A program made the position numbers and the translations under genes. From Sterolibacterium sp. (GTDB taxonomy: Bacteria; Pseudomonadota; Gammaproteobacteria; Burkholderiales; Rhodocyclaceae): a DNA stretch of 55,603 nucleotides. Where the stretch lies: NCBI GenBank assembly GCA_041665185.1, contig JBAYJH010000001.1:1-55603 (forward strand), read 5' to 3'. How positions within the stretch are numbered: the first letter of the stretch is position 1; each line of letters opens with the position of its first letter. The notes under the pieces are model-generated. The model ran no database searches. It saw only the letters and a program-made list of their open reading frames with translations, and was not told the DNA's origin. Of this stretch, positions 1 to 55,603 are shown piece after piece.

Positions 1-89
1 AGTTTGATCTTTCGAAGCGCTGCTCGGGACCTCAATCGGTTTCACCGATGGTCTTTACTATTTAAGAATGTAATCCACAGGAGGAATGC

Positions 90-1235
90 ATGAAAAATAA
101 GACTTTGTTTCTAGCGCTGGGGTTGGCCGCGGTTGCCAGCCTGGCAAGGGCCGACATCAACGTGGGCGTGCTGGTATCGGCGACCGGCCCGGCGGCGTCG
201 CTGGGTATCCCGGAGAAGAATACTTTTGCCCTGATGCCGACCACGATTGCCGGCCAGAAGATCAACTATATCGTTCTCGACGATGCCTCGGATACCACCA
301 AGGCGGTCACCAACACCAAGAAGCTCATCAGCGAGGACAAGGTCGACGCCATACTCGGATCGACGATTACTCCCAACTCCCTGGCGATGATCGACGTGGT
401 TGTGGAGGCGGAAACGCCCATGATCTCGATGTCCGCTTCGGCAAAGATTATCGATCCGGCGAGCCCCAAAACCCGCTGGGTCTTCAAGACGCCGCAGAAC
501 GACGCCCAGATGGCGGTAGCGATCATCGGGCACATGAGCAAGGCAGGAATCAAGACGGTGGCCTTCATCGGTTTCTCGGACGCCTACGGGGAAGGCTGGT
601 GGGGCGAGTTCTCCAAGGCGGCCGAAGCCCGCGGGATCAAGGTCGTGGCCAATGAACGGTATAACCGCAGCGATACTTCGGTGACCGGGCAGGTACTCAA
701 ACTGATGTCGGCGAACCCTGAGGCAGTCTTGATCGCCGGCTCGGGAACGCCAGCCGCGCTGCCGCAATCGACTCTCAAGGACCGAGGCTATAAGGGCCAT
801 ATCTATCAAACCCACGGTGTGGCCAACAACGACTTTCTGCGCGTCGGCGGCAAGAGCGTGGAGGGGACGATACTACCGGCGGGGCCGGTCTTGGTGGCGG
901 ATCAATTGCCGGACAGCAATCCGTTGAAGAAGTCCGCTTTAACCTATGTTCATAAATACGAAGCCGCTTACGGTGCCGGCAGTGTTTCCACCTTTGGCGC
1001 GCATGCCTGGGATGCGGGGTTGTTGCTGGCTAATGCCATTCCGGCCGCTTTGAAAAAAGGCAATCCCGGCAGCAAGGAGTTCCGTGCCGCGCTGCGTGAT
1101 GCGCTGGAAACCACCAAGGAACTCGCCGGTGCCCATGGCGTATTCAACATGAGTCCGCAGGACCATCTCGGTTTCGACCAACGTGCCCGCGTCATGGTCC
1201 AGATCAAGGATGGCAAGTGGAAACTTGAACAGTGA
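90..1235 (+). CDS. Branched-chain amino acid ABC transporter, periplasmic substrate-binding protein (LivJ/LivK family)
   Basis: 381-aa ORF preceded by an AGGAGG RBS. N-terminal signal peptide MKNKTLFLALGLAAVASLARA. Followed by LivH/M/G/F-type genes. Confidence 0.9.
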   Translation: MKNKTLFLALGLAAVASLARADINVGVLVSATGPAASLGIPEKNTFALMPTTIAGQKINYIVLDDASDTTKAVTNTKKLISEDKVDAILGSTITPNSLAMIDVVVEAETPMISMSASAKIIDPASPKTRWVFKTPQNDAQMAVAIIGHMSKAGIKTVAFIGFSDAYGEGWWGEFSKAAEARGIKVVANERYNRSDTSVTGQVLKLMSANPEAVLIAGSGTPAALPQSTLKDRGYKGHIYQTHGVANNDFLRVGGKSVEGTILPAGPVLVADQLPDSNPLKKSALTYVHKYEAAYGAGSVSTFGAHAWDAGLLLANAIPAALKKGNPGSKEFRAALRDALETTKELAGAHGVFNMSPQDHLGFDQRARVMVQIKDGKWKLEQ

Positions 1236-1283
1236 TGTCCAAAAAGAATCGCTGATTGATATCTTGACTCACTGATCGACCCC

Positions 1284-1320
1284 CAAAGGCGCCTCGCTAT
1301 TTCAGGGCGCCTTTGGTTTT
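1284..1320 (+). terminator. Hairpin plus T-tract between the binding-protein gene and the permease genes (possible partial terminator)
   Basis: caaaggcgcc (1284-1293) pairs with ggcgcctttg (1306-1315) around a 12-nt loop, then gtttt. Confidence 0.5.
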
Positions 1321-1335
1321 CTGAAAGCCTGCGGC

Positions 1336-2373
1336 ATGGATTTGCAAATCGCGCTCCTGTTAGGACAGGACGGAATCACCAACGGCGCCATCTACGCATT
1401 GCTAGCGCTGGCGTTGGTGTTGATTTTTGCGGTGACCCGCGTCATCTACATTCCGCAAGGAGAGTTCGTGGCCTTCGGCGCCTTGACCCTGGCCAGCCTC
1501 CAGGCCGGCAAGACGCCGGGTACCTTGTGGTTGTTGCTTGGCGCGGGATTCGCCATAGCCCTGATCGATTGCGCCCTGGCCTTGCATGCCGGGGCTTTGC
1601 GTCGCCTGCCGAGGATATTGCTGTGGAATCTCGGTTATCCGCTAGCCGCCGCCGCCGCCGTATATTTGATCAAGCCGGCCGAGTTGCCGATGGTGGTTCA
1701 GATATTGTTGTCGCTGGCGCTGGTGGTCCCGCTCGGGCCGATGATTTACCGGCTAGCCTACCAGCCGCTGGCCGAAGCCTCGGTGCTGGTTTTGCTGATA
1801 GTTTCGGTGGCGGTGCACCTGGCCCTGGTGGGTCTCGGTTTGCTGTTTTTCGGCGCCGAAGGTTCGCGTACCCCAGCCTTCAGCGATGCCTCGTTTGAAC
1901 TGGGCAGCATCCATGTAACCGGTCAGACGCTGTGGGTGCTGGTTTCAAGCGTGTTGCTGATTGTCGCCCTGTATCTGTTTTTTGATCGCACTCTGTATGG
2001 GAAGGCCTTGCGGGCCACCGCCATCAATCGGGTGGGGGCGCGGTTGATGGGCATATCGACGGTCATGGCGGGCAAGCTGTCGTTTCTGTTGGCGGCCTTG
2101 ATCGGCGCTTTTTCCGGCATCCTGATCGCACCGATCACCACGATTTATTATGACACAGGGTTTTTGATCGGCTTGAAGGGCTTCGTCGGCGCCATCGTCG
2201 GCGGCCTGGCGAGTTATCCGATTGCGGCCGCCGGGGCGATACTGGTCGGGCTGCTCGAGTCATATTCCTCATTCTGGGCCAGTGCGTTCAAGGAGGTGAT
2301 CGTATTTACCCTGATCATTCCGGTGCTGGTGTGGCGCTCTTTGACGACTCATCACGTCGAGGAGGAAGAATGA
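1336..2373 (+). CDS. livH: Branched-chain amino acid ABC transporter permease (LivH family)
   Basis: 345-aa polytopic membrane ORF with LivH-like sequence. Its stop overlaps the next gene start. Confidence 0.9.
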
Positions 2374-4172
2374 TGAGGCGCCAGACCGTCATCCTCGCCG
2401 GCTTTCTGGTTGTGCTGGCACTGGTTCCGGCGCTGTTGCCGGAGTTTTATGTGACGTTGCTCAACTATATCGGCCTGTACGCGATAGTGGCACTCGGCCT
2501 GGTATTGCTCACCGGCGTCGGCGGGTTGACGTCGTTCGGTCAGGCGGCGTTTGTCGGTCTCGGCGCCTACACAACTGCCTATCTGACCACGACGAGTGAT
2601 TTGCCCGGGTGGCTGGCGATGTTTGGTGCTTCGCCCTGGCTGGCGCTAATCGCTGGGTTAGCGCTTACTGCGGTGGTAGCCTTTGTTCTAGGGGCCCTGA
2701 CGCTCCGTCTCTCGGGTCATTATTTGCCCCTGGGGACGATTGCGTGGGGCATCAGCCTGTACTTTTTGTTCGGCAATATCGAACAACTCGGCGGACACAC
2801 CGGCATCACCGGAATACCTTCACTGTCGGTATTTGGGCTCGAAGTGAAGTTCGGCCGTGAATTCTATTACCTCATTTGGGTGTTATTGCTGCTGGCGGTC
2901 TGGCTGACGCAGAATCTCCTTGATTCACGCGAGGGTCGGGCGATCCGCGCCCTCAAGGGGGGATCGCTGATGGCCGAGGCTATGGGTGTGGATACGGCAC
3001 GCTCGAAGACTGTGATCTTCCTGATTGCCGCGTTGTATGCCTGTCTATCCGGTTGGCTTTATGCCCATCTACAGCGCTTCGTCAATCCGACGCCGTTTGG
3101 ATTGCACATCGGCATCGAATACCTGTTTATGGCGGTACTGGGGGGAGCCGCTCACGTTTGGGGTGCGCTGCTCGGCGCCGGTGTCATTACCATCCTCAAG
3201 CAATGGCTCCAGGATTTGCTACCGAAACTATTCGGTAGCAGCGGGAACTTTGAAATGATCGTCTTCGGTTTGATGATGATAGTGATGTTGCAACGTGCTC
3301 GCGACGGACTGTGGCCGATATTGGTCCGGCTTGTTTCGATCAACGGCGAAAGCGGTCAAGTTGCGGCAGTGCCGCAGGCTGAACCGCTCGCAAAGAAGGC
3401 GCCCCCGCAAGTTGGCACCCGGTTACTGGAGGTCAGGGATGTCGTAAAGAAATTTGGCGGTCTGGTGGCCTGCAACAACATGAAGCTGTCGGTGCAGGCG
3501 GGCGAGGTGCTCGCGCTGATTGGACCCAATGGGGCGGGAAAGAGCACGATGTTCAACTGCATTTCGGGAGTGGACCCGGTTAGTTCGGGGGAAATCCATT
3601 TTCTGGGTGAGCGGGTCGATCAACTGAATTCGCGTGACATTGCCCGCCGCGGCATGAGCAGGACTTTTCAGCATGTGCGTCTATTGCCGACCATGAGCGT
3701 ATTGGAAAACGTCGCCATTGGCGCTCACTTGCGCGGCAAGAAAGGGGTGATCCCCGCATTGCTGCATCTGGACCGTGCCGAGGAACGGCGCTTGATGGCG
3801 GAGGCGGCCAGGCAGATCGAGCGTGTCGGCCTCAAGGGGCACATGTTCGACCAGGCAGGCAGCCTGGCCCTGGGCCAACAGCGAATTCTGGAGATAGCGC
3901 GGGCATTGGCGGCCGACCCCAGCCTGCTGCTGCTGGATGAGCCGGCTGCGGGATTGCGTTATCTGGAGAAGCAGGCACTCGCGGAGCTGCTGCGACGATT
4001 GCGTGCCGAGGGGATGGGTATCCTGCTGGTGGAGCATGATGTCGAATTCGTCATGGGGCTGGCGGATCGTGTGGTGGTGATGGAGTTCGGCGAGAAAATC
4101 GCCGAAGGCTTGCCGGAGCAGGTGCGGCAAGATCCCGTGGTACTGGAAGCCTATCTCGGGGGAGTGGCATGA
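2370..4172 (+). CDS. Fused LivM-type permease / LivG-type ATPase
   Basis: N-terminal membrane domain followed by an ABC ATPase (Walker [10 protein letters not shown], signature LALGQQR, Walker B LLLLDEP). Start taken at ATG 2370 after GAGGAGG rather than the ORF-track start 2331. Confidence 0.88.
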
Positions 4173-4933
4173 ACGGCGCATCGATACCGCCGCCTGGCGG
4201 AGCACCCGCGGTACTCGAGGTCGACGACCTGTGCGTTTCCTACGGCAAGGTCGAGGCGCTGCACCAAGTCGGGATCAGGGTTGAGCCGGGCCAGATCGTC
4301 ACCGTGATCGGCCCGAATGGCGCGGGCAAGACCACCATGCTTGGGGCCATCATGGGCTTGCTGGGGCGGAGTCGCGGGGAAGTGAAATTTTTCGGCGAAT
4401 CGCTGGCGGAAATCGAAGTCGAAAAGATGGTGGCGCGAGGCATGAATCTGGTGCCGGAAAAGCGCGAACTATTCGGCGAGATGAGCGTCGAGGACAATCT
4501 GTTGCTGGGGGCTTTCATGCGCCATCGCCTGGGCCACCGCGACCAGCGTCAAACCATGGAACAGGTTTATCAGATATTTCCTCGCTTGAAGGAGCGCCAC
4601 GACCAACAGGCTGCCACGCTATCGGGTGGAGAGCGGCAAATGCTGGCAGTAGGCCGGGCCTTAATGGCCAAACCCCGGTTGTTGCTGCTGGATGAACCCA
4701 GCCTCGGCCTGGCACCTTTGATAGTGCGGGAAATATTCCGGATCATTGCCGATTTGAAGAAGAGCGGCGTTTCCATCCTTCTGGTCGAACAGAATGCCCG
4801 TGCCGCGCTCCAGGTCGCGGACTATGCCTATGTTCTCGAAACCGGCGAAATTGCCCTCGAAGGGCCGGCGGCGGAATTGGCAGACAATCAAAAGGTGATC
4901 GAAAGTTATCTGGGTCTCGGCGGCAAGAAGTGA
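4169..4933 (+). CDS. livF: Branched-chain amino acid ABC transporter ATP-binding protein (LivF family)
   Basis: 254 aa with Walker A GPNGAGKTT, signature LSGGERQ and Walker [12 protein letters not shown] overlap with the upstream gene. Confidence 0.9.
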   Translation: MNGASIPPPGGAPAVLEVDDLCVSYGKVEALHQVGIRVEPGQIVTVIGPNGAGKTTMLGAIMGLLGRSRGEVKFFGESLAEIEVEKMVARGMNLVPEKRELFGEMSVEDNLLLGAFMRHRLGHRDQRQTMEQVYQIFPRLKERHDQQAATLSGGERQMLAVGRALMAKPRLLLLDEPSLGLAPLIVREIFRIIADLKKSGVSILLVEQNARAALQVADYAYVLETGEIALEGPAAELADNQKVIESYLGLGGKK

Positions 4934-4937
4934 CCAT

Positions 4938-4953
4938 TGTTTCACGTGAAACT
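4938..4953. other. parS: parS centromere-like site, copy 1 (TGTTTCACGTGAAACT)
   Basis: 15/16 match to the chromosomal parS consensus tGTTnCACGTGAAACa. Lies about 2.7 kb upstream of parAB. Confidence 0.85.
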
Positions 4954-4979
4954 GGGGTGCGTCCGCGTGAACGCACCCC

Positions 4980-4995
4980 AGTTTCACGTGAAACA
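4980..4995. other. parS: parS centromere-like site, copy 2 (AGTTTCACGTGAAACA)
   Basis: 15/16 match to the parS consensus. It is the inverted partner of copy 1. Confidence 0.85.
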
Positions 4996-5053
4996 ATTCA
5001 GTTTTCCGAAGCACAAGGGTATGATTGCGCCTCTTTTTACTTGTCGTGGCCAA

Positions 5054-6955
5054 ATGCTGTTTCCTACCCGCTTCGATGTCATCGTTATTGGCGGCGGCCA
5101 TGCCGGTACCGAGGCGGCGCTTGCCGCCGCCCGTGCCGGGGCGAGCACACTGTTGCTGACACACAACATCGAAACCCTGGGCCAGATGTCGTGCAATCCG
5201 TCCATCGGAGGCATAGGTAAAGGCCATTTGGTGAAGGAAGTCGACGCGCTGGGCGGTGCCATGGCCGCTGCCGCTGACGAGGCGGGGATCCAGTTCCGCA
5301 TCCTGAATTCCAGCAAAGGTCCGGCAGTCCGCGCAACCCGCGCCCAAGTCGACCGAATTCTGTACAAGGCGGCTATCCGCCGCCGGCTCGAAAACCAGCC
5401 CAACCTGACTGTATTCCAGCAGGCCGCCGATGACTTGACGCTTGAGGGCGACCGGGTCACCGGAGTTGTCACCCAGCTTGGGGTTCGTTTCGCAGCGACG
5501 ACCGTAGTGTTGACCGCGGGGACTTTTCTCGGCGGCTTGGTTCATGTCGGATTGACGAACTATCAGGCCGGCCGCGCCGGCGATCCGCCTTCCCTCTCCT
5601 TGGCGCACCGCTTGCGCGAACTAAAGCTGCCGGTCGGCCGTCTCAAGACCGGGACGCCCCCTCGCCTGGATGGCCGCAGCATCGACTATTCGTTGTTGAG
5701 GATTCAGCCCGGCGATGATCCCGCTCCGGTGTTTTCATTTCTCGGCAACCGCGGACAACACCCCCGGCAAGTGCCTTGCTGGATTACGCATACCAATGTC
5801 CATACTCATGACATCATCCGCAACGGGCTCGACCGTTCCCCGATGTTTACTGGAGTGATTGAAGGCGTTGGTCCGCGTTACTGTCCGTCGATCGAAGACA
5901 AAATTCATCGCTTTGCCGGCAAGGACAGCCATCAGATCTTTCTTGAGCCGGAAGGCCTGGATACCCATGAGGTCTATCCACAGGGAATCTCCACCAGCCT
6001 GCCTTTCGATGTGCAACTGGCGTTGGTCCGCAGCATGCACGGGCTCGAAAATGCCCATATCCTGAGACCCGGTTATGCCATCGAATATGACTATTTCGAT
6101 CCGCGCGGACTCAAGTCGTCGCTTGAGACCAAGGCTGTCGCCGGCCTGTTTTTTGCCGGCCAAATCAATGGCACAACCGGCTATGAGGAGGCCGCGGCGC
6201 AGGGGTTACTGGCCGGCATCAATGCGGCATTGCAGGTCCAGGGCAGGTCTCCTTGGTGTCCGCGACGTGATCAGGCTTACCTTGGGGTATTGGTGGATGA
6301 CCTGATTACTCAAGGTGTGTCAGAGCCTTATCGGATGTTTACCAGCCGAGCCGAATACCGGCTGAGCCTTCGTGAAGACAATGCCGATTTGCGCCTGACC
6401 GAAATTGGTCGTGAACTGGGACTGGTCGACGATATCCGGTGGGAGGCCTTCAGCCGCAAGCGCGATGCCATTGATGCAGAGACCGAACGCTTGAAGTCCA
6501 GCTGGATCAACCCGAAGGCCATCAATAGCGACGACGCGTTGCGTGTCTTCGGCCAACCTCTGGAAAGGGAATATCGTTTGCTGGATCTCTTGCGCCGTCC
6601 GCAGGTCAGCTATACGGCATTGCAATCATTGGTCGGCGATCAACAGGCGGGTGCCCTCGATATGGACCCGCAAGTCATCGAACAAATAGAAATTCAAGCC
6701 AAGTATCAAGGCTACATCGACCGTCAGCAGGAGGAAGTGGCAAAGAGTGAAAGTTACGAGATGCTACGTCTGCCGATTGGTTTCGATTATGCCGCTGTCC
6801 CCGGGCTATCGATCGAGGTAAGGCAAAAGCTCAGCCAGCAACAGCCCGAAACCCTAGGTCAAGCCACGCGCATTCAAGGGGTAACGCCCGCGGCGATCTC
6901 CCTGTTATTGGTCCATTTGAAGCGTCATTCGCTTTACCAGAAACGCCGCGCATGA
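5054..6955 (+). CDS. mnmG: tRNA uridine-5-carboxymethylaminomethyl modification enzyme MnmG (GidA)
   Basis: N-terminal FAD fold [16 protein letters not shown] and MnmG-like sequence throughout. Start at ATG 5054 (MLFPTRFDV) gives 633 aa; the ORF-track start 4937 lies inside the parS palindrome. Confidence 0.95.
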
Positions 6956-7596
6956 GCCTGACAGTCGCCGAACAGATCCACGACGGAATCCAACAACTGG
7001 GCATAGGTCTGGCGACCGGCTCGGAGGAAAAGTTCGTCACCTATCTTGGCCTCTTGGCCAAGTGGAATCGTGTCTACAATCTGACTGCGGTGCGCGACGA
7101 GAATGCCATGGTCAGCAGGCACTTGCTCGATTCCCTGGCCGTGTTGGCCTATCTCGACGCAACTTCGAACGTCCTGGGCACGCTTGCCGATGTGGGTAGC
7201 GGCGGTGGTCTGCCCGGTATCCCCCTGGCAATCGCCCGGCCGCAACTCAAAGTCGAACTGATCGAGGCTAGCCACAAGAAAGCCAGCTTCCTGCAACAGG
7301 CGAAAATCGAGCTCGAACTGAACAATGTGAGCATACACTGCGGCCGAGTGGAGTCATTCAAGCCGAAGACACACTTTGACGTGGTGATCTCTCGGGCCTT
7401 TTCCAGTCTTGCCGATTTCGTGCAACTGGCTGGGCACTTGCTGGCGCCGACAGGCTACCTGCTGGCCATGAAGGGCGTCTATCCGGAGGAGGAGATACAG
7501 CAGTTGCCACCGGGATGGAAAATGCTAGAAAGCGTCCCGCTGGTGGTACCGGAACTCAAAGCCGAGCGGGATCTCATTGTCATTGGAAAGTCGTAA
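6952..7596 (+). CDS. rsmG: 16S rRNA m7G527 methyltransferase RsmG (GidB)
   Basis: 214 aa with SAM motif [19 protein letters not shown] overlap with mnmG. Canonical gidA-gidB-parA-parB order. Confidence 0.93.
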
Positions 7597-7608
7597 CAGG
7601 TACTTAAA

Positions 7609-8376
7609 ATGCATATTTTCGCCATAGCCAATCAAAAAGGCGGGGTCGGCAAGACCACCACTACGGTCAATCTTGCTGCGGCTCTCGCCGCCAGCGGGCA
7701 ACGTACGCTGCTGGTGGATCTCGATCCGCAGGGAAACGCCACCATGGGGTCGGGCGTGGATAAGCGTGGCCTGGAAAAATCGGTCTATCAAGTATTGCTC
7801 GGTCTCGCCAGTCTGGTCGAAGCAAGGACGGCTTCCCCTACCGGCAAATTCGATATCCTTCCGGCAAATCGAGATCTGGCCGGGGCAGAAGTCGAAATGG
7901 TCGAGTTGGAGCGGCGTGAAATGCGCTTGAAGGAAGCGCTCGCGTCACATGACGCCGATTATGATTTCGTCCTGATCGATTGCCCGCCGTCCCTTTCGTT
8001 GCTGACGCTGAACGGGCTGTGCGCCGCTCATGGCGTGGTGATACCCATGCAGTGTGAGTATTACGCCCTGGAAGGGCTGTCTGACCTGGTGAACACCATC
8101 AAGAAGGTGCATGCCAACCTCAACCGCGACCTGAAAATCATCGGCCTGTTACGGGTCATGTTCGATACCCGCGCAACCCTCGGCCATCAGGTATCGGCCG
8201 AGTTGGAACAGCATTTTGGCGACAAGGTCTTCAAGACTATCGTACCCCGCAACATTCGTCTTGCCGAAGCCCCCAGTTACGGTATCCCCGGGGTTCTGTT
8301 CGACAAGACGGCCAAAGGCGCGCAGGCGTATCAGGCTTTTGCCAGCGAGATGATCGAACGTGTCAAGACGATTTAG
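7609..8376 (+). CDS. parA: Chromosome partitioning ATPase ParA (Soj)
   Basis: 255 aa with the deviant Walker A NQKGGVGKTTT. Confidence 0.95.
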   Translation: MHIFAIANQKGGVGKTTTTVNLAAALAASGQRTLLVDLDPQGNATMGSGVDKRGLEKSVYQVLLGLASLVEARTASPTGKFDILPANRDLAGAEVEMVELERREMRLKEALASHDADYDFVLIDCPPSLSLLTLNGLCAAHGVVIPMQCEYYALEGLSDLVNTIKKVHANLNRDLKIIGLLRVMFDTRATLGHQVSAELEQHFGDKVFKTIVPRNIRLAEAPSYGIPGVLFDKTAKGAQAYQAFASEMIERVKTI

Positions 8377-8391
8377 AGGGACAATATCTTC

Positions 8392-9249
8392 ATGAACCCA
8401 CCCAAGCAAGTGAAGCAAAAAGGCCTTGGCCGCGGTCTTGGCGCGCTGCTCGATGCCAATACCGGTCCGGAGTCCACGCGCCAGGATACCTTGCATGTGA
8501 CCGCCTTGCAGCCGGGAAAGTACCAGCCGAGAACCCGCATGGACCAGGATTCTCTCAATGAACTGGCGGCGTCGATCAAGCTTCAAGGCGTCATGCAACC
8601 GATACTGGTACGGCCGCTGGGTGAGGGAAAATACGAGATCATCGCCGGCGAACGGCGCTGGCGGGCGGCGCAGCTGGCGGGAATGAGTGAAGTCCCGGCT
8701 TTGGTGCGGGATATCCCCGACGAAGCGGCATTGGCGATGTCGCTGATCGAGAATATTCAGCGGGAGAATCTGAATCCGCTGGAAGAGGCAGCCGGTATTC
8801 AGCGCCTGATAGACGAATTTTCCATGACCCACCAGGAGGCGGCGGATGCCGTCGGTCGTTCCCGGCCGGCAGCCAGCAACCTGCTGCGCCTGCTGCACTT
8901 GGCCAAGCCTGTGCAGGAGTGCCTGTTCTCGGGCGAACTGGACATGGGCCATGCCCGCGCATTGCTCCCCTTGGCCAAACACGACCAGGCCCGGTTAGCG
9001 GTTCAGGTGGTGCATCGAGGCCTGTCGGTTCGCGAAACCGAAAAAATGGTCCAAAAGGAGTTGAATCCGCCGGAAAACCGGGTTCCGGTTCATGCGGCGG
9101 ACCGCGACCTGATGCGGCTGGAAGAGGAGCTTGCCGACAAGATCGGTGCGCCCATCAAGGTGGTTGCCAACAAGAAGGGAATAGGTACCCTCACCATCAG
9201 GTTCAGCAGTCTCGAACAACTCGAGGGGATACTTGAACGAATTCGTTGA
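8392..9249 (+). CDS. parB: Chromosome partitioning protein ParB (Spo0J)
   Basis: 285 aa with the ParB box GERRWRAA and an HTH region. Directly follows parA. Confidence 0.95.
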   Translation: MNPPKQVKQKGLGRGLGALLDANTGPESTRQDTLHVTALQPGKYQPRTRMDQDSLNELAASIKLQGVMQPILVRPLGEGKYEIIAGERRWRAAQLAGMSEVPALVRDIPDEAALAMSLIENIQRENLNPLEEAAGIQRLIDEFSMTHQEAADAVGRSRPAASNLLRLLHLAKPVQECLFSGELDMGHARALLPLAKHDQARLAVQVVHRGLSVRETEKMVQKELNPPENRVPVHAADRDLMRLEEELADKIGAPIKVVANKKGIGTLTIRFSSLEQLEGILERIR

Positions 9250-9322
9250 TCGCCGAGCGCAATTTTGTCAGATCGGCAAAGGGATTCCTTGCCTCAGACT
9301 GACCCATTTGACGAATTTATGA

Positions 9323-9352
9323 TTGACTCAAATAATCCAGTGCGATTACAAT
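9323..9352 (+). promoter_or_regulatory. Candidate sigma70 promoter for the atp operon
   Basis: TTGACT (9323-9328), 18-nt spacer, TACAAT (9347-9352), in an AT-rich gap about 75 nt upstream of atpI. Confidence 0.4.
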
Positions 9353-9427
9353 TCACAAGTTTTGTGCAGCGCGCTACGCCTTAGGCACTTTAGCGCCGCC
9401 TAGAAAGCAACTTAATTACAGCAGGTT

Positions 9428-10640
<1,213 letters not shown>

Positions 10641-10670
10641 AAGTTTTCAATCCCGTCAATCGTCTCTTAA

Positions 10671-10979
<309 letters not shown>

Positions 10980-11016
10980 TCGGCGTCTCTCAACTGATTC
11001 CGGCTAGGGAGTAGCC

Positions 11017-11487
11017 ATGAACATCAATTTGACCCTGATCTCCCAGGCGATAGCGTTCGCGGTATTTATCTGGTTTACGGTGAAATTTGTCTGGCCGCCG
11101 ATGCTGACGGCCATCACCGAACGCCAGAAGAAGATCGAGGAAGGCCTCGCCGCGGCTGAGCGCAGCAAACAGGATCTCGAACTGGCCCAGGCCCGCTCGA
11201 CCGATACCTTGCGCGAAGCCCGCGAGAAATCAACCGAGATGATCGGTGGCGCCGAGCGCCAGGCGGCTCATATCATTGAAGAAGCGCGTGCCGAAGCCAC
11301 CAAGATCATCGGTCTGGCCCGCGTCGCCGCCGAAGGCGAGGCGACGGTTGCAGCCCAGCGCGCCAAGGAAAACCTGCGCGACCAGGTGGCCCTGCTGGCC
11401 GTCGCCGGTGCGGAGAAGATCCTGCGTCGTGAGGTGAATGCTCAGGTTCACAGCGAGCTGCTCGCCAGCTTGAAAGCGGAGCTCTGA
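11017..11487 (+). CDS. atpF: F0F1 ATP synthase subunit b
   Basis: 156 aa: one N-terminal TM helix followed by a long charged helix. Confidence 0.92.
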
Positions 11488-11493
11488 GAAACC

Positions 11494-12030
11494 ATGGCGG
11501 AAAACGTCACCATCGCGCGGCCATATGCCGAAGCAACCTATCAATTGGCTTTGTCCAGCAATACGCTGACGGAATGGTCCGAGGTTCTGGGGCGCATGGC
11601 AGATGTCGCCGCCAATCCGGACATGCGGGAGTGCATCGGCAATCCACGCTTCCCGGCCTCCGCCCTGGCGCAGATGTTCCTTGAGGCTGTCGGCGGCGAT
11701 CTGACAGCCGACCAGAAGAGCTTCGCGCAACTGCTGGTGGAGAATCGGCGCTTGCCTGTCGTCCCGGAGATTTGCGAGCTGTATCTTGAGCTGAAGAATG
11801 CTCACGATGGGGTCAAGGATGCGCTGATTACCTCGGCCTTCCCACTCGATGGGGCGAGTCTGAAGCAATTGGTGGGCGATCTGGAACAGCGTTTCAAGTG
11901 CAAGATTCAGGCGACGGTCACTGTCGATCCGGAGTTGATCGGCGGTGCCCGAATCGCGGTTGGCGATCAAGTGATCGATGCCTCGGTGCGCGGCAAACTT
12001 GCCGCAATGAGCGTAGCGCTACAGAACTAG
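11494..12030 (+). CDS. atpH: F0F1 ATP synthase subunit delta
   Basis: 178 aa, OSCP/delta-like, between atpF and atpA. Confidence 0.9.
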
Positions 12031-12040
12031 GAGTATTCAA

Positions 12041-13579
<1,539 letters not shown>

Positions 13580-13600
13580 GCGGACTTTCGGGAGCTGACC

Positions 13601-14470
13601 ATGGCTAGCGGCAAGGAAATTCGAACCAAGATCAAGAGCGTCCAGAATACGCGCAAGATCACCAAGGCCATGGAGATGGTCGCGGCCTCCAAGATGCGCA
13701 AGGCACAGGAGCGCATGAAGGCGGCCCGTCCTTACGGCGACAAGGTCAGGCGCATTGCTGCGAATCTGGCACAGGCCAACTCGGAGTACCACCACCCGTT
13801 TCTTGCCAAGATTGCCGACATCAAGCGTGCCGGCATGATTGTCGTGACGACCGACAAGGGACTGTGCGGCGGCCTGAACACCAACGTGTTGCGTTTGGCG
13901 CTGAACCGCTTCAAGGAATGGGAAGCAGCCGGTGTCAGTGACGTCCGCGTCGCCTGCATCGGCAACAAAGGACTCGGCTTCATGCAGCGCCTCGGCGCGA
14001 AAGTCGTGTCGAAGGTAACGGGTTTGGGCGACACGCCGCACCTGGAGAAATTGATCGGGCCGGTCAAGGTGATCCTCGATTCCTTCCAGAACGGCGAGTT
14101 GGACACGGTCTCTATCGTGTATACGCGTTTTGTGAATACCATGAAGCAGGAACCGGTGATGGAGCAGTTGTTGCCCCTCAGCGGCGAGAAACTCCGCGAC
14201 GACCAGGCCCATAGCTGGGACTACCTGTACGAGCCCGACTCGAAGGCCGTGGTGGACGAATTGCTGGTGCGCTATGTAGAGGCTTTGGTATATCAGGCAG
14301 TGGCGGAGAACATGGCTTCCGAGCAATCGGCACGAATGGTGGCGATGAAGGCGGCGTCAGACAACGCCGGAAGCGTGATCAATGAGCTGCAACTGGTCTA
14401 CAACAAGACCCGCCAGGCTGCGATCACCAAGGAACTTGCAGAAATTGTCGGCGGCGCGGCCGCCGTTTAA
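13601..14470 (+). CDS. atpG: F0F1 ATP synthase subunit gamma
   Basis: 289 aa with N-terminal [31 protein letters not shown]. Confidence 0.96.
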
Positions 14471-14495
14471 CGAATTTATTGTTTGGGGAATGACG

Positions 14496-15874
<1,379 letters not shown>

Positions 15875-15930
15875 TTCGTCACGATTGACGACGAAGAACT
15901 CATCGATCCTGCAGTTAGTGAGGTAATAGC

Positions 15931-16356
15931 ATGGCCATGACCATACATGTCGATGTCGTCAGTGCCGAGGAGATGATCTTCTCGGGTCTGGCCGAATTCG
16001 TCGCGTTGCCCGGCGAAGCCGGTGAACTGGGTATTCTGCCCGGCCACATGCCATTGATGACGCGGATCAAACCAGGCGCCGTGCGGGTCAAATTGCCCGA
16101 CCAGGATGCCGAGGAACTGTTCTTTGTCGCTGGCGGCATGCTTGAAGTGCAACCGAATCGGGTGACGGTGCTCGCCGATACCGCGATTCGCGGCAAGGAC
16201 CTGGATGAGGCCAAGGCGCTGGACGCCAAGAAGAAGGCCGAAGAAGCCATGGCCAGCCGGAGCTCCGAACTCGACTACGCGCGTGCCCAAGCGGAACTGG
16301 CGGAAGCCATCGCGCAACTTTCCGCCATCCAGAAATTGCGCAAAGGTTCCCACTGA
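15931..16356 (+). CDS. atpC: F0F1 ATP synthase subunit epsilon
   Basis: 141 aa, last gene of the atp operon, epsilon-like sequence. Confidence 0.93.
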
Positions 16357-16378
16357 GGACCAAGCGGGATCTTTTTGT

Positions 16379-16407
16379 AAGGGCAGCTTCGGCTGCCCTT
16401 TGGTTTT
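16379..16407 (+). terminator. Rho-independent terminator of the atp operon
   Basis: aagggcagc / ttcg / gctgccctt stem-loop followed by tggtttt. Confidence 0.8.
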
Positions 16408-16488
16408 GGGGACAAGACAACAAGCATTTTGCATTCTGTTTTAAAGTCCACTAGACTACGCAGTCTATTTGTTGCCGTCGAGCCCCAT

Positions 16489-17094
16489 ATGAGTGCCCGT
16501 TCGGAAGTAAATCCCAGCGACACCCGTGAGCGCTTACTTCGTGCCGCCGCAGACATGTTCCTTACCGACGGCTATGGCGCAAGCATGGATGGCATTGCCG
16601 CCCGGGCCAAGGTTGCCAAGCAGACGCTCTACAATCACTTCACCGGCAAGGAGGCATTGTTTGGCGAGGTCGTTCGAAACGCCACTCATGGCATCCTGGT
16701 GGCCCTCGACAGCAACGCGAGCGACTTGCGCACCAGCCTGATTCAGTTCGCCAACGCCTATCGCGCAGCAACTTTGTCTTTGGCCGGGATCGCCATATTT
16801 CGTACCTTGAGCGCGGAATCCCAACGCTTTCCCGCATTGGCAAGGGCTCTTTATGCCGTTGGCCCCGGCCAGACATTGCGCCAGCTATCCATGTTTCTTG
16901 ATCAGAACATGCGCGCCGGACGATTGCGCCGGGACGATTCTGTCCTTGCCGCCGAGTTGCTGCTGGGCATGTTGACCACCACGGAGCGAATCCGCTGCCT
17001 TCTTGGCGTTGCCGATCCCCTGCGCGAATTGGATCAAAGCAAGGGGGCGCAGATTGTCGATACCTTTTTGAGGGCGTATACCCCCGTTCATTGA
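16489..17094 (+). CDS. TetR/AcrR family transcriptional regulator
   Basis: N-terminal TetR HTH region (RERLLRAAADMFLTDGYGASMDGIAARAKVAKQTLYNHF). Start taken at ATG 16489. A short inverted repeat TAGACT-n4-AGTCTA at 16452-16467 lies just upstream. Directly precedes the efflux genes. Confidence 0.88.
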   Translation: MSARSEVNPSDTRERLLRAAADMFLTDGYGASMDGIAARAKVAKQTLYNHFTGKEALFGEVVRNATHGILVALDSNASDLRTSLIQFANAYRAATLSLAGIAIFRTLSAESQRFPALARALYAVGPGQTLRQLSMFLDQNMRAGRLRRDDSVLAAELLLGMLTTTERIRCLLGVADPLRELDQSKGAQIVDTFLRAYTPVH

Positions 17095-17118
17095 TTCCAA
17101 GTCTTACGGAGAAACAGT

Positions 17119-18264
17119 ATGGATCAATCCCACCTTCGCCTGCTTGCAGCGCTTCTGCTGCCCATTGTCCTTGCTTCCTGCGGAGCTGATGGCCAGAAGC
17201 AACAGGCTGCTGCCGGCGGGACACCGCCTCCGGCCGAAGTGGATGTGGTGACCGTCGCAGCCGCTCGCGCCACAATGACCAAGGATCTGCCAGGTCGTTT
17301 GCAGGCAACGCGTACAGCGCAAGTGAGGGCTCGCGTCGATGGGGTGATCGAGAAGCGCATGTTTGCCGAGGGAAGCGACGTAAAAGAGGGCGCCACCCTG
17401 TTCCGTATCGATCCACGCAACTACCAGGCGAGCGTCGACTCCGCCAAGGCCGATCTGGTAATTGCCCGGCTGACCCTGCAGCGCTACCAGCCGCTGCTCG
17501 AGGTCAAGGCTGTCAGCCGCCAGGAAGTCGACCTGGCGGATGCCAGGGTGAAGCAGGCCGAAGCGGCGTTGACGCGGGTAAGCCTGGATTTGGAAAACAC
17601 CATGGTCCCGGCGCCGATTTCCGGGCGCATCGGCCGCGCCCTGGTGACCGAGGGCGCGTTGGCAAGCCGCAACGAGGCAACTCAGCTCGCCACCATCGAA
17701 CAGATCGATCCGATCTATGCCAATTTCACCCAGCCGGGAAGCGACCTGCTGAGCTTGAAACAGGCGATTCGGACCGGAAAACTCAAGCCTGCCGAGCGTG
17801 CCCAGGTGGAATTGGTTCTTGAGGACGGCACGGTCTATTCGCAACCGGGAAAACTCCTGTTTTCCGATTTGGCCGTCGATCCCGCCACCGGCAGCGTCTC
17901 GATGCGGGCTGTTTTCCCCAATCCCAATCATGATCTATTGCCTGGGACCTTCGTGCGAGTCCGCTTTCAAGAAGCAACCGTCGACCAGGCCATACGCATC
18001 CCACAGCGTGCCGTTCAGGCGGGGCCACAAGGGCAGTTCGTCTTGCTGGTGGATTCAGCCAACAAGATTGCACCTCGGCCAGTGACCACCAGCGGCATGA
18101 GTGGCGGTGACTTCATCATCGCCGCAGGACTAAAGGGCGGTGAGCAAGTGGTGGTCAACGGCTTGCAGAAGGTCCGTCCGGGCGCCCCGGTGAAGCCCGT
18201 ACCCTGGAACCAGAACGCCGCGCCCGCCGCGCAGTCGCCGGTGGCCGGCAAGAAACAGGGGTAA
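17119..18264 (+). CDS. RND efflux membrane fusion lipoprotein (AcrA/MexA family)
   Basis: 381 aa with lipobox LASC and MFP-like sequence. Followed after 2 nt by the RND pump gene. Confidence 0.9.
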   Translation: MDQSHLRLLAALLLPIVLASCGADGQKQQAAAGGTPPPAEVDVVTVAAARATMTKDLPGRLQATRTAQVRARVDGVIEKRMFAEGSDVKEGATLFRIDPRNYQASVDSAKADLVIARLTLQRYQPLLEVKAVSRQEVDLADARVKQAEAALTRVSLDLENTMVPAPISGRIGRALVTEGALASRNEATQLATIEQIDPIYANFTQPGSDLLSLKQAIRTGKLKPAERAQVELVLEDGTVYSQPGKLLFSDLAVDPATGSVSMRAVFPNPNHDLLPGTFVRVRFQEATVDQAIRIPQRAVQAGPQGQFVLLVDSANKIAPRPVTTSGMSGGDFIIAAGLKGGEQVVVNGLQKVRPGAPVKPVPWNQNAAPAAQSPVAGKKQG

Positions 18265-18266
18265 GC

Positions 18267-21200
18267 ATGCTCGCCAAATTCTTCATCGATCGTCCCATCT
18301 TTGCCTGGGTCATTGCGCTGGTGATCCTCCTCGCCGGTATGCTGGCATTGCGCATCCTCCCGGTCTCCCAGTATCCGGCGGTGGCGCCCCCTTCCATCGC
18401 CTTCAACATCGTCTATCCCGGCGCTTCGGCCAAGGTGGTCGAAAGCACGGTGACGGCGTTGATCGAGCAGGAAATGAACGGCATCGAGCGCCTGCTGTAT
18501 ATGGAGTCTTCTTCCGAACTCGGCACGGGCACGGTGACGCTCACCTTCCAGCCAGGCACCAACATCGACATCGCGTCGGTCGAGGCGCAGAACCGTTTCA
18601 AGCGTGTCGAAGCCCGGCTGCCCGACGATGTCCGCAGGGTGGGTGTGCCCGTCACCAAACCATCGCGCAACTACGTGATGTTCGTTTCGCTCTATTCGCC
18701 CGACAAGAGCCAGTCAGCTGTCGATCTAGGCAGTTTCGCCGCGGCCACGGTGCTGGACTCGCTACGCCGCGTCAAAGGCGTCGGGGAAGCCCTGATGTTC
18801 GGGACCGAATACTCGATGCGGTTGTGGCTCAAGCCGGAAAAGCTACAGGCCTACAATCTCACGCCGGGAGAGGTGACCCGCGCGGTACGCGCCCAGAACG
18901 TCGAGCTGGCCGCCGGGGAATTGGGCCAGGTGCCGGCTATGCCGGGCCAACAGTTGAATGCCGTGATCGTGACGCGCAGCCGCCTGGAGACGCCGGAACA
19001 GTTCGGCAATATTCTCATCCGAACCCAGCCGGACGGTTCCGCTCTGAGGGTGAAGGACGTGGCAAGAGTGGAACTGGGCTCCCAGGACTACAACATCCTG
19101 GCGCGCCTGGGCGGACAACCGAATGCAGCGATTGCCATCCGCGTCTCGCCGGATGGCAATGCCCTGGACGTGGTCAAGGCGGTGCGTGCCAAGATGGAAG
19201 AAATGGCGCCAAACTTCCCCAAGGGGATTGCTTGGGATGTCCCCTACGACACCTCACGTTTCATCGATATCTCCATCAAGGAAGTGCTCCTGACACTGAT
19301 CGAAGCGATGCTGCTGGTCTTCCTGGTGATTTACCTGTTTCTGGAAAACTTCCGCGCCACGCTGATTCCCGCCATCGTTGTGCCGGTCGCACTGACCGGT
19401 GCGTTGGCGGGCCTTTACGTATTCGGCTACTCGATTAACGTACTAACCCTGTTCGCCATGGTGCTGGCCGTCGGCATCGTGGTCGATGACGCCATCGTGG
19501 TCGTTGAAGCGGTCGAGCGCATTATGAACGAGGAAGGGTTGGAGCCACGGGAAGCGGCGCGCAAGGCGATGGACCAGATCTTCAACGCCATCATTGGCAT
19601 CACCCTGGTCTTGTCGTCGGTGTTTGCGCCCATGCTGTTCTTCGGCGGCTCTGTTGGCGTCATCTACCGCCAGTTTGCGATGACCTTGCTGCTCGCCATG
19701 GGATTCTCCATCCTCATGGCACTGACGCTTACTCCGGCGCTGTGTGCCACGCTGCTCAAACATGAACCGGGCACTGAAGTACTTCCCAGCACCGGTTTTT
19801 TCGGTGCCTTCAATCGTTTCTTCGATCGTACCCGGGCAGGCTATCGTTCCTGGGTCGGACGCATGTTGCCGAGGCCCGGCCGATACCTGCTGGCATACGC
19901 GGCCATCATCGGTGCGACGGGTTGGCTGTTCCTGAACCTGCCCGGAAGCTTCCTGCCCGAAGAAGACCAGGGCTACTTCATCAATATGATTCAACTGCCG
20001 CCGGGAGCCTCGCAGGAGCGCACCCTAGAAGTCCTGTCCCAGGTCGAGCAGTATTACCTGAAGCAGCCCGAAGTCGCCAAAGTCATCGGCGTGGTCGGCT
20101 TTTCGTTTTTTGGCCGGGGCCAGAACGCCGCGCTGGCGTTTGTGCGTCTGAAGGAATGGGACGAGCGCCCCGGCGCCGAGCATTCCGCCACCGCAGTGGT
20201 CCGACGGGCGAACATGGCCTTCTTCCAGATCAAGCAGGCTATCATGTTCGCCGTCAACCCGCCGCCCATCCCGGAACTCGCCTCTACCGGCGGCTTTGAT
20301 TTCCGCCTACAGGATCGAGCCGGTCACGGCCGCGAAAAACTGCTGGAGGCGCGCAATGTGGCATTGGGCATGGCGATGCAGAATCCGACGCTGACCGGCG
20401 TGCGCCCGGAAGGCCAGGAAGCTTCGCCGCAGCTCCTGCTCGACATTGATCGACGCAAGGCTGAAACGCTGGGCGTGTCCCTCGCCGATCTCAATGAAAC
20501 TCTGCAATCCACGATGGGAGTGGCCTACATCAACGACTTTGAGCGACAAGGCCGCATCCTTCGGGTACTGATGCAGGCGGACCCGAGTTTGCGAACGACT
20601 CCGGACGCGATCCTGCGCCTGCCGGTGCGCAATCGGAGCGGTACGATGGTGCCGCTGGCGGAAATCGTCAGCGCACACTGGATCATCGGCGTGCCCAAAC
20701 TCGACCGCTACAACGGCCTGCCGGCCATGAAGATTTCCGGCGGTCCGGCCCCTGGCCGCAGCACCGGTGAAGCGATGCAGTCGATGGAGCAGGCGGCCAG
20801 TAACCTGCCGCTAGGTTTCGGTTTTGAATGGTCCGGCACCTCGTTCGAGGAAAAGCTCTCCGGCAGTCAAGCCCCCCTGCTGTTCGCGCTGGCCATGCTG
20901 GTGGCTTTTCTGGCTTTGGCGGCACTGTATGAAAGTTGGTCGATTCCGTTCGCGGTGATGCTGGTGGTGCCGCTGGGTGTTTTCGGGTCGACCTTGGCGG
21001 TGACCCTGCGGGGATTGCCCAACGACGTCTATTTCAAAGTCGGACTGATCGCCATCATCGGTTTGTCCAGCAAGAATGCCATCCTCATCATCGAATTTGC
21101 CCGTGATCTTCAGGAGCGCGGGATGGGTCTCTACGACGCGACGCTGGAGGCATGCCGCATGCGCTTCCGGCCCATCCTGATGACCTCGTTTGCCTTCATT

Positions 21201-21392
21201 CTGGGGGTGCTGCCCCTGGCTGTGTCGACAGGGGCTGGCGCCAACAGCCGCCATGCCATCGGCACCGGCGTCATCGGCGGCATGCTTGCGGCAACCTTCC
21301 TGGCAATCTTTCTGGTGCCGGTATTCTTTGTCGTGGTGCGCAAGATATTTCCCGGCCATGCCCGCCGCCACCAGGAGCACGGCCATGATTAA
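18267..21392 (+). CDS. RND multidrug efflux inner-membrane transporter (AcrB/MexB, HAE1 family)
   Basis: 1041 aa with N-terminal MLAKFFIDRPIFAWVIAL and 12-TM RND architecture. Confidence 0.95.
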   Translation: MLAKFFIDRPIFAWVIALVILLAGMLALRILPVSQYPAVAPPSIAFNIVYPGASAKVVESTVTALIEQEMNGIERLLYMESSSELGTGTVTLTFQPGTNIDIASVEAQNRFKRVEARLPDDVRRVGVPVTKPSRNYVMFVSLYSPDKSQSAVDLGSFAAATVLDSLRRVKGVGEALMFGTEYSMRLWLKPEKLQAYNLTPGEVTRAVRAQNVELAAGELGQVPAMPGQQLNAVIVTRSRLETPEQFGNILIRTQPDGSALRVKDVARVELGSQDYNILARLGGQPNAAIAIRVSPDGNALDVVKAVRAKMEEMAPNFPKGIAWDVPYDTSRFIDISIKEVLLTLIEAMLLVFLVIYLFLENFRATLIPAIVVPVALTGALAGLYVFGYSINVLTLFAMVLAVGIVVDDAIVVVEAVERIMNEEGLEPREAARKAMDQIFNAIIGITLVLSSVFAPMLFFGGSVGVIYRQFAMTLLLAMGFSILMALTLTPALCATLLKHEPGTEVLPSTGFFGAFNRFFDRTRAGYRSWVGRMLPRPGRYLLAYAAIIGATGWLFLNLPGSFLPEEDQGYFINMIQLPPGASQERTLEVLSQVEQYYLKQPEVAKVIGVVGFSFFGRGQNAALAFVRLKEWDERPGAEHSATAVVRRANMAFFQIKQAIMFAVNPPPIPELASTGGFDFRLQDRAGHGREKLLEARNVALGMAMQNPTLTGVRPEGQEASPQLLLDIDRRKAETLGVSLADLNETLQSTMGVAYINDFERQGRILRVLMQADPSLRTTPDAILRLPVRNRSGTMVPLAEIVSAHWIIGVPKLDRYNGLPAMKISGGPAPGRSTGEAMQSMEQAASNLPLGFGFEWSGTSFEEKLSGSQAPLLFALAMLVAFLALAALYESWSIPFAVMLVVPLGVFGSTLAVTLRGLPNDVYFKVGLIAIIGLSSKNAILIIEFARDLQERGMGLYDATLEACRMRFRPILMTSFAFILGVLPLAVSTGAGANSRHAIGTGVIGGMLAATFLAIFLVPVFFVVVRKIFPGHARRHQEHGHD

Positions 21393-22806
21393 TGCCCGCC
21401 CTTGGTTCTGGGGTAACAGGCCGTTGATCCTGGTCCTGGGAACACTGGTCGCGGGCTGTTCGCTGGCTCCCGAGTACCATAGACCCGAACCGCCGGTGGT
21501 GGCAGCGTGGCCAATAGTGGCCGTCGGCGATGCCAAGCGAGAGGCCGGCACGACCGCCTGGCGCGACTTCTTTCCCGATCCGCGTTTGCAGGCCCTGATC
21601 GCCGCGGCGATCGACGATAACCGCGACATGCGCATTGCCGTGGCGCGCGTCGAAGAAGCTCGCGCCTTGTTCGGCATCGTTCGCGCCGACCGTTTCCCGG
21701 GCGTCGATCTGGTGTCCAGCGGTAGCTCGGCGCGCACGCCAGGCGATCTTTCGCTGAGCGGACGGCCGAGCGTCGGCCATCGTTACGATGTGGGCTTGTC
21801 GCTGCCGTCTTTCGAGTTGGATTTCTGGGGCCGGGTGAAGAATCTCAACGCAGCCGCCTTGGCCAGCTATCTGGCCACCGAGCAGGCCCGACAAGCCGTG
21901 CGCCTGATGCTGATCGCCGACGTGGCCAACGCCTATTTGAGCTTGCAGGAGATGGAGGAACGCACGGCACTGGCGCGCGCGACCGCAAAGACTCGCGAGC
22001 AGACTCGCTTGCTGGTAAGCCGCCGCCGCGATGTGGGCCTGGCCGGCGATCTAGACTACCTCCAGGCTGACGGTGCACTCGAGTTGGCGCGGGCGGAACT
22101 GGCCAACTTGGAACGCCAGCGGGTAGCCGCCAAGAATGCGCTGGTGCTGCTGGTCGGCAATGAACCGTCCGGATTGCCAGCTGGGCGCTCACTGGCTGAC
22201 CAAGGAGTTACTCCAGACCTCGCTGTTGACATGCCCTCGACAGCCTTGTTGCAACGTCCCGATGTGCTGGCGGCCGAGCAACGGCTGATCGCCGCCAATG
22301 CCAATATCGGTGCTGCACGCGCCGCCTTCCTGCCACGCATTTCCCTGACGGCCGGCCTGGGTTCCGCAAGCAGCGCTTTGTCGGGCCTGTTCGACGCCGG
22401 ACAAGGCACCTGGAGTTTCCAGCCGGTCTTGCGGTACCCTCTGTTCGACTCAGGGCGTGCCGGCGCAGGAGCGGATCTGGCCGAAGCTCGCCAGGATATC
22501 GCCGTCGCCGAGTATGAGAAGGCGATCCAGCAGGCGTTCCGCGAAGTGGCCGATTTGCTGGCCGCAAGGGAGTTGCTGGCCGAGCAACTGCGCGCCCAGC
22601 AACGGGCGGACAAGTTACAAGGCGAACGGCTGCGCCTGGCGGAAGCGCGCTACCAGGCAGGAGTGTCGAGTTATCTGGAAGTGCTCGATGGCCAGCGCGA
22701 ATCGTATGCTGCGCAACAGGCGGTGCTGCAAACACGCCGGGTGCTGCTGTCTACGGCGGCGCAACTCTACAAGGCGCTCGGCGGCGGGCGCGAGTTCTCC
22801 CCATGA
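21385..22806 (+). CDS. RND efflux outer-membrane factor lipoprotein (OprM/NodT family)
   Basis: Start at ATG 21385 overlaps the pump stop. Lipobox LVAGC. Sequence is OMF-like (two internally repeated halves). Confidence 0.9.
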   Translation: MINARPWFWGNRPLILVLGTLVAGCSLAPEYHRPEPPVVAAWPIVAVGDAKREAGTTAWRDFFPDPRLQALIAAAIDDNRDMRIAVARVEEARALFGIVRADRFPGVDLVSSGSSARTPGDLSLSGRPSVGHRYDVGLSLPSFELDFWGRVKNLNAAALASYLATEQARQAVRLMLIADVANAYLSLQEMEERTALARATAKTREQTRLLVSRRRDVGLAGDLDYLQADGALELARAELANLERQRVAAKNALVLLVGNEPSGLPAGRSLADQGVTPDLAVDMPSTALLQRPDVLAAEQRLIAANANIGAARAAFLPRISLTAGLGSASSALSGLFDAGQGTWSFQPVLRYPLFDSGRAGAGADLAEARQDIAVAEYEKAIQQAFREVADLLAARELLAEQLRAQQRADKLQGERLRLAEARYQAGVSSYLEVLDGQRESYAAQQAVLQTRRVLLSTAAQLYKALGGGREFSP

Positions 22807-23618
22807 ATCAGCCGGCGCCGGAAAACCTGGTCGAGATCAGCGATCTGCATTTTGCCTACGGTGATCGGCTGGTGCTGAAAGGCATCAATCTGACGATCCA
22901 GCGGGGCAAGGTCGTCGCCATCCTGGGCGTCAGCGGTAGCGGCAAGACAACGCTGCTGCGACTTCTGGGCGGCCAGTTGAAGCCGCGTAGCGGCAGCGTC
23001 AAAGTCGCCGGCAAGGTAGTACACGAACTCGACGACGATGGCCTGTACGGATTGCGCCGCGACATGGGCATGATGTTCCAGATGGGTGGCTTGTATAGCG
23101 ATATGAGCGTCTTCGACAACGTCGCTTTCCCGATGCGTGAACTGACCGATCTGCCCGAAGACTTGATACGCGATCTGGTGTCGATGAAGCTCCACGCTGT
23201 GGGGCTGCGCGGGGTTTCGGCAATGATGACGGGTGAGCTTTCCGGCGGCATGGCACGCCGCGTCGCTCTGGCCCGCGCGATCGCGCTGGATCCCATGCTG
23301 ATCATGTATGACGAACCATTTGCCGGCCTCGACCCGATATCGCTGAATGTGGTCGCGAGTCTGATTCGACGCCTCAACGACGCCCTTGGCGTGACCTCGA
23401 TCGTGGTGACTTACGATATGTCGGAATCGCTGAAAGTTGTCGATTACGTCTATTTTGTACACGACGGAGCGGTGGTCGCGGAGGGGCCGGCGACGGAGAT
23501 GTTCTCTTCCGGCAACCCCTTCGTGCAACAGTTCGTCAATGCCAAACCGGACGGCCCGGTGGCCTTCCAGTATCCGAGCGAGCCCTATGGGGCTGAGTTG
23601 GGCCTCACCGCCACTTAA
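22803..23618 (+). CDS. MlaF-like ABC transporter ATP-binding protein, with no adjacent permease gene
   Basis: 271 aa with Walker A GVSGSGKTT, signature LSGGMARR and Walker B IMYDEP. ATGA overlap with the OMF gene. Confidence 0.8.
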   Translation: MNQPAPENLVEISDLHFAYGDRLVLKGINLTIQRGKVVAILGVSGSGKTTLLRLLGGQLKPRSGSVKVAGKVVHELDDDGLYGLRRDMGMMFQMGGLYSDMSVFDNVAFPMRELTDLPEDLIRDLVSMKLHAVGLRGVSAMMTGELSGGMARRVALARAIALDPMLIMYDEPFAGLDPISLNVVASLIRRLNDALGVTSIVVTYDMSESLKVVDYVYFVHDGAVVAEGPATEMFSSGNPFVQQFVNAKPDGPVAFQYPSEPYGAELGLTAT

Positions 23619-24187
23619 GCGCCGAGTCGACGAATGCGCAAATCGATTTGCGCCAGATCATCACCCAGTCGATTGACGGTTTCAGAAAACCCGTTCAGGG
23701 CGCTCTTATTGAGCAAAGCAGGCTGTTCTTGGCTGAGATATTCGGCAAAATTCTCGGCAAGGTTGCGTGTTGCCTGATGTTGCCAGGTGCCGAATGCCTT
23801 GATCAATCCGGCGATACGGTGGCCGGCGATATCGCCGATCTGCTGGCTCAGGTCTTCCTCGAAATCCCAACGCAGATTGCGCAGCACGAAGCCCAGCGCA
23901 TCGGCAATTTCAGCTGATCCGGAAATGCGTGCGGCTCTTGCTACGGCTTCCGATCCACGCAGTGCCAGCAGCGGGGTGTCCACCGGCAGCGAGATCTCGA
24001 CATCGCAGCGGCCGTTATCCAAATCGGTTGCGACCAGCAATCCGTCAGTCCCAATCAGGAAATCCAGTCGGAACGGTGGTAGCGACAAGCGCGCCGCCTG
24101 GCCGGCGAACGGCGCCAGGCGCGCCCTAGCCCAGGATGCGCCGAGCAGCAGGTGATTCAGCGCAGCCAGGGCGGCCTGATCGAGCAT
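23615..24187 (-). CDS. SCP2-domain protein, UbiJ-like ubiquinone biosynthesis accessory factor
   Basis: 190 aa starting MLDQAALAALNHLL. Sits downstream of ubiE and the Tim44-like gene, as in ubiE-ubiJ-ubiB clusters. Start taken at 24187, not the ORF-track 24361. Confidence 0.65.
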   Translation of the reverse strand: MLDQAALAALNHLLLGASWARARLAPFAGQAARLSLPPFRLDFLIGTDGLLVATDLDNGRCDVEISLPVDTPLLALRGSEAVARAARISGSAEIADALGFVLRNLRWDFEEDLSQQIGDIAGHRIAGLIKAFGTWQHQATRNLAENFAEYLSQEQPALLNKSALNGFSETVNRLGDDLAQIDLRIRRLGA

Positions 24188-24194
24188 GGACGAT

Positions 24195-25106
24195 CTAGTT
24201 GAGTTGCTGGATACCGGCGATAACCCAGCCGCTGCTGCCATCGGCGGGACGGGCGAGATGCCAGACTTCGTCAAAGGCTTCCGGCGCGGCGGCGGCGGTC
24301 TCGCGGATGCTGCCGTAAAACCGCACGCTGGCAATTTGACGGCCCGCCTCGGTACTGACATCGAGCAGTGCGGCGTTCAACTGCACCACATCGGTTTGCT
24401 GAACGGCTTTGCCGCGTTCCTGGTATTCGAGTTGAATTTCCGCGAACATTTCCGGGGTGGTGAAGGCGCGGATATCGTCCATATTGCCGGCGTCGTTGGC
24501 GGCCTGTAAGCGGACGAAATTGAGCTTGGCCTGGCGCACGAAGCCATCGACATCGAAACCTGCCGGAACGGGAATATCACCCGCCACCGGAGTTGCGCTG
24601 CCTGCCGGGGCCAGCGCTTCAAAATTGGCTTGCTGCGCCGGGGCCGGTGCGGCGCCAGCGCCGGCGTATTGAAGCGGCGCAAGGCCGCTGGAAGGGGTTT
24701 GCGCTGCCTTGCGATTCATCACCATGCGGACGACGAAAAATACCGCGGCACCGATCAACAGCATCATGATGATCGAGGAGAAGCCTTCGCCCAAACCACC
24801 CATGCCGAAATGGGAAAGCAGCGAGGCGATACCGATGCCAGCGGCCAAGCCAGCCAGGGGGCCGAGAAAGCGGCCCATGCCGGACGGTGCCGCCGCTGGG
24901 GTCGGTGTTGCCGGCCTGGGCGCAACAGACTGAGTCGGCGCTGCCGGAGTGTTCGGCACTGCCTGGCGCTGCATGATGCCGCTATCGCGTTTCATGCCGG
25001 AGGACAAACCGCCTCCCAGACGCTTGGCCTCGGCATCCGGCGAAGACAAGGTGAAGACACCAATGGACAGAACCAGTGCGAACAGCGAAATCAAACTACG
25101 ATTCAT
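24195..25106 (-). CDS. Tim44-like domain protein with signal peptide and Gly/Ala/Pro-rich linker
   Basis: Start at ATG 25106 after GGAGG. Signal peptide MNRSLISLFALVLSIGVFTLSSPDAEA, a TM segment, and a C-terminal Tim44-like fold sequence. Confidence 0.7.
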   Translation of the reverse strand: MNRSLISLFALVLSIGVFTLSSPDAEAKRLGGGLSSGMKRDSGIMQRQAVPNTPAAPTQSVAPRPATPTPAAAPSGMGRFLGPLAGLAAGIGIASLLSHFGMGGLGEGFSSIIMMLLIGAAVFFVVRMVMNRKAAQTPSSGLAPLQYAGAGAAPAPAQQANFEALAPAGSATPVAGDIPVPAGFDVDGFVRQAKLNFVRLQAANDAGNMDDIRAFTTPEMFAEIQLEYQERGKAVQQTDVVQLNAALLDVSTEAGRQIASVRFYGSIRETAAAAPEAFDEVWHLARPADGSSGWVIAGIQQLN

Positions 25107-25189
25107 ATGAACCTCCAGGTAACGCGAAAAATGGGACCGGGCTAACATCCCGAACAAAATATGGGTACCAGCAGCCGTATATCAAGTGC

Positions 25190-25280
25190 GGGCCCTAGTA
25201 TTCCCGGAACAGTGGGCACTAACACTCCAGGAACAACGACGGGCACTAGAACCCCAGAACCAACGGCGGGCACTAGAGTT
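25190..25280. repeat. Imperfect tandem repeat, about 3.5 units of 24-27 bp starting GGGC(A/C)CTA
   Basis: Units begin at 25190, 25214, 25241 and 25268. The last unit contains the ubiE stop codon. Confidence 0.85.
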
Positions 25281-26022
25281 TGTAGCCACGGTGCAGGGCA
25301 ACTACCCCCGCAGTGAGATTGAAATATTCGACCCGCTCCAGCCCGGCTTGTTCCATCAACTTCTTGAGTGTTTCCTGGTCAGGATGCATGCGGATCGACT
25401 CGGCGAGGTAGCGGTAACTGTCGGCGTCGCCGGCGACCTTATTGCCCAGCCAGGGCAGCAACTTGAACGAATATACATCATAGGCACCTTCCAGGGGTTG
25501 CCAGACCTTGGAAAACTCCAGCACCAGGAGGCGGCCACCCGGCCTAAGAACGCGCTGCATTTCCGCCAGGGCCTGTTCCTTGTGTGTCATATTGCGCAAG
25601 CCGAAGGCAACCATGACGCAGTCGAAATAGTTGTCCGGAAAGGGTAGCCGCTCCGCGTCGCATTGCGCGGTCGGCATCAATATGCCTTCGTCGAGCATGC
25701 GATCGCGACCGACCGTCAACATGGCGCTGTTGATGTCGGTCAACCAGACTTGTCCGCCGGTCTTGGAGAAATTACCCACGCGCCTGGCGAAGGCTCGCGA
25801 CAGGTCGGCCGTGCCTCCCGCCACGTCGAGCACGCGTTCGCCCGATTTGACAGCGGAAATCTGAATGGCGAACTGCTTCCACAAACGGTGCAGGCCCAGC
25901 GACATCAGGTCATTCATGACATCGTATTTCTGTGCGACCGACGAGAATACGCCGGCGACGTGGCTCGCCTTGTCCTCCTCTGCGACCTGTTTGAAACCGA
26001 AATGCGTTTGCCGGTCCGACAT
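25273..26022 (-). CDS. ubiE: Ubiquinone/menaquinone biosynthesis C-methyltransferase UbiE
   Basis: 249 aa starting [13 protein letters not shown], with [25 protein letters not shown] and SAM motif [11 protein letters not shown]. Confidence 0.93.
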
Positions 26023-26024
26023 CT

Positions 26025-26459
26025 TCAGTGGTGTCCGCAGGACCCGCCCTGGTGCGCCGGGCCTGGAGCAGTCGAGGCACTGCTGTCGACATCGCGGCTG
26101 GCACCGGCGGTTTCGAGGCGAGAGAGATATTCCTGCCAAAGTTGGTCCTGATGCTCGCCGAGGTTGTACAACAGGTCCCAGGAATAAAGGCCGGTGTCGT
26201 GGCCATCGGAAAAGCTCAGTTTGACCGCATAGTTGCCGACCGGTTCGATACTCAGGATATCCACATTGCGCTTGCCGGTTTGCAACACCTCCTGGCCAGG
26301 GCCATGGCCGCGGACTTCCGCCGACGGACTGAAAACCCTCAACAGTTCGTGGCTGAGTTTGAAGGTCTTGTTGTCGGCGAAAGCGATTTCAAGCAAGCGT
26401 GATTTCTGATGGAGCTTGATCTCGGTGGGTGCCGGGGTATGCTTGTCGAGGCCTGCCAT
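26025..26459 (-). CDS. DUF971 family protein (gamma-butyrobetaine hydroxylase-like N-terminal domain)
   Basis: 144 aa. Its stop lies 2 nt upstream of the ubiE start. Sequence resembles the DUF971 gene found upstream of ubiE in related genomes. Confidence 0.6.
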
Positions 26460-26536
26460 GTTGAAGTGCCTGAGTGAACGAGAGCGGATTATCATAACGC
26501 AGAACCCGATTCCGGGTGATCTTTCTCACCGGGTAT

Positions 26537-26558
26537 TTGTCATCAAACTGTCATCTCA
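26537..26558 (+). promoter_or_regulatory. Candidate Pho box
   Basis: TTGTCATcaaaCTGTCATctca: two TGTCAT repeats with 11-bp periodicity. TACACT lies 10 nt downstream, about 30 nt before the phoB ATG. Confidence 0.5.
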
Positions 26559-26599
26559 CGGCAATACACTGGGGCGACCGAATCGAAGAGTATTGCGCC

Positions 26600-27301
26600 A
26601 TGGCTGCCAGCATTCTGATTGTTGAAGACGAGCCAGCTATTCAGGCATTGATCCTGGCAAGCCTGAAGCGCGCCGGCCATGCCGCGGTGGCTGCCGGTGA
26701 CGCAGAATCCGCGTTGCAGCAGATAAACTCGACCCTGCCCGATCTGGTGTTGCTCGACTGGATGTTGCCGGGCATGAGCGGGATCGATCTTGCGCGCTTG
26801 TTGCGAAGCGAAGAGCGAACCCGGCGTGTGCCGATTATCATGCTCACCGCAAAGGGCGACGAGCGCGACAAGATACTCGGCCTTGAAACCGGGGCCGACG
26901 ACTACATCACCAAGCCGTTTTCCCCGCGCGAACTGATGGCCCGCATCAAGGCCGTGCTGCGACGCGGAGCGCCCCAGGCGACTGAAGATCCGGTTCAAAC
27001 CGGTAATCTAATTCTTGATCCGGCGACACATCGAATTAGTGCCGGGGACAAGCCGGTCATCCTCGGCCCGACCGAGTTTCGCTTGCTGCATTTTCTGATG
27101 ACGCATGCGGAAAGAGTGCATAGCCGCACCCAACTGCTGGATCAGGTATGGGGCGACCATGTCTTTGTGGAGGAGCGAACCGTCGATGTGCATATCCGCC
27201 GCCTGCGCGCCGCTCTTGAGATCAGCGGGCACGATACCTTGATTCAGACCGTGCGTGGCAGCGGCTATCGTTTTTCGGCGCTTCCTGCTCCGCCGGGCTG
27301 A
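26600..27301 (+). CDS. phoB: Phosphate regulon response regulator PhoB (OmpR family)
   Basis: 233 aa, near-colinear with E. coli PhoB (ILIVEDEPAI, DLVLLDWMLPG, GADDYITKPFSPREL, TVDVHIRRLR, TVRGSGYRFS). Confidence 0.88.
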   Translation: MAASILIVEDEPAIQALILASLKRAGHAAVAAGDAESALQQINSTLPDLVLLDWMLPGMSGIDLARLLRSEERTRRVPIIMLTAKGDERDKILGLETGADDYITKPFSPRELMARIKAVLRRGAPQATEDPVQTGNLILDPATHRISAGDKPVILGPTEFRLLHFLMTHAERVHSRTQLLDQVWGDHVFVEERTVDVHIRRLRAALEISGHDTLIQTVRGSGYRFSALPAPPG

Positions 27302-27321
27302 GGCCGCCGCCGTGAGCGGCG

Positions 27322-28971
27322 TCATAGCCCAACGAAAGTAGCCCGCTCAAAATCTGCTCCGCGCCCGACCAGGCGGTCAAGGCGGACTTGGCGTGTCTCT
27401 TCGGTTTGCGTCTTGACGGCGAGTATCCGGTTGGCGGCGAACCAGCCCGCGGGAAGCAGCATGCTGGCCGCTTCTCCCAGTTGATCCACATCCGGCAGGA
27501 ACAGGCACCGGCTGTATTGGACATGGGCCGGTCCAGGATCCACCCTACGCATGCCGGCGCCCTCCGGCCGACCGGGGAATAGATCTATCCTGGCGACAAG
27601 CGCATCCCGGCTGGCGCTCATGGCGATCCAGACCAACTTCCCGAGCATGAAGCCTTCGCCATCATGAATTCGGACGGCGACCAATTGTTCCCTGGCCATG
27701 GGTTTGCCCGGAGGACTCAAAGGACGTTCGAGACGCAGAGCGGCGGCATGCTGATCGATGATCCGCCATTCCTCGAGCTTGAGATCCGGCGGTTCGCCGT
27801 TTCCTTCAGCAAAATACGTGGTGGTGCGGCCGAAAGTGGCGATCTCCTCATGTTGGCGATTCTTCAGATAGATCGAACCATCCTGCTTCAGGGTGATCTG
27901 GCCGGTCAGTTGATAATGAATTGCTTCGAAACCGCTGACCACGTGACAGTTGGGTTTGCCGTGCTGGGTCGAGCGTACCTTGGCGGCGTCTTCCTTGAGC
28001 CCGCCTTTGCACCAGCATCGATAAATCCGCTTCAACAAGGCCTCGCAGCCAGGCTGTTCGCAATCTTTGCCGAGTTGCAGCGCCTGGGGAGATTCCCCTT
28101 GCGCCAACAGCACCAGACGCTTCTTGATGCTCTTGCGCAACTCCGAGAGATCCAGCCAGCGCAACACATCGCTTTGCGCCGGGTGTTGCTGGAATGTGGC
28201 GGCTTGATCGGAACTCAGATCCACACACAGCGGCGGCGTTCTTTGGTCGGCCGGAGTCCGGTTCAGGACAGTCACCTTATTCGCCCAGCGTTGCGCCCAA
28301 TCCACCACCAGGTGTCGCTGTTTGGGGCCAAGCTCGATCGGCGCAGACGCTGCCAGCAACAACACCACGACATAGGCGGACGCGGCGGTCGACTTGTAGC
28401 GAGAGTCGTCCTCAATAGGCAACTGACTTGCCTTCATGGCTTCTGCGGCGGCGAAAATCATGTGCAACTGCCGCCAGAAGGTGGGTGCGGTCAGGAAGTT
28501 TGCCTGGCAAGCATCGAAGTAGATCGCCGACATTGCCTTCAATGCACGGGTTGCCGCGAGTGACGCCATCTGGTGCGGTGACAGCACTGCGCCGGCCGCC
28601 GGCCCAGCCGCTGCGTCTAGACAGTGCAGATAGCCGGTGACGAGTTCCTGCCAGAGTGCCTGGCTGGAATCGAACGCCGCCTGTTCCGTAACGTTGAAAG
28701 GTAGGGGGCGTCCGGCATAGCGCAGCAAACATTGCTCTTGCACGAAGGCGATCGGTTCCTCCAGCAATTCAAGTACTCGCAAGCGCCGGTCGGTGCGCAA
28801 GGGGTAGCGATTGAGAAGATTCAATTGCAGCGTCAGCCGCGTCTGTGCCAGCGTGATGTTGGTCAGCGGCAACCCGGCCAGCCACACGCGGCAAGAGTCT
28901 TCGTCGGCAAATTCCGGCAATGTTTCGGTAGAGAACGGCGGTAGACCGAAGTCCAAGCCCGCAAGACTCAT
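27322..28971 (-). CDS. Hypothetical protein, 549 aa, function unknown
   Basis: Longest ORF in the region and protein-like in composition. ATGA overlap with the upstream HIT gene. The C-terminal part weakly resembles a degenerate PilZ-type barrel, but no confident motif is present. Confidence 0.6.
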   Translation of the reverse strand: MSLAGLDFGLPPFSTETLPEFADEDSCRVWLAGLPLTNITLAQTRLTLQLNLLNRYPLRTDRRLRVLELLEEPIAFVQEQCLLRYAGRPLPFNVTEQAAFDSSQALWQELVTGYLHCLDAAAGPAAGAVLSPHQMASLAATRALKAMSAIYFDACQANFLTAPTFWRQLHMIFAAAEAMKASQLPIEDDSRYKSTAASAYVVVLLLAASAPIELGPKQRHLVVDWAQRWANKVTVLNRTPADQRTPPLCVDLSSDQAATFQQHPAQSDVLRWLDLSELRKSIKKRLVLLAQGESPQALQLGKDCEQPGCEALLKRIYRCWCKGGLKEDAAKVRSTQHGKPNCHVVSGFEAIHYQLTGQITLKQDGSIYLKNRQHEEIATFGRTTTYFAEGNGEPPDLKLEEWRIIDQHAAALRLERPLSPPGKPMAREQLVAVRIHDGEGFMLGKLVWIAMSASRDALVARIDLFPGRPEGAGMRRVDPGPAHVQYSRCLFLPDVDQLGEAASMLLPAGWFAANRILAVKTQTEETRQVRLDRLVGRGADFERATFVGL

Positions 28972-29429
28972 ACATTTTCTCCTGATGCTTCGGACATCGC
29001 CCGGGAGATCGCCTGGTGCAATGCAGGATTGTCGACGACAGGCCCGGCTGCCGCGCGATTTCCGCGCGGCCTCTCGCCGGACCAGATCGGCGACGGGAAA
29101 TGAGGATCGTCCAGGAATCGCGGAATCACATGCCAGTGCAAGTGCGGCACAAGGTTGCCGAGACTCGCCAGATTGATTTTGTCAGGGGCGTAAAGCCGGC
29201 GCAATGCCGACTCGGTAGCGAAAACCAGCGTCATCAGCCGATGCCGCTCCGAGGTATCGAGATCGGTCATTTCGCGCACATGGTCGCGCCAGATGATCCG
29301 GCAGTAGCCGGGATAATCATTCCCTTCTGCGCCACCAACGCGGACCACGCGACATAACCCATCCTGCCACAGGATATCGCCTCCGGGTCCCTGGCACAGC
29401 GCGCAATGCGGGTCTAAAATGATCGACAT
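28968..29429 (-). CDS. HIT family (histidine triad) protein
   Basis: 153 aa from ATG 29429 after GGAGG. Histidine triad HLHWHVIPR. Confidence 0.85.
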   Translation of the reverse strand: MSIILDPHCALCQGPGGDILWQDGLCRVVRVGGAEGNDYPGYCRIIWRDHVREMTDLDTSERHRLMTLVFATESALRRLYAPDKINLASLGNLVPHLHWHVIPRFLDDPHFPSPIWSGERPRGNRAAAGPVVDNPALHQAISRAMSEASGENV

Positions 29430-29615
29430 CCTCCGAAGTAGCGAATACTCGATCAGGGTAGACCTGATCGTGCCAGGCGAGAAAGGAAAAAATTCACACC
29501 GGGCAGACTGGATCATGGCCGCCGCACTGGGGCGTGGCAGCGGGCAATCATCCCACAGTTGGGGCAATCCGGGGTGGTTGGGTCGAGAGGGATGGGTGCC
29601 CGGGGGCGGGTAAGC

Positions 29616-30047
29616 TTATGCCCTTACGGCATCGGGACCGGATTGGCGCGACACGAACTCGCCGAACCGCATGTCGTTGGTTAGTATGTGGTCACCCAAC
29701 CAGCTACAGAGAAAGTCATAAACATCGACTGGGGTCATTTGTCCGGTTTTTTCCATCTGTGTTTCGAAGCTCTTGATTCTTGAAATCAGCTCGGCGTGAA
29801 TTGCCCGGTGATCCTCCAGATTTGGGTAAGCGGAGTCTGCCATCAACACTTCTTCGTGCGCAAAATGTGCTTCCGTGCACTCGATGAGTTCGTCAATAGC
29901 GGAGCGAATCTCGTGCATCGGGACGATGACGTCGAGTGCCAGGCTGTCGTAGATGTGGCTCGCAAGCTCGAACAGCTTCTGGTGTTCCAGATCAACTTGC
30001 TCGACGCCCACCCGATATCTGGAACCAAATACCAGCCGGTCTTCCAT
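29616..30047 (-). CDS. Bacteriohemerythrin
   Basis: 143 aa with the hemerythrin ligand pattern: H in DLEHQKLF, HFAHEE, HRAIHAE, and DHILTND. Confidence 0.88.
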   Translation of the reverse strand: MEDRLVFGSRYRVGVEQVDLEHQKLFELASHIYDSLALDVIVPMHEIRSAIDELIECTEAHFAHEEVLMADSAYPNLEDHRAIHAELISRIKSFETQMEKTGQMTPVDVYDFLCSWLGDHILTNDMRFGEFVSRQSGPDAVRA

Positions 30048-30293
30048 GGCACCCCTCGTTTCCCGAAATACAAATTGGATTGTGAATTGACCCGCCCATC
30101 CTAGATCAACGAGCCTTGTGAATATTGATATGCGTCAAGCAAGCGCCAGCCCGGAACACGACCGGTAGTGTCTGCCGATATTTTGACAAATTGAGAAGGT
30201 GCGGTGGCCCAGACTCTGATACTCTTCCGGGTTGACTTGGGCGATGCCCCGCCTCGCTGCTTTTGTCCTGGAATTGGTGCTCATCGACAGCTA

Positions 30294-33200
30294 ATGAAAT
30301 ACATGAATTCGACGGGAACGTCCGCTTTGAACAGCGCGATGGACGAGTTATCCCGGATCCGGTTTTTCCCCGATCGGTTCTTCGACCGGGCGACGCTTGA
30401 GCGTGGCTTGGCCTATGCGGAAAGGGGTCGCGGCGTTGTCACCAAGACCATCGCCGGCACCGATACATTGCGCATACTCGGCACCTGCCGCGGCAGCTAT
30501 CGGACCGAATACAAGCAGGATGTAAAGCTCAGCCTGGCCGATGGCGTGGTCCAGCGAGTGTCTGGTTCCTGTAGCTGTCCGGTCGGGGATAACTGCAAGC
30601 ATGTCGTTGCGCTATTGCATGCCTGGAGATCGGAAATCAACCAATCCCATGCCGGCAACGACAGCGGGCACGGCCGCCAGGAACCGACGCCCGAAGCGCT
30701 GGCGTGGTTGCACACCCTGGAGCAAAGCACCGAACCGCCGGCGAATACCGGCGACCAGTGCATCCTCTATGTGCTGTCGCTGCCGGATTTTCATCTCAAG
30801 CTGTTCAAGGCGCGTTTGTTGAAGCATGGCGGATATGGCCGTCCTGAAGCCATCCGCCCGGATTTTCACCGCCTGACCTGGGGAAATGTGCCGACCTACT
30901 ATCAGCCCGACGACCTGCCGATCCTGCGCCTGTTTCTGGCGTTTCAGAAAACCATCATGTTTTCGATCGAAGAGTCCCTGGTCTTGCGTGGTGAAGAGGG
31001 TGCCCAGTTGTTGCGCATGACTCTGAGGACGGGACGATTGCATCTCGGTGAGGTCACGCAGCCCGCACTGGGCACGGGTGCGACGCTCACTGCGGCACTG
31101 GCCTGGCAGCGCGACGAACAGGGGCGCCAGAGACTGGTTCTGGATACCGATGGAAACCTGAGTTTGCTGCCGACCCAGCCGCTTTGGTACTTGGATAGCG
31201 CGCGCCACCTGGCAGGAGAATTGCGTCTGGACCTGCCTGAAGACATGGCGGCCCAGCTCCTTGCCGCGCCCCCGCTGGACGACCTCGACGCCTTGCTGGT
31301 GCGCGATCGTTTGCGCGAACTTGGCGCGTCGCGCGGCTTGTCGCTGCCTTTGCCCGAAGCGGCCATTCCCGAAGAAAATGCCGGCAAGCCGGCCGCGGTG
31401 GTGCGCCTGCAAGCCGGGCGCTTTCGCCATACCGCCGCCTTCAGCCTGACCGATGAGCTGGCAGTGGCCACGCTGTGGTTTGAGTATCCCGGCCTGCCGC
31501 GCGTTTCCGGCGCGGAGACGCCGCCCCCGTTGCTGCATGGACAACGCGCCGGCCGCTCGGTCATGCTGCTGCGCGATGTGGCGAGCGAACGCGGTGTCTG
31601 GCAACGGCTACAGGCGCAAGGCATGGAGAGCTATCGGCGGCGCTTTCCGAACTATCTGCGCGTCGATGCGGTGGGTGATTGCTTGTTCACGGCGCGCCAG
31701 GATGTCGATAGCTGGGTGAAGTTCCTCGATGAAAGCGTACCGGTGCTGGAGGCGGCGGGAATACGCGTCGAGATCGCCGAAGATTTTCCATTCCATCTCG
31801 CCGAAGCCGATGATTGGTTCATCGAAGTTCTGGAAGATGAAGTCGAAGGCAACGGCGACTGGTTCGATCTCGATCTCGGCGTGGTGATCGACGGCCTGCG
31901 TACCAGCCTGGTGGAACCGCTGGCGCGCCTGATTGCGGCGCGGCCGAAGATCCTGGATGAGTTGCGTCCTCTCGGCGACGATGAGCGGGTTCCCTTGGCG
32001 CTGGACGAGCGGCGCGTCTTGCCGGTTCCGGTGCAACGCCTGCGGGCCTGGCTCGGGCCGCTGCTCGAATTTGCCGGCGACCAGGAGCGTCCCCGCCTGT
32101 CGCGACTCAATGCCGGCGCCCTGGCCGACCTCGAAAGGCTGCCGGGTCACTGGCTGGGTGGCGAGCGACTGCGCGAGATGGGTCGTCGCCTGCGGGATTT
32201 TTCCGGCATTGCCGAGGCTCTGCCCGCGCCCGGCTTCAAGGCGACGCTGCGCCCTTACCAGCAGACCGGTCTCAACTGGCTGCAATTTCTGCGTAGTTAC
32301 GGGCTCGCCGGCATCCTCGCCGACGACATGGGCCTGGGCAAGACAGTGCAGACCCTGGCCCACCTGCATCTGGAAAAATCCAGCGGGCGGGCCGACCGTC
32401 CGAGCCTGGTGATCTTGCCGACCAGCCTGATCACCAACTGGCGCAGCGAGGCGCAGCAGTTCGCCCCTGACCTGAAGATGCTGACGCTGCACGGACCGGA
32501 GCGCGCCGCGCGCTTCCACGAGATGGCCGGCGCGGATGTCATCCTCACCACCTACCCGCTGCTGGTGCGCGACCAGCAGGCCTTGCTGGCGCAGGACTAC
32601 CACCTGCTGATACTCGACGAGGCGCAGTTCGTCAAGAATCCCAAGGCACAGTCGCACCGCGTGGCGCGCCAGCTCAAGGCACGGCATCGCCTGTCGCTGA
32701 CCGGCACGCCGCTGGAAAATCATCTGGGCGAACTGTGGGCGCAATATCATTTCCTGTTGCCGGGTTTGCTCGGCGATGTGCGCCGCTTCGCCACCACGTT
32801 TCGCACTCCCATCGAAAAACAGGGCGACAACGAACGCCGTCAACAGTTGGCGGAACGCGTGCGGCCGTTCCTGCTGCGGCGAACCAAGGAGCAAGTGCTC
32901 ACCGAGTTGCCGCCCAAGACCGAGATCATCCGCTGGGTGGAACTGGCGGGCAGTCAGCGCGACCTGTACGAATCGTTGCGCCTGGCTTTCGACAAGAAGC
33001 TGCGCCAGGTGCTGGCCTCGAGAGGCGTGGCGCAGAGTCAAATCATGATCCTCGATGCCCTGCTTAAGCTCAGGCAGGCTTGTTGCGATCCGCGCCTGGT
33101 GAAGCTGCACGGGGCAGGCCATGCGACGAGGCAGCACGAATCGGCCAAGCTCGACCTGCTGCTGGAAATGCTCACGGAACTGCTGGCCGAAGGGCGCCAC

Positions 33201-33659
33201 GTGCTGTTGTTCTCGCAGTTCACCAGCATGCTGGCTCTGATCGAGGAAGAGCTTGCCCGCCGCGGTATCGACTACCTGAAGTTGACCGGGCAGACCAAGG
33301 ACCGGGACACGCCGATCCGCCGCTTCCAGGCCGGCGAGGTGCCGCTGTTCTTGGTCAGCCTAAAGGCCGGTGGAACGGGCCTGAACCTGACCGCCGCCGA
33401 CACCGTGATCCATTACGATCCGTGGTGGAATCCGGCGGTGGAAGAACAGGCGACGGCGCGCACCCATCGCATCGGCCAGGACAAGGCGGTATTCGTGTAT
33501 AAATTGTTGACCCAGGGAACGGTGGAAGAGAAGATTCTGGCCTTGCAGGATCGCAAACGCGGCCTTGCCGACAATCTGCTTGCGGGTGTCGGTACGCAGC
33601 AGCATCTGATCACCGCGACCGACCTCGACGTGCTGTTCCAGCCGATATCATCGACATGA
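30294..33659 (+). CDS. SNF2-family helicase with N-terminal SWIM zinc finger
   Basis: SWIM CSCPVGDNCKH. SNF2 motifs LADDMGLGKT, DEAQFVKN and LTGTPLEN. Helicase-C motifs GGTGLNLTAADTVIHYDPWWNP and QATARTHRIGQ. The start is uncertain: 30204 (GTG), 30294 or 30303. Confidence 0.88.
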   Translation: MKYMNSTGTSALNSAMDELSRIRFFPDRFFDRATLERGLAYAERGRGVVTKTIAGTDTLRILGTCRGSYRTEYKQDVKLSLADGVVQRVSGSCSCPVGDNCKHVVALLHAWRSEINQSHAGNDSGHGRQEPTPEALAWLHTLEQSTEPPANTGDQCILYVLSLPDFHLKLFKARLLKHGGYGRPEAIRPDFHRLTWGNVPTYYQPDDLPILRLFLAFQKTIMFSIEESLVLRGEEGAQLLRMTLRTGRLHLGEVTQPALGTGATLTAALAWQRDEQGRQRLVLDTDGNLSLLPTQPLWYLDSARHLAGELRLDLPEDMAAQLLAAPPLDDLDALLVRDRLRELGASRGLSLPLPEAAIPEENAGKPAAVVRLQAGRFRHTAAFSLTDELAVATLWFEYPGLPRVSGAETPPPLLHGQRAGRSVMLLRDVASERGVWQRLQAQGMESYRRRFPNYLRVDAVGDCLFTARQDVDSWVKFLDESVPVLEAAGIRVEIAEDFPFHLAEADDWFIEVLEDEVEGNGDWFDLDLGVVIDGLRTSLVEPLARLIAARPKILDELRPLGDDERVPLALDERRVLPVPVQRLRAWLGPLLEFAGDQERPRLSRLNAGALADLERLPGHWLGGERLREMGRRLRDFSGIAEALPAPGFKATLRPYQQTGLNWLQFLRSYGLAGILADDMGLGKTVQTLAHLHLEKSSGRADRPSLVILPTSLITNWRSEAQQFAPDLKMLTLHGPERAARFHEMAGADVILTTYPLLVRDQQALLAQDYHLLILDEAQFVKNPKAQSHRVARQLKARHRLSLTGTPLENHLGELWAQYHFLLPGLLGDVRRFATTFRTPIEKQGDNERRQQLAERVRPFLLRRTKEQVLTELPPKTEIIRWVELAGSQRDLYESLRLAFDKKLRQVLASRGVAQSQIMILDALLKLRQACCDPRLVKLHGAGHATRQHESAKLDLLLEMLTELLAEGRHVLLFSQFTSMLALIEEELARRGIDYLKLTGQTKDRDTPIRRFQAGEVPLFLVSLKAGGTGLNLTAADTVIHYDPWWNPAVEEQATARTHRIGQDKAVFVYKLLTQGTVEEKILALQDRKRGLADNLLAGVGTQQHLITATDLDVLFQPISST

Positions 33660-33678
33660 ATCGACAAGCCGTGAAATC

Positions 33679-34620
33679 ATGACTCTGACCGATCTGCGCT
33701 ACATCGTCACTCTCGCTCGCGAGCGCCATTTCGGGCGCGCCGCCGAAAAGTGCTTCGTGGCCCAGCCGACGCTGTCGGTGGCGGTGAAGAAATTGGAGGA
33801 CGAACTCGGCGTGGTGTTGTTCGAGCGTGGCGCGGAAGTCAGCGTCACCCCCATCGGCGCGCAGATCGTCGCCCAGGCCGAGCGCGTCCTCGCCGAAGCT
33901 GCCCGCGTGGCCGAGGTTGCCGCCCAGGGCAAGGATCCCCTGTCCGGCGCGTTGCGCATTGGCGTCATTTACACCATTGCGCCCTACCTGTTGCCCAATC
34001 TGGTGCCGCTGCTGCGCGAGCGCGCGCCGCGCATGCCGCTGATCATCAAGGAGGGTTTCACCGAAGGCCTGGTCGACGAAGTCAAGGCCGGCGAACTGGA
34101 TGTCATCGTCATCGCCCTGCCGCTGGCGGAATCCGGCCTGGTATCCCAGGCGGTGTACGACGAGGCGTTTCGCGCCCTGGTGCCGGCGCAGCATCCCTGG
34201 GCGAAGCTGAAGGCCATCGAACCGGCCTGGCTACTGGCCGAGCCCTTGCTGATGCTGGGCGCGGGCAACTGCTTCCGCGACCAGGTGCTGGACCTCTGCG
34301 CCCAGACCAGCGCCCCGAAGGAAGTGCCCTTGGGGTACGCCCCCGGCACGCCGCAAATCCTCGAGGGCAGCTCGCTCGAAACCATCCGCTACATGGTCGC
34401 GTCCGGCATCGGCGTCAGCGTCATGCCCTCGTCCTGCGCCGATCCGATCCCGAAGAACGACAAGCTGTTGCGCGTGCGGCCCTTCATCGATCCGACGCCG
34501 ACGCGGCGCATTGGCCTGGTGTGGCGTTCCAGTTTCCCGCGCCATCAAGCGGTCGATCTGCTGCGGCTCGCCTTGCTCGACTGCCGTCTACCGGGGACCA
34601 AACCGGTCAAGAAGCGATAG
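33679..34620 (+). CDS. oxyR: LysR-family peroxide-sensing regulator OxyR
   Basis: 313 aa with an N-terminal LysR HTH. Redox cysteine pair with OxyR spacing (GNCFRDQVLDLC, C-x8-C, as C199/C208 in E. coli). Confidence 0.8.
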   Translation: MTLTDLRYIVTLARERHFGRAAEKCFVAQPTLSVAVKKLEDELGVVLFERGAEVSVTPIGAQIVAQAERVLAEAARVAEVAAQGKDPLSGALRIGVIYTIAPYLLPNLVPLLRERAPRMPLIIKEGFTEGLVDEVKAGELDVIVIALPLAESGLVSQAVYDEAFRALVPAQHPWAKLKAIEPAWLLAEPLLMLGAGNCFRDQVLDLCAQTSAPKEVPLGYAPGTPQILEGSSLETIRYMVASGIGVSVMPSSCADPIPKNDKLLRVRPFIDPTPTRRIGLVWRSSFPRHQAVDLLRLALLDCRLPGTKPVKKR

Positions 34621-34653
34621 CCTTTGACTATTCTAACGATATCGACAATTCAT
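34617..34653. promoter_or_regulatory. Candidate OxyR binding site
   Basis: ATAG-n7-CTAT-n7-ATAT-n7-TCAT: four tetranucleotide elements at 11-bp spacing, 84-120 nt upstream of the rubrerythrin start. Confidence 0.45.
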
Positions 34654-34736
34654 TGGATCAATCGATCGGGTTTCCCTAGACTGCGCAGCGTCAACCGCTT
34701 GCGCGGTTCGTTCAACAGAGTTCAAGGAGACCCGAC

Positions 34737-35213
34737 ATGACCAAGCCAGAAGCATCCGTAACCATCAAGAACCTCGAATCCGCCTTTGCCGGCGAATCGA
34801 TGGCGCACATCAAGTACCGCTATTTCGCCCGACTCTGCCGCGCCGCCGGCGACGAGCAGACCGCCAAGACTTTTGAGGAAACCGCCGACCAGGAGGTCCA
34901 GCATGCCTGGGGCCACCTCGACCTGCTCTATCCGGCCGCGACGATGACGCCGGCCCGGTGCCTGCAAATGGCCATCGAAGGCGAGACCTACGAGTTCACC
35001 GAGATGTATCCGTCTTTCCGCCACGCCGCGGAGGAAGAAGGCCATAGCGCCGCGGTCACGGAGATCGACCAGCAGATCGCCGAGTCGAAGGAACACGCCG
35101 CCCGCTTCGCCGAGACTCTCGCCAAGGCCGCCAAGCGCTTCGCCGCCCTGGCCCGCGTCGAGGAACGGCATGCCAGCCACTATCGCGCCCAGCTCGATAA
35201 AATTTCCGTCTAA
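34737..35213 (+). CDS. Rubrerythrin-family ferritin-like diiron protein, with no rubredoxin domain
   Basis: 158 aa with two E...ExxH half-motifs (GESMAHIKY...EVQHAWGH; EGETYEF...EERHASH). Confidence 0.8.
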   Translation: MTKPEASVTIKNLESAFAGESMAHIKYRYFARLCRAAGDEQTAKTFEETADQEVQHAWGHLDLLYPAATMTPARCLQMAIEGETYEFTEMYPSFRHAAEEEGHSAAVTEIDQQIAESKEHAARFAETLAKAAKRFAALARVEERHASHYRAQLDKISV

Positions 35214-35235
35214 CAAACCACGATAGGAATCGAAC

Positions 35236-35400
35236 ATGAAACAGTATCTATGCATCGTTTGCGGTTACATCTACGACGAAGCTCTAGGCGACCCCGAACA
35301 CGGCATCGCTGCCGGCACCAAGTGGGAGGACATTCCGGCCGATTGGTGCTGCCCGGATTGCGGCGTGGCCAAGGCCGATTTCGAGATGATGGCGATCTAA
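35236..35400 (+). CDS. Rubredoxin
   Basis: 54-aa ORF absent from the ORF track because it is under 60 aa: [54 protein letters not shown], with CxxCG and CPxCG motifs. Confidence 0.9.
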
Positions 35401-35403
35401 GCC

Positions 35404-36549
35404 ATGAGCCCACCCGTCGTCATCCTCGGCAGCGGCCTGGCCGGCATCAGCGTCGCCCGCGAACTGCGCAAGCTGGACAAGGAAGTCCCGCTGACCCTGG
35501 TCACGGCCGACGACGGCGGGTTCTACTCCAAACCCAGCCTGTCGAACGCCCTGGCCGCCGGCAAGTCCGCTACCCAGCTGGTGCTCACTCAGCGCGAGGC
35601 GCTGGCGGCGCAGTTGAACGTCGAGATTCGCGCCCAGACCTGGGTGACACGGTTGCTGCCGGGCGAGCATGCCATCGAGACCGAAGCCGGCCGCCTCGAA
35701 TACGGCCGGCTGGTGCTGGCCCTCGGCGCCCAGCCGATCCGCCTGCCCATAGCGGGTAACGGCGCGCAGGAAATCCTCTCGGTCAACGGCCTCGCCGACT
35801 ACGCCGCCTTCCGCGACCGGTTGGCGGGCGTCCAGCGTGTCGCGATCCTTGGCGGCGGCCTGATCGGCTGCGAGTTCGCCAATGATCTGCGCCTGGCCGG
35901 GATAGCAGCGGATGTGTTCGACCTGGCACCGCAGGCGCTGGGCCGCCTGCTGCCGGCACAGGCCGCCGAGTTCTTCCGCACCCGGCTGGAATCAGCCGGA
36001 GTGAGTTTCCACTTCAATACCACCATCGCCCGCGTGGATCGCACCCAGGCTGGCCTGGTCCTCACCGACACCCAGGGCCAGGAATTCAGCGCCGATCTGG
36101 TCCTCTCCGCCGTCGGCCTGAAACCGGAAACCGAACTGGCGCGCGCGGCCGGGTTGCAGACCAATCGCGGCGTGGTGACCGACAAGCTGCTGGCGACTTC
36201 CGACCCGGATGTGTTTGCGCTGGGCGATTGTCTCGAAGTCCAAGGCCTGGTGCTGCCTTTCGTCCTGCCCATCATGCAGCAGGCGCGGGCGCTGGCCAAG
36301 ACGCTGGCCGGCACACCCACGGCGCTGAGCTACCCGGCCATGCCGGTGGTGGTGAAAACACCCGCCTGCCCGACCGTGGTCTGCCCGCCTCCGGCCGGCG
36401 CCGCAGGCGCATGGCGTGAGGAAGTCGAACCGACGGGGGTGCGCGCCTTGTTCAAGGACGCCGACGGCAAGCCGCTGGGATTTTCTCTAGTCGGCGAGGC
36501 GGTCAAGGACAAGCAGGCGTTGGTGGCACAGATGCCGGGGTGGCTGTAG
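35404..36549 (+). CDS. NAD(P)H-dependent rubredoxin reductase (FAD pyridine nucleotide-disulfide oxidoreductase)
   Basis: 381 aa with dinucleotide folds VVILGSGLAG and VAILGGGLIGCE. Starts 3 nt after rubredoxin. Confidence 0.8.
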   Translation: MSPPVVILGSGLAGISVARELRKLDKEVPLTLVTADDGGFYSKPSLSNALAAGKSATQLVLTQREALAAQLNVEIRAQTWVTRLLPGEHAIETEAGRLEYGRLVLALGAQPIRLPIAGNGAQEILSVNGLADYAAFRDRLAGVQRVAILGGGLIGCEFANDLRLAGIAADVFDLAPQALGRLLPAQAAEFFRTRLESAGVSFHFNTTIARVDRTQAGLVLTDTQGQEFSADLVLSAVGLKPETELARAAGLQTNRGVVTDKLLATSDPDVFALGDCLEVQGLVLPFVLPIMQQARALAKTLAGTPTALSYPAMPVVVKTPACPTVVCPPPAGAAGAWREEVEPTGVRALFKDADGKPLGFSLVGEAVKDKQALVAQMPGWL

Positions 36550-36612
36550 CGTTTCCCGCCTGCTCCTGACTCACGCGGTGCCGCACTGAATCCCGCCGTT
36601 GACGGACGGCTC

Positions 36613-36687
36613 CTCGGCCTTATGTGAAGCTTCACATAAGGCCGATTATGCACAGTCGTCGATTATGTGAAGTTGTGGGATGAATTG
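36613..36687. repeat. Left terminal inverted repeat of the RIT-type element
   Basis: ctcggccttatgtgaagcttcacataaggccgattatgcacagtcgtcgattatgtgaagttgtgggatgaattg. It is the reverse complement of 39784-39858 except for one base. Confidence 0.9.
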
Positions 36688-36738
36688 CACGCCAACGGTT
36701 GATTGGCGGCGGCCAGCGCGAATTAGATCTTCACATAA

Positions 36739-37758
36739 TCATAGTGTTTTCAGGAAGTCGATCAGAGAGTCGGGCGCCCGGTAGCGCTGGATCTTGGCCT
36801 CGGGTTCGTGCAGCCTGGCCAACGCGCGTTCCTTCATCGTCAGGTCTGCCTCGACATAGTGGTGAGTCGTAGTGGGGCTTTCATGCCCGAGCCAAAGTGC
36901 GATTACGCTGATATCGACGCCGGCCTGCAACAGATGCATCGCCGTTGTGTGACGGATCGTATGTGGCGAGATCCGTCGCTTTGCCAAGTCGGGGTTGGTC
37001 TCTGTTGCAGTCTTCACCGCCAAAGCGAGTCTTTGGTGAGCATTGTTTCGCGTCATCGCGTGTCCGCAGCGATTTGGCAGCAATGGCGACACCGTGTCGA
37101 ACTGCGAATTCAACTTCAACCAGGACCGTATCGCCTTGACGGTCGAACGCCACAGCGGCACGCTGCGCTGCTTTCTGCCCTTGCCATGCAGATGCACGCA
37201 AGCCGCACCCTCGTCGAGCACCGCCTCGCCGACCGTGACCCCAGTGATCTCCGATACGCGCGCCCCGGTGTTGTAGAGCAGCAGAAACAGCACATGGTCC
37301 CGCTGTCCAATCCACGTGCCATCCGGCGTACCGATCACCGCCAGCATTTCCTCACGCGACAGGTAGCCGAACATGGGGCGCTCGAAGCGCTTCACCGGAA
37401 CGCCCAGTGCGCGCTCAATCATCTGCAACGACGACACATCCCGGTGGGCGGCAAACTTCAGGAACGACCGCAGCGCCGCCAGGCGCGCATTGCGGCTGCG
37501 CACGGAATTGTGGCGCTGGCGTTCCAGATGATCGAGGAAGGCCATGATCAGCTCCGGCGTGATGTCGGCCAAGGTCATCGTGGTCGGAGACTTGCCCAGA
37601 CGGGACTGGGCGAAGTCGAGAAACAGCACGAAAGCGTCACGGTAGGCAGCAATGGTTTGCGGGCTGAGCGCACGCTGCTGCGTCAGGTACTCGGCGAAAT
37701 AGGCTTGCACGAGCGTCGCAAATGACGGTGGTACCCTGGCTGGCTTACTCATCGTCAT
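36739..37758 (-). CDS. Tyrosine recombinase, third gene of the trio (RitC position)
   Basis: About 340 aa. Catalytic residues R (GARVSE), HxxR (HTIRHT), H (LGHES) and Y (HHYVEA). Its start overlaps the end of the middle gene by 8-14 nt. Confidence 0.85.
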   Translation of the reverse strand: MTMSKPARVPPSFATLVQAYFAEYLTQQRALSPQTIAAYRDAFVLFLDFAQSRLGKSPTTMTLADITPELIMAFLDHLERQRHNSVRSRNARLAALRSFLKFAAHRDVSSLQMIERALGVPVKRFERPMFGYLSREEMLAVIGTPDGTWIGQRDHVLFLLLYNTGARVSEITGVTVGEAVLDEGAACVHLHGKGRKQRSVPLWRSTVKAIRSWLKLNSQFDTVSPLLPNRCGHAMTRNNAHQRLALAVKTATETNPDLAKRRISPHTIRHTTAMHLLQAGVDISVIALWLGHESPTTTHHYVEADLTMKERALARLHEPEAKIQRYRAPDSLIDFLKTL

Positions 37759-38719
37759 CTCCCGGGAGATCGGCGAAGCGCTCGAACTTGCCACCGGCCA
37801 GTGCCATCAGTTCGGGCACGGCTGTCAGATACCAGTAGGTGTAGAAGATCTCGGCATGGCCCATGTAGGTCGACAGCGCCAGCATCATCCGATCCACATC
37901 GGTGCCCTCGGCATGCCAGAGCATCATGCGCCTGACGGCAAAGGTGTGACGCAGGTCATGCAGCCGTGGCGCCTCATGAGCGCCGCGATTGACCCAGCTT
38001 AGGCTGTCACGTAGCGCGGTGAAGACGCGATGTGCCTGCCGCTCGCCGAGCGGCTGCCCCAGTCGTCGGCCACGGCTGCTGATGAGGAACGGGATATCGG
38101 CTGTCGTCGGAACATGCCGCGCACGCTGCCGCCGGTAGCGCGTCAACGCCGCGACGGTGCTCGGATGCACCGGCAACTGGCGGGACTTGGCGAACTTGGT
38201 CTGCCGCACGATCAGCATTCCGCGCTTGAGATCGACGTCGGTATCGCGCAGGTGAATGGCTTCCGAGACGCGCAGACCGGTCGAAGCCATCAGGCCGAAC
38301 AGCGTCTCGAAGGTGGCCGGGCGCAAACTGCCACGTGGCCCGAGCTTGCGGGCCGCCGCCAGTAATTCGACGATTTCCTCTTCGCGGTAAATATGCGGCG
38401 CCACGCGACCTGGCTCCGGGCCGAAGATCAACTCATCCGGCACCTCGGTATCCGGTTCGAACTGTTTCAGGTAACGGATGAAATGCCGCAGCCTTGCCAG
38501 ACGGCGTGCCCAGGTGCCCGGTGATCCTCGGCCACCTTTACCCTGACGCACCCAGTCTGTCATGAGTTCGACGGTCAGCGGCCCGCGGTGACGCCGAATG
38601 GTGACGAAACGCGCAAAGCCGGCCAGAAACGTATCCCGCGATCGCAAGTGGAAGCCAAGGCGATGGCGCTCGGCAAGATAGTCGTCGATCCTTGCCTGCA
38701 GGCTGATGCGCGCGCTCAT
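37745..38719 (-). CDS. Tyrosine recombinase, second gene of the trio (RitB position)
   Basis: 324 aa starting MSARISLQARIDDYL. Catalytic residues R (GLRVSE), HDLRHT, H (MGHAE) and Y. ATGA overlap with the first gene. Confidence 0.85.
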   Translation of the reverse strand: MSARISLQARIDDYLAERHRLGFHLRSRDTFLAGFARFVTIRRHRGPLTVELMTDWVRQGKGGRGSPGTWARRLARLRHFIRYLKQFEPDTEVPDELIFGPEPGRVAPHIYREEEIVELLAAARKLGPRGSLRPATFETLFGLMASTGLRVSEAIHLRDTDVDLKRGMLIVRQTKFAKSRQLPVHPSTVAALTRYRRQRARHVPTTADIPFLISSRGRRLGQPLGERQAHRVFTALRDSLSWVNRGAHEAPRLHDLRHTFAVRRMMLWHAEGTDVDRMMLALSTYMGHAEIFYTYWYLTAVPELMALAGGKFERFADLPGDDDE

Positions 38720-39676
38720 GATGCGCTCCCGGGCCACGGCAGCGGGACGGTGGACAGCTTCGGCGTGTCGAGCTTGGCGTAGATCAAGGTGGTGTTCAGC
38801 GAACGGTGGCGCAGCACATCGGCCACTTCCTTGAGCGAACTGCCGTTCTCGACAAGGCGACACGCCAAGGTGTGGCGCAGTGCATGCGCGCTGGAATGCA
38901 TCAGGCCAATGCGGCGGCAGGCGCGTTTGATTACCTTCTGGATCGCCGTTGAGGTGATGGGGGTGATCATGTCCTCCCTTCCGGCGGACGAAGATGGCAG
39001 GGTTGCTGGTGGTGGGGCGTTCATGTTGGAGATAGTCGACCAGCGCCCGTCCTGTTTCCATCGGCAAGGGCAGGATGTCCTGTCGCAGCGACTTCGTGCC
39101 CCGCAACGTCACCGTGCCGACACGCCAGTCGATGTCATCGATCATGAGATGAGCGATTTCTCCGGACCTCAATCCCATGTCCAATGCGCAACGCACGATT
39201 GCGTACCCACGTTTCGGTAAGCGTAGCCCGGCAGCAAAGGAGTTCAGCAGGCGCTCGACTTCGTCCGGCTTGAGCGCACGTGGCAATGAAGCCAGCTTCC
39301 AGTGGACGGGATTCGAGATGACGGCAGTCAGCTTGCCGACCTGATCGCCGCAGGTGGCCCGATAGCGAAGGTAACTTCGCAACGTCGCAGCCAGATGGGA
39401 TGCGTGAGAAGCTGATCGGTGCGCACCCAACCGCGTTGCAAGGAACTCGCGAATATCGTCAGGCCGCAGCTTCGCAATCTGGATGACGCGCCGCTTGAAT
39501 TTCACTTGCAGCAACAAGCCTACGGCGCGGAGCCGACCCTTGCGCGTGCCCGCCGCGAGGCCGCGTACATCGCGCAGGTGTTCGTCGTAGCGATGCAACT
39601 CTTCGACAATGTGATCCGACAGTGCTGCCGGTGGCCGTGCGCCTGACGCGGCACGGTGGGTAGTGGCCTGGGTCAT
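38716..39676 (-). pseudogene. Tyrosine recombinase, first gene of the trio (RitA position), apparently frameshifted
   Basis: The N-terminal part is in the frame of the 652-aa ORF (MTQATTHRAASG...). The catalytic C-terminus (HALRHTLA...LRHRSLNTTLIYAK) is in the frame of ORF 38716-39024. The switch lies near 38973-38990 and the span is 961 nt. Confidence 0.75.
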
Positions 39677-39783
39677 AACAGTCTCCTGAAGTGGATTCGC
39701 CACTTCAGACCACCGCAGAAATTATGTCCAGCTTACGGCAGCATCACCCGCTGCCTGGCCGCATACTGCCTACCCCCTCAGAC

Positions 39784-39858
39784 CAATTCATCCGACAACT
39801 TCACATAATCGACGACTGTGCATAATCGGCCTTATGTGAAGCTTCACATAAGGCCGAG
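39784..39858. repeat. Right terminal inverted repeat of the RIT-type element
   Basis: Reverse complement of 36613-36687 with one mismatch (at 36677). Confidence 0.9.
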
Positions 39859-39913
39859 AATCGGACGTAGCAGGCTGCTACGTTGAGCGTCTCGGTGGGT
39901 CGCAAAGAGTCTC

Positions 39914-41269
39914 TTAGTTAACTACGCCGAATCGTTCGCACAGGCCTTCTACCGCCTCGCGCCCTCCACGCACCCGCAAGAACGCGCCCTCAGCGTCGGC
40001 GCGTTCCTCCAGCACTTCACAACTAGCGAAGATTTCGCCGCGTCGTTGCTGCGCCGACCAGGGCAGGAACAGCTCCGCTTCGACCAGATCCTGCCGGAAG
40101 AAGGCGACGATCGCCTCGCGCAGCAAGGCGATGTCGCCGGCGCGGCGCGCGCTCATCACGATGCAATCGGGGTACTGCGCTCTTAGCGCTGCTTCGCGTT
40201 CGGCTTGCGCCGCCGCATCGCCGACATGATCGATCTTGTTGAAGACGCGGATGCGCGGCAGGTCGTTGGCGCCGATCTCGTCGAGCACCTGGTCGGTGAC
40301 CGCGAGCTGCCGCTCGAACCCGGGATCGCTCGCGTCGATGACGTGGAGCAGCAGCGCCGCATCCAGCGCCTCTTCGAGCGTCGATTTGAACGAGGCGACC
40401 AGGCCGTGCGGCAGGTTCTTGATGAAGCCCACGGTGTCGCTGACCAGCAACCGCGGCCGGCTCTCCGGCTGGAGGGCGCGCACGGTGGTGTCGAGGGTGG
40501 CGAAAAGCTTGTCTTCGACCAACACCTCGCTACCCGTGAGGGCGCGCATCAGGGTGGACTTGCCGGCATTGGTGTAGCCGACCAGCGCCACGCTGGCCAG
40601 TCCCTGGCGCTCTTGCCGCCGCGCGCGCTGCGTTTGGCGCTCGACATCCATTGCGGCGAGCTCCTGTTGCAGTTCGGCGATACGGTCACGGATCTTGCGC
40701 CGGTCCAGCTCGGTGTGCGACTCGCCGGCGCCGCGCCCGCCGGTGCCGCTGCGCTGCCGCCCCTGGGGCCCGGCGAGCTTGGCCGCTTCGCGCAGGCGCG
40801 GCGCCATATAGCCGAGGCGGGCGATCTCCACCTGGGCACGGGCGGCGCGGGAGCTGGCGTGGCGGTGGAAGATTTCGAGAATCACCATGGTGCGGTCCAT
40901 GACCTCGCAGCCGACTTCCTTTTCGAGGTTGCGCGCCTGCGACGGCGAGATTTCGTGATCGACGAAGATGGCGTCGATCTTCCCGGCGTCGGGGTCGGCT
41001 GCGGCCTGGGGTATTCTTCCCAGCTCGACGGGTTCCGGCTGGTTGTCCACGAAGGCGCGTATCTCCTGACGCTTGCCGGCACCCAGGTAGGCCGTTGTGT
41101 CGAAGCTGGCGCGCTTTTGGGTAAACGTGGCGGTGATCTCGAAGCCCAGGGTCTTGGCGAGATCGCGCAGCTCGGCCAGCGAAGCCTCGAACTCGACGTC
41201 GCTCACGCTCGGCAGTTGCACCGCCGCGACGACGGCATATCTGGGCTGCTCTTTGACTGCTCTTGGCAT
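39914..41269 (-). CDS. hflX: GTPase HflX
   Basis: 451 aa from ATG 41269. G motifs GYTNAGKST, DTVGF and NKID, plus an HflX-type N-terminal domain. Confidence 0.9.
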   Translation of the reverse strand: MPRAVKEQPRYAVVAAVQLPSVSDVEFEASLAELRDLAKTLGFEITATFTQKRASFDTTAYLGAGKRQEIRAFVDNQPEPVELGRIPQAAADPDAGKIDAIFVDHEISPSQARNLEKEVGCEVMDRTMVILEIFHRHASSRAARAQVEIARLGYMAPRLREAAKLAGPQGRQRSGTGGRGAGESHTELDRRKIRDRIAELQQELAAMDVERQTQRARRQERQGLASVALVGYTNAGKSTLMRALTGSEVLVEDKLFATLDTTVRALQPESRPRLLVSDTVGFIKNLPHGLVASFKSTLEEALDAALLLHVIDASDPGFERQLAVTDQVLDEIGANDLPRIRVFNKIDHVGDAAAQAEREAALRAQYPDCIVMSARRAGDIALLREAIVAFFRQDLVEAELFLPWSAQQRRGEIFASCEVLEERADAEGAFLRVRGGREAVEGLCERFGVVN

Positions 41270-41375
41270 TCGGGGATGGCTACACTTGAGGGGGCGAAGC
41301 CGGATCATACCCGCCTATGCAATGCTTGCCTGGAGTCTCGTGGTTGTTTCGGCAAGAACCAACTCAGCGGATACC

Positions 41376-41454
41376 GGCGCTGGCACGCGATCTCGATTCG
41401 GCGATATTGCGTTTCTCAGCACCGGGAGACGAAGCGAAATCGCGTGCCAGCGCC
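41376..41454. repeat. Perfect 16-bp inverted repeat flanking a 47-nt spacer
   Basis: ggcgctggcacgcgat (41376-41391) and atcgcgtgccagcgcc (41439-41454), in the 346-nt gap between hflX and the LLM pseudogene. Confidence 0.85.
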
Positions 41455-41615
41455 AGCACAAGCGTTCCGACCAGTTCTCCCTTGAATTACCGCAGCTGAC
41501 CCACCTGACGAACACTTTTAACCGCCCCCACGCTACGACTCTGCGACAACAAGGCCGATCCGACAACGCTATCGTTTAAGCTAGGCGACTGCGCCACCGC
41601 CCCGAGCCGAAACCT

Positions 41616-42462
41616 ATGATTCCTATTTCCATCCTCGACCTCTCCCCGATTGCCCAAGGCAGCGATGCCGCCCAGTCATTCCGTAACACCCTCGATCTTG
41701 CCCGGCACGGCGAGGGCTGGGGCTACCGGTGTTTCTGGCTGGCCGAACATCACGGCATGCCCGGCATCGCCAGCGCCGCCACCGCGGTCCTGGCGTGCGC
41801 CGGGTTCCGACCCGATCACGGCGCGCGCATTGCGGCGCAATCTGGCTTCCGGCGCGGACGAATTCCCGCAGGATGTCGGCGAACTGATGGGCTACTTCTC
41901 CGCCGCGGACAGGCAGGCGGTTCGTGCCGTACCGGGCGCCGGCCTGAACGTGCCGATATGGATACTCGGATCAAGCTTGTACGGCGCGCAACTGGCCGCC
42001 GCCCTGGGCTTGCCCTATGCGTTCGCCTCGCATTTTGCCCCGGCGCAGATGATGCAGGCCATTGCCTTGTATCGCGTCAATTTCCGGCCATCGGCACAAT
42101 TGCAGCAGCCTTACGTCATGCTTGGCTACAACGTGTTTGCCGCTGATAGCGACGAGGAGGGACGACTTCTTGCCACCTCCGCGCAGCAAGCCTTCGTCAA
42201 TCTGCGCAGTGGCCGTCCCGGCCAATTGCCGCCGCCGCTGGCCGACTATCCGAGCCGCATCGGAGCGCGCGAGCGGGCGCTGCTGGACGAGATTCTTTCC
42301 TGCACGGCCATGGGTGCGCCGGATACCGTGGCCAATCAGGTGCAGGGATTCGTTGCCCGCACCCAGGCGGATGAATTGATGATTACCTCGCAGATCTTTG
42401 ATCACGCCGCCCGTCTGTGTTCCTACGAGATCACTGCAAGCGTCTGCGCCGCCCTGGGATGA
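41616..42462 (+). pseudogene. LLM-class (luciferase-like) flavin-dependent oxidoreductase with an internal out-of-frame deletion
   Basis: N-terminus [59 protein letters not shown] is in one frame. From about 41790 the family-like sequence ([24 protein letters not shown]... to the end) continues in another frame. The core between them looks too short for the family, and the span is 847 nt. Confidence 0.75.
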
Positions 42463-42574
42463 CAGCCACAAGGGCTGCTCAACGCCTGCGTGCGCAAATA
42501 TTTCGGCGGAGATCCCGACCCTGGCAAAAAAATGGGGCACCCAACGGGCGCCCCATTTCAATTGCCTATGCTCC

Positions 42575-44422
42575 TCAGATCACGGTGTCGAATACCGCCT
42601 TCGCCTGGGCGTGACAGAACGGCGGCTCGAATACACCGTGGTAGTTGCCATAATAGGCGGTAAAGGCCGGCTGGGACGGGTCTGTCGGCGCCTTGCCGGC
42701 GGTGCCGAAGGTGGCCTGGACCATGGCATCGACGTCGACCGTGGTGACGTTGGTCAGATGGCGGCTGTCGAAGTCGGCTTTCATCGGAGCCAGATGCATC
42801 GCAGGCGGCACGGTTGGATCGCCGGCCCCGCCGCACAGCATGACTTTCGACTTCGGGCTCCAGCCCAGCAGGTCATTCTTCTTGGCCGCCAAGTATAGAG
42901 GGCTGTTGTCGTTGGTCTGGGTGTCGGCGATGAAGGCCGATTGAAACATGGCATCGCGCGCCTGGGTGGGCGTTTCGCCGGCCGCGCCGGGAACTTTGCC
43001 GGTGGTTACCAGGGTGGTGTAGTTCAGCGTGGGGCTGGGCAACAGGCTTTCCACATAACTCGCGTAGGGCGCTTTGAAGGTTGCATTGACGTCGCTGTAG
43101 ACCGTGCCGTAGACCTTTTGCCATGAGGTGACGATGAAGGGCACGAAGAACTGATACCCGGCGATCACGGCGGTGGACTTGATCGAGGCCGACAAATTGT
43201 ACGGCCCGGCCAGGTGGGCTCCGGCGACCACGTTGATTTCCTTGGCGTTGTCGCGCTCGATGGCGCGATGTGCGGACATCGAGGAGTGCCCGCCCTGCGA
43301 ATAGCCGGCCAGCACCACCTTGCCGGATAGAGATGCGCCGACCGTCTTGGCGGCGTTGCGCGCGGCGCGGATGGAGTCGATCACCGAAGTGGCCTCCGAA
43401 TCGGCGTGCAGGTAGGGATGGTAGGCGTAGGTCGACTTGGCGTAGCCGAGATAGTCCGTGGCGACCACCGCGTAACCCTGGGCGGCATACACGGCGGCAA
43501 GCAGGAAGGTCTCGCCGTCGGTCGGGTTTGCCAGGGTGCGGGGCTTCTGCACGTCGGTTCCCTTGGCATAGGCCAGCAGACCGGCGGCGGCGGTGCAGTT
43601 GCCCGCGGGCACCAGCATGACCCCCGAGGCATTGGCCGGTTCGCCTCTCACCCCGATGGTGTTGTAGTTCAGCGCCACCACCTTCACGTCGCACTTGGCC
43701 TTGCCGCTGATCGGCTGCAGGCCGCTGGCCGCGGTGCCGCCATCTATCTGCGCCGCGGTGAGCGTCGTCACCACGGCAGCCGCCTCGACCAAGGTGCCAC
43801 GATTGGTGACGGCCGCGAAGGATTGCCCCGACACGGCGCCCAGGTTCAAATCGCCGAGTTCCTTGCCGCCCGCCGCGAGTGCAAGTTTCAGGTTGTCGAG
43901 TACCTTGTCGCTGGCATCGCCGACCTTGAACACCCCGGTCAGCAGGTCGCCTGAAGGCGCACTGCCCAGGAGCGTCGTGACTTCGTTCTTCACATAGGCT
44001 TTTGCCGCCGCCAAACCGGCCGCGATAGCCGTGCCTTTACTGGCATCGAAGTTGGCAAATGCCGAATTGGCGTCCGAACCGAGGGCCTTGCTGACAACCA
44101 GATCGGTCAGGGGGGTGATGTTGACGTTTCCCCCATCGGTGGCGAAACTGTGCAGGATCACCGTACCGCTGCTGGCCTCCAGAATGCATGGGAGGGATTG
44201 CATGCCGTTGAGTCCGAGCGAAAAGCTGCCGTCGGCGGCGGTCTTGCTGGTCACCGCCGCGCCGCTGATGCATTTCGCGGTCACGGTGGCGTTGGCCAAG
44301 GCGCCGCCGGTGGCGGCCAGGCCGTTGATGATCGGGTACACCGGATTATCCCCGCCGCCGAGGCAGCCCGCCAGAACTGCCGTTGCGACCGATGCAGCCA
44401 GTAAGCTCTTGATTGTCGTCAT
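42575..44422 (-). CDS. Secreted lipoprotein with C-terminal alpha/beta-hydrolase (secretory lipase-like) domain
   Basis: 615 aa from ATG 44422 after AAGGAGA. Lipobox LAGC. Nucleophile elbow GYSQGG. Confidence 0.7.
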   Translation of the reverse strand: MTTIKSLLAASVATAVLAGCLGGGDNPVYPIINGLAATGGALANATVTAKCISGAAVTSKTAADGSFSLGLNGMQSLPCILEASSGTVILHSFATDGGNVNITPLTDLVVSKALGSDANSAFANFDASKGTAIAAGLAAAKAYVKNEVTTLLGSAPSGDLLTGVFKVGDASDKVLDNLKLALAAGGKELGDLNLGAVSGQSFAAVTNRGTLVEAAAVVTTLTAAQIDGGTAASGLQPISGKAKCDVKVVALNYNTIGVRGEPANASGVMLVPAGNCTAAAGLLAYAKGTDVQKPRTLANPTDGETFLLAAVYAAQGYAVVATDYLGYAKSTYAYHPYLHADSEATSVIDSIRAARNAAKTVGASLSGKVVLAGYSQGGHSSMSAHRAIERDNAKEINVVAGAHLAGPYNLSASIKSTAVIAGYQFFVPFIVTSWQKVYGTVYSDVNATFKAPYASYVESLLPSPTLNYTTLVTTGKVPGAAGETPTQARDAMFQSAFIADTQTNDNSPLYLAAKKNDLLGWSPKSKVMLCGGAGDPTVPPAMHLAPMKADFDSRHLTNVTTVDVDAMVQATFGTAGKAPTDPSQPAFTAYYGNYHGVFEPPFCHAQAKAVFDTVI

Positions 44423-44590
44423 CCCTCTCTCCTTGCCAGTGGTTGTTTTATGTATAAAGCATGCGGGCGCTAGATTGAGCCATCGGGAAACGAAAGTCAA
44501 TCTCCAGACGTTGCGGTGCGCCGGTGGGAGCGATGCGGTTGCTTACAGCCGCCATCAAAACAAAATGCGCAATGTGGAATGACAATGCGC

Positions 44591-47215
44591 CTATTTTTTT
44601 GCCGCGCGCTTCTTGGTGGCGGCCTTCGTCGCCACGCTGGTCTTCGGGGCGGCCGGTTTTTTCGCCTTGGCGGCAACGACCTTTGCCGGTTTTGCAGCCG
44701 GCACGGCTGGTGCGGCTTTCTCCGCTTTGGCGACTGCCCCCGCCTTCGCCACCTTGGGCGCGCGCGGTTCGAACTCGAAACCGACCTTGCCGTCACCGCC
44801 GCGCACCAGATAGGCGGAAAACTTGCGCTTGGTGCGCGAGGAGATGAATTCCTTCAACAGGTCGGTCCTGCCGGTGGCCAGCAATTTCTGCATCTGCGCC
44901 CGCTCGACCGGTTGTTGCAGGATGATCTTGCCGGAGCGGAAATCGCAGGCCTTGGCCGGGCCGACCGATTTCTCGCAGACATAGGCCATGCCGTGTTCGA
45001 AGATGCCGGCGCCGCACTTGGGACAGGGGCCGAGAGATTCCTGGCCGCTGAAATCGACTTCCTCATCGGCACCTTCGCTGCTCTGGCCGAAGTCGAACTC
45101 GGGTTGCAGATCGGCGTTGAGCTTGATGATCGCCGCGAAGGGCCGCCCCATCTTGCTGCGAAAGCCCTGCAAGGGACCGACGACGCGCTTCTCCAGCAAT
45201 TCCTCGACTTCCTCCGGCTCATACTGGCGGCTGGCGACGACTTTCCACAAGGAGAATTCGCAGGACTTGCACTGGAACTTCTTGTAGTTTTCCTGGATCA
45301 CCCCGCCGCACTTGGGGCAGGGCTGCTTCAGGGTGCTGAACGCCTCGTCGGGAATCTCGCCGTGTTTGATGCGCTCGACCATTTCCTGGGTCTGGGTGAC
45401 GATATGGTCCATGAACGCATTGCGCGCCAGCGCTCCATGCTCCATCTCGCGCAGTTGGTACTCCCAGTTGCCGGTGAGCTCCGGCGAACGCAATTCATCG
45501 ACGCCGAGCTTGGAAAGCGCGAACAGCAGCGAGAAGGCCTTCGCCGTCGGCTGTAGTTCGCGGCCGTTGCGATGGACGTACTCCTCGTAAATCAGGCCTT
45601 CGATGGTGGCGGCGCGCGTCGCTGGAGTGCCCAGGCCGCGCGCCGCCATGGCCTCGCGCAACTCCTCGTCCTCGACCAGCTTGCCGGCGCCTTCCATGGC
45701 GGAGAGCAGCGTGGCTTCGTTGAAGCGCGGCGGCGGCTTGGTCTGGTTCGGCTTGACCTCGACATCGTTGGCCCAGACCCGTTCGTTCTTTTCCACCGCC
45801 ACCAGTTGCGCGCCGCCGCCTTCCCCATCGCCGTCGCCGAGCGCTTCCTTGCCATACACCGCCAGCCAGCCCGCCGACACCAGCACCTTGCCTTCGGTCT
45901 TGAATGGCTCGTTTTCGACGCGGGTGATGCGGGTGGTGACGTTGTATTCGGCGGCCGGATAGAAGATCGCCAGGAAGCGCTTGGTGACCAGGTCGTAGAG
46001 CTTCTGTTCGGGTTCCGACAAGTGCTTCGGCGCCTGCGCCGTCGGGATGATGGCGAAGTGGTCGGTGATCTTGGCGTTGTTGAAGATGCGTTTGTTGGGA
46101 TGCACCCAGCCGTTCTTGAGGATCAGCCCGGCGTGTATCGCGTACTGGGTTTCGCCCAGGACTTGCAGCGTCTCCTTGACGTTGGCGATGTAGTCTTCCG
46201 GCAGGCAGCGCGAATCGGTCCGCGGATAGGTCAGCACCTTGTGCTTTTCGTAGAGTGCCTGGGCCAGCCCCAGCGTCGATTTGGCCGAGAAGCCGAAGCG
46301 CCCGTTGGCTTCGCGCTGGAGCGAGGTCAGGTCGAAGAGCTGGGGAGGCAGCTGCGTCGTCGGCTTGCTTTCCTCCGTGACGCTGCCCGGTTTGCCCAGG
46401 CATTTCTGGCGTAGCGCTTCGGCCCTGGCGACTTCCCACAGGCGTTCGGCGCGCGCATGTTCGTCGCTTTCGGCGCCGCTCGGCTTCTTGAATTTCTCAT
46501 CGAACCAGCGGCCGCGATAGGTGCCGGCGACCGCACCGAATTCGGCTTCCAGCTCCCAATAATCGCGCGAAACGAACTTGCGTATCCTTTCCTCACGCTC
46601 CACCAGCACCGCCAACGTCGGGGTTTGCACGCGGCCGACGGGGGTCTTGTGGAAGCCGCCGCTCTTCGAGTTGAAGGCGGTCATGGCGCGCGTGCCGTTG
46701 ATGCCGATCAGCCAGTCCGCCTCGGAACGGCAGCGCGCGGCATCCGCCAGCGGCCGCATTTCCTCGTCCGAACGCAGATGCGCGAAACCGTCGCGGATCG
46801 CACCCTGGGTCATCGATTGCAGCCACAGGCGGCGGATCGGCTTGTCGGTCTTGGCGTGTTGCGCCACGTAGCGGAAAATCAATTCGCCCTCGCGCCCGGC
46901 GTCGCAGGCATTGACCAGGCCGCTGACATCCTTGCGCTTGATCAGCCGCGTCAGCAGTTTCAGCCGTTCCGCGGTCTTGTCGATCGGGTTCAGGGCGAAA
47001 TGCGGCGGAATCACCGGCAGGTGGGCGAACGACCATTTGCCGCGCTTGACCTCGTATTCCTCGGGCACCGTCAGTTCCAGCAGGTGGCCGATGGCCGAGG
47101 AGAGGACGTAATCGTCGCTCTCGAAGTAATCACCCTGCTTGTTGAAACCGCCGAGCGCCCGGGCGATGTCCTGGGCGACCGAGGGTTTTTCGGCGATGAT
47201 CAGTTGTTTACTCAT
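44591..47215 (-). CDS. Type IA DNA topoisomerase (topoisomerase III-like N-terminus) with zinc ribbons and a Lys/Ala-rich tail
   Basis: 874 aa with a TOPRIM N-terminus LIIAEKPSVAQDIARAL. Two CxxC...CxxC ribbons (CPKCGGVIQ...CKSC; CPKCGAGIF). The last 55 residues or so are K/A/P-rich. It occupies the topA position after dprA-smg. Confidence 0.88.
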   Translation of the reverse strand: MSKQLIIAEKPSVAQDIARALGGFNKQGDYFESDDYVLSSAIGHLLELTVPEEYEVKRGKWSFAHLPVIPPHFALNPIDKTAERLKLLTRLIKRKDVSGLVNACDAGREGELIFRYVAQHAKTDKPIRRLWLQSMTQGAIRDGFAHLRSDEEMRPLADAARCRSEADWLIGINGTRAMTAFNSKSGGFHKTPVGRVQTPTLAVLVEREERIRKFVSRDYWELEAEFGAVAGTYRGRWFDEKFKKPSGAESDEHARAERLWEVARAEALRQKCLGKPGSVTEESKPTTQLPPQLFDLTSLQREANGRFGFSAKSTLGLAQALYEKHKVLTYPRTDSRCLPEDYIANVKETLQVLGETQYAIHAGLILKNGWVHPNKRIFNNAKITDHFAIIPTAQAPKHLSEPEQKLYDLVTKRFLAIFYPAAEYNVTTRITRVENEPFKTEGKVLVSAGWLAVYGKEALGDGDGEGGGAQLVAVEKNERVWANDVEVKPNQTKPPPRFNEATLLSAMEGAGKLVEDEELREAMAARGLGTPATRAATIEGLIYEEYVHRNGRELQPTAKAFSLLFALSKLGVDELRSPELTGNWEYQLREMEHGALARNAFMDHIVTQTQEMVERIKHGEIPDEAFSTLKQPCPKCGGVIQENYKKFQCKSCEFSLWKVVASRQYEPEEVEELLEKRVVGPLQGFRSKMGRPFAAIIKLNADLQPEFDFGQSSEGADEEVDFSGQESLGPCPKCGAGIFEHGMAYVCEKSVGPAKACDFRSGKIILQQPVERAQMQKLLATGRTDLLKEFISSRTKRKFSAYLVRGGDGKVGFEFEPRAPKVAKAGAVAKAEKAAPAVPAAKPAKVVAAKAKKPAAPKTSVATKAATKKRAAKK

Positions 47216-47309
47216 TGACGGCTGTGGGGCAGGCGAAGCGCCGCATGATAAGCGCGTGGGGTGGCCGCTGGCAAGCTGTGATTATTTTCTTCAGTGACGA
47301 ATTAGGCAC

Positions 47310-47780
47310 TTAATGCACGAAAGGCAATTCTTCGCCCGCCGTCAGCAGCTCTTCCATCAATAGCGTGTCGAGCGAACGATGCCGCCGCCACAACACCATC
47401 AGCACGATGATCTTCAGTTTGTCCAGGGAGACCACGGACTCCCTCAGCACCATGGCGCGTTCGATGATCATCTCGCGCAGGACGGTGTCGATGGCCTCGG
47501 CGCTTTCCAGGAAACACAGGAAACCGCGGCATTCGGTCGGCAGCTTGGCGAGTTCGGCCGCGCAATAGAGCCGCACCGAGCTGGATGCGGAGTTGAGCCG
47601 ATGGTGATTGGGATGATCTTCGTCGGCCAGGGATTCCAGTCCGGCGAGCCATTCCAGCGCTGCCGAGATATCGTCCTGCTCGAAGCCGATCGCGGAAAGC
47701 TTGCGGGCAAGCACCGAAGATTCCGGGCAGGCGCCAGGCTGAGCATAGGTTTCAAAGAGGTAGACCAGGATATCGAACAT
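47310..47780 (-). CDS. smg: Smg protein (DUF494)
   Basis: 156 aa starting MFDILVYLFETY. Conserved dprA-smg-topoisomerase order. Confidence 0.88.
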   Translation of the reverse strand: MFDILVYLFETYAQPGACPESSVLARKLSAIGFEQDDISAALEWLAGLESLADEDHPNHHRLNSASSSVRLYCAAELAKLPTECRGFLCFLESAEAIDTVLREMIIERAMVLRESVVSLDKLKIIVLMVLWRRHRSLDTLLMEELLTAGEELPFVH

Positions 47781-47834
47781 GGTGTTGTCTAAGATTAGTG
47801 GGCACGACTTTGGAGAATTTGGTGCGATTATGCT

Positions 47835-49019
47835 TTATATACGTTGTACGCGCTGATAGCGACCCCCCGGCAAGCTCGCGACATGTCCATCGAGTTCAAG
47901 TTCTAACAGCATGGCAAGAAGCGCCGCGGGCGTCAAGCCGGAACGCGCCGCAAGGGTGTCGATATCGCAGGGATCGGGCCCCAGCAACGTCAGTAAGGTG
48001 ACTCCCTCGGCGTCGATTGCCGGGCCGTTGAGGCCGGCGTCTGGATCGGCGACCGCCGCGTGCCAGCCTATTTCTTCGAGGATATCCTGCGCCGATTCGA
48101 CCAGTTTGGCCCCTTGCTTGATGAGTTGGTGGCAACCCTTGGCGAGTGGCGAATGGATGGAGCCGGGTATGGCGAAAACGTCGCGCCCGGCTTCGGCGGC
48201 CAGCCGCGCGGTAATCAGAGAACCGCTACGGGCTGCCGCCTCGACCACCAGGCAGCCTTTGGCGAGGCCGGCGATGAGGCGATTGCGGCGCGGAAAATTG
48301 GCGGCGAGGGCCGGGGTATTCAGCGGAAATTCGCTGACGATGGCGCCGTGGCTGGCGATGCTGCGCGCCAGTTCGCGGTTGCGGGCCGGATAGATACGGT
48401 CGGCGCCGGTGCCGATGACGGCGACGGTCGAACCGCTATGCGCCCCGGTTGCGCTCAAGGCGCCGCGGTGTGCCGCCGCATCGATGCCCAGCGCCAAGCC
48501 ACTGACGACGGTCAGTCCGACGCCGGACAGCGACGCCGCAAAGGCTTCGGCATTGGCGATGCCCTGGGGCGTGGCATTGCGGCTGCCGACGATGGCCATG
48601 GCCGGGCGGTTGAGCAGGTCGACGCGGCCTTTCACATACAGCAGCACTGGCGGGTCGGCGCTGGTCAGCAGGGCTTGGGGATAGGCGCTGTCGGCGAGGG
48701 TGACGACAGCATTGCCGGGTTCGGCGGCCCAGGCGAGGGTGGCGTCGATTTCCGCGGCAATGGCCGCGTCCGTCAGCAGCAGGCGCTCCGCCAGCGGCGG
48801 GTCGATCACGCCGCGCAGGGCAACCAGGCCGGCACCGAAAATCGCCGCGGGCAAACCGAAGGTTCGTAACAGCCGGCGCCGGGTTTCGCCGCCGATGCCG
48901 GGGATCAGCGTCAGTCGGATCCAGGACGCCAGGCCCGCATCGGCGTTATCCACGGGCAGGCGATTTGACTGCTCAGGGAGCGGCGACGACGTCGCCGATC
49001 TCGACCGTGCGGGTGACAT
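47835..49019 (-). CDS. dprA: DNA processing protein DprA (Smf)
   Basis: DprA core (AIVGSRNATPQG, SGLALGIDAAAHRGAL). The ATG at 49019 overlaps the upstream LysM gene by 47 nt, so the start is uncertain. An in-frame GTG lies at 48953. Confidence 0.85.
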   Translation of the reverse strand: MSPARSRSATSSPLPEQSNRLPVDNADAGLASWIRLTLIPGIGGETRRRLLRTFGLPAAIFGAGLVALRGVIDPPLAERLLLTDAAIAAEIDATLAWAAEPGNAVVTLADSAYPQALLTSADPPVLLYVKGRVDLLNRPAMAIVGSRNATPQGIANAEAFAASLSGVGLTVVSGLALGIDAAAHRGALSATGAHSGSTVAVIGTGADRIYPARNRELARSIASHGAIVSEFPLNTPALAANFPRRNRLIAGLAKGCLVVEAAARSGSLITARLAAEAGRDVFAIPGSIHSPLAKGCHQLIKQGAKLVESAQDILEEIGWHAAVADPDAGLNGPAIDAEGVTLLTLLGPDPCDIDTLAARSGLTPAALLAMLLELELDGHVASLPGGRYQRVQRI

Positions 49020-50061
49020 TCATCACCAGTGCATAGGAAATCCGCTCGAAAACCCGGAATACGAACAATAGCCCATAGCGTTCGTCCGGTAGTCGATAGA
49101 TGGCCTTCTTGCCCTGGTAGCGGTCGCTGACTTCCGCGCCGGCGCGCGACACGGAAAGTACATGGCCGACTTCCAGGCCGTCGCGTTTGCCGCGCGACAA
49201 GGTCACGATCGAGTCGCGCCCGGCCTGGCCGACCCCGCCGTAGACGGAGACGATGCGACCCTTGAAGGCCTTGTCCGGTGCGTGCGGCACATAGCTGATG
49301 ACATCGAGACGCGGCGCCGGCAGCAGGTGATCGCCGCGACCGATCTCGCGGCGCGAGGTGAGGATTTCGAAAGTCGTCGGCTCACCTTCGCGGACGACAC
49401 TGGCGCTGCCCAGGTAGAACGCTTCGTAGCCCAGCGTTTCCTTGGTCTCCGGATCGATCAGGGCCTTGCCCGGGCGGTAGATCTGCCACAGTTTGGCCTG
49501 GTCTTTCACGCCAGTGACGTAGGCCAGGTCGCCTTTGCCGATATACACCCGGTCTTCCTGGGTGGCGACGATACGTGGCGTGCTGTCGAGCTGGCCGGAT
49601 TCCACCACCAGCGGTTCGCTCAGGAACGGTTCGATCGCCTGCTGCGGAATGCTGGGAATCTCCCGCTTGTTGCTGTCGCTGTAGACCTGCGGTCCGGCCT
49701 TGACCGTGGCCGCGGTGGCCGCGGTGGCGATGGCGTCGGCGATCTTGAGTTGCGGCTGATCGCCTTTCCTGTCGAGAATCACCACCTGGCCGGGGTAGAT
49801 GCGTTGCGGGTTGCGGATCTGTTCCTGGTTGAGGCGCCAGATTTCGGGCCAGCGGTAGGGTTGTTTGAGGAATTTCGAGGCGATGCCCCAGAGCGTATCG
49901 CCGGGGAGCACGATGTGACGGTCGGGGGCGCCGTCGGCCAACTCAGGGGCGCTACCCGCGGCTTGAGTGGGCGCCGTCTGCGCTTGGGCGGGAAGAATCG
50001 GCAGGCCCAGCATCAGGCTTGAAGAAGTCAGCAGCAGCACGGATATAATGCGAGTATTCAT
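48973..50061 (-). CDS. LysM domain peptidoglycan-binding protein
   Basis: 362 aa from ATG 50061. Signal peptide ending PAQAQ and a LysM motif (HIVLPGDTLWGIASKFL). Confidence 0.8.
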   Translation of the reverse strand: MNTRIISVLLLTSSSLMLGLPILPAQAQTAPTQAAGSAPELADGAPDRHIVLPGDTLWGIASKFLKQPYRWPEIWRLNQEQIRNPQRIYPGQVVILDRKGDQPQLKIADAIATAATAATVKAGPQVYSDSNKREIPSIPQQAIEPFLSEPLVVESGQLDSTPRIVATQEDRVYIGKGDLAYVTGVKDQAKLWQIYRPGKALIDPETKETLGYEAFYLGSASVVREGEPTTFEILTSRREIGRGDHLLPAPRLDVISYVPHAPDKAFKGRIVSVYGGVGQAGRDSIVTLSRGKRDGLEVGHVLSVSRAGAEVSDRYQGKKAIYRLPDERYGLLFVFRVFERISYALVMNVTRTVEIGDVVAAP

Positions 50062-50256
50062 GGTCGTCGTGGCACCTTGCCGGTCATGCATTCGATGCTC
50101 CAGCGAGCCGCACCCGTGGTTACCAGTTCCCGAGTGGACTACCGGAAGCAGTTTGCCTGAGATTTTGCATGTAATGATTTAATTCAGCAACCATTTCGCC
50201 GACATTTCCAGAGAATTCACAGCCCGCGGCGCGAATAATTTCTACTACGGACCAAC

Positions 50257-50769
50257 ATGGCGCAACTTCCCATCATCTGTTATCCCGATCCGCGCCTGCA
50301 TACCAGGGCGGCCAGGATCGAGCGCGTGGACGCATCGATACGCCAGCTTGCGGCCGACATGGCCGAAACCATGTATGCGGCGCCCGGCGTCGGTCTGGCG
50401 GCGACCCAGGTTGACCGGCACATTCAGCTCATCGTCATCGATGTCTCCGAGGACAAAACCAGGCTACAGACCTTCATCAACCCTGAAATTCTGGCGCGGG
50501 AAGGCGAATGCGAGGGCGAAGAGGGTTGCCTGTCGGTGCCGGGCGTTTATGAAACCGTCACCCGCAGCGCCTGGGTGCGCGTGCGCGCCCTCGGCCTGGA
50601 CGGCGAGCCTTTCGAACTGGAAGCCGACGACCTGCTGGCGGTGTGTATTCAGCACGAAATGGATCACCTGCAAGGCAAGGTGTTCGTCGAGTATCTGTCG
50701 CGCCTCAAGCAGTCACGGATCAAGAACAAGCTCTCCAAACTCACCAAGCACGCCCGGGTTACGGCTTGA
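50257..50769 (+). CDS. def: Peptide deformylase
   Basis: 170 aa with motifs [13 protein letters not shown] and QHEMDH. Confidence 0.95.
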
Positions 50770-51692
50770 TGAGGCTGATATTTGCCGGCACGCCGGAATT
50801 CGCCGCGTTGGCATTGCAGGCCCTGCTGGCGGCCGGGCATGAGGTGCCCCTGGTGCTCACCCAGCCGGACCGTCCTGCCGGCCGTGGCATGCAGCTGCTG
50901 CCCAGTGCCGTCAAGCGCTGCGCCCAGGAGCACGGACTGACGGTGTACCAGCCGGAACGCCTGAAAGATCCGGCCACTCATGAGCCACTACGCAACGTCG
51001 CTGCCGACCTGATGGTGGTCGCGGCCTACGGCCTGATCCTGCCGCAAGCGGTGCTCGACCTGCCGCGCCTGGGCTGCCTCAACATCCACGCTTCGCTGCT
51101 GCCCCGCTGGCGCGGCGCGGCCCCCATCCAGCGCGCCATCGCGGCGGGCGATGAGGAAACCGGCATTACCATCATGCGCATGGATGCCGGTCTCGACACC
51201 GGCGCCATGCTGCTGAAACGAGCACTGCCGATCGGCAGCAACGACACCTCGGCTACATTGCACGACAAGCTGGCTTTGCTCGGGGCCGAACTGATCGTTG
51301 AGGTGCTGGCCAAACTCGACACCTTGCAACCAATTTCCCAGCCGAGCGAGGGCGTTACCTACGCCGACAAGGTTGCCAAGAACGAAGCGCCGATCGACTG
51401 GCGGCGATCGGCGCCAGAACTGGAGCGCCAGGTGCGGGCCTGCAACCCGTTTCCAGTCGCCGCGGCCGTCTTCAATGCGGTGCCGCTGAAGATCTGGAGT
51501 GCTGCGCCTTCGTCCGCCTCAGGGACGCCGGGGACGGTGCTGGAGGTGGACCACCAGGGAATTCTGGTCGCCTGCGGCAGCGGGGCGCTGCGCCTCACCG
51601 AGTTGCAGAAGCCCGGCGGCAAGCGCTTGCCGGTCGGCGACTTTCTGCATGGGTTCCCGGTGGCCGTCGGCGCATCCTTCGACGTCGATTGA
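50769..51692 (+). CDS. fmt: Methionyl-tRNA formyltransferase
   Basis: 307 aa starting [12 protein letters not shown], with [15 protein letters not shown]. The start overlaps the def stop by 1 nt. Confidence 0.93.
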
Positions 51693-51748
51693 ATTTTCCG
51701 GCATGCACCCCATCTAATCGCACTCATACGTAGCGAGGGAGAAACCCC

Positions 51749-52591
51749 ATGTTCGGCAACTGGCTCAAGACAGCGGTCCTGATGGCCGCCATCGTCGCCT
51801 TGTTCGGCGCGATCGGCGGTATGCTCGGCGGTGCCAATGGCATGCTGATGGCGCTGCTGTTCGGCGGGGCCATGAATTTCTTCGCCTACTGGTTCTCCGA
51901 CGCCATGGTGCTGAAGATGTACAACGCCCAGGAGGTGGACGAGGCCTCCTCGCCCTATCTCTACAACATGGTCAAGGAGCTGGCCGGACGCGCCGGCCTG
52001 CCGATGCCGCGCGTCTACATCATCGACGAAGCGCAGCCGAACGCCTTTGCCACCGGCCGCAATCCCGAGCACGCCGCGGTCGCCGCCACCAGCGGTATCC
52101 TGCGGATGCTGTCGGCGCGCGAGTTGCGCGGCGTCATGGCGCATGAGCTGACGCACGTCCAGCACCGCGACATCCTCATCTCGACCATCTCCGCCACCAT
52201 GGCCGGCGCCATCTCGGCACTGGCCAACTTCGCCATGTTCTTCGGCGGTCGCGGCGAGAACGGCCGGGCTGGCAATCCGCTGGCGGGAATACTGGTGATG
52301 ATCCTCGCGCCGCTCGCCGCGGCGTTGATCCAGATGGCCATCTCGCGCGCCCGCGAGTTCGAGGCAGATCGCGGCGGCGCCGAGATCAGCGGCGATCCGC
52401 GCGCCCTCGCCGATGCGCTGACCAAGATCGATGCCTATGCCCGGGGCATTCCCATGGCGTCGGCCGAAGCGCATCCCGAGACGGCCCAGATGATGATCAT
52501 GAATCCGCTGTCCGGCGGCGGTATCGCCGGCCTGTTCTCCACCCACCCGTCGACCGAGGAACGCGTCGCCCGCCTGCGGGCAATGGCCTGA
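51749..52591 (+). CDS. htpX: Membrane zinc metalloprotease HtpX
   Basis: 280 aa with TM helices and the HELTH zinc motif ([12 protein letters not shown]). Confidence 0.92.
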
Positions 52592-52693
52592 CCCCTACGC
52601 CGCCGGCGCGGCGGGACCCGGCTCCAAAGACAGTGGCCCGGCGTGGCGCTGACTATAATCGGCGCTTCGCCATTGTTTTCGCGGTAAGCGGCC

Positions 52694-54088
52694 ATGAAGT
52701 CCAAACCCCTGTTGGCTCCCGATTCCCTGGCCTATGCCCTGCTGCGGGCGGCCGAGGTCATTGCCGGCGTGATCGACGACCGTCCCAGGGCGGCTAAGGC
52801 CTTAGCGCGTGGCGCGGGCCCTGGGCGCAACCTGGATGCTGCGCTCGCCGCCTGCTGGCAAGCGCATGCACAGACGCTGACCGCCGGACAGCGCGGCGCG
52901 GTTCAGGATCTGGCCTACGGAACCCTGCGCCAATTTGGCCGCGGTGATTTCATGCTGGGCCGCCTGTTGCGCACACCGTTGCAGGAAGGCGAGGATACCC
53001 CGGGAAAGCTCCTGTTGCGCGCACTCTTGCTCACCGCGCTATACCGGCTCGAAGCCAGGCCGGCCGAAGCACATACCATCGTCGACCAGGCAGTCACCGC
53101 CGCGGCTGAGATCGATCATGGCCGGTTCAAACCCCTGGTCAATGCCGTCCTGCGCAATCGCTTGCGGCGCGACGGCGAGTTGCTGGCGGCCGCCAATGCC
53201 GATCCGGTGGCGCGTTACCAGCACCCGTCATGGTGGATCGAAAAAATCCGCCTGGCCCATCCGGCAGACTGGGAAGACATACTCGCCGCAGATAATTCCC
53301 ATCCGCCCATGACCTTGCGTGTGAACCGGCGCCGTATCGACGCCGGGGAGTATCTGGTCCTGCTGTCGGCCGCAGGAATAAGCGCCCGCCGGCTGGCGGA
53401 CCAGGAATGCGCCATCCTGCTGGAGCGGCCGCAGGCAGTGGACAAGCTGCCGGGATTCTTCGACGGCCTGGTCTCTGTGCAGGATAGCGGCGCCCAGCAT
53501 GCGGCGCTCTTGCTCGATGCAGTCGCCGGCATGCGCGTCCTGGACGCCTGCGCCGCCCCCGGCGGCAAGGCCACCCATCTGCTGGAACTCGCCGACGTGG
53601 ATCTGCTGGCCCTGGATGCGGAGCCGGCAAGGACCGCCAGGATTGCCGAAAATCTCGACCGTCTGGGTCTGCATGCCGAAGTGCAGACGGCCGATTGCCG
53701 GGCGCTTGAGAACTGGTGGGATGGTCGCCCCTTCCAGCGCATACTCGCCGACGTGCCGTGTACCGCCTCGGGGGTGGTGCGCCGCCATCCCGATGCCAAA
53801 TGGCTGAGGCGCGAAGCCGACATCGCCGGTTTTGCGCGCAGCCAGACGGAGATTCTCGATGCCCTGTGGCGCGTACTCGCCCCCGGTGGCAGAATGCTCT
53901 ACTGCACATGCTCGTTGTTCCCACAGGAAAACGACGTGCAGATGGCCGCTTTCAAGGCACGCCACGCCGATGCATCGACCCTGCCCGTCAGGGGTGGAGA
54001 CAGGACAGGAGAGTTGCAACAATGGCAAATGGTGCCGCAAGCGGAACATGACGGTTTTTTCTATGCCTTGCTGCAGAAACTCGAATAG
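52694..54088 (+). CDS. rsmB: 16S rRNA m5C967 methyltransferase RsmB (Sun)
   Basis: 464 aa with a NusB-like N-terminus and a methyltransferase core (DACAAPGGKATH, DVPCTASGVVRRHPD, YCTCS). Confidence 0.9.
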   Translation: MKSKPLLAPDSLAYALLRAAEVIAGVIDDRPRAAKALARGAGPGRNLDAALAACWQAHAQTLTAGQRGAVQDLAYGTLRQFGRGDFMLGRLLRTPLQEGEDTPGKLLLRALLLTALYRLEARPAEAHTIVDQAVTAAAEIDHGRFKPLVNAVLRNRLRRDGELLAAANADPVARYQHPSWWIEKIRLAHPADWEDILAADNSHPPMTLRVNRRRIDAGEYLVLLSAAGISARRLADQECAILLERPQAVDKLPGFFDGLVSVQDSGAQHAALLLDAVAGMRVLDACAAPGGKATHLLELADVDLLALDAEPARTARIAENLDRLGLHAEVQTADCRALENWWDGRPFQRILADVPCTASGVVRRHPDAKWLRREADIAGFARSQTEILDALWRVLAPGGRMLYCTCSLFPQENDVQMAAFKARHADASTLPVRGGDRTGELQQWQMVPQAEHDGFFYALLQKLE

Positions 54089-54662
54089 ATCCTTGCTGCG
54101 ACTGTTCGTCGCCGCCTGCCTATTCGGTCTGGCCGCCCTGGCCTGGGCCGGCAGGATCGAGCCGTCCTCGGCCCAACTGACGTCCGGCGAAGACGCCTAT
54201 GTGCTTTCCGCCGATTTCGAGATCGATCTGGGCGGCCATTTCGAGGATGCGGTGTCGCGCGGCGTGCCGCTGTATTTTGTCCTCGAACTGGAGATTACCC
54301 GTAACCGCTGGTATTGGCCGAGCGAGCATATTGCCGGGCGCAGCCTCAATTACCGCCTCGCCTATATTCCGCTGACACGCCAGTACCGGCTTTCCAGCGG
54401 CGGCACGCTGCACCAGAATTTTGCAACCTTGAGCGAAGCATTGCGGGTGATGGGACGGGTGGCGGCGCTGCCGGTTGCCGACAAGAGCGTCCTGAAAATA
54501 GGCGAGACCTACCAGGTAGCGCTGCGCTTGGCGCTGGATCGGCAACAGTTGCCCAAACCCCTACAGGTCGACGCGATCGGCAACAAGGACTGGCAGGTCG
54601 AAGCCAAGGTGTTGCGCTGGCAGTTCGTTCCGGCAGTTGCGCATGAGCGGGAGGCAAAATGA
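54063..54662 (+). CDS. DUF4390 domain protein
   Basis: About 199 aa with an N-terminal hydrophobic segment. Conserved position between rsmB and the NtrY-like kinase. The start is uncertain (the ATG at 54063 overlaps rsmB by 26 nt). Confidence 0.65.
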   Translation: MPCCRNSNRSLLRLFVAACLFGLAALAWAGRIEPSSAQLTSGEDAYVLSADFEIDLGGHFEDAVSRGVPLYFVLELEITRNRWYWPSEHIAGRSLNYRLAYIPLTRQYRLSSGGTLHQNFATLSEALRVMGRVAALPVADKSVLKIGETYQVALRLALDRQQLPKPLQVDAIGNKDWQVEAKVLRWQFVPAVAHEREAK

Positions 54663-55603
54663 AGATTCTCGTCATCGTCGCTGCGGCAATCGGCGTGATC
54701 CTGCTGTTCCTGCTGGCTTCGGCCAGCGCCAACACGGCGCAGTTCGTGAACAACTATCCGCTGCTGCTGGGCCTCAATGCGGTCGTCGTGCTGGCCTTGC
54801 TGGTGCTGGTGGTGGTGCAGTTGCGCACCATATGGCGCGAATATCGCGAGCGGGTGTTCGGCTCTCGGCTCAAGTCCAGGCTGTTGCTGATGCTGGCATT
54901 GATGGCGGTGTTGCCGGGTGCCCTGGTATACGGCGTGTCGCTGCAATTTGCCATGAACAGCATCGAATCGTGGTTCGATGTGCGTGTCGACAGTGCCTTG
55001 GAGGGCGGCCTCAATCTGGGCCGTAATGTGCTCGACAGCCAGCTTGCCGAACTGACTGAAAAGGCCCGTGGCATGGCGATCCAGCTGGGGGATGCCGGCG
55101 ATTCCAAAGTGCTGCGGGCCACCCAGTTGAATCGCCTGCGCGAGCAGGCGGGCGCACAAACGGCAACCTTGTTGACCAGTACCGGGCAAGTATTGGCGAG
55201 CAGTTCAGTGGACATGGACAAGCTCCTCCCCGACCTGCCCAGCGCCGCACAGCTGCGCCAGGCTCGTCAGGGCCGTGGCTTGTCGCAGGTGGAAGGTGAT
55301 GCCACCAGCGGCCTGACATTGCGCGTGCTGGTGCCGGTGACCGGCAGCGCTCTGACGGTCGAAAATCGCGTGTTGCAGGTGACCCAGCCGGTGCCGCCGG
55401 CCATAGCCAAGAGCGCCGCCAGTGTCGAGGCCGCCTACCGCGACTACCAGGAGCTGTCGGTGGGGCGCACGGGCCTGAAGCGAATCTACACCCTGACCCT
55501 GACCCTGACCTTGCTGCTGGCCTTGTTCGCCGCGATTGCCCTGGCGTTTTTCCTGGCCAAGCGGCTGGCGGCGCCCCTGTTGATCCTGGCGGAAGGCACA
55601 CAA
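54659..55603 (+). CDS. NtrY-like sensor histidine kinase, N-terminal part (runs off the window end)
   Basis: Open frame from ATG 54659 (ATGA overlap with the previous gene) to the window end. TM helices, a periplasmic-type domain and the start of a HAMP region (FLAKRLAAPLLILAEGT). Not listed in the ORF track because it has no stop. Confidence 0.7.
   Translation, partial: MKILVIVAAAIGVILLFLLASASANTAQFVNNYPLLLGLNAVVVLALLVLVVVQLRTIWREYRERVFGSRLKSRLLLMLALMAVLPGALVYGVSLQFAMNSIESWFDVRVDSALEGGLNLGRNVLDSQLAELTEKARGMAIQLGDAGDSKVLRATQLNRLREQAGAQTATLLTSTGQVLASSSVDMDKLLPDLPSAAQLRQARQGRGLSQVEGDATSGLTLRVLVPVTGSALTVENRVLQVTQPVPPAIAKSAASVEAAYRDYQELSVGRTGLKRIYTLTLTLTLLLALFAAIALAFFLAKRLAAPLLILAEGTQ

Follow-up and report, generated by a model that had tools for sequence, protein, structure and literature searches.

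A recombinase-in-trio element with a frameshifted ritA and palindromic ends in Sterolibacterium sp.

Between two convergent housekeeping genes of an uncultured betaproteobacterium (Sterolibacterium sp., assembly GCA_041665185.1, contig JBAYJH010000001.1) lie three overlapping tyrosine-recombinase genes bounded by long inverted repeats. Do they form a recombinase-in-trio (RIT) element, could this copy still move, and what do its ends say about how RITs recombine? We analysed a window of 55,603 nt, the whole stretch from position 1 of the contig, and compared the element with 57 related metagenome loci and with two copies from Paraburkholderia sprentiae that have matching empty sites. The explanation that we consider probable as a whole is a decayed RIT of the short-RitA lineage, likely non-autonomous, with dif-like cores and insertion by a crossover in a 6-mer.

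Identity and setting of the element

The chromosomal locus is a real copy of a RIT element, lying on the minus strand at about 36614-39857. The genes concerned are as follows.

35404-36549, plus strand: rubredoxin reductase gene
36739-37752, minus strand: ritC, intact, 337 aa (339 aa from an upstream ATG at 37758)
37745-38719, minus strand: ritB, intact, 324 aa
38716-39676, minus strand: ritA pseudogene with its ATG at 39676-39674, encoding a 319-aa protein once one C is removed
38959-38963, minus strand: ritA frameshift site, with C5 (G5 on the plus strand) in place of the C4 of relatives
39914-41308, minus strand: hflX

The first-pass annotation had already proposed a RIT between convergent genes, and both the class and the flanking genes were confirmed. 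Three same-strand tyrosine-recombinase genes stand in the order A-B-C with -4/-8 overlaps, their products find position-specific protein matches, and the unit ends, in keeping with published RITs, in long inverted repeats that include palindromes. The overlaps were also located correctly: the ritA stop codon (TGA, 38716-38718) and the ritB start codon (ATG, 38719-38717) share an ATGA, and between the ritB stop codon (37745-37747) and ritC the overlap is 8 nt with the ATG at 37752 or 14 nt with that at 37758. At 3,244-3,246 bp the unit falls in the RIT size range used for comparison (about 3.2-3.5 kb), and it aligns to the two-copy RIT of a P. sprentiae plasmid at 76.6% nucleotide identity, 92% of length.

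All three products match the Pfam family Phage_integrase (PF00589; E-values 4e-30, 5e-18 and 3e-29), and the motifs G.R.[SG]E, HxxRH and H...Y are encoded for each. The earlier claim of a full catalytic set in every gene holds for RitB (GLRVSE, HDLRH, H..Y) and for RitC (GARVSE, HTIRH, H..Y), which also has a SAM-like N-terminal domain; for RitA the set is complete only across the frameshift. We ran BLASTP against positional trios from seven elements, two of them published, including RIT4A of Aromatoleum aromaticum EbN1 plasmid 2 and ritABC of Sphingobium herbicidovorans. Each protein matches solely its positional counterpart, at 157-548 bits compared with at most 54 bits across positions (157-465 for the repaired RitA, 179-513 for RitB and 267-548 for RitC). 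The best NCBIfam matches are XerC and XerD, every one under its cut-off: RitA, RitB and RitC score 119.6, 81.7 and 172.0 bits against the TIGR02224 cut-off of 335, and the XerD scores fall short likewise.

The repaired RitA (319 aa) aligns to residues ~105-414 of long RitAs (412-418 aa); the N-terminal ~100 aa are missing here and in the P. sprentiae and EbN1 relatives. RitA has been described with two sequential core-binding domains and RitC with an extra conserved C-terminal helix (Smyshlyaev 2021). Judged from the alignment, the RitA of the window is without the first of these two domains, and its RitC runs ~40 residues past the catalytic Tyr (…HHYVEADLTMKERALARLHEPEAKIQRYRAPDSLIDFLKTL), a tail that is kept in relatives.

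The locus thus resembles the RIT elements of Van Houdt et al. (2009, 2012, PMC3414803) and Ricker et al. (2013) in its three overlapping same-strand genes ritA-ritB-ritC, in having a separate subfamily for each protein, in its length of ~3.2 kb, in its terminal inverted repeats with palindromes and in its betaproteobacterial host. Table S4 of Van Houdt 2012 (PMC3414803) gives -4/-8 overlaps for RIT2 and RIT3, and these two types, from Leptothrix, Accumulibacter and Aromatoleum EbN1, are the nearest. Its sequence places the element in the short-RitA lineage with -4/-8 overlaps. It differs from other RITs in its frameshifted ritA and its short RitA of 319 aa, and its inverted repeats measure 75 nt compared with the 28-34 bp quoted for the archetype. 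The window copy is a new, decayed member of an already known class.

Outside the RIT, the window showed no tRNAs and no further palindromes, with Pfam matches all to housekeeping families; nothing here contradicts the earlier statement that no other DNA in the window is clearly mobile. The region bears genes of origin-proximal type (mnmG, the atp operon), and a luciferase-like gene near the RIT is also broken.

The ritA reading frame

The first-pass annotation had overlooked that ritA is not intact: one surplus C at 38959-38963 splits the gene. The open reading frame list therefore contains a 652-aa frame (37745-39703) and a 102-aa frame (38716-39024). The N-terminal 239 codons of ritA continue in the frame of ritB, giving a fused frame of 643 aa from the ATG, and the N-terminal part with the first Arg and the C-terminal part with HALRH and the Tyr are read in different frames. 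C4 stands at this position in all 14 aligned relatives, 11 of which encode a 319-aa RitA. As read from these frames, the copy could make full-length RitB and RitC and no normal RitA. The frameshift makes the copy most likely non-autonomous, so that its movement would depend on RitA provided in trans by an intact relative.

We considered whether the element might instead be intact and autonomous, with the surplus C an artefact of homopolymer sequencing or assembly. The lesion is a single base in a C-run, and ritB, ritC and both 75-nt ends are undamaged, with 74/75 identical inverted repeats. Against this, C5 recurs identically in a MEGAHIT-style ENA contig (ERZ27249449), a Logan contig (SRR6484324) and a JGI contig (3300037810), three assemblies that possibly do not stem from independent samples, and the JGI contig differs elsewhere from the window by 3 SNPs. 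A run of five bases is short for systematic short-read error, the adjacent luciferase-like gene is broken too, and frameshifted rit genes with lesions at other positions are frequent among related copies. We therefore regard an artefact as improbable. Decay of rit genes is common: three related copies (L097, L104 and L106) have independent frameshifts in ritA, L130 has one in ritB and L101 one in ritC. We rejected programmed frameshifting as an explanation for ritA, because relatives are all in frame here and other copies have their frameshifts elsewhere; phase variation was judged unlikely because the C-run has only 4-5 bases.

Terminal repeats and target sites

The 75-nt inverted repeats of the first-pass annotation were recovered with 74/75 matching positions (99% complementary), 3096 nt apart. 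They are not a chance occurrence, since the central 20-mer of the palindrome occurs twice in the window, only at the two element ends, compared with 0.00 expected occurrences. The features of the ends are listed below, without strand unless one is given.

36605-36613: ritC-side target arm, GACGGCTCC on the plus strand, GGAGCCGTC read outward from the element
36613-36687: ritC-side inverted-repeat arm, 75 nt, containing palindrome, B box, 7-nt spacer and A box
36614-36645: ritC-side palindrome, TCGGCC-TTATGTGAAG-CTTCACATAA-GGCCGA
36646-36655: ritC-side B box, TTATGCACAG
36663-36672: ritC-side A box, TTATGTGAAG
36729-36741, minus strand: distal box TGATTATGTGAAG, overlapping the ritC stop codon
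39686-39708, minus strand: 9-bp stem-loop CTGAAGTGG-cgaat-CCACTTCAG, abutting the upstream side of the ritA Shine-Dalgarno sequence AGGAGA
39721-39731, minus strand: distal box CTGGACATAAT, upstream of ritA
39784-39858: ritA-side inverted-repeat arm, 75 nt
39799-39808: ritA-side A box, CTTCACATAA on the plus strand, followed by a 7-nt spacer
39816-39825: ritA-side B box, CTGTGCATAA on the plus strand
39826-39857: ritA-side palindrome
39858-39866: ritA-side target arm, GAATCGGAC

Each terminus is a perfect 32-nt palindrome in which 10-bp boxes and the 6-mers TCGGCC and GGCCGA are arranged as outer 6-mer, two back-to-back A boxes and inner 6-mer; together with the adjoining boxes this gives box-6-mer-box cores such as CTGTGCATAA-TCGGCC-TTATGTGAAG. 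The boxes are invariant or almost so among 13 full-length relatives. Of the distal sequences, ATTATG is kept in 13/13 aligned right ends, followed by ~55 variable nt, and ACATAAT does not change among the 13 aligned left ends, whose sequence at this point otherwise varies. The stem-loop upstream of ritA is conserved in the closest sub-lineage and partly elsewhere. A search of the element ends for a sigma-70-type promoter or a terminator returned none beyond chance.

Comparison of filled and empty sites shows how relatives inserted: recombination is conservative, and the crossover falls within the 6-mer GGCCGA, which reads TCGGCC on the opposite strand. As read from flanks and empty sites, the target is the imperfectly palindromic GnCnGnWnn-GGCCGA-nnWnCnGnC, and each junction keeps one copy of the 6-mer. 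At 99.94% identity to each other, the two P. sprentiae copies have their palindromes on opposite sides; one is bounded by the direct repeat GGCCGA, the other by TCGGCCTT. The uninterrupted site ATGACCGCAAT-GGCCGA-ACTCCCATC is present on a P. fungorum plasmid, and TGCTTG-TCGGCCAT-TGCGGACG on a Caballeronia plasmid, each identical to the predicted empty site. Among other insertions of relatives the outer 6-mer, within which the crossover takes place, differs (TGCCGA, GGCTGA, AGCCGA, GGACGA). Across 54 distinct flanks the motif shows A/T at position 3 (51), C at position 5 (47), G at position 7 (50) and C at position 9 (45), and in the 17 B-box-side flanks G at position 7 is universal (17/17) and C at position 9 nearly so (16/17). 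Both window flanks fit nnWnCnGnC at 4/4 informative positions. This motif is part of the target and not of the element, since near-identical elements carry different flanks and the empty sites hold the arms. Within the window, a search for unoccupied target-like sites with at most 2 mismatches gave 8, compared with 4.0 expected; 3 of the 8 overlap the element's own ends (36605, 39843 and 39852), so that the count is uninformative.

The lineage is also represented by gene-less mini-RITs of 250-500 bp, which keep both ends and are found at different sites at 98-99% identity. Their distribution shows that they have moved to new sites, and the near-identical P. sprentiae copies with their empty sites attest to mobility of the lineage as well. 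In the open literature that we searched, outside which Ricker et al. (2013) lay, we found no description of the target consensus or of mini-RITs.

At the window's own locus, we sought an empty site with HflX across 185,579 species genomes. This retrieved 80 loci at no more than 88% identity, none of which has a rubredoxin reductase gene or rit genes nearby or shares the gene neighbourhood; the hflX neighbourhood also varies among those relatives, so that it yields no synteny argument. Exact-protein look-ups with RitC, HflX and rubredoxin reductase returned the same filled locus alone, from three assemblies. No second copy of the window element, empty site or circle junction was found in the look-ups and assembled contigs, and no circle junctions or tandem copies were found in assembled contigs among 75 palindromes.

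Models of movement and relation to other systems

We propose that the A (TTATGTGAAG) and B (TTATGCACAG) boxes at each end are putative recombinase sites, arranged in box-6 bp-box cores that resemble the dif sites of XerC/XerD. The intermediate would be a circle in which the two ends, once joined, make up one palindrome containing two cores in mirror image. Use of either core would then produce the two single-palindrome end types that are seen, and three recombinases may divide among themselves three arm types, namely the element's A and B arms and the target's T arm. In the window copy, the directly repeated cores could excise the element and leave a solo 32-bp palindrome. We put forward tentatively, at somewhat less than even chances, that one recombinase for each arm type is why RITs need three, that A and B boxes make up XerD/XerC-like heterodimer cores with a 6-bp overlap between them, that the joined ends present a double mirror-image core allowing insertion in either orientation, and that ~115 nt per end would suffice in cis, as trans-mobilised minis suggest. 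RITs have shown elevated mobilome coverage but no circle-junction reads (Nielsen et al. 2017). A point against the circle scheme is that a one-palindrome circle entering a naive target predicts a palindrome at one end only.

Palindromes at both ends are in fact frequent, occurring in 8/13 full-length elements (the window copy included) compared with 0/16 distinct minis (hypergeometric p ~3e-4). We considered several ways in which one event might produce this state: integration of an ssDNA hairpin, coupling as in Tn916, and duplication of 4 bp (GGCC) at a centre of 8 bp. Each clashes with the observed arm spacing or 6-mer orientation. The state might instead reflect more than one event, either a hybrid of left- and right-palindrome copies at a rearrangement breakpoint or entry of a circle into a pre-existing solo palindrome. 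The left junction is indeed that of palindrome-left copies and the right junction that of palindrome-right copies; a solo, degenerate palindrome shares a contig with a both-palindrome RIT (L105), and hflX stands here without any of the neighbours seen in 80 relatives. The last argument is weak, however, because that neighbourhood varies among the relatives themselves. The flanks of L104 form one 13-nt inverted repeat and hence a single locus, which speaks against rearrangement there, and 8/13 is high for secondary events. We thus see such a multi-step origin as possible and rather unlikely.

Perfect 32-nt palindromes at both tips also invite the idea that the mobile form of RITs is a linear DNA whose ends are covalently closed hairpins, with telomere-resolvase-like cleavage at palindrome centres, in which case the two window palindromes would be substrates. 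Exonuclease-protected RIT DNA without circle junctions fits this idea, and hairpin intermediates have been proposed (Nielsen et al. 2017); telomere resolvases likewise have a tyrosine-recombinase catalytic domain. Yet a palindrome is present at a single end in 5 full-length elements and in 16/16 distinct minis, and the minis still moved. The P. sprentiae junctions and empty sites sit at the palindrome-edge 6-mers and not at the centre, and hairpins on the flanks would break the chromosome. We give hairpin ends little credence.

The cores have the geometry of dif and of the elements that exploit it (IMEX), with similar arms (GCATAA-N6-TTATGT.AA): each arm matches E. coli dif at 8/11 positions with the same 6-bp spacing (dif sequence PMC3025954), and Rit proteins are 'simple' Xer-like tyrosine recombinases. 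It might follow that host XerC/XerD act on the cores, as for CTX phage and other IMEX, with the Rit proteins accessory. The arm matches of 8/11 plus 8/11 around a 6-bp centre favour this, but the central 6-mer is TCGGCC and not TGTATA, and insertion is at targets other than dif. A complete catalytic set is retained by each of the three Rit proteins across the lineage, and the rit genes are conserved in order and overlapping in many phyla; a host-driven reaction is thus very improbable. In contrast to dif and IMEX, RITs have cores at both ends of the mobile unit, bring their own enzymes, which score far under the XerC/XerD cut-offs (172 vs 335 bits at best), and insert at non-dif sites. Whereas dif is a single site near the terminus, the cores of the window copy lie among genes of origin-proximal type.

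The minis resemble MITEs in being gene-less relatives of 250-500 bp that keep both ends and occupy different sites. Classical MITEs derive from DDE transposons and generate target-site duplications via staggered cuts, whereas the minis stem from a tyrosine-recombinase element and share the 6-bp crossover sequence with the target. The multi-recombinase elements of PMC10214605 resemble RITs in that they encode several tyrosine recombinases, insert at specific sites and have 6 bp of junction sequence common to element and target. They differ from RITs, which are without a fourth protein (Tfp/GinC, TnpC/Srap) and without cargo, consist of the gene set RitA/B/C, and end in long inverted repeats with palindromes.

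Taken by itself, the locus is just one more decayed RIT copy, in an uncultured betaproteobacterium, and leaves the neighbouring genes unaffected. Its chief worth is as an entry point to the mechanism of RITs: no laboratory has yet reproduced their transposition, and PMC10214605 gives their target specificity as 'not tested'. The comparison defines the 10-bp boxes, the 6 bp in which crossover occurs and a consensus for the target, and it supplies two natural pairs of filled and empty sites from cultured Paraburkholderia as well as natural mini-substrates of 250-500 bp; these parts would permit the direct design of a plasmid integration/excision assay and of DNA-binding tests of RitA, RitB and RitC. 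If the three-arm reading is true, it would answer the old question of why RITs need three recombinases.

Identity and gene layout of the element

RIT (recombinase in trio) elements comprise three adjacent, overlapping tyrosine recombinase genes, ritA-ritB-ritC, each of its own family, in a unit of ~3.5 kb with overlaps of typically 4-8 bp and terminal inverted repeats or palindromes (PMC3414803, PMC10214605, PMC5737581). As reference trios we used the published RIT4A of Aromatoleum aromaticum EbN1 plasmid 2 (Table S4, PMC3414803) and ritABC of Sphingobium herbicidovorans, together with trios from plasmid records of Paraburkholderia sprentiae, P. phymatum, Mesorhizobium and Rhodococcus. In an all-against-all BLASTP of these positional trios, each protein of the window copy matches its own positional counterpart alone: RitA, once its reading frame is repaired, at 157-465 bits (other proteins ≤47), RitB at 179-513 bits (others ≤51) and RitC at 267-548 bits (others ≤54). 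Gene order, overlaps, protein families and terminal repeats all fit, and the first-pass annotation was right to call this locus a RIT element; it is a decayed copy.

36613-39858, minus strand: interval holding all three rit genes
38719-37745, minus strand: ritB, 324 aa, intact
37752-36739, minus strand: ritC, 337 aa, intact

Much of the layout claimed earlier is borne out. The three recombinase genes share the minus strand and each product has a Pfam Phage_integrase match; the TGA of ritA shares an ATGA with the ritB ATG (38716-38719), and ritB and ritC overlap by 8 nt from ritB stop to ritC start, or by 14 nt with an upstream ATG. Table S4 of PMC3414803 gives this -4/-8 pattern for the RIT2/RIT3 types of betaproteobacteria. 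The flanking genes converge on the element (rubredoxin reductase ends at 36549, hflX at 39914), and a repeat finder returned 75-nt inverted arms at 36613-36687 and 39784-39858, 99% complementary with 3096 nt between them. The catalytic set attributed to all three genes is intact in ritB and ritC, whereas ritA is split over two frames. The ORF list has no separate ritA because the RitA N-terminus, with the GLRSGE arginine, and the C-terminus, with HALRH and the catalytic Tyr, lie in different frames in a three-frame translation; a 652-aa ORF (39703-37745) and a 102-aa ORF (38716-39024) appear instead.

On alignment with its closest cultured homologue, ritA has one base too many in the run CACCCCCAT, at a C5 run (38959-38963) that is C4 in 14/14 aligned relatives, 11 of which encode a 319-aa RitA. 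Removing one C restores ...RRKGGHDHPITSTAIQKVIKRAC... and collinearity with RitA homologues. The same frameshifted sequence occurs in ENA metagenome contig ERZ27249449, Logan contig SRR6484324 and JGI contig 3300037810, the last of which has three SNPs relative to the window, all outside the element. Since three assemblies carry the same lesion, we read it as a real, fixed mutation and regard an artefactual extra C as improbable. Frameshifts at other, all different positions are found in ritA of L097, L104 and L106, ritB of L130 and ritC of L101 (all related loci), so either rit pseudogenisation seems frequent in this lineage or indel errors are present in some of these metagenome assemblies. 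Without RitA provided in trans by another copy, the window copy is probably unable to move.

RitA is described as having two core-binding domains (Smyshlyaev et al. 2021). The window RitA differs in being a short form, also common to the P. sprentiae and EbN1 relatives; it aligns to residues ~105-414 of the 412-418-aa RitAs, so that the first core-binding domain would be missing. The best NCBIfam matches of all three proteins are XerC and XerD, far under the cut-offs, which agrees with grouping the Rit proteins with the Xer-like 'simple' recombinases. Among plasmids, 461 records carry a RitB homologue. EbN1 plasmid 2 carries truncated and nested relatives of the window element (L087 3712-8247 and L088 2048-6864), in which a ritA-ritB fragment adjoins the complete RIT4A trio and ISAzo6 interrupts ritC of another copy. 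A perfect 9-bp stem-loop (CTGAAGTGG / CCACTTCAG; 39686-39708, minus strand) abuts the ritA Shine-Dalgarno/ribosome-binding site on its upstream side; when 13 full-length relatives are aligned it is kept in the closest ones, and ritA expression may be under its control. No promoter-like or terminator-like sites above chance were found at the element ends.

The element's GC content (0.60-0.65) is slightly lower than that of neighbouring DNA. The window runs through liv transporter genes, mnmG, the atp operon, an RND efflux system, ubiE and a SNF2 helicase gene, then a LysR-family regulator gene (at a guess from its context, oxyR), rubrerythrin, rubredoxin, rubredoxin reductase, the RIT element and hflX, and finally a broken luciferase-like gene, topA, dprA, fmt and rsmB; it contains no tRNAs. 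A set of mnmG (gidA) and the ATP synthase operon, here at 4937-15874, is typical of the origin-proximal region of proteobacterial chromosomes. The best HflX matches (86-88% identity) are from Sulfuritalea, Sulfuricellaceae and Rhodocyclales MAGs. The luciferase-like monooxygenase gene beside hflX (41616-42462, plus strand) is spread over two frames, the N-terminal part in the one starting at 41616 and the C-terminal part in one that ends at 42462; the Pfam match is limited to profile positions 149-308 of 314, so that ~45 residues of the family core appear to be absent.

Element ends and insertion target

The outer 32 nt of both arms (36614-36645 and 39826-39857) are each the same perfect palindrome, TCGGCCTTATGTGAAGCTTCACATAAGGCCGA, whose central 20-mer has no other site in the 55.6-kb window (0.00 expected by chance). 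In gene orientation the left end reads flank, TCGGCC-TTATGTGAAG-CTTCACATAA-GGCCGA-TTATGCACAG-TCGTCGA-TTATGTGAAG, and the right end is its mirror image. Two types of 10-bp putative recombinase box are present, A (TTATGTGAAG) and B (TTATGCACAG), both conserved in the 13 aligned relatives. The unit of box, 6 bp and inverted box has the geometry of a tyrosine recombinase core: compared with E. coli dif (GGTGCGCATAA-TGTATA-TTATGTTAAAT, PMC3025954), the element core ACTGTGCATAA-TCGGCC-TTATGTGAAGC agrees at 8/11 positions per arm. The same alignment reveals one extra conserved box per end amid variable DNA, CTGGACATAAT at ~100 nt inside the left core and TGATTATGTGAAG covering the ritC stop at the right end. 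One Logan contig (SRR6484324, 3178 nt; L003) corresponds to window 39824-36647, the RIT alone with both contig ends inside the palindrome. Such breakage shows short-read assembly cutting RITs out, and these elements may be under-reported or mis-joined.

Scanning metagenomes once for the end motif gave 57 loci, and flanks were taken from L001 (the RIT-bearing P. sprentiae locus), L089 and L092-L148, giving 54 + 17 distinct sequences. The 54 distinct A-box flanks are non-random at position 3 (A/T, 51/54), position 5 (C, 47/54), position 7 (G, 50/54) and position 9 (C, 45/54); of the 17 distinct B-box flanks, all 17 have G at position 7 and 16 have C at position 9, and conservation continues to position 15. 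These positions show the insertion target to be a conserved, imperfect palindrome with a 6-bp centre, GnCnGnWnn-GGCCGA-nnWnCnGnC. Both flanks of the window copy (36605-36613 and 39858-39866) agree with the motif at 4/4 informative positions. The outermost 6-mer is sometimes off consensus (TGCCGA, GGCTGA, AGCCGA, GGACGA, TTACGA), as expected of a crossover region. The flank motif is a property of the target, because near-identical elements have different flanks and empty sites contain the arms; the same two observations exclude it as part of the element. The insertion site at L104 resembles a terminator hairpin followed by a T-run.

Empty sites and miniature derivatives

Among cultured relatives, the nearest lies on P. 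sprentiae plasmid pl2WSM5005 (76.6% identity across 92% of the element), which carries two intact RIT copies 99.94% identical across 3,201 bp. Copy 1 starts with GGCCGA without a palindrome and ends in a full palindrome whose final six bases are GGCCGA; copy 2 starts with a full palindrome (TCGGCCTT...) and ends ...TCGGCCTT. Both copies thus lie between direct repeats of 6-8 bp that belong to the element's own core. We reconstructed the corresponding empty sites and searched for them, and both were found: a P. fungorum plasmid has an uninterrupted ATGACCGCAAT-GGCCGA-ACTCCCATCTTCCAATG, and a Caballeronia plasmid has the empty site TGCTTG-TCGGCCAT-TGCGGACG. Such filled and empty pairs bear the signature of conservative site-specific recombination inside a 6-bp overlap. 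At L001 970-1068 a right end of the P. sprentiae RIT stands alone as a remnant (~100 nt, full palindrome included) and overlaps an annotated PAS-domain gene at its 3' end. Immediately left of each of the two P. sprentiae insertion sites lies DNA of a repeated, unannotated sequence family found in Paraburkholderia and Burkholderia plasmids (L001 2650-2771, L154 330-470, hits H66-H79). Since this family ends exactly at GGCCGA, RITs may be inserting where another repeat stops.

Gene-less derivatives (mini-RITs) were found at ~16 distinct loci, at 246-506 bp with one of 889 bp. Each retains both ends, ~40 nt of the ritA 5' region and the ritC 3' end, and all have the palindrome at one end only.

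Mini-RIT loci, first part: L092/L145, L099/L102/L122/L143, L142, L108, L144, L109, L110, L112
Mini-RIT loci, second part: L113, L114, L118, L120, L128, L137, L138, L140

A 478-bp mini-RIT sits at two sites with unlike flanks (99.0% identity; L099, L142), as does one of 374 bp (98.1%; L108, L144). Near-identical copies in different flanks argue that mini-RITs have moved in trans, and that the terminal ~115 nt per side would suffice in cis.

Palindromes at both ends and routes of movement

The P. sprentiae filled and empty sites are compatible with a circular form, in which the joined ends would make one palindrome with two mirror-image cores (B box-TCGGCC-TTATGGAAAGCTTCGCATAA-GGCCGA-B box), either of which could recombine with a target; a one-palindrome circle entering a naive target would yield a palindrome at one end. 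No circle junction was found among the 75 palindromes in contigs, nor in mobilome reads (Nielsen et al. 2017, PMC5737581). Among the 13 full-length elements with both ends present, 8 (the window copy included) have a palindrome at each end and 5 at one end only. Both-end palindromes are thus seen in 8/13 full-length elements versus 0/16 mini-RITs (p ~3e-4, hypergeometric).

A copy with both palindromes has directly repeated cores, through which it could be excised to leave a solo 32-bp palindrome. At L105 (~3209-3240) we observed a solo degenerate terminal palindrome, TCGGCC TTATGGAAAGCTTTGCAAAA GGCCGA, with no RIT boxes adjoining; it lies ~6.8 kb from a full-length RIT with palindromes at both ends on the same contig. 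Their occurrence on one contig supports repeated rounds of excision and re-integration into solo palindromes, once a first solo exists. Solo palindromes acting as landing pads would predict that the site of the window copy, when unoccupied, reads GACGGCTCC-32 nt-GAATCGGAC, and palindromes both made during insertion would predict GACGGCTCC-6 nt-GAATCGGAC. It is also possible that the both-palindrome window copy is a hybrid of two copies, implying rearrangement; at L104 the two flanks make up a single 13-nt inverted repeat, so this reading is unlikely there. The hairpin-ended linear intermediates proposed by Nielsen et al. 2017 (PMC5737581) are a rival reading that fits poorly both with junctions at the palindrome edge and with mini-RITs that move with a palindrome at one end only.

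Why three proteins would be needed for cutting four strands has been considered hard to see (Van Houdt et al., PMC3414803). Three putative arm types are present in this lineage: A, B and the target arm T. If a Xer-like A+B heterodimer served the element core and the third protein, as a dimer, served the target core, the need for three recombinases would be accounted for.

As a single instance the window copy is of modest interest. The comparison that started from it yielded a consensus for the target, a defined crossover, cores that resemble dif and natural mini-substrates, for which, Ricker et al. 2013 aside, we found no description in the searchable literature, where RitA/B/C are mentioned in just four relevant papers. 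A target-type sequence, ATGACCGCAAT-GGCCGA-ACTCCCATC, could serve as a defined substrate, and consensus, crossover, cores and mini-RITs together make the RIT mechanism directly testable.
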